From a virus (taxonomy: Duplodnaviria > Caudoviricetes), in IMG/VR virus record IMGVR_UViG_643348562_000001, positions 1 to 64,000 of that record: DNA of 64,000 nucleotides; one strand, written 5' to 3'. The notes below the pieces were generated by a model, which was not told where the DNA came from, searched no databases, and saw only the letters and a program-made list of their open reading frames with translations. Shown in pieces: positions 1 to 64,000 of the stretch. A program made the position numbers and the translations under genes. Within the stretch, counting starts at the first letter, position 1. The number at the start of each line of letters is the position of its first letter.

Positions 1-8056: not shown

Positions 8057-8383
8057 ATGGCAAGCGAATTAATTAAAAAAGCAAGAGCAAAGAAGAATAA
8101 ACATTTTGATGAAAACATTGAACTGGCTTTAGAAAATGTAGAACAACGAATTATAGCAGACGCAGAAAAAGGTAAATCTAAAACTTATATAGGTTTTAAT
8201 TCTCCTGGATCAAACGATTTAACTGTTGAAACGATGGCTAAAAAATATACTGATAAATTTATAGAAAGTATTTTAGATCACTTCAATTTAAATAAACATC
8301 AAATTGAAAAAATTCATAATAGCAGATTTCTACCAAGTCACATAGTTGGCTTTGAAATACTGTGGGGTGAAGAGTATGAATGA
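8057..8383 (+). CDS. Hypothetical phage protein
   Basis: GGAGGG RBS, operon position. Confidence 0.7.
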   Translation: MASELIKKARAKKNKHFDENIELALENVEQRIIADAEKGKSKTYIGFNSPGSNDLTVETMAKKYTDKFIESILDHFNLNKHQIEKIHNSRFLPSHIVGFEILWGEEYE

Positions 8384-8834
8384 TTGTAAATTCATTGGAC
8401 GTATAACGAAAGAACCTGAGATGAGAGTCACGCAAAGTGGTACAGATGTTCTCAGTTTTGATATTGCAGTACAACGTAAATTTAAAAATAACGACGGTGA
8501 ATATGAATCTGACTTCATTAGATGCGTAGCATTCAAAAAGACTGCTGAATTTATTCAAAAGTACGCTAAAAAGGGATATCTTATGGCTGTCAGTGGAGAG
8601 ATGCGAAATAACAACTATGAAGATCAGAACGGAGTCAAGCATTACGGAATGCAGCTAATAGTAAATAACATTGATTCGCAAGTGCTATTTATAAATAAAA
8701 AGCAAGATGATGGCCAACAACAACAAAGCTATCAATCATCTTATACTCAACCGCAGACAACGACAGGACAGAATAATAATCCTTTTGCTAATAGTGGACC
8801 AATCGATATTAGTGATGATGATCTACCGTTCTAA
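8376..8834 (+). CDS. ssb: Single-stranded DNA-binding protein
   Basis: IGRITKEPE..SFDIAVQRKF..DFIRCVAF; acidic tail DDDLPF. Confidence 0.95.
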   Translation: MNDCKFIGRITKEPEMRVTQSGTDVLSFDIAVQRKFKNNDGEYESDFIRCVAFKKTAEFIQKYAKKGYLMAVSGEMRNNNYEDQNGVKHYGMQLIVNNIDSQVLFINKKQDDGQQQQSYQSSYTQPQTTTGQNNNPFANSGPIDISDDDLPF

Positions 8835-8862
8835 TTCATTCAGCTAAGAAAGAGGTGATTAA

Positions 8863-9753
8863 ATGGCTGGGTGGATTAGTCTTCATCGCTCTATTGAAAA
8901 ACATTGGTTATACGAAGAAGAGAGAAAGTTTTCGAGATTTGAAGCATGGGTTGATTTATTGTTAATGGTCAATCATGCAGATAACAAAACAATGATTGAT
9001 GGAAAACTAGTCACAGTTAAACGTGGCCAGAGAATCACCTCTCTTAGAAAACTAGGTGACAGGTGGAACTGGTCATTAACCAAAGTAGATGCATTTTTAA
9101 AGTTGTTAGAAGAAGATAAAATGATTGTCTTAAAAAAAGACACTAAAAAAACACTTGTAACCATTGTCAATTATGACATCTATCAAAATAATGATTTAGA
9201 AAAAAGACACAGAAAAGACAGTGAAAAGACAGTCAAAGAACACAGAAAAGACAGTGAAAAGACACAGAAAAAAACAAACAATAATGTTAATAAAGATAAT
9301 AATGTAAATAATGATAATAAAGTAATAAGTAGTAGTAACAACGACGACTTCAGAACAGTTGTGAGCATGTATCAAGAGAATATCGAACTCAATCCTGCAC
9401 CTGTGACATTCCAGAAAATACAACAAGACTTTAGTGATTACGGTAAAGACATCATGATATATGCGATTAAAAAATCAGCACTTAAAAATAATCACAACTA
9501 CTCATTCATTAATTACTTATTAAACGACTGGAAGAAGAAGCAGCTAACGACAGTTGATGAAATTAAACAGAGCGAACATAACTTCGAGTTTAAAAAGCAA
9601 GCAACTTATTCTAAGCAGAATCAACAAAAAGAAATAACACCGTCCTGGATTAATCAGGAAAATACTCAAAAACAAGACATCGATGAAGAAGAACTTGAAA
9701 GAGAACGTCAGAAGTTACTCGAAGAATTGAATAGCAGTTGGGAGAATTCTTAA
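8863..9753 (+). CDS. Replication initiator (N-terminal wHTH + DnaD-like domain)
   Basis: GWISLHRSI..EAWVDLLLMVNH..KRGQRITSLRKL; YINYLL-type NYLLNDWKKKQLTTVDEI. Confidence 0.85.
   Translation: MAGWISLHRSIEKHWLYEEERKFSRFEAWVDLLLMVNHADNKTMIDGKLVTVKRGQRITSLRKLGDRWNWSLTKVDAFLKLLEEDKMIVLKKDTKKTLVTIVNYDIYQNNDLEKRHRKDSEKTVKEHRKDSEKTQKKTNNNVNKDNNVNNDNKVISSSNNDDFRTVVSMYQENIELNPAPVTFQKIQQDFSDYGKDIMIYAIKKSALKNNHNYSFINYLLNDWKKKQLTTVDEIKQSEHNFEFKKQATYSKQNQQKEITPSWINQENTQKQDIDEEELERERQKLLEELNSSWENS
9200..9280 (+). repeat. Iterons inside initiator gene (likely P1 origin)
   Basis: AAAAGACA at 9202, 9213, 9224, 9246, 9257 followed by AT-rich AATAAT repeats. Confidence 0.7.
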
Positions 9754-9999
9754 ATGATTAAATTCTTAGAGTATCGAAAGTGGATTCAATTATTTAATAA
9801 ATACAGATTCAGTAATTGGGAGACGAGCGACAATAACAGCATCATGTTCACAATAGAAGGTGATGCTTATGTCGTACTCGATGTTAATCATGGTGAAGTA
9901 TACGTTGAGCAGTTTGAGACAGTCTACGATCTAGAGAAGTTCTATGAAACGAAGGTAAATTATCTGCCTGGATTGCAAGCGACGTTATTTGATTATTAG
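9754..9999 (+). CDS. Hypothetical protein ending in clamp-binding-like QATLF
   Basis: Homologous to 51055..51306. Confidence 0.7.
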   Translation: MIKFLEYRKWIQLFNKYRFSNWETSDNNSIMFTIEGDAYVVLDVNHGEVYVEQFETVYDLEKFYETKVNYLPGLQATLFDY

Positions 10000-10010
10000 G
10001 AGGAGAAAGA

Positions 10011-10376
10011 ATGATACCGAAATATAGAATTTTTGATAAAAAGAAAAAGCGTTTTTTAGGAGATTTCACAATGGAAATTGATAAATTTGGTATTCATGTA
10101 CTAGATGAATTTAACTATGTGGTTGATGAAGACGATAGAGTACTCATGCAATCAACAGGCTTACATGATAAAAATGGTAAGGAGATTTTTGAGGGGGATG
10201 TAGTAATAGCAAGATGGTGGAATATCCACGGAGACCATGAAAGAGTAACGTTAGTTGAATGGGACGTAAATAAGTTAGGTTGGAATTTAATTAATAAAAG
10301 TTCAACGAATATGAATTATGAAATCATCGGCAACGTTCACGAGCATTCTGGACTACTAAAGGAGAATGGCGAATGA
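10011..10376 (+). CDS. YopX family protein
   Basis: IPKYRIFDKK..LMQSTGLHDKNGKEIFEGDVV..EIIGNVHE. Confidence 0.92.
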   Translation: MIPKYRIFDKKKKRFLGDFTMEIDKFGIHVLDEFNYVVDEDDRVLMQSTGLHDKNGKEIFEGDVVIARWWNIHGDHERVTLVEWDVNKLGWNLINKSSTNMNYEIIGNVHEHSGLLKENGE

Positions 10377-10566
10377 AAATTATTTACTCACATAGCGACT
10401 GGAATGTAATTGATCCGCAGAATCAGATTGTTGAATCATTTTCAAACAAACAATGTGCTAAGGATTACCTGAAAGCATTAGAAGTACCATACAAAGAATT
10501 TTACAAAGTAAAAGAACATAAAGTGATGAGAAGAGAGGGATAAGTAATGATTAAAATGACAACGGA
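10371..10566 (+). repeat. 196-bp direct repeat, copy 1 (copy 2 at 53380-53575)
   Basis: Aligned by eye, 2 mismatches. Confidence 0.9.
10373..10543 (+). CDS. 56-aa hypothetical protein, same protein as 53382..53552
   Basis: MKIIYSHSDWNVIDPQNQ...; AGGAG RBS; not in ORF track. Confidence 0.75.
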   Translation: MKIIYSHSDWNVIDPQNQIVESFSNKQCAKDYLKALEVPYKEFYKVKEHKVMRREG

Positions 10567-11074
10567 GTTATTCGAGAAGTTCAGCAAGAAGCAGGAAGAG
10601 TTAGACAGCATGATTAGAGAGAAGTTCGAGATTAGTGAAGAAGTGTGGAAATACGATTTAAACGTTCAGCACTCTATCGCTTTAAGAGTGGAACTGCACG
10701 AGTTGGTTAATGAGTGCCACGACCTATGGAAGTACTGGAAGCAGAAAGCAGTGAACCCTGATAGAATCATTGACGAGTTAGTAGACGTTATTCATTTCCT
10801 ACATCTTATATTAAACAAAATGAATTATGATGCTGATTATCATGTAAGAGAAATCAATAAAAACATTCCTAATGACGAACAAACAAAATACGTGACAGAT
10901 ACTTTAGGTGGGGTATTCAGAGTAAACTATTTAATTAAATCAGATGAGTTACACGAAACATACGCACACTTGCTCGTATTGGCTGACCGTTACGCATTCA
11001 CATTAGACGACATCGAACAAGCATACGACAGAAAGAACGCAGAGAATCATAAACGTCAGGAGAGTGGATACTGA
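10547..11074 (+). CDS. Dimeric (all-alpha) dUTPase
   Basis: ALRVELHELVNE..WKYWK..IIDELVDVIHF..AYDRKNAENHKRQESGY. Confidence 0.88.
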   Translation: MIKMTTELFEKFSKKQEELDSMIREKFEISEEVWKYDLNVQHSIALRVELHELVNECHDLWKYWKQKAVNPDRIIDELVDVIHFLHLILNKMNYDADYHVREINKNIPNDEQTKYVTDTLGGVFRVNYLIKSDELHETYAHLLVLADRYAFTLDDIEQAYDRKNAENHKRQESGY

Positions 11075-11181
11075 TGAAGACGACAATCAAATCAAGTAAG
11101 TACATGGATCAATTCAGCAGGGTAGTTAAGAAGTCACTTGAAATGATTAAAGCGAAAGTGAGTGATCATAATGAAGATTAA
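11074..11181 (+). CDS. 35-aa hypothetical protein
   Basis: GGAG RBS, stop/start overlap. Confidence 0.45.
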   Translation: MKTTIKSSKYMDQFSRVVKKSLEMIKAKVSDHNED

Positions 11182-11329
11182 AGTCATTAGTTTACTTGGT
11201 GATTTTGAAAAACAGGTTAACAATATAATTTATGATTTAGAAACTAATAAGCAGGCACAAGTAGTCGATGTTCGTTATCTGTATCATGAAAAACAGATGA
11301 AAGCAGTTATTCATTATGTCAGTCACTAG
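11171..11329 (+). CDS. 52-aa hypothetical protein (Cse60-like pattern)
   Basis: MKIKVIS..FEKQVN..VVDVRY..AVIHY. Confidence 0.5.
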   Translation: MKIKVISLLGDFEKQVNNIIYDLETNKQAQVVDVRYLYHEKQMKAVIHYVSH

Positions 11330-11741
11330 ATTCGAGATTAAATATGTTGATAGGAAAGGCTTTGAAAAGCCGATGCCATCACCAAGACCGAGATTCAGAA
11401 AAGCTGGTAAATTTATTCAGACATATATGCCTGCAAGTTACATGAAACATAAAGAATATATTCAAAAGCAGATGCCGAAGTTATTAATTGAAGATCCTGT
11501 TAAATTAGAGATTTACTTCTTTATTCCAATGGCTAAAAGCTGGACTAAGAAGAAAAGAACCTTGTTATTAGATAAACCGCATCATATTAAACCTGATATT
11601 GATAACTTATTGAAAACTGTTATGGATGCAGCTAACAATCATGTTTGGAATGATGATGGTCAAGTTTATGAAATTGTTACGAGAAAGATTTTTAGTCAAG
11701 AAGCTAAGATTATTATAAAAGTGATTGAGTTTAAAAGTTAA
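11316..11741 (+). CDS. rusA: RusA-family Holliday junction resolvase
   Basis: PSPRPRF..KPDIDNLLKTVMDA..WNDDGQV. Confidence 0.92.
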   Translation: MSVTRFEIKYVDRKGFEKPMPSPRPRFRKAGKFIQTYMPASYMKHKEYIQKQMPKLLIEDPVKLEIYFFIPMAKSWTKKKRTLLLDKPHHIKPDIDNLLKTVMDAANNHVWNDDGQVYEIVTRKIFSQEAKIIIKVIEFKS

Positions 11742-11786
11742 AAGGGCGGTTATCCGTCCCTCAATAATAAAAAAGGAGCGAATGGC

Positions 11787-12689
11787 ATGAGAACGACACT
11801 AAAAGGATTAACTGTAGAAGAAGTAGATAAGGTTATTTTCAATACTAAAAATATGAAGGAAGCAGCAAATGAAATTGGAGTTGCTTATCAGTCATTACTT
11901 CAATTCAGAAGTGAGAACATGAAGGAGTTCAAAAAACTGAAAGCTCAGCGAGAGCAAGGACTTATCTTTGATGAAGCACCTGTAATTAAGACGAAACCTG
12001 TAAAAGGTGCAAGTCAAATACCAATTGTTGAAACGATTGAGAAGTCTGAATATGACAAGCTACTTGATCAAGTTAAAGAGTTAGAAGAGAAAATTATTGA
12101 AAAGAATCTAGAAATCAAGCAGCTTGAAAAAGATAAGAAGAAAGCGATTAGTGATAGAGAGACGTTCGAGAAAGATGCGACAGCTAAACTGAAGAAATTA
12201 GAAAAGGTCGTAGAAGATAGAGTCGATAATAAAGTTAAAAATCTTAATTCTCAACTTGAAAAACACAAAGATACAATCGAGAAAATCAGTGAAGTAAATA
12301 GAAATTTACAAGAAACTGTTAAGCAAGCGAATTTGACGATTAAAGAATACCAGGATAAAGAGACGGAAATGGTATTGAATTATGAAGAGCAATTAAAAGA
12401 AAAGGTTGCAATTATCAAGAATTTAGAGAATGAATTAAGTTCGTCTCAACAATCAGAAAAAGTAATCGACATCATTAATAAAGCAGGACACTATAATTAC
12501 GGTGACATTGAAGTGATTGACTTTATTGAGCAAGTAATTGAGCATTATCCATCAGTCGTAGCGAACAGTATAGCTAACGTTATTAAATACGTTGCCAGAG
12601 CACCACATAAAAATGATGTTCAGGACTTGGAGAAAGCACAGTATTACATTAAGCGTGCAATTGATAAAACAAATGAAAAAATCTCATAA
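11787..12689 (+). CDS. Coiled-coil protein with C-terminal DUF3310-like domain
   Basis: HYNYGDIEVID..NVIKYVARAPHKN..DLEKAQYY. Confidence 0.75.
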   Translation: MRTTLKGLTVEEVDKVIFNTKNMKEAANEIGVAYQSLLQFRSENMKEFKKLKAQREQGLIFDEAPVIKTKPVKGASQIPIVETIEKSEYDKLLDQVKELEEKIIEKNLEIKQLEKDKKKAISDRETFEKDATAKLKKLEKVVEDRVDNKVKNLNSQLEKHKDTIEKISEVNRNLQETVKQANLTIKEYQDKETEMVLNYEEQLKEKVAIIKNLENELSSSQQSEKVIDIINKAGHYNYGDIEVIDFIEQVIEHYPSVVANSIANVIKYVARAPHKNDVQDLEKAQYYIKRAIDKTNEKIS

Positions 12690-12757
12690 AAAAAGAGCCA
12701 TACCGGCTCGTGATTTATATATTCGACAACTATATTATATCACGCTAGGAGGCTCAT

Positions 12758-13318
12758 ATGAGAGATTTATTGATAGAGTATATAAAGTCATCTAAAGAAC
12801 TAAAAGAGCGCATAGAATCATTTAAATTAGAGCATGAAGACGTACTTGATGCATATAAGGAAAGCAAAGGGAAGAATAAAGGCAAAAATCAGACTGCAGC
12901 ATGTCCTATCATGAATGAATTGAATATATTGAATAACATGTATAATGAACAATTATTTATTATTGATTGGCTTCGTTCAGGACATAATCCAAACGAGCAT
13001 AGAGCCATTAACAAACGAACTGTATATTTAGTAGATCATAAAGTCTTGGAATCAGTAATTGATGATAATCACTACAAGAAAGTATCATTTGATGAGTACG
13101 ATGATTATATTAAAGATGCGAATAATAGTATTAGTCATGCTTTAGGGAGATTGAGTAAGAGAGAGCTTGAAGTATTCTTGATGATAGACTGCGAAAAAAT
13201 GAGTTTCCAAGATGTAGCTGAAATATTGAACCTGGCAAAAGGCTCGATACAGAAATTTTACGAAAGAGCTAAGCAGAAAATAGCTAAAGAAGTCGATTAT
13301 AACTTGTTTCTTCTGTAA
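12758..13318 (+). CDS. Late-gene activator (RinA-like, sigma region-4 HTH)
   Basis: LSKRELEVFLM..MSFQDVAEIL..SIQKFYERAK; last early gene before terS. Confidence 0.75.
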   Translation: MRDLLIEYIKSSKELKERIESFKLEHEDVLDAYKESKGKNKGKNQTAACPIMNELNILNNMYNEQLFIIDWLRSGHNPNEHRAINKRTVYLVDHKVLESVIDDNHYKKVSFDEYDDYIKDANNSISHALGRLSKRELEVFLMIDCEKMSFQDVAEILNLAKGSIQKFYERAKQKIAKEVDYNLFLL

Positions 13319-13405
13319 AGTAAAAACACTTGTCAGTGTCTTACGAAATATACATTTACGTAAAGCAAAAATGCTTTACACCTCCTAAAGTGATTAATTG
13401 TTTAC

Positions 13406-13436
13406 AATCCACCTAGTAAAAATTAGGTGGATTTTG
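13406..13436 (+). terminator. Hairpin, left border of cargo slot
   Basis: AATCCACCTAG-taaaaa-TTAGGTGGATT; homologous to 56098-56128. Confidence 0.6.
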
Positions 13437-13463
13437 TATATTTTAATTATAGGAGGGATAAAA

Positions 13464-13730
13464 ATGGAAGAATATTATTATTATGTAGTTGAGATTGTTA
13501 TGTCGAACGGTGCTGAATATAGTATTGCGGTCGGATTTTCTAAAGAACGTCCCGAATGGGAGTGTCAAAAATTATTTTCCGATTGGATAAGTAACAGGCA
13601 GTTCGTATCTGTACATTCTGGTAACTTTGATGATTTTAATATTTCTGTAAGGCACATATTAAGTTATAGATTTAAAGTTGAAAGATACGATTATGATGAA
13701 CTCGGTATATCTGCATATAACTTAGAGTAA
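13464..13730 (+). CDS. 88-aa moron, unknown function
   Basis: AGGAGGG RBS before ATG 13464; followed by CATCCAC/GTGGATG-T7 hairpin. Confidence 0.7.
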   Translation: MEEYYYYVVEIVMSNGAEYSIAVGFSKERPEWECQKLFSDWISNRQFVSVHSGNFDDFNISVRHILSYRFKVERYDYDELGISAYNLE

Positions 13731-13806
13731 CATCCACTTCTGTGGATGTTTTTTTAATTCAAAAATTTATTAAGCAATTAGCAGATGAATTGGTGGTGAT
13801 GTATTG

Positions 13807-13950
13807 ATGTATTTTATTTGGTATATACTTATAATATTTGTTTTGTCGTTATTGATTTACTTAGATGATAAGATGAGTGAAGAAAGACATCATAAACTAA
13901 TGTTTGCATTATCACTCGGATTAATTCTTTTCCAAATATGGTTTTGCTAA
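13807..13950 (+). CDS. 47-aa two-TM peptide (MYFIWYILIIFVLSLLIY...)
   Basis: GGTGGTG RBS; not in ORF track. Confidence 0.55.
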   Translation: MYFIWYILIIFVLSLLIYLDDKMSEERHHKLMFALSLGLILFQIWFC

Positions 13951-14077
13951 GTACGGAATAAGTACGGAAAAATTAACGCTACTTTGATAGTATTATAGTC
14001 GATTAGCAACGAGATATCAGGCATGCATCTTATGATGTTTGTCTTTTTTATATTAAATTAAGCTATTAGCGTGAAAG

Positions 14078-14572
14078 TTGGTGGTAAGTGAAGTGAAACT
14101 TACAGGGAAACAAGAACTATTTGTCAATGGATTGATAGAAGGCAAATCACAAGTTCAAGCTTATATTGATGCTGGATATAGTGTGAATGCAAAAACTGAA
14201 TCATCTATTTATGAAATGGCGAGTAAGCTATTAAAGAATAACAAGATTATGACAAGATACAACGAATTAAAGTCAGAACTCAAAGATAAAGCGTTGTGGA
14301 CAAGAGAGGAATCAATTAATGACCTCAAATGGATTAAAGAACAATCACGTAAGACAATCGAGGAATATGGCGAAGTTAAACATGCTCCTGCTACTGCTTA
14401 TTTAGGTGCTATAACCGAACTGAATAAATTAGGTGTCCTTTATGATCTAGAAGTTGAGAAACTGAAGTTGAATATCGAGAAACAAAGAAAAGAGTTGGCT
14501 AACGATCAATCACAAGAAGATAAGATTAAGCAATTACAAGATGCCATTACAGAAGTGATTAATCATGAGTAA
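14078..14572 (+). CDS. terS: Terminase small subunit
   Basis: LTGKQELFVNGLIEG..QAYIDAGYS..ASKLLKN. Confidence 0.9.
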   Translation: MVVSEVKLTGKQELFVNGLIEGKSQVQAYIDAGYSVNAKTESSIYEMASKLLKNNKIMTRYNELKSELKDKALWTREESINDLKWIKEQSRKTIEEYGEVKHAPATAYLGAITELNKLGVLYDLEVEKLKLNIEKQRKELANDQSQEDKIKQLQDAITEVINHE

Positions 14573-15815
14573 ATTGTCAAGACTTTATACAGAGAAGCAG
14601 ATACAGATACTCAAGGACACGCAAAAACGTGATTGGTTCATGTTAATAAATCATGGTGCAAAACGTACAGGTAAAACGATACTGAATAATGATTTGTTCT
14701 TACGTGAGTTGATACGTGTCAGAGAGATAGCAGATAAAGAAGGATTAGAAACACCTCAGTACATTCTTGCAGGTGCAACGCTAGGAACGATACAGAAGAA
14801 CGTACTAATAGAACTTACGAATAAATATGGATTAGAATTCAAGTTTGATAAATACAATTCATTCATGTTATTCGGTGTGCAGGTCGTACAGACAGGTCAT
14901 TCTAAAGTGAGTGGTATTGGTGCAATACGTGGTATGACTGCTTATGGTGCTTATATAAACGAAGCATCACTTGCACATGAAGAAGTATTCGATGAGATTA
15001 AATCACGTTGCAGTGGTTATGGTGCACGTATATTAGTTGATACGAACCCCGACCACCCCGAACATTGGCTGCTTAAAGATTATATTGAGAATACAGATGC
15101 TAAAGCAGGTATACTCAGCTATCAATTTAAGCTCGACGACAACACTTTTTTGAATGAACGATATAAACAGTCAATCAAAGCGAGTACCCCATCAGGCATG
15201 TTCTATGAGCGAAATATCAATGGTATGTGGGTAAGTGGTGACGGTGTTGTGTATTCTGACTTTGATTTGGAACAGAACACAATTACTGCCGATGAACTAA
15301 ACGAGATACCGATGAAGGAATACTTCGCGGGTGTCGATTGGGGGTACGAGCACTATGGTTCAATCGTCGTTATGGCTAAAGATTTTAAAGAGAATCTATA
15401 TCTTATTGAAGAACATGCACATCAACATAAATTTATTGATGAATGGGCGATGATTGCAAAAGATATAGAAGAAAGATACGGAAAAATTCCTTTTTATTGT
15501 GATACTGCAAGAACTGAACATATCAAGAAGTTTAAAGATGAAGGGATTAACGCAGTTTACGCAAATAAAAATCGTATGGCAGGTGTAGAGCAGGTAGCTA
15601 AGTTATTTAAACTTAATTGCCTGTTTGTTGTATATGATCGTATGGATAGATTTAAACAAGAAATATATAAGTATGTATGGAATAAAAACACTGGAGAACC
15701 TATTAAAGAGTTCGACGATGTATTAGACGCATTTAGATACGCTGTTTATACTCATACGTCCCATCAAAAACCACTATCAACAAACGACTTGATGAACATT
15801 AAGAGTCTTTTTTAA
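14565..15815 (+). CDS. terL: Terminase large subunit, PBSX family
   Basis: HGAKRTGKT Walker A, YINEAS, DTNPDHPEHW, GVDWG, DDVLDAFRYA. Confidence 0.95.
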   Translation: MSKLSRLYTEKQIQILKDTQKRDWFMLINHGAKRTGKTILNNDLFLRELIRVREIADKEGLETPQYILAGATLGTIQKNVLIELTNKYGLEFKFDKYNSFMLFGVQVVQTGHSKVSGIGAIRGMTAYGAYINEASLAHEEVFDEIKSRCSGYGARILVDTNPDHPEHWLLKDYIENTDAKAGILSYQFKLDDNTFLNERYKQSIKASTPSGMFYERNINGMWVSGDGVVYSDFDLEQNTITADELNEIPMKEYFAGVDWGYEHYGSIVVMAKDFKENLYLIEEHAHQHKFIDEWAMIAKDIEERYGKIPFYCDTARTEHIKKFKDEGINAVYANKNRMAGVEQVAKLFKLNCLFVVYDRMDRFKQEIYKYVWNKNTGEPIKEFDDVLDAFRYAVYTHTSHQKPLSTNDLMNIKSLF

Positions 15816-15827
15816 GGAGGGAATATA

Positions 15828-17264
15828 TTGAATTACAATTACAAAGAAAGTTATATCGCTAATGCGAATGATGACTTCACGATTAATAATGAAGAAGATA
15901 TCTATAACGCAGACGTGATTAGGGAGTTCGTGCAGCGTCATAAGTTGGAGCAGTTGCCACGACTACAGTTTTTAGAAGATTATTATCTGAATAGAAATGT
16001 TGATGTATTACGTCCTAACAGACGAGCTGAAACAGATAGAAATAAAGCAGATCATCGAGCAACTCATAATTACGCAAAGTATATCAGTCAGTTTATCGTC
16101 GGCTACATGACAGGTAATCCTATAACTATCAGTCACAATGATAGTTATACGCAACAAGTGATTATGGATTTAAATGACTTCAACGATGCAGATTCTGTGA
16201 ACAGTCAATTATCATTAGACCTATCGATTTATGGTAGAGCGTTTGAAATTGTTTACAGAAACGAAGAAGATGAAGATAAGTTTCTGCCACTTAATCCAAA
16301 AAATACTTTCTGCGTTTACAATACTGACATTGAAAGAAAAATGGTCGCGGGTATCAGATATAGTAATTCAACTGATAGTGATGGTAAACCTTTAGAACGT
16401 ATCGAAGTCTATACCAATACTAAAGTATGTTATTACGAGTTAATGGATGGTAATTATCATCTTACTGATGAGCAAGAACATTACTATAATGAGCCTCAGA
16501 TTACAGAATACGTAAACGATAGCTTTAAACAGGGGGATTATGAAAATGTAATCAGCCTGATTGATTTATACGATAGCGCTCAGTCAGATACAGCTAACTA
16601 CATGACAGATTTAAACGATGCGATGTTAGCAATTATAGGTAATGTGGATTTAACAGGCGACGAAGCTATTAAGTTCAAGAATGCTAATATGATTAAAGTC
16701 ACACCAGGAATGACTGCATCCGGTGGAGAAGGTAAAGCAGATGTTAAGTATGTCTATAAAGAATATGATGTGAATGGTTCTGAAGCATATAAAACACGTT
16801 TAGAAAATGACATTCATAAGTTCACAAATACACCTGATTTAAACGATGATAACTTTGCAGGCGCGCAATCAGGCGAATCCATGAAGTATAAGTTATTTGG
16901 TCTAGATCAAAAACGTGCGACTAAAGAAAGATTTTTCAAACGCGGCCTGATGAAACGTTATAGATTATTATTCCGTATGCATAACATTGTCGGAAATGGA
17001 TTAGATCATACAGACATCACAGTAACATTCACACCTAATCTACCTAAAGCTATTAAAGAATCAGTTGATGTTTTTACTGCATTGCAAGGCTCTATATCAG
17101 AAAAGACTTTGCTCAGTCAATTGCCTTTTATCGATAATCCTGATGAAGAAGCAGAGCAAATGAAATTAGAAAGAGAAGCGCGTCAACAGGAACTGAAAAA
17201 CTCTCGTCCTGACATTTACGATCTAACTAAAGTAGGTGTTGATAATGCCAAAGAAAAACAATAA
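15828..17264 (+). CDS. Portal protein, SPP1 gp6-like
   Basis: HNYAKYISQFIVGYMTGNP, IYGRAFE, QSGESMKYKLFGL, FTPNLP. Confidence 0.95.
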   Translation: MNYNYKESYIANANDDFTINNEEDIYNADVIREFVQRHKLEQLPRLQFLEDYYLNRNVDVLRPNRRAETDRNKADHRATHNYAKYISQFIVGYMTGNPITISHNDSYTQQVIMDLNDFNDADSVNSQLSLDLSIYGRAFEIVYRNEEDEDKFLPLNPKNTFCVYNTDIERKMVAGIRYSNSTDSDGKPLERIEVYTNTKVCYYELMDGNYHLTDEQEHYYNEPQITEYVNDSFKQGDYENVISLIDLYDSAQSDTANYMTDLNDAMLAIIGNVDLTGDEAIKFKNANMIKVTPGMTASGGEGKADVKYVYKEYDVNGSEAYKTRLENDIHKFTNTPDLNDDNFAGAQSGESMKYKLFGLDQKRATKERFFKRGLMKRYRLLFRMHNIVGNGLDHTDITVTFTPNLPKAIKESVDVFTALQGSISEKTLLSQLPFIDNPDEEAEQMKLEREARQQELKNSRPDIYDLTKVGVDNAKEKQ

Positions 17265-19029
17265 GCAGTCGTATTGGATTGAACGTGAGAAAGATAACCT
17301 CACAACAGAATTAATGAAAGACGAGCAGGTATCTAATGAAGTGAAACGCATACTAGAGAACGCTATGAATATGTGTAGGAAAGAAATCGAATCGTACTAT
17401 ACACGTTTTGCTGATAAAGAAGGTATTACAGTTAGTGAAGCTAAGAAGTTAGTAAGCGAGTATGACGTTACTGAGTATGAAACATTGGCTAGACAATATG
17501 TTAAAGATAAAGATTTTTCTGATGAAGCGAATAAGCGATTACGACTGTATAACGTTTCTATGAGAGTGAACCGTGAAGAATTACTGCTCGCAACGTTGAA
17601 TACGCATCTGATTGCTGCAACGAATGATGTACATCATAAAGTAGATGAGTATTTACAAGATGGTGCTATGCGTGAACTAAAACGTCAAGCTGGATTGCTA
17701 GGAAATATCAGTGTAAAGCAAAGTGATATTGATTCAATCATCAACGCTTCATACTATGATGCGACATGGTCAAAGAGATTATGGAGTAACATGGACGAAG
17801 TTAGAAAGATAGTAGATGAAACTGCAATAAGTACAGTCTTAAAAGGCAGACATCCTAAAGAATCTGTTAAACGATTACGTGAATTAACAGGTAGAAGTGA
17901 CTATGAAGCTAGACGATTACTTATAACAGAAGTGTCACGAGTACAGATTGAAGCAAAGCGATTAAGTTTTAAAGATCTAGGAGTTATTAAATATAAGTAT
18001 CTTGCAGTTTTAGATAACAGAACTACACATACCTGCAGAAGTCTTAACGATAAAGTATTCGATGTATCAGACATGAAGCCAGGTATCAACGCACCTCCGA
18101 TGCATGCGTTCTGTAGAAGTACAATTATTCCATATAGTCGCAAAGAAGAGAGCGATTGGGATGAAGAAGATGGCGATTTATACATCGATGACGAGCAGAT
18201 AGAACGTGAAGCAGATACGGAGAATGATGCTGTGATGGCAGATATTGATGATATCATCGAACGTTTAGATCAGTTAGACATACAAGAAGTTAAAAGGGCG
18301 GTAAAAAAAGTTGAAAACAGCCAACCCCCTCATCTAACGGACAATTATAACAGAGCGTTAAATGACGAAGAGCAACAGAACGTATTAGAACAGTTAAATA
18401 AAGCTGACAGACGTGCTGTACAATTGTTTAATCAGTATGCCGACGTAAAGATAAAGAAAGATAATAATACTTACTATGATTTCGATAGCAACACTATTCA
18501 CATTGAAGAGGATTATATGGACTTTGGTGTTGAAGGTAGCCACGAAACAGAATACGCTAGACCGTTTTTTCATGAGGTTGGACATGCGATAGACAGTAAC
18601 TATGCGAATAGTACAGGTATGGGTAAACTTTTTGCGGCAAGTCTACTAATGCATAATAAAGATAACGAAGATATTAGTGATATTGCTAAAAAAGAATGGC
18701 AGAATTTGATAAAGCGAACAATGAAGCAGCATCATGTAGACGAGGGAAAAGCTATGGACATAATCGCTAAGAAGATTACAAACAGAAAACAATCTGATTG
18801 GATAGCCTTATCTTCGATAGTAGAAGGCATAACTGAAGGTGGATATCATTTTGGATATGGTCATGGTCCAGGTTATTGGGAAGATTATTCTTCGCTTACA
18901 ACCGAAATATTCGCAGAATTATACAGCTTGCTAGTCACTAACCTAAAGGCATATAAGTATATCGCTACTGTATTCCCTGAAACAGTTTCAATGTTCGAAC
19001 AGATTATTAATTACATGTTAGAAGAATAG
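17245..19029 (+). CDS. MuF/SPP1 gp7-like minor head protein with C-terminal HExxH metallopeptidase-like extension
   Basis: YLAVLDNRTTHTCRSLN..PPMHAFCRS; then FFHEVGHAID..GHGPGYW..EIFAE. Confidence 0.85.
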   Translation: MPKKNNKQSYWIEREKDNLTTELMKDEQVSNEVKRILENAMNMCRKEIESYYTRFADKEGITVSEAKKLVSEYDVTEYETLARQYVKDKDFSDEANKRLRLYNVSMRVNREELLLATLNTHLIAATNDVHHKVDEYLQDGAMRELKRQAGLLGNISVKQSDIDSIINASYYDATWSKRLWSNMDEVRKIVDETAISTVLKGRHPKESVKRLRELTGRSDYEARRLLITEVSRVQIEAKRLSFKDLGVIKYKYLAVLDNRTTHTCRSLNDKVFDVSDMKPGINAPPMHAFCRSTIIPYSRKEESDWDEEDGDLYIDDEQIEREADTENDAVMADIDDIIERLDQLDIQEVKRAVKKVENSQPPHLTDNYNRALNDEEQQNVLEQLNKADRRAVQLFNQYADVKIKKDNNTYYDFDSNTIHIEEDYMDFGVEGSHETEYARPFFHEVGHAIDSNYANSTGMGKLFAASLLMHNKDNEDISDIAKKEWQNLIKRTMKQHHVDEGKAMDIIAKKITNRKQSDWIALSSIVEGITEGGYHFGYGHGPGYWEDYSSLTTEIFAELYSLLVTNLKAYKYIATVFPETVSMFEQIINYMLEE

Positions 19030-19089
19030 CTGACAATCGAGAGATTGACGATAATTAGAGTAGAAGCATATTAGAAAGGTGTGGGAGAT

Positions 19090-19443
19090 ATGACGGAGGG
19101 AAGAACAATACAAAGTACAGTTACATTAAATATTAGTGAATACAACCAGATTTATTTAAAAGCTATTCAACACGATGATTTAAAAGTTGGAAACGAAAAA
19201 CTAAAAGAAGAATTGGCGCTTGCACATAAACAGTTAGAAGAATTGCAGCAACCCGAAGAGAAGGCGCCGACTTGTGAAGTTGGAATGGGTAATATGAAAA
19301 TTGTAGGATCATCGGAAGAGTTCAAAAAGAAGTTGAGAGCAAAGTATCTTGATTTAGATTGTAAAAATTCTCCTTACATTGCGATAATTGATGGGGAAAA
19401 ATTGAGAGGAACAATAATAAGTAATTTAGAAGATAGCGAATAA
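19090..19443 (+). CDS. Hypothetical protein between duplicated terminator-like repeats
   Basis: ORF track 19081..19443, ATG 19090. Confidence 0.6.
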   Translation: MTEGRTIQSTVTLNISEYNQIYLKAIQHDDLKVGNEKLKEELALAHKQLEELQQPEEKAPTCEVGMGNMKIVGSSEEFKKKLRAKYLDLDCKNSPYIAIIDGEKLRGTIISNLEDSE

Positions 19444-19454
19444 AAGAATTACTT

Positions 19455-19490
19455 AACCGACAGTCGAGGAGAGATTGACGGTTATTTTTT
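19455..19490 (+). terminator. Intrinsic terminator
   Basis: AACCGACAGTC...GATTGACGGTT then ATTTTTT. Confidence 0.6.
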
Positions 19491-19492
19491 AT

Positions 19493-19564
19493 GTCCAAAC
19501 CATGCTTAAGACAATAAAAGGCGCAAGTGATCATAAGTCCAAACCATGCAACGACTATAAACTT
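19493..19564 (+). repeat. Two copies of GTCCAAACCATGC..GAC.ATAAA in scaffold leader
   Basis: 19493-19520 and 19537-19564. Confidence 0.75.
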
Positions 19565-19592
19565 ATCAAGAGAAAATAAGCGAGGTGCAAAA

Positions 19593-20192
19593 ATGATTAA
19601 TGACAACATGTTGAAATTAAATATCCAATTCTTTTCTGAAGATGAAACTACTGAAGAAACTATTGAGAATGGTCAGGAAAATACTGAGACAGAAGAGAAA
19701 GTTAAGACTTACACAGAAGATGAGTTTAACGAGAGGTTACAAAACGAGTTAACTCGCAGACTAAAGCAAAAAGATAAAGAGCGTGAAGAAGCGATTAAAG
19801 AAGCTGAAAAACTCGCAAAGATGAACGCTCAGCAAAAGCAAGAATATGAAATCGAAAAAATGAAACGTGAACTTGAAGATTACAAGCAGCGTGAAGCGTT
19901 AAACGATATGCGTAAAGAGGCAAATAACATGCTAGCCGAACGAAATATCAATGTAAAAGACGATGTACTAGATTTTATCGTTAAGACGACAGCCGAGGAA
20001 ACTCAGAAGAATGTTGAAGCGTTCGCTGAAGCATTTAATGATGCAGTCAATAGTAAGTTGCAAGAAACGTTAAGACAGAAGTCGCCTAAAAACCTGACGG
20101 CCACTGGATTAACAAAAGCAGATATCTTAGCGATTGAAGATGATCAGCAACGACAAAATGCAATCGCACAAAATAGACACCTTTTTAGGTAA
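19593..20192 (+). CDS. Capsid scaffold protein (DUF4355-like)
   Basis: LKLNIQFFSE N-terminus, coiled coil, LAKMNAQQKQEYE; GAGGTG RBS. Confidence 0.88.
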   Translation: MINDNMLKLNIQFFSEDETTEETIENGQENTETEEKVKTYTEDEFNERLQNELTRRLKQKDKEREEAIKEAEKLAKMNAQQKQEYEIEKMKRELEDYKQREALNDMRKEANNMLAERNINVKDDVLDFIVKTTAEETQKNVEAFAEAFNDAVNSKLQETLRQKSPKNLTATGLTKADILAIEDDQQRQNAIAQNRHLFR

Positions 20193-20207
20193 CAGGAGGA
20201 TTTATAT

Positions 20208-21119
20208 ATGACAGTAGAAAATAATTTAGTTGATGTAAAAGCATTAGGAGAAGCGAAATCTATCGACTTTGCTAATAAATTAGGAGTAGGCCTTGATAAG
20301 TTATTTCAAGCGCTAAACGTAACGAATAAAATTCCGATGAACGTTGGTTCGGTGTTGAAACAGTATGCGTTCACTGTAGTTGATTCAACAGCGCCAAACG
20401 GTGTTGTGGCTGAGGGAGAAGAGATTCCTTTAACTAAAGTTGAACGTAAGCAAGTAGGGATTACAGAACTTACTTTCAAAAAATACGCTAAAGCAACATC
20501 TGCTGAAGCTATTCATGCACATGGTTACGACTTAGCAATCAATCGTACTGATCGTGAATTAATTCGTTATACTCAAAAGAAATTCCGCGCTGACTTCTTC
20601 TCAACTCTAAAAGCAGCAATCGAAAATGAATCACGCACAAACGATATCAAAGCATTGACAGCAGAAAATTTACAAGGTGCATTATCAAAAGGACGTGCGA
20701 ATCTTTCAGTGCTACTTGATGATGAAGTAACACCTATGGCATTCGTAAACCCAAATGACACAGCAGAACATATGGCAAAAGGTTTAATCAACTCTAACGG
20801 CGCACAATTTGGCATGAACTTACTTACTGATTATGTAGGTGTTAAAGTAATTGAATTTGCTGATGTACCAAAAGGCGAAGTATGGATGACAGTATCTGAG
20901 AACTTAAATGCAGCATATGCTAATCCACGCGGAGAGTTATCACGTGCATTCGACTTTGCTACTGATGAAACAGGTTTCGTTGGTGTATTACATGATATTA
21001 ATTCACGTCGATTAACATCTGAAACAGTTTTAACACATGCAGTAACGTTATTCCCTGAAAACGTTGATGCAGTAATCAAAGTAACAATTAAGCCTGCTGT
21101 AGCTGGTGTGGGAGTATAA
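20208..21119 (+). CDS. Major capsid protein
   Basis: Position after scaffold; ELTFKKYAKATSAEAI..GYDLAIN..TLFPENVDAV. Confidence 0.85.
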   Translation: MTVENNLVDVKALGEAKSIDFANKLGVGLDKLFQALNVTNKIPMNVGSVLKQYAFTVVDSTAPNGVVAEGEEIPLTKVERKQVGITELTFKKYAKATSAEAIHAHGYDLAINRTDRELIRYTQKKFRADFFSTLKAAIENESRTNDIKALTAENLQGALSKGRANLSVLLDDEVTPMAFVNPNDTAEHMAKGLINSNGAQFGMNLLTDYVGVKVIEFADVPKGEVWMTVSENLNAAYANPRGELSRAFDFATDETGFVGVLHDINSRRLTSETVLTHAVTLFPENVDAVIKVTIKPAVAGVGV

Positions 21120-21164
21120 GAGTGGTTTAGTTGCTACTCTATTTTATTATAAGGTGGTGGTTAT

Positions 21165-21431
21165 ATGTTAGGAAAGCCGATTGTTAATTTTACTGATTTA
21201 GTAGAAAATAAGCATTATACGATTGATGATATCTATCATACTAATGATGAGAAACGTTATGGCGCGTTATCAAGCGATGATAATAATAATGGTGCGCCTG
21301 TTATTAAAGCATTAACATTAAGTGAATTAAAAAGTATCGCTCAAAAACATCAGATTAATGTACCTGCTAAAACAAAACGTGATGATCTAGAGAAGTTGAT
21401 TGAAGGTGAAATTTATGCAGACGTTGAGTAA
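21165..21431 (+). CDS. Small head-associated protein with HeH/Rho-N-like tail
   Basis: LTLSELKSIAQKHQINV..KRDDLEKLI. Confidence 0.65.
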   Translation: MLGKPIVNFTDLVENKHYTIDDIYHTNDEKRYGALSSDDNNNGAPVIKALTLSELKSIAQKHQINVPAKTKRDDLEKLIEGEIYADVE

Positions 21432-21738
21432 TGTAAAACTGCAGATTGGTATCGAAGATGATAAACAAGACGACTTACTTAAGCTCATCATATCGAATGT
21501 TGAGAAAGCAATGTTAGGTTATTTACCAGGCATTTTAGAAGTACCTGTAGAACTCAGTTATATTGTCGAAGAAGTATCTGTAGCACGTTATTACAGACGT
21601 GGCAGTGAGGGAATGAAATCTAAAACAATTGAAGGTTTTTCCGTATCATATGATAACGAGTTTGATGCTTATCATCACATATTTGAACGCTATCAACCTA
21701 CTAATGAAGCTACTCGTGGTTCGGTGGTGTTTTTTTAA
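21415..21738 (+). CDS. Head-tail connector (gp15-like)
   Basis: VKLQIGI..DDLLKLII..ELSYIVEEVSVARYYRRGSEGMKS. Confidence 0.88.
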   Translation: MQTLSNVKLQIGIEDDKQDDLLKLIISNVEKAMLGYLPGILEVPVELSYIVEEVSVARYYRRGSEGMKSKTIEGFSVSYDNEFDAYHHIFERYQPTNEATRGSVVFF

Positions 21739-22040
21739 TGGATAAACATCGTGTTAAATTATACGCTCAAAAATCGGAGTACGACACACGCCTGAGTAAG
21801 ACAGTAAATAAACTGAGTTTGATTACAGATACAACTTGCTTTGTCACAGGAATTTCTAACAAGAGACAACTTGAAACTTTCGGGAATCTTACAAGTGCAG
21901 ATACGACAATAAGATTGCTCAATAAAGATGTGATAGGGGTTACACACGCATCTATTAAAGATGAAAAATATAAGATAACTAAAGTCACATCTTATGACAA
22001 TGATGTCATCATATACGCTTTAAAGGTGCAATCATGGTGA
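21738..22040 (+). CDS. Head closure/stopper protein
   Basis: Synteny and size. Confidence 0.7.
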   Translation: MDKHRVKLYAQKSEYDTRLSKTVNKLSLITDTTCFVTGISNKRQLETFGNLTSADTTIRLLNKDVIGVTHASIKDEKYKITKVTSYDNDVIIYALKVQSW

Positions 22041-22378
22041 AGTGGAAAGGTCTAAGTCGAATGAAGAGAGACCTAAAAAATCATAGTCGGAACTCTGACA
22101 GGAAGTTAGATGATGCTATTTCAGAAATTGGGATAATGCTTGAGCGTGAAGTAACGAGTAATGCAGTATTTACCAAAGGCTACACTACAGGTAACTTAAG
22201 ACGAATGATAAATTATTCGAAAACAGAATTTGCTAAAGGTACGCTTTCGTCACCTGCGCATTATTCAGGGTTCGTTGAGAAAGGTACGCGTTATATGGAC
22301 GCACAACCTTTCTTTTTTATATCAATTTACAAAAATCAACTGGAAGTAATGAACATACTAGAAGAAAAAACGAGGTGA
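22034..22378 (+). CDS. HK97 gp10-like tail component
   Basis: TGNLRRMI..AHYSGFVEKGTRYMDAQPF. Confidence 0.88.
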   Translation: MVKWKGLSRMKRDLKNHSRNSDRKLDDAISEIGIMLEREVTSNAVFTKGYTTGNLRRMINYSKTEFAKGTLSSPAHYSGFVEKGTRYMDAQPFFFISIYKNQLEVMNILEEKTR

Positions 22379-22382
22379 TTAG

Positions 22383-22766
22383 ATGAAGTCGCCGCGTCAA
22401 CAATTATACGACGAAGTATTCTCATCTATTTCGATGTTAGGTTATCAAGTATACGATTTATTGCCTATGAGCGAAGTACCTTATCCGTTTATCGTGCTTA
22501 AACACAGCCTGACGGACTATAGGAGCACACAAAAATTGAATAGGGATATGATAGTGACGCTCAATGTAGATACATGGCATTTAGCTGAAGATAGAGGTCT
22601 ACATGACAAGACAATGTTTCAAATCGAACAGTTACTTATAGACTTTCAATTGAGTGATACCTATGGATTGAAGGTAAAGAGAATCAACGTGACAGAAGTA
22701 ACAGACAGAACGACTAACGATGAATTATTACATGGTTCAATAGAAGTAACATATCAAATAAATTAA
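22383..22766 (+). CDS. Tail terminator
   Basis: VYDLLPMSEVPYPFIV; synteny. Confidence 0.75.
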   Translation: MKSPRQQLYDEVFSSISMLGYQVYDLLPMSEVPYPFIVLKHSLTDYRSTQKLNRDMIVTLNVDTWHLAEDRGLHDKTMFQIEQLLIDFQLSDTYGLKVKRINVTEVTDRTTNDELLHGSIEVTYQIN

Positions 22767-22777
22767 GGAGTGATCAT

Positions 22778-23332
22778 ATGCAAATTGCAGATGGTGTATC
22801 AAAAGTATTATATTTTAGAAAATTAGGTGACAAGACAGCAGCAACTTTAGTTTTACAGCAAGAACATTCAAAATCATATAAACGAGAACGTGATGCAGTT
22901 ATTACAAAGGCAGGTAAAGTCTTTAAAAAAGGCGAGCTAGAAGATGAGATTTCTATCAAAGCATTACAATCTACTAAAGATGATGCTTATAAGATGTTAG
23001 AAAAATCTATTGTAGACGGTGATGCTATCGAGGTGTGGGAAGTAGACCTTTCAAAAAAATCATCTGATTCTGAAACTGAAGGTAAATTCCAAGCAGAATA
23101 TCGTCAAGGCTATTTAACTGAATGGGAAGCAACTTCTCCGTCTGAAGATGACCCTACTGTAGAAGGTACGTTCGTTACATTTGGCACGCGTCAAATCGGA
23201 TTAGTAACTGTTCCTGAAGAAGATTTGAAAAATGGTGGAGTTTTAGGCTATGCATTCCACGATATGATTGCATCAGATATTCCTAAAGATGGTTTAGCTA
23301 CATTACCATCTGAGCCAAGCGTCGGAGTGTAA
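22778..23332 (+). CDS. Major tail protein (TP901-1-like)
   Basis: GVSKVLYFRKLG..QQEHS..EVWEVDL..QGYLTEWE. Confidence 0.88.
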   Translation: MQIADGVSKVLYFRKLGDKTAATLVLQQEHSKSYKRERDAVITKAGKVFKKGELEDEISIKALQSTKDDAYKMLEKSIVDGDAIEVWEVDLSKKSSDSETEGKFQAEYRQGYLTEWEATSPSEDDPTVEGTFVTFGTRQIGLVTVPEEDLKNGGVLGYAFHDMIASDIPKDGLATLPSEPSVGV

Positions 23333-23335
23333 TAT

Positions 23336-23363
23336 ATGAGGGAGTAAATCTCCCTCTTTTTTT
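23336..23363 (+). terminator. Intrinsic terminator after major tail gene
   Basis: GAGGGAG-taaat-CTCCCTC followed by T run. Confidence 0.75.
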
Positions 23364-23397
23364 ATATAAAAAATTAACTAAAAAAGGTGGAAATATA

Positions 23398-23775
23398 ATG
23401 TTAACAATTAATACAAATGGTAAAGTATTAGAATTAAAATTTGGTTTAGGTGAATTAAATGCAGTAGATAAAGCACTAGGACTAGAAATAGAGAAAATCA
23501 ACTTAGGTGAAGGCTTTGAAATGTTAGTGCCAAAATTACAAACGGCAAATCCACTAGCATTAGCAAAGATTATTCCAGCATTGACGCTAAATCAACCAGG
23601 GCGACCAAAGACAGAAGACGAAGTACTAGAAGTACTTAAAGCTGTTAAAGAACAGTTCGGCTCATTACAAGCATTCTGTGATGCAGTACTAAATGAAATG
23701 AAACATCATTTTTTGACCCAAGATCTAGTAAAAGACATCGAAGTGACAGTGCCGACACAAACAACAGTACAGTAG
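23398..23775 (+). CDS. Tail assembly chaperone (gpG-like)
   Basis: LELKFGLGELNAVDK; between MTP and TMP. Confidence 0.8.
   Translation: MLTINTNGKVLELKFGLGELNAVDKALGLEIEKINLGEGFEMLVPKLQTANPLALAKIIPALTLNQPGRPKTEDEVLEVLKAVKEQFGSLQAFCDAVLNEMKHHFLTQDLVKDIEVTVPTQTTVQ
23709..23715 (+). other. Putative -1 programmed frameshift site T TTT TTG
   Basis: -1 frame is open from 23697 into ORF 23793..24140. Confidence 0.7.
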
Positions 23776-23792
23776 TTACTTATTGGGACATC

Positions 23793-24140
23793 GTGATTAA
23801 AAGTATGGCGAACTTTGGTAAGCAGTCTATCGATGAAGTCAATCGAATGACCTTAACAGAGTTCTACTGCTTATCACATGCTAAGAATGAACGCGACTTA
23901 TACGATGAGTATCGTATGCATAAAGTTGCATATCTACAACGTGAAGCACAAGCTCAGATAGAAAAAGGTGCTGGAAAGAACAAGCGTACTGAATATGCAT
24001 ATAAATCATTTAAAGATTTCTTTGATTATGAAAAGGCTGAAAGACAGTTGTGTGATTTCCACGATGATGTCGAGAAGAAAACGAATGGTCCATCAAAGAA
24101 AAAAATAGCAGACATGTTAGCAGAAAGAAATAAAAAGTAA
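23793..24140 (+). CDS. Tail assembly chaperone C-terminal part (gpT-like)
   Basis: No clear RBS; RMTLTEFY motif; reachable by -1 shift. Confidence 0.75.
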   Translation: MIKSMANFGKQSIDEVNRMTLTEFYCLSHAKNERDLYDEYRMHKVAYLQREAQAQIEKGAGKNKRTEYAYKSFKDFFDYEKAERQLCDFHDDVEKKTNGPSKKKIADMLAERNKK

Positions 24141-24154
24141 AGTGAGGTGATGGA

Positions 24155-27100
24155 ATGTCAGATATAAAAGATAGTTATACGTTAGAAGCCTTGCTTACAG
24201 GCGATAACAGTCGCTTAAAGCGTGTTATTGATCAAGCGGTCGTGATGTTAGAAAAACTTGAAAATAAAAAGGTTGACGATATTGAAATTGATGGTGATGT
24301 GAAGCCTTTACAAAAAAAAGTTGAGAGCGCTAAACGACTTACTGAAATGCTAGACGGCAAACGAGCACAAATTGAAATTATCGCTAGAAACGCTGAAGCA
24401 ATAAAGAATCTACGTCAAGTCAGACTGAGTGCAAAACAATTATCTAAAGAACGTCCGAAAGTCGATGTAGATGTTCAGACAGGTGCAGCAAATGCGAATA
24501 TCAAACGTTTCAAAGCTATGCTTAAATCCATTCCAAACAAAGTACGTACTCGAGTTGATGTGGATTATGACAGAAACGTATTCAAAAGAATCACATCGGG
24601 TTGGAGACAGATTCAGAATGCGAATAATAAATTTGGCGATGATATGGACCAACTAGCGAATAGTATTCGTGCTTTTGGTACTGTCAGTGCAAATATGATA
24701 AAAGGTTCGCTAGTGAGTTCTTTTACTGCTTTGATACCTATTGTTGCAGCACTTGTCCCAGCAATTATGGCAGTGGGTAACGCTATAGCAGTAGTTGGTG
24801 GTGGCGCTTTAGGATTAGCAGGAGCGTTTGCAGTTGCAGGTGGTGGCGTAGCTTCATTTGGCGCTTTGGCAATATCAGCGTATAAGATGTATAAAGATGG
24901 CGCAATTCAAGCGAGTGATGCAACGCAGAAATTTGAAAGTTCGTTAAGTTCGTTCAAATCAGAATGGGAAAGCCTGGCGCAGAAGAATGCTGACAGTATT
25001 TTCTCAACGATGGCGAATGGTATTAATATTGCTAAAACAGCACTTACAGGTCTTACACCGTTTATTACAGGTGTCACAAAAAGCATAGAAGGATTATCTG
25101 CAAGTGTGCTTAAATGGTCACAGACAAGTGCTGTAGCGAAGAGTTTTTTTGATGTGATGAAAACGTCAGGTGTAACTGTATTTCAGGATATCATGAGTGC
25201 TGCAGGAAAATTTGGTAGTGGATTAATATCTTTATTTACTAGCTTTATGCCTTTATTCGAATGGGTGGCTAAAGGTTTCTCAAATATGGGCACTCAATTC
25301 AATAACTGGTCTCAGAAAGTAAGTACAGCTGAAGGTATTAAGAATTTTATTGCTTTCGTGCAGGAAAGCTTACCTAAAATAGGTCAGATTTTCGGCAACG
25401 TATTTGAAGGTATCTTTAATCTATTCAAAGCCTTCGCACCTAATTCACAGACCTTATTCGATTCATTGGTGCAGATGAGTACAAAATTTGCAGAATGGAG
25501 CGCCACGATAGCAGCATCAGATGGATTCCAGAAGTTTATCGAGTATGTGCAGACGAATGGCCCGACGATTATGAGTTTAATCGGTAGTATCGTTATGGCA
25601 GTAGTCAACTTTGGTATTGCAGTTGCGCCTTTGGGACAGGTGGTGTTGCAATTAGTCACTGCATTTGCTCAATGGTTAAGTACACTATTTCAAACGAATC
25701 CTGTTGTAGCACAAATTGTAGGTGCTTTAATTAGTTTGATCGGTGTTGCAATGGCAACTATTCCGACAATTTTAGGGATATATGATGCGTTGCAGCCTTT
25801 AATAATGAAGTTTATTGAATTTAAAGGTGAGTCCACTTTACTCCAAGGAGCTCTGAGGTTGTTAGGTAGTGCTTTCACTGCACTTTCAGGACCTGTATTA
25901 GCAATTATAGGTGTTTTTGTAGCTATAGGTATGGCTATCGTAGGATTATGGCAATCTAACGAACAATTTAGAAGTAACGTATCTATTATATGGCAAAATA
26001 TACAGACAATTATAAGCGCAGTAGGTCAAGTTATTATGAATATCTTCGGACTAATTGTTTCTTCTTTAGGCATTTTATCACAAGCATTTATGCCTGTGAT
26101 CTCTGGTATTGTATCATTAGTGGCAACTATTACGACATGGATAGCATCATTTATAGAAGCGAATCAATGGATTATTACAGTTGTTAGCGTTATTGCAGGC
26201 CTGGTCGTTGCTTTTTTTGCAGTACAAAGTGCAATAGCTTTAGTAACGACAATTGTAGGAGTTTTAACTACAGCATTAGGAATATTAGGTACTATAATAT
26301 CGGTTGTTGCTGGTGTTTTCGCATTTTTGTTAACGCCTGTTGGATTAGTGGTGGCTGCGATTGGTTTAGTGATTGCTGCTGTCGTTATCTGTTATCAAAA
26401 ATTCGAAGCCTTCAGGAATTTCTTGGCGCCATTAGTAGATTTCTTTATTGGAATCGGTGAGGGTATCAAGCAAGGTTTAGGAAGTGCTTTGGATTGGATT
26501 TCTGAAAAATTAGGAATGACAGCAACAAAAACTGAGGAAGCAACTGGTAGGATGGCGAATGCCACTAATATTAATACTGCTAAGATGGCTAGTGATGTTA
26601 CTTCAAATAGTGCTTTGATGACTAGTGGCTTTGATGTGAATATGAATAGAATGAGTATGATTAACGATTCTCAATGGGCAATGATTAATGGGACTGCCAC
26701 TTCTCAATCAGGTGCAATGCAAGCTGCTGTATTAGGTAGTGTAGGTGGCATGTCTGCTCAAACAACTGGATTACTTGCAGGAATGTCAGGTAGTGCACAG
26801 GCAGAATTTGCGAGTTTATACAGTGCTGGTTCAGGTCAAGCTAGTAGTTTAAATGCTGATGTACTATCCTCACTTGGCGGAATGAGTAGTCAAGGTGTTG
26901 GTGATATCGCTAGTATGACATCAGGAATAAACTCTGAGTTCCAAAATATGAGTAGCACTTCGAGCTCAGCTACTTCTAATATGAGTAGTAATGTTCAATC
27001 GAATATGAATTCTATGAGGTCGTCATTCACTTCAGGAGCTAGTGGTATTGCTCAAGCATGGGCGAGTGCAATGCAGAGAATTACTTCAATTACTTCAAGT

Positions 27101-28700
27101 GGAATGAGTGCAGTAAGAAGCGCATCTGTGTCAGGAATGCAGGCGGTGGTATCAGCATTCAGAAGTGGTGGGCAACAAGCCGTATCAGTTACAACATCAT
27201 CTATGGCAGCTTGTGCTAGCGTAATGAGGTCAGCCTATGGACAATTTAGTTCCGCCGGTAGTTATGTTATGAGTGGATTTATCGCCGGTATGAATAGTCA
27301 ACGTGGTGCAGTAATGGCTACTGCTGCTAGTATTGCAAATGCTGCATCTGCTCAAATTAGAAGTGCATTAAAAATTCATTCTCCTTCTCGAGTTACTATG
27401 AAAGAATGGTAATGGGTTCGTCAAGGTTTCGCAATCGGTATTATGAAAAAAGTACCACAAGTTATCCAGGCTTCTAAAACTATGGCGAATAGTGCTGTTA
27501 AAAGCATTAAGTAAGATGAAAACTAATTCTTACGATAAAGCGAAGCAAGGATCTAAATCGTTCTATGAATCATTGAGCAAGACTTCTCAAAGTGCTAGTA
27601 ATAAATTAAGTGCTAATAATAAGAAAATTGCAAGTATTCAGCAGAAATTGAAGGGGAAAATCTGGAAAAGCACACGATCAAGATTAAATAAACAGCTTAT
27701 TGACTTAAGAAAAGAGAATAAAGCATATACTGTTCAAAAGAATACAATTACTAAGTTGAGAAGTACGCTAAGCAAGAGTACTAATCAGCTACTAAGTATT
27801 GCTAATAAGCGTGAAAAGGTTGCTGATAAACTAAAGGTCGCACAAGATAACTTGAAACAAGTTCTGAAAGATAGACAGAATTTTAAAGATGGTATTATCG
27901 ATAGCACACGCTCATTTGGTTCAATATCGAATTCTAAGGTTTCAACTCAACAAGGATTAGTAGCAGATATGCGTGCTCGATTAAAAGCAGTAAATGACTA
28001 TGCTAAGAACATCAATGCGCTTAAGAAAAAAGGTGTTCATAAGAATATCATCGCAGATTTATTAAGTGCTGGCGTTGAAGGTGGCGCAGGACAAGCTAAG
28101 ATATTAGCAAACGCTTCTAAGAATACAATCAAGCAAATTAACACTGTGCAAAAGCAAATTATGAGTGTTACTAGCAGTTTAGCTGAAAGACAAGCTAAAG
28201 ATTTCTACACTGTAGGTCTTAATACTGCAAAAGGAATCGTTCAAGGATTGCAGAAACAAGACAAAGCATTGCAAAAGGCAGCTGAGCGTATCGCAAACAC
28301 TATTACGAATACTGTTAAGAAAAAGTTAGGTATCCATTCTCCATCACGTGTATTTAAAGCGTTAGGTATATATACGATGCAAGGTTTTATTGGTGGAATA
28401 GATAAATTGAGAACACAATCTATTAATAAAATGGCTAACTTATCAGAACGTGTATCTGAAGCATTTACACCTCGGTTCGTTAGTGGTTTACCTGATCTAA
28501 CAGGAAACTTACGAAACGCTACAGCGAACATCGCTTCACAGGTTAATGCTGATGTCGTTAATACAGTAAGAAGCGAGCCTGTAGGTGTTACCTTAAATGC
28601 TAACTTTGCATTAGGAAATCGTGACTACAATGCTTTTGTTGGTGATATCACCGATAAACAAAATTCAAGAGTAAGACTTCAAGAAACATATAATGTGTAA
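24155..28700 (+). pseudogene. Tape measure protein, split at ~27403-27503
   Basis: ORFs 24155..27412 and 27492..28700; in-frame TAA 27410 then +1 A in A4 27500-03; IHSPSRV motif on both parts. Confidence 0.88.
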
Positions 28701-28730
28701 AGGCTATCAAGTGGTAGCCTTTATTTTTTA
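28700..28730 (+). terminator. Intrinsic terminator after TMP
   Basis: AAGGCTA-tcaagtgg-TAGCCTT then TATTTTT. Confidence 0.65.
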
Positions 28731-28742
28731 GGTGGTGGATAA

Positions 28743-29555
28743 ATGAATTATAACTTTACAGATATGAATAACATAGCGCATTCTAGCGTAACTAGTGCCA
28801 ATCAACTGATTTATAACGATGTAAATATAGATAAAACTCTATCTGATATTAACTGTGATATCATCACATTGAACGTGACAGGTCGTGCTGCATTAGAATA
28901 CAACATCAATACAGTCACACCTGACGGTATCGATGGAGAATTATTTCAAAGTGCTACATTGAAAGCTAGAACATTACAGATAGAGATGTTGATTAGCGCT
29001 AAAGATAACGCTACTTTGAGAAAAAAGTATGAACAGTTGAATAAAATGTTTTCGAAACGCGAGATAGTATCTATACGCTTTAGCGATGAAATAGACAGAG
29101 TATATTATGGTATTTATACAGCCAGCGACAATCCTAAAGAGGATTCGAACGAACAGATATTTAATATCGATATATTATGCACTGATCCATTCAAATACTC
29201 TGATGTACAGACTATAAGTTACAGTAGCTCGTCAATTTTGAGTATATTAAGCGACTTTCCTGTTAAACCTTATATTGAAGTCGAATATTCTGGAGTAGGC
29301 ACTACGTTAGATATTATCAATACGAAAACTAAAAAAGGCATAAAACTCGTAGACTTAAATCCATCTGTAGAAAAGATATACAAGATAGATGTTTTAGAGA
29401 ATAGGATTTCTAAATCAAATTTAGATACCAATGCTTTGACTAATCTTAATATCACATCTGATTGGGAAGAATTTGACATAAAAACAGGAGATCAAGTCGC
29501 TTTCCTTCCAACACCGAGTAAAATCACCATTAAATATCGAGGTGTATTTTTATGA
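28743..29555 (+). CDS. Distal tail protein (Dit)
   Basis: TLNVTGRAAL..PDGIDGE..IRFSDE..CTDPFKYS. Confidence 0.85.
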   Translation: MNYNFTDMNNIAHSSVTSANQLIYNDVNIDKTLSDINCDIITLNVTGRAALEYNINTVTPDGIDGELFQSATLKARTLQIEMLISAKDNATLRKKYEQLNKMFSKREIVSIRFSDEIDRVYYGIYTASDNPKEDSNEQIFNIDILCTDPFKYSDVQTISYSSSSILSILSDFPVKPYIEVEYSGVGTTLDIINTKTKKGIKLVDLNPSVEKIYKIDVLENRISKSNLDTNALTNLNITSDWEEFDIKTGDQVAFLPTPSKITIKYRGVFL

Positions 29556-32357
29556 TTTATCTATTCAATGTCAAAAAAGAATTGATAAAAGTTATCCCTC
29601 GCAGAAATATCGTTAGTGCAATTCAAGAACTTGAAATAAATGGTCTGTATACTGCTGAAATTGAAGTTCCTCTATTCTATAAAACTGAACAGGGTCAAAT
29701 CTTCAATCATAAGAAATCATTCGATAACGCTTTATTTTTTGGTCATTTTGACTATCGTAAAAAGTTTCAATTGTATAAAATTCATAATAGAAAAATTGAT
29801 GGCAAACAACTGATTATTACAGGTGTTCATCTATTTTTCGACGAAGCTAAAGCGATGAGTGTTATTCGTGATAAGCGACTAATCAATGCTGATGCTCGAA
29901 ACGTTGCGAATGTCGCGTTTGAGGGTACAGGATGGACTGTTCGAGATTACGACACGACAAAAGAAAAAAATATAGATTTGTATTATATGACACCGATAGA
30001 TGCTAGGAAATTAATTATCGAAGAATATAATGTAGAGTTTGACTATGACTTTTCTTTTGATGGCAGGAAGATTACTTCTAAAAATATTTATATTCGTAAT
30101 AAATTAGGCAGATGGACTGGCGATAGATATCATTACGGAACAAACATACTCAGTATCACGCAAGAGCAAGATGATGCAGAAGTTTATACTGCGGCGATAG
30201 GTAGAGGGACCAGTGATGATACGAATACAGCTTTAAACGCTAAAGTCCTTTTTGATGATTTGACGTGGTCTAAAGATGGTTACAACAAGCCTTTAGGTCA
30301 AGATTATTTAGAAATCGTTAGCGCTACAGAAAAATATGGATACTATGACGAAAAAACAGGTAGAATAAAACCTCGAATAGCGATAATTGAATTTAGTGAT
30401 ATCCAAGATCAGAAAGTTTTAGCTGATAAAACCTGGGAGTGGTTAAAACAAAACTGCGTGCCTAAAGTCACATACTCGACTACTGTTTCAAAGGTAGGAG
30501 AGTACTATTTAGGTGATGAAATCGCGATTATCTACAAAGAAATTGATATCATTAAAAAAGCTCGTGTAGAAAATATGAGAGTGAACCTTCTTAATCACGA
30601 CTTAACCGAATTAGGTTTAGGTGATTATACTTATTTTAAACAAGATAAATATAGAGAGCGTATAAGCAATGAAATCAAGGAAACAAAAAAAGAAGCTAAT
30701 AGCTACATTGTTAAACTCAAAAAAGAATTCGATGCAAACTTTGAAGAGCAAACACTGAGTTTCGCTAAAGCTATTGAACAAGTAAAGATTAATGCGCAAT
30801 CTGAAGTTGAATCGGCAGAAAAAAGACTGTCAGATGAAATAGATAATGGATTGAGTGCCTTAAAACAACCGAACGCGTTACCATCATCTGTTCTGCAAAT
30901 AGACGAATTATTAATAAACAGGTTGATATCTGATAATATGTTCGCGAACACTTTAGGTTCAAATTATCTTTTTAGCGAGATCATAAAAACAAAATCTCTT
31001 GAAGCAGTTAATGCAAATATTTCAAATCTGAGGTCTAACATACTCACTTCTAACGTGATTAAAGCAGAACACATTGATTCTGGCACAGCACTTATAGATA
31101 AATTATTTTCTAATAGTGCAAATATAACTAGATTGACGAGTAAGTCGGCATTTATCAAAGAAATACAAGCGATTGAGGTTATAGCTTATCGTCTTGAAGC
31201 GAGGGATAAACAGGCTAGTGTCAACATTGAAAATGGCTCAATCACAATGAATCGTGACAATGGATCTAGAATGGATATCAGTTTGAATGGTATTCAAAGT
31301 TTTAACAATGGTGGTTCGTTACTTTTCAGCTTAACACCAACACTTGTAACAACCTCTGCTGTAGGCACATCTGTAAGTAACGTTTACCTTGGCACAGCAC
31401 CGAACGCAGAAGCACGTGTCGTTAATATGAATGGTATTCCTGGTGATGGTGAAATTGGCAGTTATGCATATAGACCAATACGAACTTTAGCTATTAAATT
31501 TCCGTTAAATGCAAATGGGTATATAGGGATTGATGGTAGCGAACTAAGGATAATGTCAGATGGTTTGGTAGAAGGTGGATATAAAAGCGTTCGTGCTGAC
31601 AAAGGATATTTCTCTACAGTTGATGCAAACAATGAAATTAGTGGTGCTCACTTCTATATCAGACCAAAACGTGGTGGGGAACTTCGAGCAACTTATAACG
31701 ATGGGTGGAGAAACTTCTTATGCTAACTTTCGTTCAAACGGTATCTATGCACCATGGATTGATTATAACGGACATATACCAGGATCACACTTTTATATTA
31801 GACCAGCGTATGGGGGAGAAGTACGTTTAACGGCTACTGGTACAACAAACAATTGGGCTAACCTGCGTTCAGATGGCATTTACGCTCCCTGGATAGACTT
31901 CAATGGTCAAATTCCAGGCTCGCATTTGTATATTAGACCTGGCTCAGGTGGGGAGGTTAAGTTCACTAGAACTGGTACTACAGATGTCTGGGCAGATATT
32001 AGGTTCGGTAGTTGGAACGCAATGTCTCATGAAAAATATAAAAATAACATCGAAAAATGGAACTATAATGTATTAGGCATATATAAAAACGACTTAGTGT
32101 TACATTCATACAAAGTCAATTCTGAATCAGATACTTTATACGCTAGAATACACCACGGTATTGTACTTAGAGAAAATTCAAACCTAGACCAATTCCCAGC
32201 GGAATGGAGAAATGGTGACGGTTTTGATGGTAATGAAGTCTTATGGTGGAACACGAAAGCTGTTCAAGAATTAGCGTTTGAGAATGATGAGTTAAGAAAT
32301 AAGATTAGTGATTTAGAAAACAGATTAAAAATATTGGAGGATAAGTTAAATGGATAA
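29552..32357 (+). pseudogene. Tail spike: endopeptidase/Tal-like N-terminus, beta repeats, C-terminal S74-like intramolecular chaperone; split by +1 G
   Basis: ORFs 29552..31726 and 31575..32357 join if GGG 31703-05 is GG; MSHEKYKNNI chaperone motif. Confidence 0.85.
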
Positions 32358-32517
32358 TAATAATCAACCACAACGTAATTTAGAAAAAGAAGTGGCATTA
32401 CTACAACAACAACTCATGATGGCGGTATCGGATAAAGTGATGTTACAAGCAATGTTAGATGATGCTTTAGAAGAATTAGATCAAATTAAAAACGGTAATC
32501 AAGAAGTTGCAGAATAA
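32350..32517 (+). CDS. 55-aa coiled-coil protein
   Basis: MDNNNQPQRNLEKEVALLQQQL...; GGAGG RBS; not in ORF track. Confidence 0.65.
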   Translation: MDNNNQPQRNLEKEVALLQQQLMMAVSDKVMLQAMLDDALEELDQIKNGNQEVAE

Positions 32518-32562
32518 TCTGTAGCTTCTTTTTTATAAATAAAAAACAGGAGGTCATTCAAA

Positions 32563-32838
32563 ATGACAGAAAAAATTCAAGAGTTTTATTTAGTAGAAAG
32601 AAACATCAACGGTGATGAAAGTTGTTTAACACGTAACTATTCGAATGGATTTGTTTCAGGCGCTACACCAAACACTGCTTTTAAGTTTAAAGAAGAAGAA
32701 CAGGCGAAACAGTTCTGTAAGATGCAAAATATGTTAGCAGGTATCTTCGATAATGGAACTAAGACATTCTACGTTAAACAAGATATTACACGTATTAAGT
32801 ACACAGAAGATGGTCAAGTGGTAGAAGAAACGTTATAA
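32563..32838 (+). CDS. Hypothetical late protein
   Basis: GGAGG RBS. Confidence 0.7.
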   Translation: MTEKIQEFYLVERNINGDESCLTRNYSNGFVSGATPNTAFKFKEEEQAKQFCKMQNMLAGIFDNGTKTFYVKQDITRIKYTEDGQVVEETL

Positions 32839-32851
32839 GAGGTGGTAAAAA

Positions 32852-33364
32852 ATGTGGATAACAATCGGAGGAATGAATTTGGAAAATATAGAGATGCTTA
32901 AAATTTATTTATATGGAGGAGATATCAGATTACTACACTTCTTATGTATATTGATGCTAGTAGACATCGTGACAGGTATCGCTAAAGCGGTTTATAACAA
33001 AAACTTATGGTCGAGAAAGTCATTATTCGGCTTTGCTAGAAAATTGATGGTATTCTGTATCATCGTATTAGCGAATATTATTGATCAGATACTTCAATTG
33101 AATGGTGGATTGGTCATTGTCACGATTATGTTCTATATCGCAAATGAGGGACTATCTATTGTTGAAAATTGTGCGCAGATGGGCGTATTAATCCCAACAA
33201 ATATTTCGGAGAAGTTAGCAGTTATCTTAAGTGAGAATGATAAGCAGTCAATCACAACTGAAGTGAAAGAAGAATTTACAGCTAAACATTCTAAAGACTT
33301 GCCAGGTGGACAGGTTGACGTAAGTGTTAAGGTTCAGTCAGAAAAAAACGAAGAAATAAATTAA
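32852..33364 (+). CDS. Holin (toxin secretion/phage lysis holin family)
   Basis: LVDIVTGIAKA..SRKSLFGFARK..YIANEGLSIVENCAQMGVLIP. Confidence 0.92.
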   Translation: MWITIGGMNLENIEMLKIYLYGGDIRLLHFLCILMLVDIVTGIAKAVYNKNLWSRKSLFGFARKLMVFCIIVLANIIDQILQLNGGLVIVTIMFYIANEGLSIVENCAQMGVLIPTNISEKLAVILSENDKQSITTEVKEEFTAKHSKDLPGGQVDVSVKVQSEKNEEIN

Positions 33365-33392
33365 GGCAGCTCACTATGAGTTGTCTTTTTTA
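33362..33392 (+). terminator. Intrinsic terminator between holin and lysin
   Basis: AAGGCAGCTCA-cta-TGAGTTGTCTT then T run. Confidence 0.6.
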
Positions 33393-33419
33393 AATACAAA
33401 TTATAGGGAGAGAAATAAC

Positions 33420-34280
33420 ATGACATATAAAATTATTAATTCATGGTTACCAGCAAGCAAATATAGTTTAAAAGCACCTTTCTCAATGGATCCTGAATAT
33501 ATTACAGTTCACAATACAGGTAATACAGCGAGTGCTAGAGAAGAAGCAGCGTATCATAACTCAAATAATAGCGAAACATCGTATCATGTAGTTATCGATG
33601 AAAATGAAGTACATCAATTAATTCCTTTCAGTCGTAACGCTTGGGATTCCGGAGATGGTAGAGGTAACGGAAACATGAAATCTATCGGAATCGAAATCGC
33701 ACGTTCAATGGATAATGGATATAGTGGTCCTAAGTCACAACGTTATATGCAAGCAGAAGAAAACGCCGCGTTATATATCGCTCACGTTATGCACGAAAGA
33801 GGTTGGGATATGAGCCGACTAAAACGACATTATGATTGGTCGGGTAAAGACTGCCCTCACAAAATGCACGCTACAGGCACATATCAACAATTTAGAGATA
33901 AAGTTCAAAAGCATCTTGTCGCTTTAAATAACGGTAAAAAAGTTCAAGCAAGTACAGTTAAAAAACCGGTAAAGAAAGCACCTGCTAAAAATACGGGTGG
34001 TTGGCAAGTCAATCAGTACGGTACGAAGTGGAAAAACGAAAAAGGTACATTTATTAATGGAAGTGAGCCTATTCAAGCCTATTACGTTGGACCATTTGTA
34101 ATTGCTAAGAATAAAGCTGGGAAGTTACCTGCTAAAGCTACAGTTAAGTATGATGAAGTAATGGTGCAAGATGGATATGTTTGGATCGCTTATGATGCGA
34201 ATGATGGAAAGCGTATCTACTTACCAATCAGAACACATAAAAATGGCATTGATGGACCACTTTGGGGAACAATTAAATAA
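33420..34280 (+). CDS. Endolysin: N-acetylmuramoyl-L-alanine amidase (Amidase_2) + SH3b
   Basis: ITVHNT..SYHVVID..SIGIEI..KRHYDWSGKDCP; YDEVMVQDGYVWIAY. Confidence 0.93.
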   Translation: MTYKIINSWLPASKYSLKAPFSMDPEYITVHNTGNTASAREEAAYHNSNNSETSYHVVIDENEVHQLIPFSRNAWDSGDGRGNGNMKSIGIEIARSMDNGYSGPKSQRYMQAEENAALYIAHVMHERGWDMSRLKRHYDWSGKDCPHKMHATGTYQQFRDKVQKHLVALNNGKKVQASTVKKPVKKAPAKNTGGWQVNQYGTKWKNEKGTFINGSEPIQAYYVGPFVIAKNKAGKLPAKATVKYDEVMVQDGYVWIAYDANDGKRIYLPIRTHKNGIDGPLWGTIK

Positions 34281-34291
34281 GCATGATTACT

Positions 34292-34329
34292 AGCCCTGCA
34301 CTCAAATTAATGAGTGCAGGGCTTTTTTT
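34292..34329 (+). terminator. Terminator of lysis cassette
   Basis: AGCCCTGCACTCA-aattaa-TGAGTGCAGGGCT then T run. Confidence 0.92.
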
Positions 34330-34380
34330 ATTTCGGTCATATACCCGAATAATTTAAAATTCGGTTAAATAGCCGGATAT

Positions 34381-34409
34381 TAGACTAATTAAAAGAGTTG
34401 TTGTATAAT
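34381..34409 (+). promoter_or_regulatory. sigmaA promoter for candidate sRNA
   Basis: TAGACT-17-TATAAT; preceded by two TTCGG-N8-CCG(A/G)A palindromes at 34332 and 34360. Confidence 0.65.
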
Positions 34410-34415
34410 TATATT

Positions 34416-34587
34416 ACACGCAGCTTTATACAATACGCCGAAAAACACATGCGCTGGTCAACGTCGACTATGACCAATAAAATAGTTAGCTTGTCATTGA
34501 GTAGCTGCTTTGACTAAAAGATATTGTATATTGCCTGCAGCTCAAAGAACCAAAAGTTCAGACACCTATATTTATAGGTGTTTTTTT
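34416..34587 (+). ncRNA. Candidate ~170-nt structured RNA
   Basis: Promoter, closing stem TATACAATA/TATTGTATA, inner hairpins, terminator ACACCTAT/ATAGGTGT-T7; no SD-led ORF. Confidence 0.55.
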
Positions 34588-34632
34588 ATGCATTTAAAAG
34601 CACCTATCAATTAAGATGAGGTGCCTTTAAAA

Positions 34633-34762
34633 AGTTACCCAAGATTTAAACACTTATAAAAATGGGTACTAAATTGGGTAACAACTATTAAATTATTATA
34701 TATAAGTTAACATTGTTCAATTTATAAAACGCTGATATTATACACTTATAATCACTTATAAT
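34633..34762. repeat. Putative integrase arm/accessory sites, P1 side
   Basis: TGGGTA at 34663 and 34675, inverted at 34634-40; CACTTATAA at 34651, 34743, 34753. Confidence 0.55.
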
Positions 34763-34772
34763 TACAGTATTT

Positions 34773-34829
34773 ATCTACCGTATGCAGGTGTCTGAGTGGG
34801 AACGTGCCCAATATATGAAGCAGTATTAA
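34773..34829 (+). pseudogene. glnA: Duplicated 3' end of glutamine synthetase gene = att junction
   Basis: Reads IYRMQVSEWERAQYMKQY*, matching the staphylococcal GlnA C-terminus as I recall it (..YRTQVSEWERDQYMKQY); no upstream coding frame. Confidence 0.85.
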
Positions 34830-34833
34830 TAGA

Positions 34834-34873
34834 GAAAACCCTTTAACTGCAATGGTTAAGGGGTTTTTATTTT
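34834..34873. terminator. Bidirectional terminator between glnA tail and integrase
   Basis: AAAACCCTTTAAC-tgcaatg-GTTAAGGGGTTTT. Confidence 0.8.
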
Positions 34874-34883
34874 GTAGAAACTT

Positions 34884-34930
34884 TGAGACTTATTGAGAAA
34901 ATAATGACCAGATGTCTCATAAATGTCTCA
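34884..34930. repeat. Putative integrase arm sites, P2 side
   Basis: ATGTCTCA at 34912 and 34923; inverted TGAGACT at 34884. Confidence 0.55.
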
Positions 34931-34937
34931 GGAATTT

Positions 34938-36092
34938 TTAGAATATGTTTTTTAGTGTATTTTCGTATAAAATTCTTGATTCTTCCTGTAGGTGCGGAGT
35001 GACATGTGCATAAATCCTTTCGGTCATTTCCATCGATTGATGTCCTAATCTTTCCTGGATAACTTTCATCGGGACATTAGCTTCTAATAAAAGTGTTGCA
35101 TGAGTATGTCTCAGTTTGTGAACGGATATTTGTTGACCAAGAATCTTTTTACTGCAATAAATCATCGTATTATGTATTGATGACCTTGATAGAGGTTTGC
35201 CGAATTCATTAACGAATAAGAAGTTATATTCATTTGAATACTCGCTGCCAATAATTATCTTGTTTGTTTCATGTAGTTTCGTTAAGTTTAACATTTCATC
35301 GTATAATTCACGAGTAATATAAACTTTACGATGGTGTTTAGTTTTAGTGTTTCCTAATACGTCACGTTTCTGATCATATGATGAATCAACAGTTATATAT
35401 AAGTTATTTTTATCGAAATCAGATAACTTCAATGCACAGGCTTCGCCGACACGTAAGCCGGTCTCTATAATTAACCTGAATAAATAATAATGATAAATAT
35501 TACGTCTTTTGACATCGGTAAGGAATGGTTTTATCAAGTCTTTTGGAATGTACTCAGCTTTCTTTACTTTGTCAGTGATTCTGAATTCAATGTATTCAGC
35601 GGGATTAACTGATATTAATCCATCAAACTTTGCACGCTCCATCGCTCTAAACATTAATGAGTTTGTTTTTTTGATGGTCGAGATACTATAGTTATACTCA
35701 AAAAGTTTGTTTATTACTTTCTGTTGCATAGTAGGGGTTACTTTATCAATTCGAATATTTTCATCATGCAGCTTAACTTCTTCTATCAATTTCTTATTTT
35801 CATAGATTCGAATACTGAATAATCGCTTAGCACTCCATTTGTCGATATCTATTGATGCCTGGGATACTTTTCCGACCCTATAAGTTTCTATATATTCATC
35901 TATGAAAGACTTAAGAGTAGGGATGTCAGTTTTACACTTATTTAGCTCAACATCACGTTCTAAGTCTCGTGCTAACTTCTTAGCATCTCTTTCCTTCTTT
36001 ACATTTTTCGAGATAGTCCTACGTTTACCATTCTCATCATAATAGTATACTCGCACACGATAGCCAGTACTAATCTTTTGAATAGAAGCCAT
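34938..36092 (-). CDS. int: Tyrosine recombinase/integrase
   Basis: TGLRVGEACAL, HKLRHTHATLLL, IQERLGH, IYAHV. Confidence 0.97.
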   Translation of the reverse strand: MASIQKISTGYRVRVYYYDENGKRRTISKNVKKERDAKKLARDLERDVELNKCKTDIPTLKSFIDEYIETYRVGKVSQASIDIDKWSAKRLFSIRIYENKKLIEEVKLHDENIRIDKVTPTMQQKVINKLFEYNYSISTIKKTNSLMFRAMERAKFDGLISVNPAEYIEFRITDKVKKAEYIPKDLIKPFLTDVKRRNIYHYYLFRLIIETGLRVGEACALKLSDFDKNNLYITVDSSYDQKRDVLGNTKTKHHRKVYITRELYDEMLNLTKLHETNKIIIGSEYSNEYNFLFVNEFGKPLSRSSIHNTMIYCSKKILGQQISVHKLRHTHATLLLEANVPMKVIQERLGHQSMEMTERIYAHVTPHLQEESRILYENTLKNIF

Positions 36093-36096
36093 ATCA

Positions 36097-36558
36097 TCAT
36101 ATCCTTTCTAATCCAATTAATTTATGTGTCTTAGATCTGTTGATTAATAACTCTACACGCTTTGTTGCATGTTCCTGCGATACTTTAAAATAATCCATGA
36201 TTGCTTCAACCGTAAATAAGTTATATTCAACGATTAATCGTTCAGGCATCATGAAGAGTAGGGCGAATTTATCTGCTTCCGTTTCCTGCATGTAGTTATA
36301 CGATGGATGCATTTGTTTCGAAACTCCTACATGCATAAAATAATGGCCAAGTTCGTGAGCGAATCTGAACCACATATCTTGCGGTGTTCCGAATTTAATG
36401 AATATAACATCACATCCGTCCAACTTCATATAGCAGCTCATTTCGTGATTATATGCAATATGAAGATTATAAATGTGAGCGAGAGCTTCAATACTTAAAT
36501 CCTCAACTCTCTCGATAATATACGCTGTAATATCATTCACAAGTTCTTCAATTCTCAT
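36097..36558 (-). CDS. ImmA/IrrE-family metallopeptidase
   Basis: FAHELGHYFMH, QETEADKFALLFMMP. Confidence 0.9.
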   Translation of the reverse strand: MRIEELVNDITAYIIERVEDLSIEALAHIYNLHIAYNHEMSCYMKLDGCDVIFIKFGTPQDMWFRFAHELGHYFMHVGVSKQMHPSYNYMQETEADKFALLFMMPERLIVEYNLFTVEAIMDYFKVSQEHATKRVELLINRSKTHKLIGLERI

Positions 36559-36605
36559 GTTATCTCCTCCGAAATTAGAATATATGTTTGGTTTTATGTT
36601 AAAAT

Positions 36606-36621
36606 TAGAACGTACGTTCTA
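36606..36621. promoter_or_regulatory. LexA (SOS) box upstream of immA
   Basis: Perfect palindrome TAGAAC-GTAC-GTTCTA; degenerate second box AGAATATATGTTTG at 36577. Confidence 0.75.
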
Positions 36622-36632
36622 AAAAATTTTTC

Positions 36633-36681
36633 AAAAATAACCACTATATTACTAGTGGTCGGCTAGCTTATAAATAATTTA
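36633..36681. repeat. Terminator-derived direct repeat, copy 1 (copy 2 at 37778-37828)
   Basis: AAAAATA..ACTAGTGGTC(G/A)GCTAG..TAAAT(A/T)ATTTA. Confidence 0.75.
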
Positions 36682-36701
36682 TGGAATTAGAGGTGAAAGT
36701 A

Positions 36702-36905
36702 ATGATTGTTAATCTAGATGATGAAAATGTTGCGATTATAATAGATGCACTATGCCATGTTGAATCTACTACAGATGCATTCGATTATATAGGTACAAAT
36801 CCAACTCGCGAAGCCTACAGAAAGGCTTTTTTGAATACTTTTGAAAAAATCAATGAAATTAGTAATGATGAGACTCGAAAGGGTATTTTTTATTTTCAAA
36901 AATAA
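36702..36905 (+). CDS. 67-aa hypothetical protein convergent with HEPN gene
   Basis: GAGGTG RBS before ATG 36702. Confidence 0.55.
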   Translation: MIVNLDDENVAIIIDALCHVESTTDAFDYIGTNPTREAYRKAFLNTFEKINEISNDETRKGIFYFQK

Positions 36906-37759
36906 TTATCTATTATAGTTCTTATACTATTTAATATAATCTCACAATCAGCTTTAGCTACCTCTCCTTTATTAGAGTGTGCTAAAGAATTGCGCAATGA
37001 ATAAGTGATATCAATCCTTTTTGCTAGACGATAATTAATAACATTTCGATTTCTTAGTTCTTCACCTAGATAATTCAACATTGTATTATTATCTATTTTT
37101 ATATTTTCTCTTTTGCAAAGCGCTATTAAAACTGTTTCTAGAGCAACGCTTAAGGTAGCTGCAGCAGGTAAATATAACTTTCTTTTATAGCATTCTTCTG
37201 CTTGATCCATTTGATATTTAAAGTCATCGTTAAATCCTTTGGCATTAAAGCTCCTTATTAGACCTTCATAATCTAAATGGGAATACGGTGAGATGGTTTC
37301 GTGGTTGTATGAATCAACCTTTGTTTTATTTTCGGTTCTCCAGTTATCGTAGTCCTTCTCCGCTCTGAGTCCTCCTTTATCTTTACTAAATATTTTTGAA
37401 TAGAATTTTTCTATTATAAATATTTTATGTTTTACTAGTTCTGGAAATTTGATTTCAATAAATTTTTCTATTCTCTCATAATTACTAAAATCTACAACTT
37501 TTTCGTATTCAGAGGGCTCTATATCTGTAAAATCATATTCAAGCTTTTCAAAATTATGATTATCAACTATTAACAATGCAGTCTCATAGAAGAATTGTTT
37601 ATCATTAAACTTTAAAATACAGTAGCTAAGATAGTTGCTATATTTTAAAAGAGGAAAAGCCTCGTCATGATGTTCCTTAATGTGATTGAAATTCAATTTA
37701 ATTATTTCTTTGTATCCATTCAAATATTCATCGAGATAATCTTCATTTATATTTGCCAT
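36896..37759 (-). CDS. HEPN (DUF4145-like) domain protein, putative Abi/defence RNase
   Basis: QAEECY..YLPAAATLSVALE..LRNSLAH (Rx4H). Confidence 0.75.
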   Translation of the reverse strand: MANINEDYLDEYLNGYKEIIKLNFNHIKEHHDEAFPLLKYSNYLSYCILKFNDKQFFYETALLIVDNHNFEKLEYDFTDIEPSEYEKVVDFSNYERIEKFIEIKFPELVKHKIFIIEKFYSKIFSKDKGGLRAEKDYDNWRTENKTKVDSYNHETISPYSHLDYEGLIRSFNAKGFNDDFKYQMDQAEECYKRKLYLPAAATLSVALETVLIALCKRENIKIDNNTMLNYLGEELRNRNVINYRLAKRIDITYSLRNSLAHSNKGEVAKADCEIILNSIRTIIDNYF

Positions 37760-37821
37760 ATCCTCATCTCTCTTTCTAAAAATAGCCGACCAGTAGGATA
37801 CTAGTGGTCAGCTAGTGTAAA

Positions 37822-38901
37822 TTATTTAATTGGTAACTCAATAATTTGTTCTTCTGATAAATTCTCTCCGGTTTCATCATCGAAATAAGGCTTTGCTATA
37901 TACGAAATAGAAGAAAGATCATCAACTTTAGTATCTTTTAGTTCATATACAATTTTACCAGTAGATTTAACTGGACCTTTCATTTCAACAACCAAATCTG
38001 AATCAGTTAAAAAACTTGGTTCTACTTGCTCGCCTGAACTTGTCATAAGTTCTGCTTGATCTGCATAATAGTCTGCAGGTGTATTGCCAGTATTCTTTAA
38101 TGTGACATCAAGAATTACAATTTGTGCATTTTCTCCAGCTTTAGTACTACTAAAATTATACTCATTATCTGGTGTAACCTTAATTTCTCCTAATTCTAAA
38201 TTGTTGATAGTTAATTCAGCAGGACCAGCCTGGATTACTTTATTAACATTAGTTTTTTTCTTTGATTTGAAATCATCTAACGGATTTAACGAAGAAGTAT
38301 CTTCATCATTTTCATTATCATCAGTACTTTCTTCCATAGCATTGTCATCTTCTGCTAGTAATTCTAGAGAATCATATTTTATTCCTTCTTTGTCCATAAA
38401 AGCTTTTAATTCGACATCATCTATATCTTTAAGTTGATTTTCCATATCATTGTTTAGCTCTTCGAATTTTTTATCTCCTTCTTCTTCGGACATTTTCCCG
38501 TCATTAACCTTTTTGATGACTTCAGAAGTGGAACTTATAAACTTACCTAATACTTGACCAAATTTAACCATGCTTTCCGATGGTTTTTCATATTTGACAG
38601 GTTCTTTGTTATTATCCAAGAACTTTTTGAAATCTTGAGCTGCAGATTCTACTTTATTACCACTTGTTTCAAAAGTTGCTAGAATACCTTGTACATTACC
38701 CGACTCTGATGATTGTTTAATATTCATTAGTTCTTTCGAATATACATCGATTGTTTTTTGGAACTCTTTTTTAATTTTCTCATCACTTATGTATTTTTCT
38801 TCTTTAGGTTTGCTTGTTGTTTTATTTTCTTGACTGCTTTCTTCTCCACATCCTGCTAAAAGAATACTGATAGCTAATCCACTTGATATTATTTTTTTCA
38901 T
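37822..38901 (-). CDS. Lipoprotein with C-terminal DUF4352-like Ig fold
   Basis: Lipobox LLAG-C; VILDVTLKNTG..GKIVYEL. Confidence 0.8.
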   Translation of the reverse strand: MKKIISSGLAISILLAGCGEESSQENKTTSKPKEEKYISDEKIKKEFQKTIDVYSKELMNIKQSSESGNVQGILATFETSGNKVESAAQDFKKFLDNNKEPVKYEKPSESMVKFGQVLGKFISSTSEVIKKVNDGKMSEEEGDKKFEELNNDMENQLKDIDDVELKAFMDKEGIKYDSLELLAEDDNAMEESTDDNENDEDTSSLNPLDDFKSKKKTNVNKVIQAGPAELTINNLELGEIKVTPDNEYNFSSTKAGENAQIVILDVTLKNTGNTPADYYADQAELMTSSGEQVEPSFLTDSDLVVEMKGPVKSTGKIVYELKDTKVDDLSSISYIAKPYFDDETGENLSEEQIIELPIK

Positions 38902-38913
38902 TTTAATCTCCCA

Positions 38914-39987
38914 TTATATATATTTTTCAACGCAGGATAGAATTATGTCTTTATGGTTAAGTAAATCGAATGGCTTATCGATACTTATAGTTGTTTTTTC
39001 TTCATTATTTAGTACGACTTTACTATTTTTACCTAGATAGGCTCTGGCAATCCATTTCCTTATGTTATTATCTATCAAAATATTAAAATAACTTTGATTA
39101 TCTCTGTAATAAACTCTGTCTGCAGGAATGACATCATTTAGAATCACCTTAATTATCGCATAAGTTTCTAACTCTTCTGGGGTTGTGATAATTTCGGGTT
39201 CAGATTTTTTAATCGAAGAAACGATTTCTTCTTCAGGAAGATCATCTGATATGTTAATTTTGGGGTTTGCTCCAGTATTATTTAGGGCAGCATTTAACTT
39301 ATCAGTAACTTTATCTTTTAACATTAAATTAAATGTATGCTTTACTGTTGGATTAAATCTATCGATTACGGCTTTTGTTTTTACACCTTCATATACATGA
39401 TTAAGGATATGTTTTACGAATTCTTCATTGGGATTTTCTAGCTGTTCATTTAAATAATTTCGAATCAAGTTCACATATTTAAGCTCATACGCAGAACTTG
39501 AAATATTTTCAACATCGAAATTTTCTTTAGTAAACTTAAAAAGCTCTTTTATATGATTTTCTTTCAATTGTAAAATATTAAAAATAAGGAAAGGTTTTGA
39601 ATCCATTTTATTTGGCTCTTCTAAGTCAGTAAAAAATCTGTATTCAATACCATTTGTTAGTATTCCAAACTTAGAAGTGCTGGTTCCGAAGTATCTGAAT
39701 AACTGAGAATCATGATTTGTTAATTTTTCGTTTATAGATTTACACTCTATTAGTATCACAGGTAGTTCGTTATCTATAATTGCATAATCTACTTTTTCCC
39801 CTTTTTTTATACCGACATCTGCAATAAATTCTGGAGTGAATTCTAACGGATTAAACACATCATATCCTAGCGCTTGAAAAAAAGGTAAAACTAATGCAGT
39901 CTTTGTTGCTTCTTCTGTATTAACACTGTCTTTTAACTTTTCAACACGATTAGATAACAACTCTAAATTAGATGTAAACTTTTCCAT
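38914..39987 (-). CDS. Type I restriction enzyme HsdR N-terminal-like PD-(D/E)XK nuclease, stand-alone
   Basis: EEATKTALVLPFFQALGYDVF..EKVDYAI..ILIECK..QLFRYF..ILTNGIEYRFFTD. Confidence 0.85.
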   Translation of the reverse strand: MEKFTSNLELLSNRVEKLKDSVNTEEATKTALVLPFFQALGYDVFNPLEFTPEFIADVGIKKGEKVDYAIIDNELPVILIECKSINEKLTNHDSQLFRYFGTSTSKFGILTNGIEYRFFTDLEEPNKMDSKPFLIFNILQLKENHIKELFKFTKENFDVENISSSAYELKYVNLIRNYLNEQLENPNEEFVKHILNHVYEGVKTKAVIDRFNPTVKHTFNLMLKDKVTDKLNAALNNTGANPKINISDDLPEEEIVSSIKKSEPEIITTPEELETYAIIKVILNDVIPADRVYYRDNQSYFNILIDNNIRKWIARAYLGKNSKVVLNNEEKTTISIDKPFDLLNHKDIILSCVEKYI

Positions 39988-40009
39988 TTAACCATCCCCT
40001 TATATTTAA

Positions 40010-40355
40010 TTATAATTTCTTATTTCTCTTAGATCGCTCTACTAAGAAGGCTCCTTGTTCTAGCAGATTCTGAATAATTCTATCTTGTTCTTCTTTCGGT
40101 AGTTCATTTAAACCTTCGATATGGTTGAAAAACAAAGATTCAACTTTTACATTGTTTAACTTTTCTCTACCATGTAATGCATCCTAAAGAAGTTTCGAAT
40201 ATATCTGCAATTTTCTTTTGAATATTAGCATCAGGAGTTCTTCTATCTTGCTCATAAGAAGCGTATGTTGTTTTTGCTACTCCTAGTTTTTCTGCCATTT
40301 GAGTTTGTGTATAACCATACTGCTTTCTTAATTTTTTTATATTCTGAGCAAACAT
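40010..40355 (-). pseudogene. ImmR/CI-like XRE repressor of P2, broken by +1 base
   Basis: HTH ORF 40167..40355; removing one C at 40183-84 gives 114 aa (..ETSLDALHGRE..RSKRNKKL*). Confidence 0.85.
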
Positions 40356-40377
40356 TTATAACACCACCTATACTTCA

Positions 40378-40492
40378 ATTATACGCAATATGCGTACATT
40401 GACCATAAAAAAACAGAAAATAGTACAAAATGAGTATTTATTATTGACAAAGTACGCGTTTAGTAATAGTATGTAAGTACGCAATATGTATT
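40378..40492. promoter_or_regulatory. P2 genetic switch: promoter and TACGC(A/G)-based operators
   Basis: TTGACA 40444-49, 17 bp, TAGTAT 40467-72; TACGCA-ata-TGCGTA at 40382; related sites at 40453, 40478, 40696. Confidence 0.7.
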
Positions 40493-40508
40493 GCTTGGAG
40501 GTGAGAAG

Positions 40509-40760
40509 ATGAACACGTTAAAATCTTTGCGTAAAAAGCACAATATTACTCAAGAACAGTTAGCAGATGCTGTAGGACTTGCAACCACAACTATTTCGAG
40601 TTACGAGATAGGTCACAGAAACATTACTATTCCAGCTGCTTTAGCGTTAGCTAAATATTTTAATGTAAATTGGACTATTTTTTTTGATGATAAAGTACGC
40701 GAAATGTACGATTTAAAACAAAGTGATAACCAGGCAAGCGACCAAACTCACCTGGTATAA
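40509..40760 (+). CDS. Cro-like XRE regulator
   Basis: LKSLRKKHNITQEQLADAVGLATTTISSYEIG; GGAGGTG RBS. Confidence 0.9.
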   Translation: MNTLKSLRKKHNITQEQLADAVGLATTTISSYEIGHRNITIPAALALAKYFNVNWTIFFDDKVREMYDLKQSDNQASDQTHLV

Positions 40761-40851
40761 ACCATCAATTACACGACCAAATGTAATTGTACGGTGTGAC
40801 CAACACCGTACCTAAAGTATAGACCAAAAGTACGTAAACATTAAAGGCCAA
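40729..40851 (+). repeat. Array of hairpins with GACCA(A) loops
   Basis: GACCAA at 40740, 40775, 40798, 40822 and GGCCAA at 40846; first three are stem-closed. Confidence 0.75.
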
Positions 40852-40875
40852 AAAATATTCAAGGAGAAAACAATT

Positions 40876-41379
40876 ATGAAAACAAGTATACAGAGACATA
40901 GACAAAGAACTCGTAGAACTCAATCACAAGTTGCAGACATGTTACTTACTACTAAACCAAATATCTGCAATATCGAGAAGGGACGTCGCAATATCTCATC
41001 TGAAATCTTAATGACAAGTTACGAAAGAAGTGATGATCCAATTCTAATCAAAGAAATGTCATACGAGTTCTCGAACGGATATACGACACCAGCACCATCA
41101 GAAGTAGTATTTGATGACCATCGTATATGTATAAAAGAGAGGATGCTTAATGAAATACGAGAAGTAATTGATGTTCTCAATCTCTATCGTATTGATAAAC
41201 GCCCTGAATATTGCAGTCAAGAAGACATTGAGAATGTAAGACGTATCGCTAGCGAAACGCAAGATGTGATTTTTGAAGCACAGGCGCTTATCGACAAAAT
41301 CATTATAGATTACCAATTGAATCCACAAGAATTATCTAGAACAAGAAATCAGCGTTACAAAATGGAACGCAGAATCTGA
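40876..41379 (+). CDS. XRE-HTH protein with helical C-terminal domain (cII position)
   Basis: RTQSQVADMLLTTKPNICNIEKGRR. Confidence 0.75.
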   Translation: MKTSIQRHRQRTRRTQSQVADMLLTTKPNICNIEKGRRNISSEILMTSYERSDDPILIKEMSYEFSNGYTTPAPSEVVFDDHRICIKERMLNEIREVIDVLNLYRIDKRPEYCSQEDIENVRRIASETQDVIFEAQALIDKIIIDYQLNPQELSRTRNQRYKMERRI

Positions 41380-41389
41380 GGTGATTTTC

Positions 41390-41950
41390 ATGGATAAAAA
41401 AGCAATTGGAAGAAAAATACAAAGTATTCGATTGAATCTAGGTATGAACACAAGAGAGTTTGGAGAGGAAATACTTAATTCATCAGACAGTCTTGTGAGT
41501 AGATGGGAGAAAGGTAAATCAGTTCCTCGACAAGATAGGTTGAAACGTATTGCTGAACTCGGAAACATAACTGTTGATGAACTTGTCACAACATTAGATT
41601 ATCAATCGCTCTACGAACAAGAAAAACAAAAGAACATAAAAAATGATGCAAGAATAATCGGTCAACGGATCAAAAACATTAGACGCTCAAAAGGGTTGTC
41701 TATGAGGGAGTTCGGAGAGTATTTCGGTGCTCAAAGTGGAGTGGTATCAAATTGGGAAAACGCAAAACAAACTCCAAACAGAAAACGTTTAAAACAAATA
41801 GCGGAATTTGCCGGAATAACTGTCGAAGAACTTACAGACTCAATTGATTACAAGCAGTTATACGAACTTGAATGCAACAGAGCTGAAAGCCTGCAAAATG
41901 AAATCGATAATTTAAAATTACAAATTGATTTATTAAAACGAGGTGATTAA
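41390..41950 (+). CDS. Tandem double-XRE HTH protein
   Basis: Two repeats IG.(K/R)I..IR...G....EFG....S.WE..K..P...RLK.IAE...ITV.EL...DY..LYE. Confidence 0.85.
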   Translation: MDKKAIGRKIQSIRLNLGMNTREFGEEILNSSDSLVSRWEKGKSVPRQDRLKRIAELGNITVDELVTTLDYQSLYEQEKQKNIKNDARIIGQRIKNIRRSKGLSMREFGEYFGAQSGVVSNWENAKQTPNRKRLKQIAEFAGITVEELTDSIDYKQLYELECNRAESLQNEIDNLKLQIDLLKRGD

Positions 41951-42196
41951 ATGTTTGCACCAGAAGTTATTAACAATTTAACAGATGCAATTGCTGAACA
42001 GCTAGAGGACAAACTGACAAAGAAATATCATCCAACAGTTTCGAGAGAAGAAGCTATGGATCTTATAGGTTGTAGCGCTGCAGTATTCAATGAAATAAGA
42101 AAACGAGATGATTTTCAGTTCGTTCATATTGAAGGAATCTCATCGCGTTACAGCACAGCAAACTTAATCGAATGGATTAACGGAAGGAGGAAGTGA
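41951..42196 (+). CDS. Excisionase-like HTH protein
   Basis: VSREEAMDLIGCS..RYSTANLIEWI. Confidence 0.7.
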   Translation: MFAPEVINNLTDAIAEQLEDKLTKKYHPTVSREEAMDLIGCSAAVFNEIRKRDDFQFVHIEGISSRYSTANLIEWINGRRK

Positions 42197-42197
42197 C

Positions 42198-42389
42198 ATG
42201 AAGTATTTAGCGAAGTTATCTTATACATTACTTTATCTGATTTGTACAATTTTCGCATGCTTAGTGGTGTTATTTCTAGCTTTAGGATTTCAAATGCAAC
42301 CAGCACCAAGACTAGGGTTAACAATCATCGTTCAACTTTCATCATTCCTTTTGCTTTCAACTTACAAAGATTTAAAGGAGGTGAGATAG
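42198..42389 (+). CDS. Small membrane protein
   Basis: Two hydrophobic stretches; GGAGG RBS. Confidence 0.7.
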   Translation: MKYLAKLSYTLLYLICTIFACLVVLFLALGFQMQPAPRLGLTIIVQLSSFLLLSTYKDLKEVR

Positions 42390-42509
42390 ATGAGAAAATT
42401 ACAAGCATTAAAAATAGCCCTCTTAATCGTCATCTTGGCGGAGGAGATTAAGAGAGTTAAGAAAACAAAATATGTTGCTGGCTTAGCTCAAGATATTAGA
42501 TACTTTTAA
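42390..42509 (+). CDS. 39-aa KIALLIVILAEEI peptide
   Basis: AGGAGGTG RBS; overlaps antisense terminator 42407-42456. Confidence 0.45.
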   Translation: MRKLQALKIALLIVILAEEIKRVKKTKYVAGLAQDIRYF

Positions 42510-42719
42510 ATTAAACATCTCAGTTTTTGCACACGTTTTACAGACTGTAACGAATACTTCCATACCAACTAACGATGCTGGCTGTGAGATGAGCGGTAAT
42601 GAATGAATTTCATTTGAAAATACTATTTGAGGATTCGAGCAACAAACAGAACGCTCTTGAGATTTAAGGTAACTTTCTATTTTTTTCATTTGACTATCAT
42701 TAAATTTCAAATTTTCCAT
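42483..42719 (-). CDS. 78-aa zinc-ribbon-like moron
   Basis: VCCSNP...VCKTCAKTEMF; AGGAGG RBS. Confidence 0.7.
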   Translation of the reverse strand: MENLKFNDSQMKKIESYLKSQERSVCCSNPQIVFSNEIHSLPLISQPASLVGMEVFVTVCKTCAKTEMFNLKVSNILS

Positions 42720-42782
42720 TATATAACCTCCTTTCTTAATCAGATTAACAAAATTATACAGTAAGAGTTTGCAAAATATAAC

Positions 42783-42796
42783 GGAACATCAGTTCT
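42783..42796. promoter_or_regulatory. Possible LexA box upstream of antirepressor
   Basis: GAAC-ATCA-GTTC core. Confidence 0.4.
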
Positions 42797-42848
42797 AAAG
42801 GAGAAATTATTTTATTCCAAAACATTTATTAATGAAAGAACAGAAAGG

Positions 42849-43619
42849 ATGAAGCAAATGAACACATTAATCAAGATCGAGAATAATTCAGAACTAGGCC
42901 CAGTCGTTAGCAGTAGGATAGTTGCTGAAGAGTTAAGTAGAAGACATTCACATGTAATTAGAGATTTAGAGAAAATTTTACTCGACCCAAATGTGGGCTC
43001 AGTGATTTTTGAATCTAAATACAAAGATGTAACAGGTAGAACGTTAAAAGAGTATTTGTTAACTAAAGACGGATTCATCCTATATATGTTCAACATCCAA
43101 GGTCACAACGACTTCAAAATGGCATATATCAATAGATTCAACGAAATGGAGAAAACATTACAAAACAGATTACCTGGAACATACAAGGAAGCATTATTGC
43201 AGTTAGTTGAACAAGTGGAAGAAAATGAGAAATTACATCTAGAGAATACGATGCAGAAACAACAGATTGGAGAGTTAAAACCGAAAGCGAACTATGTAGA
43301 CACAATTCTTAAAAGTAAGAGCTTAGTTACTATTGGTCAGATCGCAAAAGATTATGGCATGTCTGCTCAAGAGATGAATAAACTGCTTCAACGATTCAAA
43401 ATTCAGTATAAGCAATCAGGACAATGGCTACTTTACTCAAATCATCACGCTAAAGGTTATACGCATTCAGAAACAACTGAGATTACGCATAAAAATGGAA
43501 GTGTTTCAGTGAGAATGCATACGAAATGGACACAGAAAGGTCGTTTATTCCTTTATGAATTCTTGAAACGCAGAGATATTATTCCTGTGATTGAATTTGA
43601 AAGCGAGGAAACTGCATGA
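42849..43619 (+). CDS. Rha-family antirepressor with KilAC/ANT C-terminus
   Basis: VVSSRIVAEE..HSHVIRD..YLLTKDGF..YINRFNEME; IAKDYGMSA..KWTQKGRLFLY. Confidence 0.92.
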   Translation: MKQMNTLIKIENNSELGPVVSSRIVAEELSRRHSHVIRDLEKILLDPNVGSVIFESKYKDVTGRTLKEYLLTKDGFILYMFNIQGHNDFKMAYINRFNEMEKTLQNRLPGTYKEALLQLVEQVEENEKLHLENTMQKQQIGELKPKANYVDTILKSKSLVTIGQIAKDYGMSAQEMNKLLQRFKIQYKQSGQWLLYSNHHAKGYTHSETTEITHKNGSVSVRMHTKWTQKGRLFLYEFLKRRDIIPVIEFESEETA

Positions 43620-43807
43620 AGTTACCTTACTGTAGGCAAGTAGAGTTCGTTAAAGTTGGAAGAGCATTTTTCACGCTTGATGAGTACTACAGATTGATAA
43701 AAGAATACGGACCGCATTGCGATGTTGAGTGGGATTTAGAAAACGACTGCGGAGTTGCTTATTTTACAGAAGTAGTCACTGTAGGAGGTGATAGAAATGC
43801 AGGATAA
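43616..43807 (+). CDS. Hypothetical protein
   Basis: Coupled start, GAGG RBS. Confidence 0.6.
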   Translation: MKLPYCRQVEFVKVGRAFFTLDEYYRLIKEYGPHCDVEWDLENDCGVAYFTEVVTVGGDRNAG

Positions 43808-43928
43808 CTTATCAGAGCTTGAATATTTGGAAAGATTGTATTGTAGCGATGAAGAGGATGAAGATAATTTGAATTGGAACTTAAATCATCAAGAAGATGT
43901 TTATCGTGATCGAGAGTTTAACACATAA
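43797..43928 (+). CDS. 43-aa acidic protein
   Basis: AGGAGGTG RBS; MQDNLSELEYLERLY... Confidence 0.55.
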   Translation: MQDNLSELEYLERLYCSDEEDEDNLNWNLNHQEDVYRDREFNT

Positions 43929-44008
43929 AAAAAGCGCATATCAAGGATACGCGCATCAGATAACAACTCTAACTCATTATATCACATAAAGATGAAGGAG
44001 GAAATAAC

Positions 44009-44950
44009 ATGGCAGAGGTTTTAAGCACAAAGGACATGACTCATGAAGAATGGCTGAAAGCTAGACAGTCAGGTATCGGTGGAAGTGATGCCGGAACTAT
44101 TCTCGGAGTGAATAAGTGGAAATCTAAAACACAACTATTCTTCGAGAAGGTAAATCCAGAATTAAAGCAACAAGTTGACAACGAGTTTATATATTGGGGG
44201 AACGTCCTTGAAGATGTTGTAGCTAAAGAATTTGAAACAAGGACAGGTAAGAAAGTCAGAAAAAACAACAAAATGTTAAGACATCCTGAACATGAATTTA
44301 TGTTAGCAAACTTAGACAGAGTAATAGTAGGTGAAAAGGCATTGCTCGAATGTAAGACTACTTCGCAATACAATATTGATCAATGGAAGGATGACGAGAT
44401 ACCAGCATCGTATCTTTGTCAGATTCAGCACTACATGGCAGTTACAGGATATGAAAAAGCATATATCGCAGTTTTATGTGGTGGTAATCAGTTCATTTGG
44501 AAGGAAGTGCCGCGTGACGATGAATTGATTGGAATTATCATCAATGCTGAAAAGGACTTCTGGTATAACAACGTTCTTGCAGGCGTTATTCCTGAAATAG
44601 ATGGAAGTGATGCAACTAAAAATTTCTTGAATCATATGTATAAAGATATCGATGAAACCGAAGTTCAGTTAAGTGATGATGTCGAAACATTATTAACTGC
44701 ATTAGAACAAGTTAAGCAAGAAGAAAAAGAACTTAAAGAACTTAAAACGCAATATGAAAACAAAATAAAGCACATACTAGGCAACAACTTAGCAGGTAAA
44801 ACAAGTGGATATCAGATTACCTGGAAACCACAAGTAAGAAAGACTCTGGATACTAAGAAGATTCGAGAAATTTATGGAGAACAATTAGACCCTTATTACA
44901 AAGAAACAGAAACTAGAGTATTAAAAATCAAACAAATCAAAGGAGCGTAA
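44009..44950 (+). CDS. YqaJ-like viral recombinase exonuclease
   Basis: WLKARQSGIGGSDA..ANLDR..LECKT..QIQHYMAV. Confidence 0.95.
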   Translation: MAEVLSTKDMTHEEWLKARQSGIGGSDAGTILGVNKWKSKTQLFFEKVNPELKQQVDNEFIYWGNVLEDVVAKEFETRTGKKVRKNNKMLRHPEHEFMLANLDRVIVGEKALLECKTTSQYNIDQWKDDEIPASYLCQIQHYMAVTGYEKAYIAVLCGGNQFIWKEVPRDDELIGIIINAEKDFWYNNVLAGVIPEIDGSDATKNFLNHMYKDIDETEVQLSDDVETLLTALEQVKQEEKELKELKTQYENKIKHILGNNLAGKTSGYQITWKPQVRKTLDTKKIREIYGEQLDPYYKETETRVLKIKQIKGA

Positions 44951-44955
44951 TAATT

Positions 44956-45786
44956 ATGGCAACTACTGAATCATTAAAACAACAGGTACAAACTACACAA
45001 CAAAATCAAGTGGCAAATCAACCGAAACCTCAGACGATTGATGATTACATGAAGAAGATGGCACCGGCAATGGCACAAGCGTTACCAAAGCATATGGATA
45101 TTGATCGTTTAACACGTTTAGCAATGACTACAATCAGAACAACTCCTGCATTAAAAGATGCAGATGTAGGAAGTCTACTTGGAGCAGTGATGCAAGCAGC
45201 ACAACTTGGACTAGAGCCTGGATTGATGGGTCATTGCTACTTACTGCCTTTTAACAATAAAAATAAAGGCATTAAAGAAGTTCAGTTCATTATCGGATAT
45301 AAAGGCATGATTGATCTAGCACGAAGAAGCGGTCATATCAAATCAATCTATGCACATGCAGTATATAGTAACGATGAATTTGATTATGAACTAGGATTAG
45401 AAAGCAAGTTAGTTCACAAACCGACGATGGAGCCTGATAAAGGAGAATTTATTGGTGCTTATGCGGTAGCGCATTTTAAAGATGGTGGATATCAATTTGA
45501 ATTTATGAGTAAGGCAGACATTGAAAAGCGTAAAGGTAGAAGTAAAGCTGCAAACTCTAAATTCAGTCCTTGGACATCAGATTATGAAGAGATGGCCAAG
45601 AAAACTGTTGTTCGTCATATGTGGAAGTATTTGCCGATTAGCGTAGAAGTGCAGCAACAAGTTGCTTATGACGAAGGTACAGGTAAGGATATCAGCAAGA
45701 TTAAAGACGTCACACCTGATGACACGTTGCTTGAAGCACCAGACTATGAATTGCTGGATATCACAGATGAAAATACGGAGGGGTAA
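44956..45786 (+). CDS. recT: RecT recombinase
   Basis: SLLGAVMQAAQLGLEP..CYLLPF..IGYKGMIDLARRSG..EMAKKTV. Confidence 0.96.
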   Translation: MATTESLKQQVQTTQQNQVANQPKPQTIDDYMKKMAPAMAQALPKHMDIDRLTRLAMTTIRTTPALKDADVGSLLGAVMQAAQLGLEPGLMGHCYLLPFNNKNKGIKEVQFIIGYKGMIDLARRSGHIKSIYAHAVYSNDEFDYELGLESKLVHKPTMEPDKGEFIGAYAVAHFKDGGYQFEFMSKADIEKRKGRSKAANSKFSPWTSDYEEMAKKTVVRHMWKYLPISVEVQQQVAYDEGTGKDISKIKDVTPDDTLLEAPDYELLDITDENTEG

Positions 45787-45817
45787 GACCCTCCATTCTT
45801 TTAGAAAGGAGTAAGTT

Positions 45818-46709
45818 ATGGCTAAGACAAAAAGGTACTTTTGGTTGAAACTGAAAGAAGACTTTTTCAATCAAAAAGAAATAAAACTGCTGAGAAAAAT
45901 TGCTGGGGGAGATACGTACACAATCATATATCTTAAGTTATTATTACTCAGCTTAAAAAATGACGGAAAAATTTACTTTGACGGTTTAACAGATGAATTT
46001 TCTGAAGAAGTCGCTTTAGAGATCGATGAATCAGTTGAGAATGTACAGGTAACTATGCAGTTCTTACAAAAGAAAGGCTTAATCGCTTTTGATACAGAAC
46101 ATCAAGATGAATTCGAACTTACTAATATAGCTTCAATGATAGGTAGTGAGACAGATAAAGCAGCTATGATGAGAAGGAAACGAGCAAGAGAGAAAGAACA
46201 AAAACAATTGAATGGTAACAATGTTACTGCAGAGTTACCTGACCGTTACACAGAGATAGAGAAAGAGAAAGAGATAGATTTAGAGAAAGAGAAAGAGAAG
46301 ACAAAGAGAGAAACAACTCGTCCTTCGTCATTCGATATCTTCGAAAATGGTGGTTATTGGCTACCTGGATCCAATAACAATGCAGAAGTTATTTGCATGG
46401 ATAGATGACTTCGGAGATGAAGGTGATTCTATCGTCAGCAAGGCATTAGATGTAGGTATTGAAGCGGGCATTAAAAACTATAAATATGTGAATGGCATAT
46501 TAAGAAACTGGCATAACAAAGGATTTAAGACAACAGCTGAAATAGATGCTAATGAAATTGCTAGACAGACTAAGGATAACAATCAAGTTAAACCTAATGT
46601 GCAGACAACAAAACGTTCACCTGAAGAAATCGCAAGACTTAAAGAACGTAACGAAAGAAACATGAGACAGATGTTAGGTGGTGAAGATGTTGAAATCATT
46701 ACTGAATAG
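45818..46709 (+). pseudogene. Replisome organizer + DnaD-like initiator, split by +1 T
   Basis: YFWLKLKEDFF N-terminus (45818..46408) and YKYVNGILRNW domain (46347..46709) join if TT 46357-58 is T. Confidence 0.85.
46212..46250 (+). repeat. GTTAC/GTAAC repeats inside initiator gene (likely P2 origin)
   Basis: GGTAACAATGTTACTGCAGAGTTACCTGACCGTTAC. Confidence 0.5.
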
Positions 46710-47472
46710 TGAACTTATGAAAGCAGTAGCAAATCGAGGTATCCCAGAAATCGAAGAGGAAACATGTGATAAGTGCGGCACAAAGAATACTTACAAAGTA
46801 AATGATGATGGAACGCGTGAGCTAGTAATCAAATGCGACTGTCACCTTAGAGAGTTAGTTAGAGCAGATAAGAAACGAATGCAGCAAAAAAAGATTAACT
46901 ATTATTTCAATCAGTCGCTAATTAATCCGGATCTGAAAAAGGCATCATTCAAAAATAATGATATTGATCTCGAAAAAGCAAGTCCTGAGATATATAACGC
47001 TTATAAAGTAGCATCTAACTTCTGTAAAGAGTTCAGTAAACAAAATCCTAAAACCATCGTTATACAGGGTGATACAGGAACAGGCAAGTCATTCCTTGCA
47101 TTTTCAATCGCAAGATACTTGAAAGACAAAGGTAATACAGTGCTCTTTATCGATAATGTTGAGCTTTTATCACTCATTAAAGCATCATTCAATAAAAAGA
47201 ATGATGATACAGAAGAAAAAATCATGCGATTAGTTAGTGAAGTTGATTTATTGGTCCTGGATGATGTAGGAGCAAACAAGCAAACAGACTGGGCATGTGA
47301 GAAGTTGTATGAGATTACGAATAAGCGCCAAGGCTTGAATACAATCTATACAACGAACTTAGACATCATTAATGAAATGCCATCTGATTTCATGCTGAAA
47401 CGTGCTTATTCAAGAATATGCAATGGTGCAACGTTTTTAACATTAGATGGTGCAGACAGAAGAATGCAATAA
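46687..47472 (+). CDS. DnaC/IstB-like helicase loader ATPase
   Basis: CxxC..CxC, GDTGTGKS, LLVLDDVG, TTNL. Confidence 0.93.
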   Translation: MLKSLLNSELMKAVANRGIPEIEEETCDKCGTKNTYKVNDDGTRELVIKCDCHLRELVRADKKRMQQKKINYYFNQSLINPDLKKASFKNNDIDLEKASPEIYNAYKVASNFCKEFSKQNPKTIVIQGDTGTGKSFLAFSIARYLKDKGNTVLFIDNVELLSLIKASFNKKNDDTEEKIMRLVSEVDLLVLDDVGANKQTDWACEKLYEITNKRQGLNTIYTTNLDIINEMPSDFMLKRAYSRICNGATFLTLDGADRRMQ

Positions 47473-47497
47473 ACATACAAAAGGAGAAGTGAAACGA

Positions 47498-47821
47498 ATG
47501 ACATTTAATATCGATGAAACAATTAAGAAGATTAATCAGACTTTAGCAGAAAGGAAAGTACCTGTTCAGGTTGAGATAAAGAAATCCTGCAAACCACAAT
47601 GGGATTTCGAACAGCTAGAAAAAATTAAAGAAGAACAGAAAGAACAAGCAAAGCAAGAACGAATCCAGGAATACGCAAAACTGCTTTACGATGAAAAATT
47701 TGTAGTTGTATCGAACGAAAGAATGCAGGAATTGAAAATGAAAGAACGTATGCTAAGTAAAATATCCGACGACATGGTTTCTGTATTAGAAGATATTACG
47801 GAGGTGATCAAGCATGACTAA
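47498..47821 (+). CDS. Hypothetical protein
   Basis: AGGAG RBS before ATG 47498. Confidence 0.65.
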   Translation: MTFNIDETIKKINQTLAERKVPVQVEIKKSCKPQWDFEQLEKIKEEQKEQAKQERIQEYAKLLYDEKFVVVSNERMQELKMKERMLSKISDDMVSVLEDITEVIKHD

Positions 47822-47990
47822 AGAACAAATCATGAGACGCCTTAACTGTACAGAAACATATGCGCAACGAATGATTGACTGGGCAACAAATGAATTAGAG
47901 TTGCGTGTCCTGGTAGCGCAAAAAGACCATGAGTTACAAACTCGAAAGGGGATTGAGGAATATGGACCAACAGAACCTGCGACAGCTTAA
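47814..47990 (+). CDS. 58-aa hypothetical protein (MTKEQIMRRLNCTETYAQRMIDW...)
   Basis: GGAGGTG RBS; not in ORF track. Confidence 0.6.
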   Translation: MTKEQIMRRLNCTETYAQRMIDWATNELELRVLVAQKDHELQTRKGIEEYGPTEPATA

Positions 47991-48138
47991 GACTAAAGTT
48001 AAGGAATTAAAAGTACAGGTCGTTATTGCTAGGCATAACGTGAGGGCATCAGAGGAAGATGTCGACAGATTACAGTTTCTTGATTTTGCAGATTCAATGA
48101 TTAAACAAATTAATGAAATGATGGAGGAAATGAAATGA
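47962..48138 (+). CDS. Hypothetical coiled-coil protein
   Basis: GAGG RBS before ATG 47962. Confidence 0.6.
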
Positions 48139-48644
48139 TTAACAGAGTAGTACTTACGGGTCGATTAACAAAAGATCCAGAATTCAGAGTAACAACATCA
48201 GGTGTTTCAGTCGCAACATTCACATTAGCAGTAAATCGCATGTTTTCGAATGACCAGGGAGAAAAACAGGCAGATTTTATTAACTGTGTGACTTTCAGAA
48301 AACAAGCAGAAAATGTTAACAACTTCTTAAGTAAAGCCAGTTTAGTCGGTGTTGACGGAAGATTGCAATCACGCAGCTACGATAATCAACAAGGACAGCG
48401 TGTATTCGTTACAGAAGTGATTTGCGACAGTGTTCAGTTCCTTGAACCAAAGAATAGTCAAAATAACGCAAATAATAATGCACAACAAACGAATTACAAT
48501 CAGACGAACAACAATAACCAAAACAACCAAAACGTCAATAGAGGGCAAAATAACACAAATAACGGATACTCGCAACAGCATGAAAATCCATTTGCTAATT
48601 CATCAGGCCCTATCGATATCCAGGATGATGATTTGCCCTTCTAA
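48135..48644 (+). CDS. ssb: Single-stranded DNA-binding protein
   Basis: [30 protein letters not shown]. Confidence 0.97.
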
Positions 48645-48670
48645 TTTAATGTATTAAAGGAGTGATTCAA

Positions 48671-48949
48671 ATGTCAAAATCAGAAGTCTATTACTTGAAT
48701 TCAGATGTTGCAAAGCATTTTGATCAGCACTTTAAAGAAGCGGGATTCTATTCAGAAGAATATGCAATCCAGGAATACCTATCGACCAAAGGTATTAAGG
48801 GATATGTCACACTCATGACCAGAGAAAAAGGTGGCATAAAAATAAAGATGTGCATCGATAGAGATGATAAGACCAGCAACAAGTTTAATGTTAATCAACT
48901 CAATCACAATATAAACCATGAATTATATGACCAAGGAGTGAACTTATGA
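48671..48949 (+). CDS. Hypothetical protein
   Basis: AGGAG RBS. Confidence 0.65.
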   Translation: MSKSEVYYLNSDVAKHFDQHFKEAGFYSEEYAIQEYLSTKGIKGYVTLMTREKGGIKIKMCIDRDDKTSNKFNVNQLNHNINHELYDQGVNL

Positions 48950-49125
48950 GTTTACTAAAGAGATTCAAACTTTATGACCAGAAGAAAGAATGGGCAGTTA
49001 CAGTAATTCCGTTAAGTGGACGTGATGGTTACAGAAATTTGACGTCTAACTTTCAGTTAGAAAACAAGATTTATAAATATTTAAGAACTTTGTTCCAAAA
49101 CTGTTCCAAAACGTTCCAAAAGTAA
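48946..49125 (+). pseudogene. Truncated paralog of 50830..51051
   Basis: MSLLKRFKLYDQKKEWAVTVIPL resembles MYGLLNRIKLLDDKEKFATTVIPL, then runs into iteron DNA. Confidence 0.55.
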
Positions 49126-49347
49126 AAAGAGAAATGGAACGGATAAACGTTGATATATCAGTACTTTGAGCGTTACTGTTCCATTTGTTCCATTATTTTT
49201 TATATATAAATAAATATTAAATAAATAAATATATATAAAAGGTAGTGCTTTTTTAACGGAACATTTGGAACAGGGTGCTGGAAACGTTGATATGAAAGGG
49301 TTTAGGGTGTTCCAAAACGTGTTCTATTTTGGAACAAAAGTGGAACA
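49091..49347. other. Origin-like element: 12 (T)GTTCCA iterons in both orientations around an AT-rich core
   Basis: Counted by eye; AT core 49193-49240; AAACGTTGATAT at 49145 and 49282. Confidence 0.7.
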
Positions 49348-49374
49348 AAAATCATATAGAAGGGATAGATTAAG

Positions 49375-49608
49375 ATGAACAGAAACACATTAGGAGATTT
49401 AAACGGTTACTTATTCGAGCAGATGGAGAGATTGAATGATCCAGAATTATCGAAAGAAGAATTAAAAAATGAAATATCAAGAGCGCAAGCAATTACAAAG
49501 GTTTCGGCTCAGATTATCAACAACGGTAACTTGGTTTTAAAAGCACAAGTCGCTTATGACAGCATGATGGATATTGATGCTGAAAAGCCGACATTACTCG
49601 AGGGATAG
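49375..49608 (+). CDS. Conserved phage protein (NTLGDLN.YLFEQMERL family)
   Basis: Motif recognised; typically precedes HNH genes. Confidence 0.75.
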   Translation: MNRNTLGDLNGYLFEQMERLNDPELSKEELKNEISRAQAITKVSAQIINNGNLVLKAQVAYDSMMDIDAEKPTLLEG

Positions 49609-49610
49609 TT

Positions 49611-50123
49611 ATGGCGAGAAGAAAAAAATACTCAGAAGAATTGATTGAATATGTGAGAGAGATAAGTGAAGGAAGTTTACGTGATGAAATACTAGAAAAG
49701 ACGAACAGTAAATTTGGTTTGAAACTTACTAAAGAGCGATTAGATTACCTGATGACACAAAATAGAATAAAAACAGGTATAAAAACAAGCGAACAACGTA
49801 AACGACCAATAGGATCAGAACGTGAAACTGGTAGTAGAAAAATAATGATTAAGATAGCTGAACCAAGTGTGTGGGAGTATAAGCACATCGTAGAATGGCG
49901 TAAACATTATGGCGAGATTCCGAAAGGTTATGTGGTAAGCGCTAGAAATCGAGACTTAAGAGATACAAGAATCGAAAATCTGATGTTGCTTACAAAGCAG
50001 CAGGTAGGCTACTTATCCAGGAAAACACTAAAAGACATCGACTACATTAATGATGATGTTATAAAACTGATTAATTTCATGATTGAAATTAAGAAGGCGA
50101 GCGAGAAACTAAAAGACAAATAG
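49611..50123 (+). CDS. HNH_3-like protein with degenerate active site
   Basis: PIGSER..KIAEP..W..KH..W..HYGEIPKG..RIENLMLL. Confidence 0.7.
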   Translation: MARRKKYSEELIEYVREISEGSLRDEILEKTNSKFGLKLTKERLDYLMTQNRIKTGIKTSEQRKRPIGSERETGSRKIMIKIAEPSVWEYKHIVEWRKHYGEIPKGYVVSARNRDLRDTRIENLMLLTKQQVGYLSRKTLKDIDYINDDVIKLINFMIEIKKASEKLKDK

Positions 50124-50134
50124 GAGTGGTTGAG

Positions 50135-50641
50135 ATGAGTGGATATACACTTAGCAATCATGCGTTCCAAAGATTTTGGGAACGCGTGCAACATGGCGTA
50201 AGCAAAAAGAAAGCGACTGAATGGGTCGAGAACGCAATTAAGAAAGGTATTAATTGTGGGGGAGAAGATGACCGACATTATTACAGATACGAAGACTATA
50301 AAATAGTGGTCAGTCCGACAAACAAAACGATTATAACGATTTATAACGTAAGCGTATTTAATAATAAAGAATTAAATAATGAGATACACGAAATGATCGT
50401 GGCGAAAGTAAATAGAGAATTGAAGTTATCCTTTAAAGCTAAAAGAAAGCACATGATTCAATATCACGAAGCAAGTATTAATCATTTGAAAGTGAATAAC
50501 CCTGCAACAAAGAACATCATAAAAGAAGATATCAATGAATTAAGAAGTCTGCTTGTAAGGATAGACGATGATATCGAAGCAATCAAGAAGACTGCGAAGA
50601 AATACCATGTAAATGAAGACAAATTATATCTAATGGAGTAA
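50135..50641 (+). CDS. Hypothetical protein with SxHAxxRxxER N-terminus (DUF4258-like)
   Basis: LSNHAFQRFWERV..YKIVV..TIITIY. Confidence 0.6.
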   Translation: MSGYTLSNHAFQRFWERVQHGVSKKKATEWVENAIKKGINCGGEDDRHYYRYEDYKIVVSPTNKTIITIYNVSVFNNKELNNEIHEMIVAKVNRELKLSFKAKRKHMIQYHEASINHLKVNNPATKNIIKEDINELRSLLVRIDDDIEAIKKTAKKYHVNEDKLYLME

Positions 50642-50653
50642 GGAGTGTTAAAG

Positions 50654-50827
50654 ATGACATACAGAAATAAACGTATCAACAGACATGTGCATGCAAGAAA
50701 ACCTGTGAACAGTGAGTTTGAAGAGAGACCTCAACGCATAACGATTACTAAACGCGCTGAATTGAAAGAGTTCAAATTTGGTAAGTATCCGAATAAGCTA
50801 CTCGAGATGATGTTTAAGGGGTGGTAA
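50654..50827 (+). CDS. Small basic protein
   Basis: AGGAG RBS. Confidence 0.55.
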   Translation: MTYRNKRINRHVHARKPVNSEFEERPQRITITKRAELKEFKFGKYPNKLLEMMFKGW

Positions 50828-50829
50828 CC

Positions 50830-51051
50830 ATGTACGGACTACTGAATCGCATTAAACTACTCGATGATAAAGAGAAGTTCGCAACAACGGTCATTCCGTT
50901 AAAGAATGGTATGTATAAAATATTGGAGCGTACAGAATTCTATCGTGTACGCTATCCTGCAACGATAACGAATAGCGAGGGAGTTACAGCATACTGTGAA
51001 GAATATGGCTTGCACAGAGCAGATATGAAGCAACTAGCACTATTCGAATAA
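50830..51051 (+). CDS. Hypothetical protein ending QLALFE
   Basis: GGGGTGG RBS. Confidence 0.65.
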   Translation: MYGLLNRIKLLDDKEKFATTVIPLKNGMYKILERTEFYRVRYPATITNSEGVTAYCEEYGLHRADMKQLALFE

Positions 51052-51054
51052 GGA

Positions 51055-51306
51055 GTGAATCACATGATCATCTACTTAAAAGAATCAGAATGGACGAGAC
51101 TGTTCAACCACTACATGAATAAAGGTTGGCAGACAGATAAACGAGATAAACGGAACGGTAATATCTATTATTCACTCATTGATGACACGTACAGAGCAAT
51201 TGACGTATCAGGCGAAGTTTACGTAGAAGAGTTTAATAGCGCTCAGGAAATGCACGCACAGTACGATGAGCGAGTGCATGAGCAGGTTACTATATTTGAT
51301 TACTGA
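51055..51306 (+). CDS. Hypothetical protein ending QVTIFDY
   Basis: Homologous to 9754..9999. Confidence 0.7.
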   Translation: MNHMIIYLKESEWTRLFNHYMNKGWQTDKRDKRNGNIYYSLIDDTYRAIDVSGEVYVEEFNSAQEMHAQYDERVHEQVTIFDY

Positions 51307-51327
51307 AAGATGGAATAGAAGGAGAAG

Positions 51328-51525
51328 ATGAATATGTCAAAACAAGTTGCTAAGTATGATCAATTAAAAGACGTGTATGTATTTATGAACGAAAATAAAG
51401 AAATGGTAGTGATTAAAGCTGATGTGGTTGAACAGTGTGTAGACCAAAAGATTAAAGCTAATCAATGGATTGAGAAAGAATCAAATGAATACCACGAAGA
51501 AATGAAAAAAGCAGGAGGAAAATAA
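51328..51525 (+). CDS. Hypothetical protein
   Basis: AGGAG RBS. Confidence 0.6.
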   Translation: MNMSKQVAKYDQLKDVYVFMNENKEMVVIKADVVEQCVDQKIKANQWIEKESNEYHEEMKKAGGK

Positions 51526-51526
51526 A

Positions 51527-51751
51527 ATGTATATCGTACATTTCATGAAATATGAAGATGATATTTTAGTTGATGCATGGACATCAGAAGATTATTTCAA
51601 AACTGAGTTTGATGCTAAAGGGTGGTTATTACCTGGTGGGAACGACAAATTTGTACAAGATGAAATGTTTGAGAATCATTATAAATACGAAAAAGATGGC
51701 ATAAGACTTGAAGCTGAAATTAAATATATGTATGAGTTTTTAGGACTTTAA
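51527..51751 (+). CDS. Hypothetical acidic protein
   Basis: AGGAGG RBS. Confidence 0.65.
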   Translation: MYIVHFMKYEDDILVDAWTSEDYFKTEFDAKGWLLPGGNDKFVQDEMFENHYKYEKDGIRLEAEIKYMYEFLGL

Positions 51752-51781
51752 AACGAAACCAAACATTCATCGAGGTGCTAA

Positions 51782-52006
51782 ATGGATAAGTATAGAGACA
51801 TGACAGTAGAACATGGCACAGGGTTAAGAAAGCAGCACACGAACTATGGATTTAAAGGCTCAGTTAATGAGTTCCTAGAATCAATTAGAAAATACAATAG
51901 TCCTTTTATTCAAGTATTCGAAAGAATTGATGGAGAGTTAGTACTGCTATGGTCTAAAGATAATAAAGGATTGCTACAGCGGGGAGAACAGATGGAGTTA
52001 TTTTAA
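51782..52006 (+). CDS. Hypothetical protein ending QMELF
   Basis: GAGGTG RBS. Confidence 0.65.
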   Translation: MDKYRDMTVEHGTGLRKQHTNYGFKGSVNEFLESIRKYNSPFIQVFERIDGELVLLWSKDNKGLLQRGEQMELF

Positions 52007-52074
52007 CGTCCGGTTAAACGAACGATGGAATAACCTAGAGAACCTAAGTTAAAAAATCACAAGGAGGAAACAAC

Positions 52075-52269
52075 ATGCAAGAGTGGGTTAAAGAAGGCAC
52101 AAATTACTGGGAGAACGAAGAATGTCCTAGAGAGTATTTAGAAAACGCACTTAAAGGACTTATCCACTTTATAGAAGATATACATGTAGATGATGAACTC
52201 GTTAGAAATATGAGTGATGAAGAACTTAAAAATAAAATAGATTTCTATGAGTATGTAGCTGATAAGTAA
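52075..52269 (+). CDS. 64-aa acidic cassette protein
   Basis: Follows spacer 1. Confidence 0.7.
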   Translation: MQEWVKEGTNYWENEECPREYLENALKGLIHFIEDIHVDDELVRNMSDEELKNKIDFYEYVADK

Positions 52270-52290
52270 ATCACAAGGAGGAAATGAGAG

Positions 52291-52509
52291 ATGAGTAAAG
52301 ACAAAAAAGAATATTATGTACTTTCTATACCTTATGATTCTGCTTACGGAATTTATGACACGTTCCAGCAAGCATTAGAAGAAGGAAACAGACCTGAAAA
52401 TGAATGGCTTAAATTAATACTTTATAAAACTAAAATGAACAGAGCATTGAAAAGTGAGGACGTAATAGGACGATTCAGAGATGGAAAGTATATAAGTTCA
52501 GAAGAGTAA
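52291..52509 (+). CDS. 72-aa cassette protein
   Basis: Follows spacer 2. Confidence 0.7.
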   Translation: MSKDKKEYYVLSIPYDSAYGIYDTFQQALEEGNRPENEWLKLILYKTKMNRALKSEDVIGRFRDGKYISSEE

Positions 52510-52530
52510 ATCACAAGGAGGAAATGAAAG

Positions 52531-52710
52531 ATGGCAAGAACTCGAATTAAAATATTTGGAAGCTATTATGAAGATGATTTAGACCGTAAATTTGAAATCA
52601 ATATGAATAATTGGTTAAGAAGTAACACTTATGAATTTGTAGTTAAAGATATTAAGTTTGTACCAGTAGATTATAAAAGTGTGAAAGTTATTGTGATATT
52701 TGAATCGTAA
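52531..52710 (+). CDS. 59-aa cassette protein (MARTRIKIFGS...)
   Basis: Follows spacer 3; not in ORF track. Confidence 0.65.
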   Translation: MARTRIKIFGSYYEDDLDRKFEINMNNWLRSNTYEFVVKDIKFVPVDYKSVKVIVIFES

Positions 52711-52730
52711 CACGAAAGGAGAGAGGGATC

Positions 52731-52901
52731 GTGAGACACGTAATAAGGGTTGGTAAATCAAGATGGTACACAGAAGATAGACCTCAAGGATATACGACAT
52801 TTAAAAGTAAAGCATACGTAACAGAAGATGCACGAAAAGCATTAATTATTGCTATCAAACATGACGGAGATGTTGAGATACTCGAAAAGGAGAATGAATG
52901 A
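52731..52901 (+). CDS. 56-aa hypothetical protein
   Basis: GAGGG RBS, GTG start. Confidence 0.55.
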   Translation: MRHVIRVGKSRWYTEDRPQGYTTFKSKAYVTEDARKALIIAIKHDGDVEILEKENE

Positions 52902-53020
52902 TGAGAAAAACACCATACAGAAAAGTATATTGGTCTGTGGTTGGTAGAAAACGCAAGTGGGATCATTGGAGAACTTTAGAATTCTTTTATATTCACTATA
53001 GATTGAGAAAAGGAGAATGA
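52898..53020 (+). CDS. 40-aa basic/aromatic peptide
   Basis: AGGAG RBS. Confidence 0.5.
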   Translation: MMRKTPYRKVYWSVVGRKRKWDHWRTLEFFYIHYRLRKGE

Positions 53021-53022
53021 CA

Positions 53023-53385
53023 ATGACTAATATAGGAGATAAAGTCAAACTCAAGAAATATGACGAAACTATCTACACAGTAGTAAATGTCGAAGATGAA
53101 CATGTAAGAGTAATCGATGGCACAGGTACTCAGCTTATGCAAGTACGCAAAGATTTTGTTGATGTTGTCGAACAATATATCGATTACAAACAACGTGCTG
53201 ATGAACTTGAAAAGCGATGGAGTGAGTTGGTAGATGTTCTGAAGAAAAAGTATGAGTATTACAAAGTTAGAGCTGATGATGAAAGTGCAGGACCTATTGA
53301 ACAAGATAAGTGGAAAATCGCAAAACACGAATTGATGATGGTGCTAAAAATTATGACTGATTTGAAACGAGGTGAAACTGAATGA
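53023..53385 (+). CDS. Hypothetical protein with N-terminal SH3/KOW-like region
   Basis: IGDKVKLK..YTVVNVE..VRVID. Confidence 0.65.
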   Translation: MTNIGDKVKLKKYDETIYTVVNVEDEHVRVIDGTGTQLMQVRKDFVDVVEQYIDYKQRADELEKRWSELVDVLKKKYEYYKVRADDESAGPIEQDKWKIAKHELMMVLKIMTDLKRGETE

Positions 53386-53552
53386 AAATTATATACTCAC
53401 ATAGCGACTGGAATGTAATTGATCCTCAGAATCAGATTGTTGAATCATTTTCAAACAAACAATGTGCTAAGGATTACCTGAAAGCATTAGAAGTACCATA
53501 CAAAGAATTTTACAAAGTAAAAGAACATAAAGTGATGAGAAGAGAGGGATAA
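53382..53552 (+). CDS. 56-aa protein, same as 10373..10543
   Basis: Inside the 196-bp repeat (53380-53575). Confidence 0.75.
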   Translation: MKIIYSHSDWNVIDPQNQIVESFSNKQCAKDYLKALEVPYKEFYKVKEHKVMRREG

Positions 53553-53555
53553 GTA

Positions 53556-53858
53556 ATGATTAAAATGACAACGGAACTAATTAAAAAATGGGCAATAGAC
53601 CGTAATTTAAACACAGCTGATCCGAATAAGCAGATGTTGAAATTAGTAGAAGAATTTGGGGAGTTAGGAGAAGGGATGGCAAAGGGTAAACCTGAACTTA
53701 TCAAAGATGCATTAGGCGATATGTACGTGGTTATGACTATACTCGCAATGCAAATGGATATTGATATAAACGAGTGTATCGATATAGCTTACAACGAGAT
53801 AAAAGATAGAAAAGGCAAAATGATTGATGGCGTGTTTGTGAAAGAATCTGATTTGTAG
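53556..53858 (+). CDS. MazG-like nucleotide pyrophosphohydrolase
   Basis: KQMLKLVEEFGEL..KDALGDMYV..AYNEIKDRKGKMIDGVFVKESDL. Confidence 0.92.
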   Translation: MIKMTTELIKKWAIDRNLNTADPNKQMLKLVEEFGELGEGMAKGKPELIKDALGDMYVVMTILAMQMDIDINECIDIAYNEIKDRKGKMIDGVFVKESDL

Positions 53859-53872
53859 CAGGAGGGAATCAA

Positions 53873-54046
53873 ATGGAAATCATTTTATTAATACTGATAG
53901 CGTACTCGCTCATAACGTTTCATGAGCGACACCTATATAAACAACGTATCAATGACTTAGAAATTGAACGCAATCATTACAAGTACTTGTACAACGAACG
54001 CAAAAAGGATTTGCAGATTGTAAAAGAACGAATGATGGGTGAGTAG
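53873..54046 (+). CDS. 57-aa protein with N-terminal hydrophobic anchor
   Basis: GGAGGG RBS; MEIILLILIAYSLITF... Confidence 0.6.
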   Translation: MEIILLILIAYSLITFHERHLYKQRINDLEIERNHYKYLYNERKKDLQIVKERMMGE

Positions 54047-54057
54047 TGGAGGTAGAA

Positions 54058-54544
54058 ATGCAAAAGAAAACAAGTCAACGTAATAGAGGTAAATACCTCG
54101 AGACATTAATCGAACGATCCAATATTCAATATGATTTAAAAGGTATAGCCACAATCAATAAGATTCCAACACCTATGACGCATAAGGAGCAAGAACGGAA
54201 AGATATTTGATGCCAGGTACACCAAGAAATCAACAGTCGACTTTATCGGCATTCACAATGGAAAATTTATCGCATTTGATACAAAGCAGACATCACTGAC
54301 CAATCTGCCATTTAAGAATATCGAGCAACACCAGATCGAGTACTTGACCAAGACTCATCAAAAGGGTGGCATTTGCTTTATTCTTATCTTATTTACGAAG
54401 TTTAACGAGTTATATAGATTAGACATCCAAGAACTAAAGGAGCTCAAGGAAACGTTAAACAGAGCCAGTATTCCATATACCTGGTTTAAAGAGAATAAAA
54501 GACCAATCACAAGTAATAACGGAATCATCTACAACTACTTATAA
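54058..54544 (+). pseudogene. recU: RecU Holliday junction resolvase, split by +1 G
   Basis: NRGKYLE..KIPTP then KSTVDFIG..FDTKQT..HQIEYL after removing one G at 54186-87. Confidence 0.88.
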
Positions 54545-54560
54545 AGGGGAACAATAAACC

Positions 54561-54965
54561 ATGACTTATACGACCAACCAAATTGTAAGAATGATTAAAG
54601 ATTATCAGATGAATGTGAAGGTAGTAGCTAAACTTAGAAAGGAATACATTGAGGATGTATGTGGAGCGAATATTTCACAGTACGGAATTGAAGCCACGAT
54701 GCCTAAACCACAAGGACAGACATCTGATCCAATACTTAGAGAAGTGCAAAGATTAATGAAACAAGATACAGTAATTGCTAAGTATGAAGCGAAAGTGAGA
54801 TACATTCAAAACCGTTGGGACAGAATAACGGATGAGAAACAAGCGATGATATTCAATATGGTATTGTCAGGTGTAGGGTATGACAAGATTGCAAAGACTG
54901 TTGAACTATCAGCTCAAAGAATACATCAAATCATAAATGAAATTGCAGAAATATTAAAAGATTGA
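54561..54965 (+). CDS. Late transcription activator (ArpU/sigma-r4-like)
   Basis: ISQYGIEATMPK..SDP; C-terminal HTH IAKTVELSAQRIHQI. Confidence 0.75.
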   Translation: MTYTTNQIVRMIKDYQMNVKVVAKLRKEYIEDVCGANISQYGIEATMPKPQGQTSDPILREVQRLMKQDTVIAKYEAKVRYIQNRWDRITDEKQAMIFNMVLSGVGYDKIAKTVELSAQRIHQIINEIAEILKD

Positions 54966-54970
54966 TATTT

Positions 54971-54999
54971 TCCCTCTAGTGAAAGCTAGGGGGATTTTG
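54971..54999 (+). terminator. Hairpin after activator
   Basis: TCCCTCTAG-tgaaag-CTAGGGGGA then TTTT. Confidence 0.6.
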
Positions 55000-55031
55000 T
55001 ATGATTAGAAGAAAAGGGAGAGTAGGATAAT

Positions 55032-55904
55032 ATGACGGATAAAGAAAAATATGGATTAAAATTAATTTCTATTGTATTTTTATCAATTTTGGTGATTTTT
55101 TTAATAAGTATATGTGTTTGGATAGATATTGGTAATAAAAATAAAGATTCAGTAACTATTGTTTTTCTGACCGGCCTAAATGTAGTAATAATGTCGATTC
55201 TGACATATTTACTTTTGGAAACTTCTAAAAAAAGTAATGAGACAAATGAACTCTTAGTAAAGCATACTATACATGTTCATAGTGCAAGTGTTATAGACAA
55301 GAATGTTATTTTAATAACTAAGTTAGATAATTATTTAAGAAGTGCCAAGGTTATTAAACAGATGGTAATTAATAAATTAAGCACACCAAAAAAACATAAG
55401 ATATTGAAAGAGATAAAATCAAAACGACGTAGAAATGGAGAAGATATAATTGTTTTCAATAATAACGAATTGAATCGCATTTGTAAAATCAAAGATTTGG
55501 AAGTTTTTTTGTACTACAATTGTTTCCCTGTTGACGAACCTGGTTTATCAATAGAAAATCTATTTTTCGACAGTATTTTTAATACAACTAAATCGCATTA
55601 TAGGATAGTAGATGCTAGAGAGAATTGGAACTTCCTTCTAAATCTTCGAAACGAACAAGATTTACTTTTGGAAAGACTTTATTCTAATCATATTCAAGAT
55701 TTTTTAAACTTATCGAAAAAGTTTGTTGAGGAAGCACTAAATGCCACGGATGATAATGTAAATTTAATTTATACTGAGATCGAAAGTAGACACGCAGACT
55801 CAGTATTTGAACTCATGAATAATATTATATATAGTTTAGAGGAAATGATAAAAAATCTTTATGAAGTTAATGATAATCATAGTAAGAGATTATATTTTGA
55901 TTAA
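55032..55904 (+). CDS. 290-aa AT-rich moron with two N-terminal TM helices
   Basis: Hydrophobic residues 9-31 and 41-62; no recognisable family. Confidence 0.75.
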   Translation: MTDKEKYGLKLISIVFLSILVIFLISICVWIDIGNKNKDSVTIVFLTGLNVVIMSILTYLLLETSKKSNETNELLVKHTIHVHSASVIDKNVILITKLDNYLRSAKVIKQMVINKLSTPKKHKILKEIKSKRRRNGEDIIVFNNNELNRICKIKDLEVFLYYNCFPVDEPGLSIENLFFDSIFNTTKSHYRIVDARENWNFLLNLRNEQDLLLERLYSNHIQDFLNLSKKFVEEALNATDDNVNLIYTEIESRHADSVFELMNNIIYSLEEMIKNLYEVNDNHSKRLYFD

Positions 55905-55956
55905 TTTACATATTTACAAAACTTACAAATTTACATATCGTGACATAACCTATAAT
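55905..55956 (+). promoter_or_regulatory. Putative late promoter with activator repeats
   Basis: TTACA x4 (55906, 55914, 55923, 55931), TGACA 55941, TATAAT 55951. Confidence 0.65.
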
Positions 55957-56184
55957 CCTAATTTAAAATGGGAGGTAGGTCGGAGCGTAGTACACTACAA
56001 TCATTCAAAAACTTGTTTTTGTACCTCGCACTGCATGAACCTAACGGTTCTTCGTTTACTTTGCCATGAGTAATCTCCTTTCAAAGAATATGTATGGAAA
56101 CCATCTAGTAATTTCTAGGTGGTTTTTGTATTATTAAACTGTACATGTAAATGTGCCAATTAATTACAAAGGGAGAAGATAGGA

Positions 56185-56388
56185 ATGAACTTACACAGAA
56201 TTAATTTTTCAGAAGAGAATTATATCAATACTGACGATAACGGTTATGCTGAAGTAATGGATGGTTTAGCGAATAACCAAAAATTTGCAGAAATCACTTG
56301 TTTTAAAAATAACAGTACTGAAGTTGGAGTTGTAGTGATTTTAGATAAGATTACTTATATTGAAATGAATGCTTTTACTTTAGATTAA
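56185..56388 (+). CDS. 67-aa moron between two hairpins
   Basis: Hairpins at 56098-56128 and 56395-56421. Confidence 0.65.
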   Translation: MNLHRINFSEENYINTDDNGYAEVMDGLANNQKFAEITCFKNNSTEVGVVVILDKITYIEMNAFTLD

Positions 56389-56500
56389 AAATTCAACACT
56401 CACTCTGGTGGGTGTTTTTTAATGCAATAAAATAAATAGAGTTTAGTAACGTAAAGGTTGTGAGATATGAGATGAACGAGATTGAAGTTGTTGATGATGC

Positions 56501-57214
56501 ATGAGTACAAATTGGGACGCAGTAAAAGAAGACTATGACACAGGACAGTATACACAGAAACAATTAGCAGAAAAACATAAAATTAAGTTAGGTACATTGA
56601 AGTCGAAAATAAGTAGAGAAAAGTGGAAAAAGGTTGCAACCAAGAAAAAGGATGCAACTAATAAAGTTGCAAAAAAGAAGCATCCACAAGATACAACAGA
56701 TATAAGAAGAAAGAGTGGTAATCCTAATCCACCTAATCAATTCGCAGAACGGAACAACTTTGCTGTGAAGCATGGATTACTGAGTAGGTACATTCCTAAA
56801 GAGACGATGGAGCTTATGGGCATAGCTGATTCGATGGATGCATCAGATATTATATGGGCTCAGATACAAATACAGTTTGCGGCAATAATAAGAGCACAAA
56901 AAGTAATGTGGGTAGAAGATGCTAACGATCATACGAGTGGAACAACTGGTGTAAGCATGGATGGTGAATCTATGAAAGTTGCATTCGCTTATGAAAAGTA
57001 TGCATCTTTTTTAAGTGCACAATCACGAGCAATGGCTGAACTAAGGAGTGCATTGAAACAATTCTCATTACATGCAGCAGATGATGATTATCGTAAGTTG
57101 CAAGTTGCAGTTATGCAGGAACAATTAACGCAGATTAAGCAACAGAATGAGAATGGAGCACAATCTGATAAACCATTAGAAATCTTAATCACAAGAAAAG
57201 AGGGACGAGAATGA
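56501..57214 (+). CDS. terS: Terminase small subunit
   Basis: N-terminal [18 protein letters not shown]; NNFAVKHGL; [10 protein letters not shown]. Confidence 0.88.
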
Positions 57215-58503
57215 CAGAAGCTGTTCAGTTGAATAAAGAAGTTAATCCTCGCTTTGAAGAATTCTTGTTTGATTGGAATCAGAAGTTTCAATTTCTTGTC
57301 GGTGGTTATGGCAGCAGTAAATCATATCACGTTGCATTAAAGATCATTCTTAAGTTGATATCTGAGAAGCGGAAAGCGTTAGTTGTTCGTGAAGTATTTG
57401 AGACTATTAGAGATTCATGTTTCTCGCTCTTTGAAGAGATAATCTATGACTTAGAACTGAATACAAAAGGTGTAAGGCTTACTACAAGTCCTATGAAGAT
57501 AACATTTCCGAATGGAAGTCAGATTATTTTCAAAGGAATGGATAAGCCAGGTAAATTAAAATCGATCAATGACATCTCGCTAATTTGGTTAGAAGAGTGT
57601 TCAGAGATAAAGTATGCAGGATTTAAAGAGTTAATTGGTCGTTTAAGACACCCACGATTAAGAAACTACATGATATTGTCTACAAATCCAGTGAGTAAAA
57701 GTAATTGGACATATCTTCATTTCTTTATCAACAAAGATGCGAAAGTCATAAAGTTAGATGATTACCGTTTATACAAAGAAAAGACAATCGTTTTAGGGGA
57801 CACGTACTATCATCATTCAACAGCTGATGATAACTACTTTTTACCTGATGATTATATTGCACAGCTTGATGACATGAAGAACTATGATATTGATCTGCAT
57901 CGAGTTGCTAGACTAGGACAATTCGGAGCAAATGGTAAGAAGGTATTACCTCAATTCGAAGTCATGGCGCATGATGAAGTAATGAAAGTAGTAAACAGAA
58001 CGAGTGCAAGATTATTAAAGAATGGTCTCGACTTTGGTTTTGTTACTTCATTCAACGCATTATCACGAATGGCCATAGATGAAAAGAATATGTGGTTATA
58101 CATTTATGATGAAGTCTATACGAAAGAGCAAGATGATGAAGAACTGTACCAGGAGCTAGCTTATCTAGGCAGAACGCTTATAAAAGCTGACCACGAGGAC
58201 AGTACAATCAAATATCTAAACAAAAAAGGTATGAATCTAAGAAAAGCTAAGAAGTATGCCGGTTCACGTGCCGAATACACAAAGAAGGTGAAACGGTTCA
58301 AACGTATTATATGTTCAGATAAATGTGTAAATCATATCGATGAGCTACAAGATTTAACATATAAGACTAACAATAACGATGAAATCATTGAGGATCAGTT
58401 CAATATTGACCCGCATACATTCTCGGCTATGTGGTACGGACTTGATGATTATGATGTAGCAGTTCCTAAAGGCGACTACATTAGACAACAAAGTGCATGG
58501 TAA
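57211..58503 (+). CDS. terL: Terminase large subunit, PBSX family
   Basis: [36 protein letters not shown]. Confidence 0.95.
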
Positions 58504-58515
58504 AGGAGGGCGAAA

Positions 58516-60135
58516 ATGAACGAGTGGAAGAAGTTTGATAAAGACTTTATAAAGAAAAAGCATGATGACATGTATTTCTATCGTGATTTGTATGATGGTA
58601 AACATGCAAATATCTTTCCTAGAGCTAAAGAGTTAATCAGTAAAGGCGAGATAATTGATATTCTGCAATACGGAGAGTACAACGCCAAGAATGTAATGAC
58701 ACCATACTTGATGTTGAATATATGTAAAATTATCGTTGATACACCTTCGCTGTTAATCAGTCGTGGCATTGGTAAGGTTAAGACTAACTTCCCGAATAAG
58801 GAAGAGTTAGCAAATGATACAACGACTGAAGAAGCGAAAATGATTGAGGGAACAGTTGATAATTCATTCAACAGTGAAGTCATCGACTTGCAGCAAGAGA
58901 CGATAGACCAGATTGTTAAGAACTCAAAGATTGATCACAAGATGAACATCACTCAATTATTAGTTGATGGTGGTATCGTAGCTGTACCTTCTATGATTAA
59001 TGGACAGTTAAAGCTGATGTTCAAGGAGCGTAATGTTTATTATCCTCATGATGATGGTCATGGATATGATTTAGTATATGAGTTACCTCAGACTGAAGAA
59101 GAGAAAGAAGCGGGTATTGATTACGTCCATATTTATACTGAACGTGAAGATGAGGACAGACTTCTTATACTTCATAAGTTATTCAGAAGAAATGGTGAAT
59201 CTCAACTTGAAGAAGTTGAAGATTTATCTTTCATTCAAGATAAAATAGGTATCGAACAGTTATATCAAGAGTTTGAAGGTCGTAAACGTTCGTTTATAGC
59301 TTATCTTGCGAATAATGCAACGTTCTATAATAAGCTAGGTTCATCTGAACTTAAAGGACTTGCAGGACGACAAGACGAAGTGAACTGGACCTTAACAAGA
59401 GCATCACAGACATTTGAGCGCAATGGTAAGCCACGTATCAGTATTACAAGTGAAACAATGGATACATTAAGAAGAATTGCAGCTGATAGATATGGTGATG
59501 AAAACAAGATTGATCATAGAGATTTAGAGATTCAAGAAATCGGTGAAAATGGTCAAGTCATGCAGATACATCAGATTGACGTCGATAAAATAGGTGATAT
59601 GGCTTATCTTAAAGACATTATCAGAGGGATGTTAGCAGAAACGCAGACATCACAAGCAGCAATGGAATTTGTAAGGACAGACACTGCAAGTCCTCAGTCT
59701 GGTGTAGCAAAATTCTATGACTTACTTGTATCTTTGATGAAAGCAGAACAAATTAGAAATGATTATGTTGAATTCCTTAAAACTTTATTCGAGAGTGCCT
59801 TATGGTTAGCGAATAAAGAGAATGACAGTATCATCATTGAAGAGCCTAACATCACAGTACAAGCGATGATTCCGGTGCCAGAAAAAGAAATCACTGATGC
59901 GAATATTGCGAAGTACAATGCTAAAGTTCAGTCGCTTGAAGAGACAGTGAGATTGAACAACCCTGATAAGACAGATGAATGGGTTTATGAAGAGGTTGAA
60001 CGTATCAAATCAGAATCGACATCACAAGACAGTATGAGTGTTCTAAATGGCAATAATACATTGAATAACTTTTTAAACAACAGGCAACCTGATGGAACGC
60101 CACTCGATGAACTAGGAAATCCAATCAAGGAGTGA
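58516..60135 (+). CDS. Portal protein
   Basis: Size and position; YLMLNICKIIVD, QSGVAKFYD. Confidence 0.85.
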   Translation: MNEWKKFDKDFIKKKHDDMYFYRDLYDGKHANIFPRAKELISKGEIIDILQYGEYNAKNVMTPYLMLNICKIIVDTPSLLISRGIGKVKTNFPNKEELANDTTTEEAKMIEGTVDNSFNSEVIDLQQETIDQIVKNSKIDHKMNITQLLVDGGIVAVPSMINGQLKLMFKERNVYYPHDDGHGYDLVYELPQTEEEKEAGIDYVHIYTEREDEDRLLILHKLFRRNGESQLEEVEDLSFIQDKIGIEQLYQEFEGRKRSFIAYLANNATFYNKLGSSELKGLAGRQDEVNWTLTRASQTFERNGKPRISITSETMDTLRRIAADRYGDENKIDHRDLEIQEIGENGQVMQIHQIDVDKIGDMAYLKDIIRGMLAETQTSQAAMEFVRTDTASPQSGVAKFYDLLVSLMKAEQIRNDYVEFLKTLFESALWLANKENDSIIIEEPNITVQAMIPVPEKEITDANIAKYNAKVQSLEETVRLNNPDKTDEWVYEEVERIKSESTSQDSMSVLNGNNTLNNFLNNRQPDGTPLDELGNPIKE

Positions 60136-60139
60136 TTAG

Positions 60140-61228
60140 ATGAACGCTGAACAATTAACATTGCTGATTGATGAATTGAAGAAGCACATTGTATCGCTTC
60201 TGCATATTACCGATCATTTAAAAGATAGTGATGTACAAAAGACATTACTGACAATCAATAAAATATTTGATGAACTAGGACTTGCTGTTCAAGAGGTATT
60301 ACCTGTTGAATTAGCGAAGTCCTATTTTATTGCGATAGATGAAGCTACAGAAGATTTACAAGAGCAAGGCATACAGTTGAATGGTCGAGCAATTGTCGAT
60401 GGTGTAGTGCAGGCAGACTTTAAGACACAAGCAAACGTTGAAGCGCTATCCAATATCGTTACTGACACGATGCTAGACATGCAAGCAGCAATTAGAACCG
60501 CTAAAGAAAACTTTAATAATAGTTATATGCAGACATTAGAAGCAGTCAGAAGTGATATAAGCAAAGGGATCTTAGATGGTAACAATCGTGAAGCAATCAT
60601 AAAGCGAGTATCAGATACATTCTTACAAGATGGATTTACTTCGTTTAAGACTGTAGATGGTAAGCAGTTACCTTTGGACTTCTACTCACGTACAGTGGTT
60701 AGAACAAAGATGAGGGCAGCAACGAATCATGGTCATCTAATTAGATATGAAGAAGCGGGTGTCAATCTCGTAACGATAACTGGAAGAGAGCCTACCTGTG
60801 GTATATGTGCTAGGTATCGTAACCACGTCTTCAGTATTGACGGAAAAGATAAACGATTCCCACATATCGATGTATACGGACTATTTCCATTGCATCCGAA
60901 TTGCGAATGCCGTATCAGACCATTTGTAATTGAATATAAAAGTCAGTCTGAGATCAATAAAGCTATTGTTAAAGCAAAGTCATTTAATCCTGATATTGAT
61001 CCAAGAGCACAAAAACAAAAAGATGCATACAAGCAAGACCAGGATAAGAAACGTATCGCAAGACAAGAAGATAAGCATTACATAAAGATGAAAGCGATAT
61101 TAGGAGATAAAGCGCCAAAGAATATTGGTGCATATCGAAATATCAAGCGTAATAATCCAATTAAGTTTGAAGAACTTAAGAAGATGATGAGGGGTGAACC
61201 TTATGAAGTTAAGGATAGGGCATATTGA
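60140..61228 (+). CDS. Minor capsid protein (MuF-related)
   Basis: DGKQLPLDFYSRTVVRT..CGICARY..LFPLHPNCEC. Confidence 0.88.
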   Translation: MNAEQLTLLIDELKKHIVSLLHITDHLKDSDVQKTLLTINKIFDELGLAVQEVLPVELAKSYFIAIDEATEDLQEQGIQLNGRAIVDGVVQADFKTQANVEALSNIVTDTMLDMQAAIRTAKENFNNSYMQTLEAVRSDISKGILDGNNREAIIKRVSDTFLQDGFTSFKTVDGKQLPLDFYSRTVVRTKMRAATNHGHLIRYEEAGVNLVTITGREPTCGICARYRNHVFSIDGKDKRFPHIDVYGLFPLHPNCECRIRPFVIEYKSQSEINKAIVKAKSFNPDIDPRAQKQKDAYKQDQDKKRIARQEDKHYIKMKAILGDKAPKNIGAYRNIKRNNPIKFEELKKMMRGEPYEVKDRAY

Positions 61229-61514
61229 TTATGAAGTAATAGAACAAAAGAAACCTAAGAATGATGATGGAACTGTCTGTGTAGGCATAATTGATTATTT
61301 TGACCATGAAATATTATTAATGAAATCACTTAGTGCTGAGCATAAAAGAAAAACTCTTGCACATGAGATTACACATGGATTATTACATGAATCAGGATTC
61401 GAAACTGATGAAGGAATTCATTCTGAAGACACAGTCAATCGCATAGGGTTAACTCTGCATGGATTTTTAAAGGATAATATCGAAGCTTTATATGAATTAT
61501 ATAAACCTCTCTAG
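61203..61514 (+). CDS. Small HExxH metallopeptidase-like protein
   Basis: LRIGHIDYEV..GIIDY..KTLAHEITHGLL. Confidence 0.75.
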   Translation: MKLRIGHIDYEVIEQKKPKNDDGTVCVGIIDYFDHEILLMKSLSAEHKRKTLAHEITHGLLHESGFETDEGIHSEDTVNRIGLTLHGFLKDNIEALYELYKPL

Positions 61515-61530
61515 AGCGAGAGGTTATCGA

Positions 61531-61680
61531 TTATTTTTTCTTTTTTGTTGTTTTTCTTGCTTGAGCTAGTACACTTCCTGCTAAAGAACGTGCTGACTTT
61601 GTACTTTTATTAGATTTCAACACTTTGCTTGCAAGTTTAGCCATTTTACTTGAAGATTGTTTGTTATTCTTTTTACCCAT
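61531..61680 (-). CDS. 49-aa basic protein (MGKKNNKQSSSKMAKLASKVLKS..SLAGSVLAQARK..)
   Basis: GAGGTG RBS; matches a small phage protein pattern AS..L......KS.AGS.L.Q; not in ORF track. Confidence 0.7.
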   Translation of the reverse strand: MGKKNNKQSSSKMAKLASKVLKSNKSTKSARSLAGSVLAQARKTTKKKK

Positions 61681-61769
61681 TTAAACACCTCGCTTTCTTA
61701 TAAAGATAGTATCACGAAAATTTATAAATCACACTTTTATTAAAAAAAGTAAATATATTAAGTAACAAT

Positions 61770-62010
61770 CGTCCTAGACATGACGTTAAAAGGTCTCTTT
61801 ATTATGGATGGCTTTAAAACTCACGTCCAGAAAGGAATAGTGATCACTTAAGTATCTCATGATGGTGGTATTCCATCAGGTCTTGTGAGTGACATCATAC
61901 TCACGTGTCCAGCTTATCGACGCTATAACTGTAAGTGTCGTTCGCTTGTACGTCAACAAGCTAGTCAATCGCTGACTTTACAGCGTAATAAAATGTAGAC
62001 GAAAAGAGGA
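61770..62010 (+). promoter_or_regulatory. Structured RNA leader upstream of scaffold gene
   Basis: Five or more hairpins (e.g. GATGG/CCATC, GTGAGT/ACTCAC, GCTTGT/ACAAGC, AGTCA/TGACT) and two GTCC..GAC-NN-TAWAA units. Confidence 0.6.
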
Positions 62011-62018
62011 GAATTAAT

Positions 62019-62624
62019 ATGGAACGTAAAGATTTAACGGAATTAGGTATTGAAGCAGAAGCAGTTGATAAAATCATGGAAATGTACGGTAAAGATGTCA
62101 ATCCAATTAAGCAAGAAAATGAATCATTGAAAGCAGAAGTGAAATCTTTTAAAGAGCAAGTAGCTGATCGTGATAACCAACTTGATGAAATTAAAACTAA
62201 AGTTGGTGATGCTGAAGCTTTAAACGCAACGATTGATTCATTGAAACAAGCTAATAAGGATAAGGATGAAGCACATCAGAATTTAGTGAATCAAGTGAAA
62301 TTGGATTATGAAATTAAATTAGCATTAAACGAAGCCGGTGCAAAAAATGAAAGAGCAGTTAAAGCTTTAATAGACTTAGACACTGTAAAAATCAATGAAG
62401 ACGGGCAGTTAATCGGTCTAAACGAGCAACTAACTAATCTGAAATCAACTGACGACTATTTATTTAATGGTCCAATCAATCCCGAAAACAAAGATATTAA
62501 TAACAATCCGGAAAAGCCACCTAACAACCTTAATCCCGGAGGGCTACAAGGAAATGGTGGTAAAGACCCAGACTTATCTGAAGTCGGAAAAGCACATGCA
62601 AAACGATTATTTAATAAAGAATAA
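62019..62624 (+). CDS. Capsid scaffold (Phage GP20 family)
   Basis: DLTELG..DKIMEMYGKD..GAKNERAVKALIDL..LKSTDDYLF. Confidence 0.9.
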   Translation: MERKDLTELGIEAEAVDKIMEMYGKDVNPIKQENESLKAEVKSFKEQVADRDNQLDEIKTKVGDAEALNATIDSLKQANKDKDEAHQNLVNQVKLDYEIKLALNEAGAKNERAVKALIDLDTVKINEDGQLIGLNEQLTNLKSTDDYLFNGPINPENKDINNNPEKPPNNLNPGGLQGNGGKDPDLSEVGKAHAKRLFNKE

Positions 62625-62637
62625 GGAGGAAAATTAA

Positions 62638-63012
62638 ATGAATTTAAAACCAAAAGTGAGCGCTCAATATAATAATGCTCCTACAGCATTCCGCGATTTT
62701 AAAGCAGTAGAATGGAAAGTGGGTAACGCGGTATTAGACGCTTCTAAACTTAAAAAAGGCCAAGTGATTAAACCTTTTACTGCTATTTTCTTAAATGAAT
62801 CTACTGGTTTATTTGAATTAGTGGCAAGCGATACACCAGCAACAATGAAAGGTGCATTAATTACAGGTTCAGAAGAAGTAGTTATCGAAGATACTACTAC
62901 AAATGAATTAGTATCAGCTATCCGTAAAGCATCTCTTATTGAAGAGCGTTGCACAGGTGTAACTGCAAACTTTAAAACAGCAACTCAAGGAAGATTAACG
63001 TTTGACGTTTAA
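62638..63012 (+). CDS. Head decoration protein
   Basis: Between scaffold and capsid; GQVIKPFTAI. Confidence 0.7.
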   Translation: MNLKPKVSAQYNNAPTAFRDFKAVEWKVGNAVLDASKLKKGQVIKPFTAIFLNESTGLFELVASDTPATMKGALITGSEEVVIEDTTTNELVSAIRKASLIEERCTGVTANFKTATQGRLTFDV

Positions 63013-63038
63013 TCAATATAAAACTAGGAGGGAATTAA

Positions 63039-64000
63039 ATGGTATTAGAGATTAAAGAATTTGAACAACCGGCATTACAAGCATTTATCGCTGAAGCGCC
63101 GATTACTAAAGAACATAGACTTGCTAAATGTTATCCTGTTGAGCAAGTTGATGAGATTTCAAGCGTATACGACTTAGTGACAAATCAAAAGATTGTTGCA
63201 GGTTCTATCGTTGGATTTAATGCAGGTACACCTGTAAGAACTAAAGGAGAAGCGAAACAAGCAGTAGCGAAATTAACTAAAATCGCTCACGCATATCACT
63301 TAGATGAAGAAGATATGTTTAAGTTCCGCAATCCACGTAATGACGAAGAGCGTCAGCGCATTATCGATCGTACATTACTAAGCACAGCTGAATTATCTGA
63401 AGGTATTGAAGATACTAAAGAATTGATTCGTGCTGAATTAACATATCGTGGGCGTTTCAACTATGAAGATAAACGTGACAACGTTAAGATTCAGTTTGAA
63501 TTAGAACGTCCTGATGGAAATGACATGACTGCCACTACAAAATGGGCTGACACTGCTAACTCTACACCATTATCTGATATTGAAGCGGCAATCGCTCAAT
63601 TCAAGTTAACAAATGGCAACAAAGCTCCAGATTATATCGTTATGACTGAAGCTACTTATGCATTATTCAAACGTTCTAAACAAGTTAAAGACGAATTATA
63701 TCGTGATGGATTACAACCTCGTATCATCAAAGATGGTGAAATCGCTGACTTATTCGAGTCAAACGGTTATCCAACTTTAGAAATCGAAAAAGGTTTCACT
63801 ACTTTAGAAAATGCTGACGGTACAACTTATGATGTTGCACACTTAGAAGACAACAAATTTGTTTTACATGCTGCGATTATGGGTGCTACGTTAAGTGGTC
63901 CTGCTGCTGAAAACAACTTCGCTAAAGGTAAGTTTGCTTATCGAGTAATTTCTCAAGATCCAATCGGAGAAAAAACAATCGTTGGTGAAGTAACATTACC
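63039..64000 (+). CDS. Major capsid protein (lambda E-like family), truncated by window end
   Basis: AGGAGGG RBS, open frame MVLEIKEFEQPALQAFI.. to 64000; KWAD..STPLSDI; not in ORF track. Confidence 0.88.
   Translation, partial: MVLEIKEFEQPALQAFIAEAPITKEHRLAKCYPVEQVDEISSVYDLVTNQKIVAGSIVGFNAGTPVRTKGEAKQAVAKLTKIAHAYHLDEEDMFKFRNPRNDEERQRIIDRTLLSTAELSEGIEDTKELIRAELTYRGRFNYEDKRDNVKIQFELERPDGNDMTATTKWADTANSTPLSDIEAAIAQFKLTNGNKAPDYIVMTEATYALFKRSKQVKDELYRDGLQPRIIKDGEIADLFESNGYPTLEIEKGFTTLENADGTTYDVAHLEDNKFVLHAAIMGATLSGPAAENNFAKGKFAYRVISQDPIGEKTIVGEVTL

Follow-up and report, generated by a model that had tools for sequence, protein, structure and literature searches.

Genomic setting of the hairpin array

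The window (the whole stretch of 64,000 nucleotides analysed here) consists of two tandem prophages, at 1-34900 and 34900-64000, and the hairpin array lies within the lysogeny switch of the second. The switch contains a leftward cI-like HTH gene (40167-40355) and a cro-like HTH_3 gene (40509-40760, plus strand; Pfam HTH_3, 5e-16), the 3' end of which overlaps the first hairpin. To the right stands a plus-strand gene for a 167-aa HTH regulator (phrog_1124; 40876-41379), which the first-pass annotation had called the gene in the cII position. It adjoins the array here but not in all phages; its homologues bear Macrococcus or Macrococcoides names, and in prophage 2 it is followed by an antirepressor gene. 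Prophage 1, with cI at 2016-2351, cro at about 2533-2772 and ant at 2788, has neither the hairpin element nor the matching sites described below.

Two further features of the switch were observed. The cI-like repressor of prophage 2 is split (40010-40355, minus strand): a 62-aa ORF corresponds to residues 1-63 of an intact 114-aa homologue (locus L040), and a separate 41-aa ORF corresponds to residues 76-114 of the same protein. The split suggests that a frameshift or nonsense change occurred, or that sequencing introduced an error, and given these ORFs the prophage 2 repressor may be defective. Immediately left of hairpin 1, in the 3' end of cro, an operator-like sequence at 40693-40711 (about 1320-1340 in locus L001) repeats the AAGTACGC..ATGTA units of the cI-cro intergenic region and looks like a third, downstream operator. 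In phages of a different immunity type this place is occupied by TGATAACAATTGTTATCA, a perfect palindrome.

Within the array, GACCAA occurs at 40740, 40775, 40798 and 40822, and GGCCAAA at 40845-40851. Four of the 24 plus-strand copies of GACCAA in the window thus fall inside 88 nt, a clustering far above chance (<=1e-4 after correction, by a rough Poisson estimate). Hairpin 1 is formed by ACCAGG..CCTGGT with an internal mismatch block; the perfect inverted repeats are CAATTACA/TGTAATTG, with a loop of 8 nt, and GTACGGTGT/ACACCGTAC, with a loop of 5 nt. The first-pass annotation had described hairpins with common GACCA(A) loops, and this was borne out by an exact sequence, perfect repeats and a motif density beyond chance. 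The regular spacing that it noted reflects nothing but hairpin lengths. It had also counted five units, of which the three hairpins are kept in relatives; units 4 and 5 (AGACCAAA and GGCCAAA, 40822-40851) are conserved neither as motif nor as hairpin. Unit 4 (GACCA at 40822) is replaced by other sequence in loci L026 and L052, and unit 5 reads GACCT, GACTA or GGACA at other loci. Both units probably belong to the region upstream of the small-RNA promoter proposed below.

The element in related prophages

Relatives were gathered by an IMG/VR search with the 167-aa protein, by a loop-spacing pattern and by look-ups of homologous proteins. About 29 Macrococcus-type prophage loci carry the element, representing 22 distinct core sequences; many of these loci are closely related, and the counts overstate their independence. 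Nine further matches to the loop-spacing pattern did not fit the covariance model of the element and were rejected as chance. Conservation is limited to the hairpins, all three of them, the linker joining the first two, and roughly 50 nt to the right of the third; it stops there whichever gene comes next.

The gene before the element is invariably a cro gene, of at least four types in all, and hairpin 1 overlaps the last ~10 codons of each. The gene after the element is the 167-aa regulator, or a 56-aa gene and then a leftward KTSC gene, or an antirepressor-like gene. The expected co-occurrence with the gene at 40876 was therefore not seen: the element tracks cro, and other phages have different genes behind it. 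In nine related phages a cassette stands between the element and the 167-aa regulator gene (3778-4157 in L040, and equivalents), and consists of the 56-aa gene and, convergent to and overlapping it, a KTSC-domain gene of 70 aa, which has a divergent promoter of its own. Hairpin 3 was also considered as a cI/cro operator with GTAC half-sites and was rejected, as phages that differ in their immunity regions have the identical hairpin.

A second, more distant lineage was represented by IMG/VR records G157-G160 and G162-G166 and by a Salinicoccus sesuvii prophage. In this lineage 2 a homologous element stands upstream of the homologue of the 167-aa regulator, which is 42-54% identical between the lineages. 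Hairpin 1 keeps its CGACCAA loop with new stems, again with A.C on the plus strand; hairpin 2 is built differently and hairpin 3 is absent. A search of genome contigs with the 167-aa protein gave one locus only, that in Salinicoccus. Among INPHARED phages there was only a weak Listeria B054 match, to the repressor/cro part, and none to the element. The covariance model (R1) found no match in 151 Staphylococcales genomes, a search run with stricter filters on a set holding no known positive genome.

Strand of the conserved structure

The array gave RNA folding z-scores of -2.6 (plus strand) and -3.5 (minus strand), and the three hairpins appeared in the predicted folds of both strands alike. 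The strands were compared by counting the same 28 base pairs on each in a 13-sequence alignment. On the minus strand all 364 pair cells were standard, with seven pairs changed on both sides. On the plus strand 85.2% of the cells were standard; there was not one G.U pair, and every failure was an A.C that is a G.U on the minus strand. Pairing of hairpin 1 was 72.7% on the plus strand versus 100% on the minus strand, with A.C in every plus version of a stem that has at least five versions in the Macrococcus lineage and four more in lineage 2. Averaged over 22 versions, the MFE was -37.0 on the minus strand versus -28.1 on the plus, a gap of about 9 kcal/mol. The structure of the array is selected on the minus strand.

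The first-pass annotation had taken unlike stems around kept loops as a mark of selected RNA structure. That view stands, as the relatives show compensatory changes: in all three hairpins the loops are kept and the stem pairing covaries. Its assignment of the element to the sense strand was not supported, pairing being complete only opposite to cro (100% vs 85%), and apart from RNA structure under selection its mechanism was not supported. That mechanism was a multivalent protein-binding RNA in the early transcript, either nutR-like or CsrB-like, and we regard it as hardly credible. The position after cro agrees with nutR, hairpins 2 and 3 form on the plus strand too, and the loops are identical; however, hairpin 1 is only 73% paired in that sense, with A.C throughout, and plus-strand G.U is found nowhere. 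Neither a terminator-like site nor a hairpin with a U-tract was found on the plus strand in 40000-42500, which removes the analogy to nutR/tR1 and leaves an antitermination signal no called terminator to read through. Nothing but position remains of the nutR comparison, since the strand is wrong, no boxA-like sequence was seen and there is no downstream terminator.

The alternative of a CsrB/RsmZ-type sponge, with many A(N)GGA motifs, was rejected: the loops, GACCA(A) in plus-strand and UUGGUC in minus-strand reading, have no GGA of the kind found in CsrA sponges, and only three hairpins are conserved. There was no Rfam match either. A cmscan of 40000-41600 with E up to 10 gave sub-threshold chance hits (best 27 bits vs a cut-off of 49.9), and membership of Rfam C4 (P1/P7 c4, P4 CI RNA) was rejected as no covariance-model match was obtained.

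A minus-strand ORF at 40765-40923 was considered as a small hydrophobic peptide of a type I toxin-antitoxin system. It was rejected, having no Shine-Dalgarno sequence and, in L001-type loci, an in-frame TAG. In the second hairpin-2 allele the stop of this ORF shifts to PYN*, which indicates that the sequence changes track RNA pairing and not coding.

Features of the predicted small RNA

Read leftward, the array corresponds to a predicted small RNA of about 95 nt (40716-40812, minus strand); we infer its transcription and its ends from the features given here, and model R1 matched 40710-40813 of the minus strand with 121.6 bits. Its parts would follow in the order hairpin 3', hairpin 2', a single-stranded linker, and hairpin 1' with a U-rich tail. 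Hairpin 3' (40790-40810, minus strand) has an 8-bp stem and the loop UGGUC, or UAGUC in a second allele, and is confined to the Macrococcus lineage. Its closing pair in L023, L026 and L053 gives U-A or U.G when read on the minus strand, and C.A when read on the plus strand. Hairpin 2' (40766-40789, minus strand) has a 9-bp stem including one U.G and the loop UUGGUC. Two compensatory pairs distinguish its second allele (L021, L026, L052), and its loop and 3' arm are complementary to two trans sites described below. The linker AUGGUUUAU (40757-40765, minus strand), identical at every locus and so forming invariant alignment columns, is complementary to AUAAACCAU at both trans sites and pairs with them in cofold models. 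Hairpin 1' (40729-40756, minus strand), with an 11-bp stem including G.U and the loop UUGGUC, is followed by the U-rich tail; the versions of its stem are fully paired on the minus strand only. It is terminator-like and overlaps the last ~10 cro codons on the opposite strand.

The sequence TATACT (40821-40816, minus strand) stands 5-7 nt ahead of hairpin 3' and is a candidate -10 box of the small-RNA promoter, being invariant in 29/29 loci. The accompanying -35 is weak, poor by consensus, and promoter calling in the window called none at this TATACT. In lineage 2 an antisense promoter was called in 3/3 loci, with TTGAAT or TTGATA, an 18-nt spacer, and TATACT or TACTAT. It occupies the equivalent relative place, ending about 7 nt ahead of the first hairpin. 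At the other end, a U-rich tract follows minus-strand hairpin 1 in every cro context of the Macrococcus lineage. A terminator scan called hairpin 1' and its tail as a terminator in L033 and L052, and most tails of this lineage satisfy the rule of 5 T in 8 by reading; the window's own tail, with 4 T in 8, falls narrowly below it. No U-tract follows hairpin 1' in the lineage 2 loci examined. A further promoter-like sequence inside the gene at 40876 (TTGTCA-16-GATATT, 41017-40990) is a possible source of a longer antisense RNA; it cannot be the general source, because the downstream gene differs in contexts B and C.

Hairpins of minus-strand single-stranded DNA, acting in replication or recombination as a priming signal or as the site of a hairpin-recognising recombinase, could produce the same strand asymmetry: G.T is tolerated in DNA hairpins, and asymmetry alone cannot separate RNA from ssDNA. 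The position of the element at a mosaic junction would suit this explanation as well. We nevertheless consider it very improbable. The U/T-rich tail, the conserved -10 and the lineage-2 promoter suit transcription, inspection of neighbouring genes brought up neither a recombinase of this kind nor a rolling-circle Rep, and linear, non-hairpin copies of the sequence at start codons (see below) are unaccounted for.

Sites complementary to the predicted small RNA

The plus-strand sequence of the linker, 5' arm and loop of hairpin 2 (40757-40780) recurs twice in prophage 2. A 24-nt pattern search of the window gave 3 matches vs 0.00 expected; the recurrence pattern, a 21-base degenerate one, was met with 0 mismatches at 48911-48934 and 1 mismatch at 54554-54577. 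Trans site 2, ATAAACCATGAATTATATGACCAA (48911-48934, plus strand), ends at the AAGGAG ribosome-binding site of the next ORF, which encodes 59 aa (48946-49125, plus strand) and has its ribosome-binding region abutting the site. By hand pairing, 24/25 positions of site 2 would pair with the small RNA, G.U included.

Trans site 3, ATAAACCATGACTTATACGACCAA (54554-54577, plus strand), covers -7 to +17 of the start codon of a 134-aa late transcriptional activator of the LtrC family (phrog_1058; 54561-54965, plus strand), and 22/24 of its positions would pair with the small RNA by hand pairing. The protein was assigned by tblastn, with 34.5% identity (1e-6) to the 'late transcriptional regulator LtrC' of Staphylococcus phage 55-2. 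Its gene lies upstream of the probable terminase genes (57211 and the adjacent one), an assignment made from position and size alone. The LtrC family, a Macrococcus member included, is described in PMC3753634.

Both sites thus stand in translation-initiation regions. In duplex energy they were the top two plus-strand loci, site 2 being the best among 25,504 windows. Cofold ddG was -21.1 kcal/mol for site 2 and -18.9 kcal/mol for site 3, vs -5.3 +/- 3.1 for random windows. In the cofold models hairpin 2' opens onto the targets and hairpins 3' and 1' remain folded. The exposed segments of the small RNA are complementary to the translation-initiation regions of other genes beyond chance.

Conservation of the sites was consistent with pairing. 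The invariant parts of the RNA, the loops and the linker, are those complementary to the targets, and the stems vary by compensation. Several differences between targets are C-to-U or A-to-G, which preserve G.U pairing with the minus-strand RNA. Site 3 forms a 23-nt island (-8 to +15) of 100% identity in LtrC alleles, the next 60 nt being 50-58% identical; in one such allele the upstream 52 nt are only 38% identical. Part of this conservation is that of a TYTT peptide, although phages without the seed use other codons there. The exact 21-mer of site 3 was found in 26 viral contigs, and all of the long ones (24/24) also carry the element. Site 1, the copy in the element itself, has ATC where both targets have ATG. 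The second hairpin-2 stem allele (AAG/CTT) showed no clear compensation in the targets, and pairing there would depend on linker and loop only. The repeated sequence is absent from the ltrC start of Staphylococcus phage 55-2, the LtrC prototype, which indicates that the system is lineage-restricted and no common property of LtrC phages.

In lineage 2 the shared sequence is TTATGCGACTGA in G157, G158 and the Salinicoccus prophage, and TTATGCGACTAA in G159 and G162-G166. Each record holds 2-3 same-strand copies, 5-12 kb apart, all mutually agreeing and often including a start codon; wherever checked, the LtrC-homologue start bears one of them. Per strand of a 40-kb record, about 0.002 occurrences of a 12-mer would be expected. 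Three seed variants were distinguished (the GACCAA type, GCGACTGA and GCGACTAA), and copies agree within each of more than 12 records. The seed of the predicted RNA and its target sequences co-vary between phages.

Several other sequences were noted beside these sites. A cluster of GACCAA at 54298-54572 was rejected as a target, as it lies in coding sequence and, site 3 excepted, is chance-like. The linker complement GATAAACCAT occurs at 57166-57175, 42 nt before the probable large-terminase start at 57211, and no GACCAA follows. With a 9-mer expected about 0.24 times per strand, this may be either a chance match or an additional, weak target. Within ORF 47929-48138, at 47955-47975, GAGGAATATGGACCAACAG joins a Shine-Dalgarno sequence and an ATG to GACCAACA, a match to the loop and 3' arm of hairpin 3. 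The internal Met at this point is a possible true start, and the sequence may represent a further target or chance. The lineage-2 LtrC-homologue starts (L120-L123, L125) carry two tandem similar motifs, AATTATGCGACTGA and ACTTATACGACAGA, encoding NYATE and TYTTE. The Macrococcus lineage retains only the second, TYTTE-type motif, where the predicted pairing lies, which suggests that the LtrC target site arose through a small duplication.

An RNA or terminator read leftward need not act at a distance. It could work in cis only on the cro/early transcript, like OOP or as an insulator that stops antisense read-in, with the extra copies representing recombination 'linker' sequences. The minus-strand structure and the terminator-like hairpin fit this explanation, and so does the position of the element at a mosaic junction, where the cro modules before it and the genes behind it both vary. 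Site 3 is likewise at a junction, with similarity dropping upstream and downstream, and in phages that have the inserted leftward KTSC gene the element could terminate its transcript. Linkers, however, are common to phages at the same position and are not repeated 2-3 times within one genome. A cis-only role also gives no account of the agreement of copies within genomes in three seed variants, or of their placement on start codons and ribosome-binding sites, and we judge it unlikely.

We also considered that the repeated 12-24 nt sequence is a protein-binding site, recognised on DNA by the HTH family of the 40876 gene or on mRNA by a translational repressor, with hairpins decorating one copy. 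A regulator gene of the same family adjoins site 1 in both lineages, and the divergence of the regulator (42-54% identity) could follow a changed site. The sites, however, have no palindromic symmetry, occur only in sense orientation and centre on start codons rather than promoters. At nine loci, in phages that have the element at another place, a regulator 96-99% identical stands behind a different, divergent promoter without such a site, which weakens binding of GACCAAA repeats by the 40876 protein. Covariation through G.U on the minus strand only, the antisense promoter and the terminator are also unaccounted for, and we give a protein site little credence. None of the rival explanations accounts for both the minus-only G.U covariation and the co-varying copies at start codons.

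Proposed function

Taken together, these results make it probable, though far from certain, that the array encodes an antisense small RNA some 95 nt long which, in the manner of P1 c4 or lambda aQ, additionally prevents the late activator from being translated. As a phage regulator it would be of a known kind; its sequence family is new, with no match in Rfam, and its target and architecture are unusual. In the proposed mechanism, the small-RNA gene would be read leftward, antisense to the early operon immediately after cro, with hairpin 1' serving as its terminator. The UUGGUC loops and the 9-nt single-stranded linker would be its exposed parts. By its antisense origin the RNA would be fully complementary to the early transcript at the element, and its linker and hairpin 2' are nearly complementary to the LtrC-type start region and to the ribosome-binding region of ORF 48946. 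It would pair with both regions as hairpin 2' opens, blocking translation and possibly also leading to RNase III cleavage. Late genes would be kept silent until early transcription titrates or overrides the small RNA; this titration logic and the effect on translation are what we infer from the pairing.

The least explained feature is the identity of the three loops, since two targets alone leave the sameness of all three unexplained. A plausible role for them is as redundant seeds, recognising GACCAA both in the targets and in the cis transcript.

Control of LtrC/RinA-type activators is attributed simply to their location at the end of a repressor-controlled early operon (PMC3753634). A block at the start codon of the activator would add a post-transcriptional checkpoint on late genes, and hence on packaging and lysis. 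Such control is absent from a 2025 review of phage small RNAs (PMC12197685), and our literature search found none for Gram-positive phages. More tentatively, and as a possibility that we would put at less than even, the element may represent an undescribed small-RNA family of temperate phages that infect Staphylococcaceae and their relatives. It would be a second lock on lytic growth, set at the RNA level and undone when strong early transcription provides the complement, and its seed and targets would co-evolve in groups. If this is true, a resident prophage could shut off late genes in heteroimmune phages that enter the cell and belong to its seed group, a parallel to P1/P7 c4 heteroimmunity. 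The seed specificity groups (GACCAA, GCGACTGA and GCGACTAA) suggest such an RNA-based layer of cross-immunity between prophages, and the natural seed variants with matching targets are ready-made compensatory-mutation tests. For annotation, the lesson is that identical loops with different stems after cro can signal a gene on the opposite strand.

Comparison with known systems

The element shares its position after cro with lambda nutR and its repeated loops with CsrB/RsmZ. It differs from them in strand and in having no boxA, no downstream terminator and no GGA loop motif.

ColE1 RNA I, R1 CopA and pIP501 RNAIII are, like the predicted RNA, antisense RNAs of about 100 nt with several stem-loops. 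Recognition by such plasmid copy-control RNAs begins with loop-loop kissing, and the UUGG of the loops would fit the YUNR U-turn motif of plasmid antisense RNA loops. Unlike the predicted RNA, the plasmid RNAs control replication, carry loops that are not alike, and lack trans targets.

Lambda OOP and P22 sar are short antisense RNAs with their own promoter and terminator, encoded between early regulatory genes and reaching into the 3' end or ribosome-binding site of a neighbour; OOP overlaps the 3' end of cII (PMC12197685), and the small RNA predicted here overlaps the 3' end of cro. Those RNAs have one hairpin and a cis target only, whereas here three hairpins with the same loop are combined with distant matching sites. 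Lambda aQ, an RNA that lowers expression of a late activator in a temperate phage (PMC12197685), has a comparable target. It is encoded in Q and acts in cis, whereas the predicted RNA is encoded about 13.8 kb away beside cro and would act in trans on the start codon.

The element also resembles c4 of P1/P7 (Rfam C4, RF01695) and IsrK/anrP of Salmonella Gifsy-1, which are small structured phage RNAs. As in c4, the seed and its targets change together between phages and give specificity groups. In c4 and IsrK, exposed loops pair with the ribosome-binding or start region of a key regulator on the same transcript strand (PMC12197685, PMC4825925). The predicted RNA differs from c4 in several respects: the two have no similarity in sequence or model, c4 is cut from the sense transcript and the RNA proposed here comes from the opposite strand, the target is a late-gene activator and not an antirepressor, and the host is Gram-positive. 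The predicted small RNA would thus be c4/IsrK-like in mechanism, aQ-like in the kind of target and OOP/sar-like in position.
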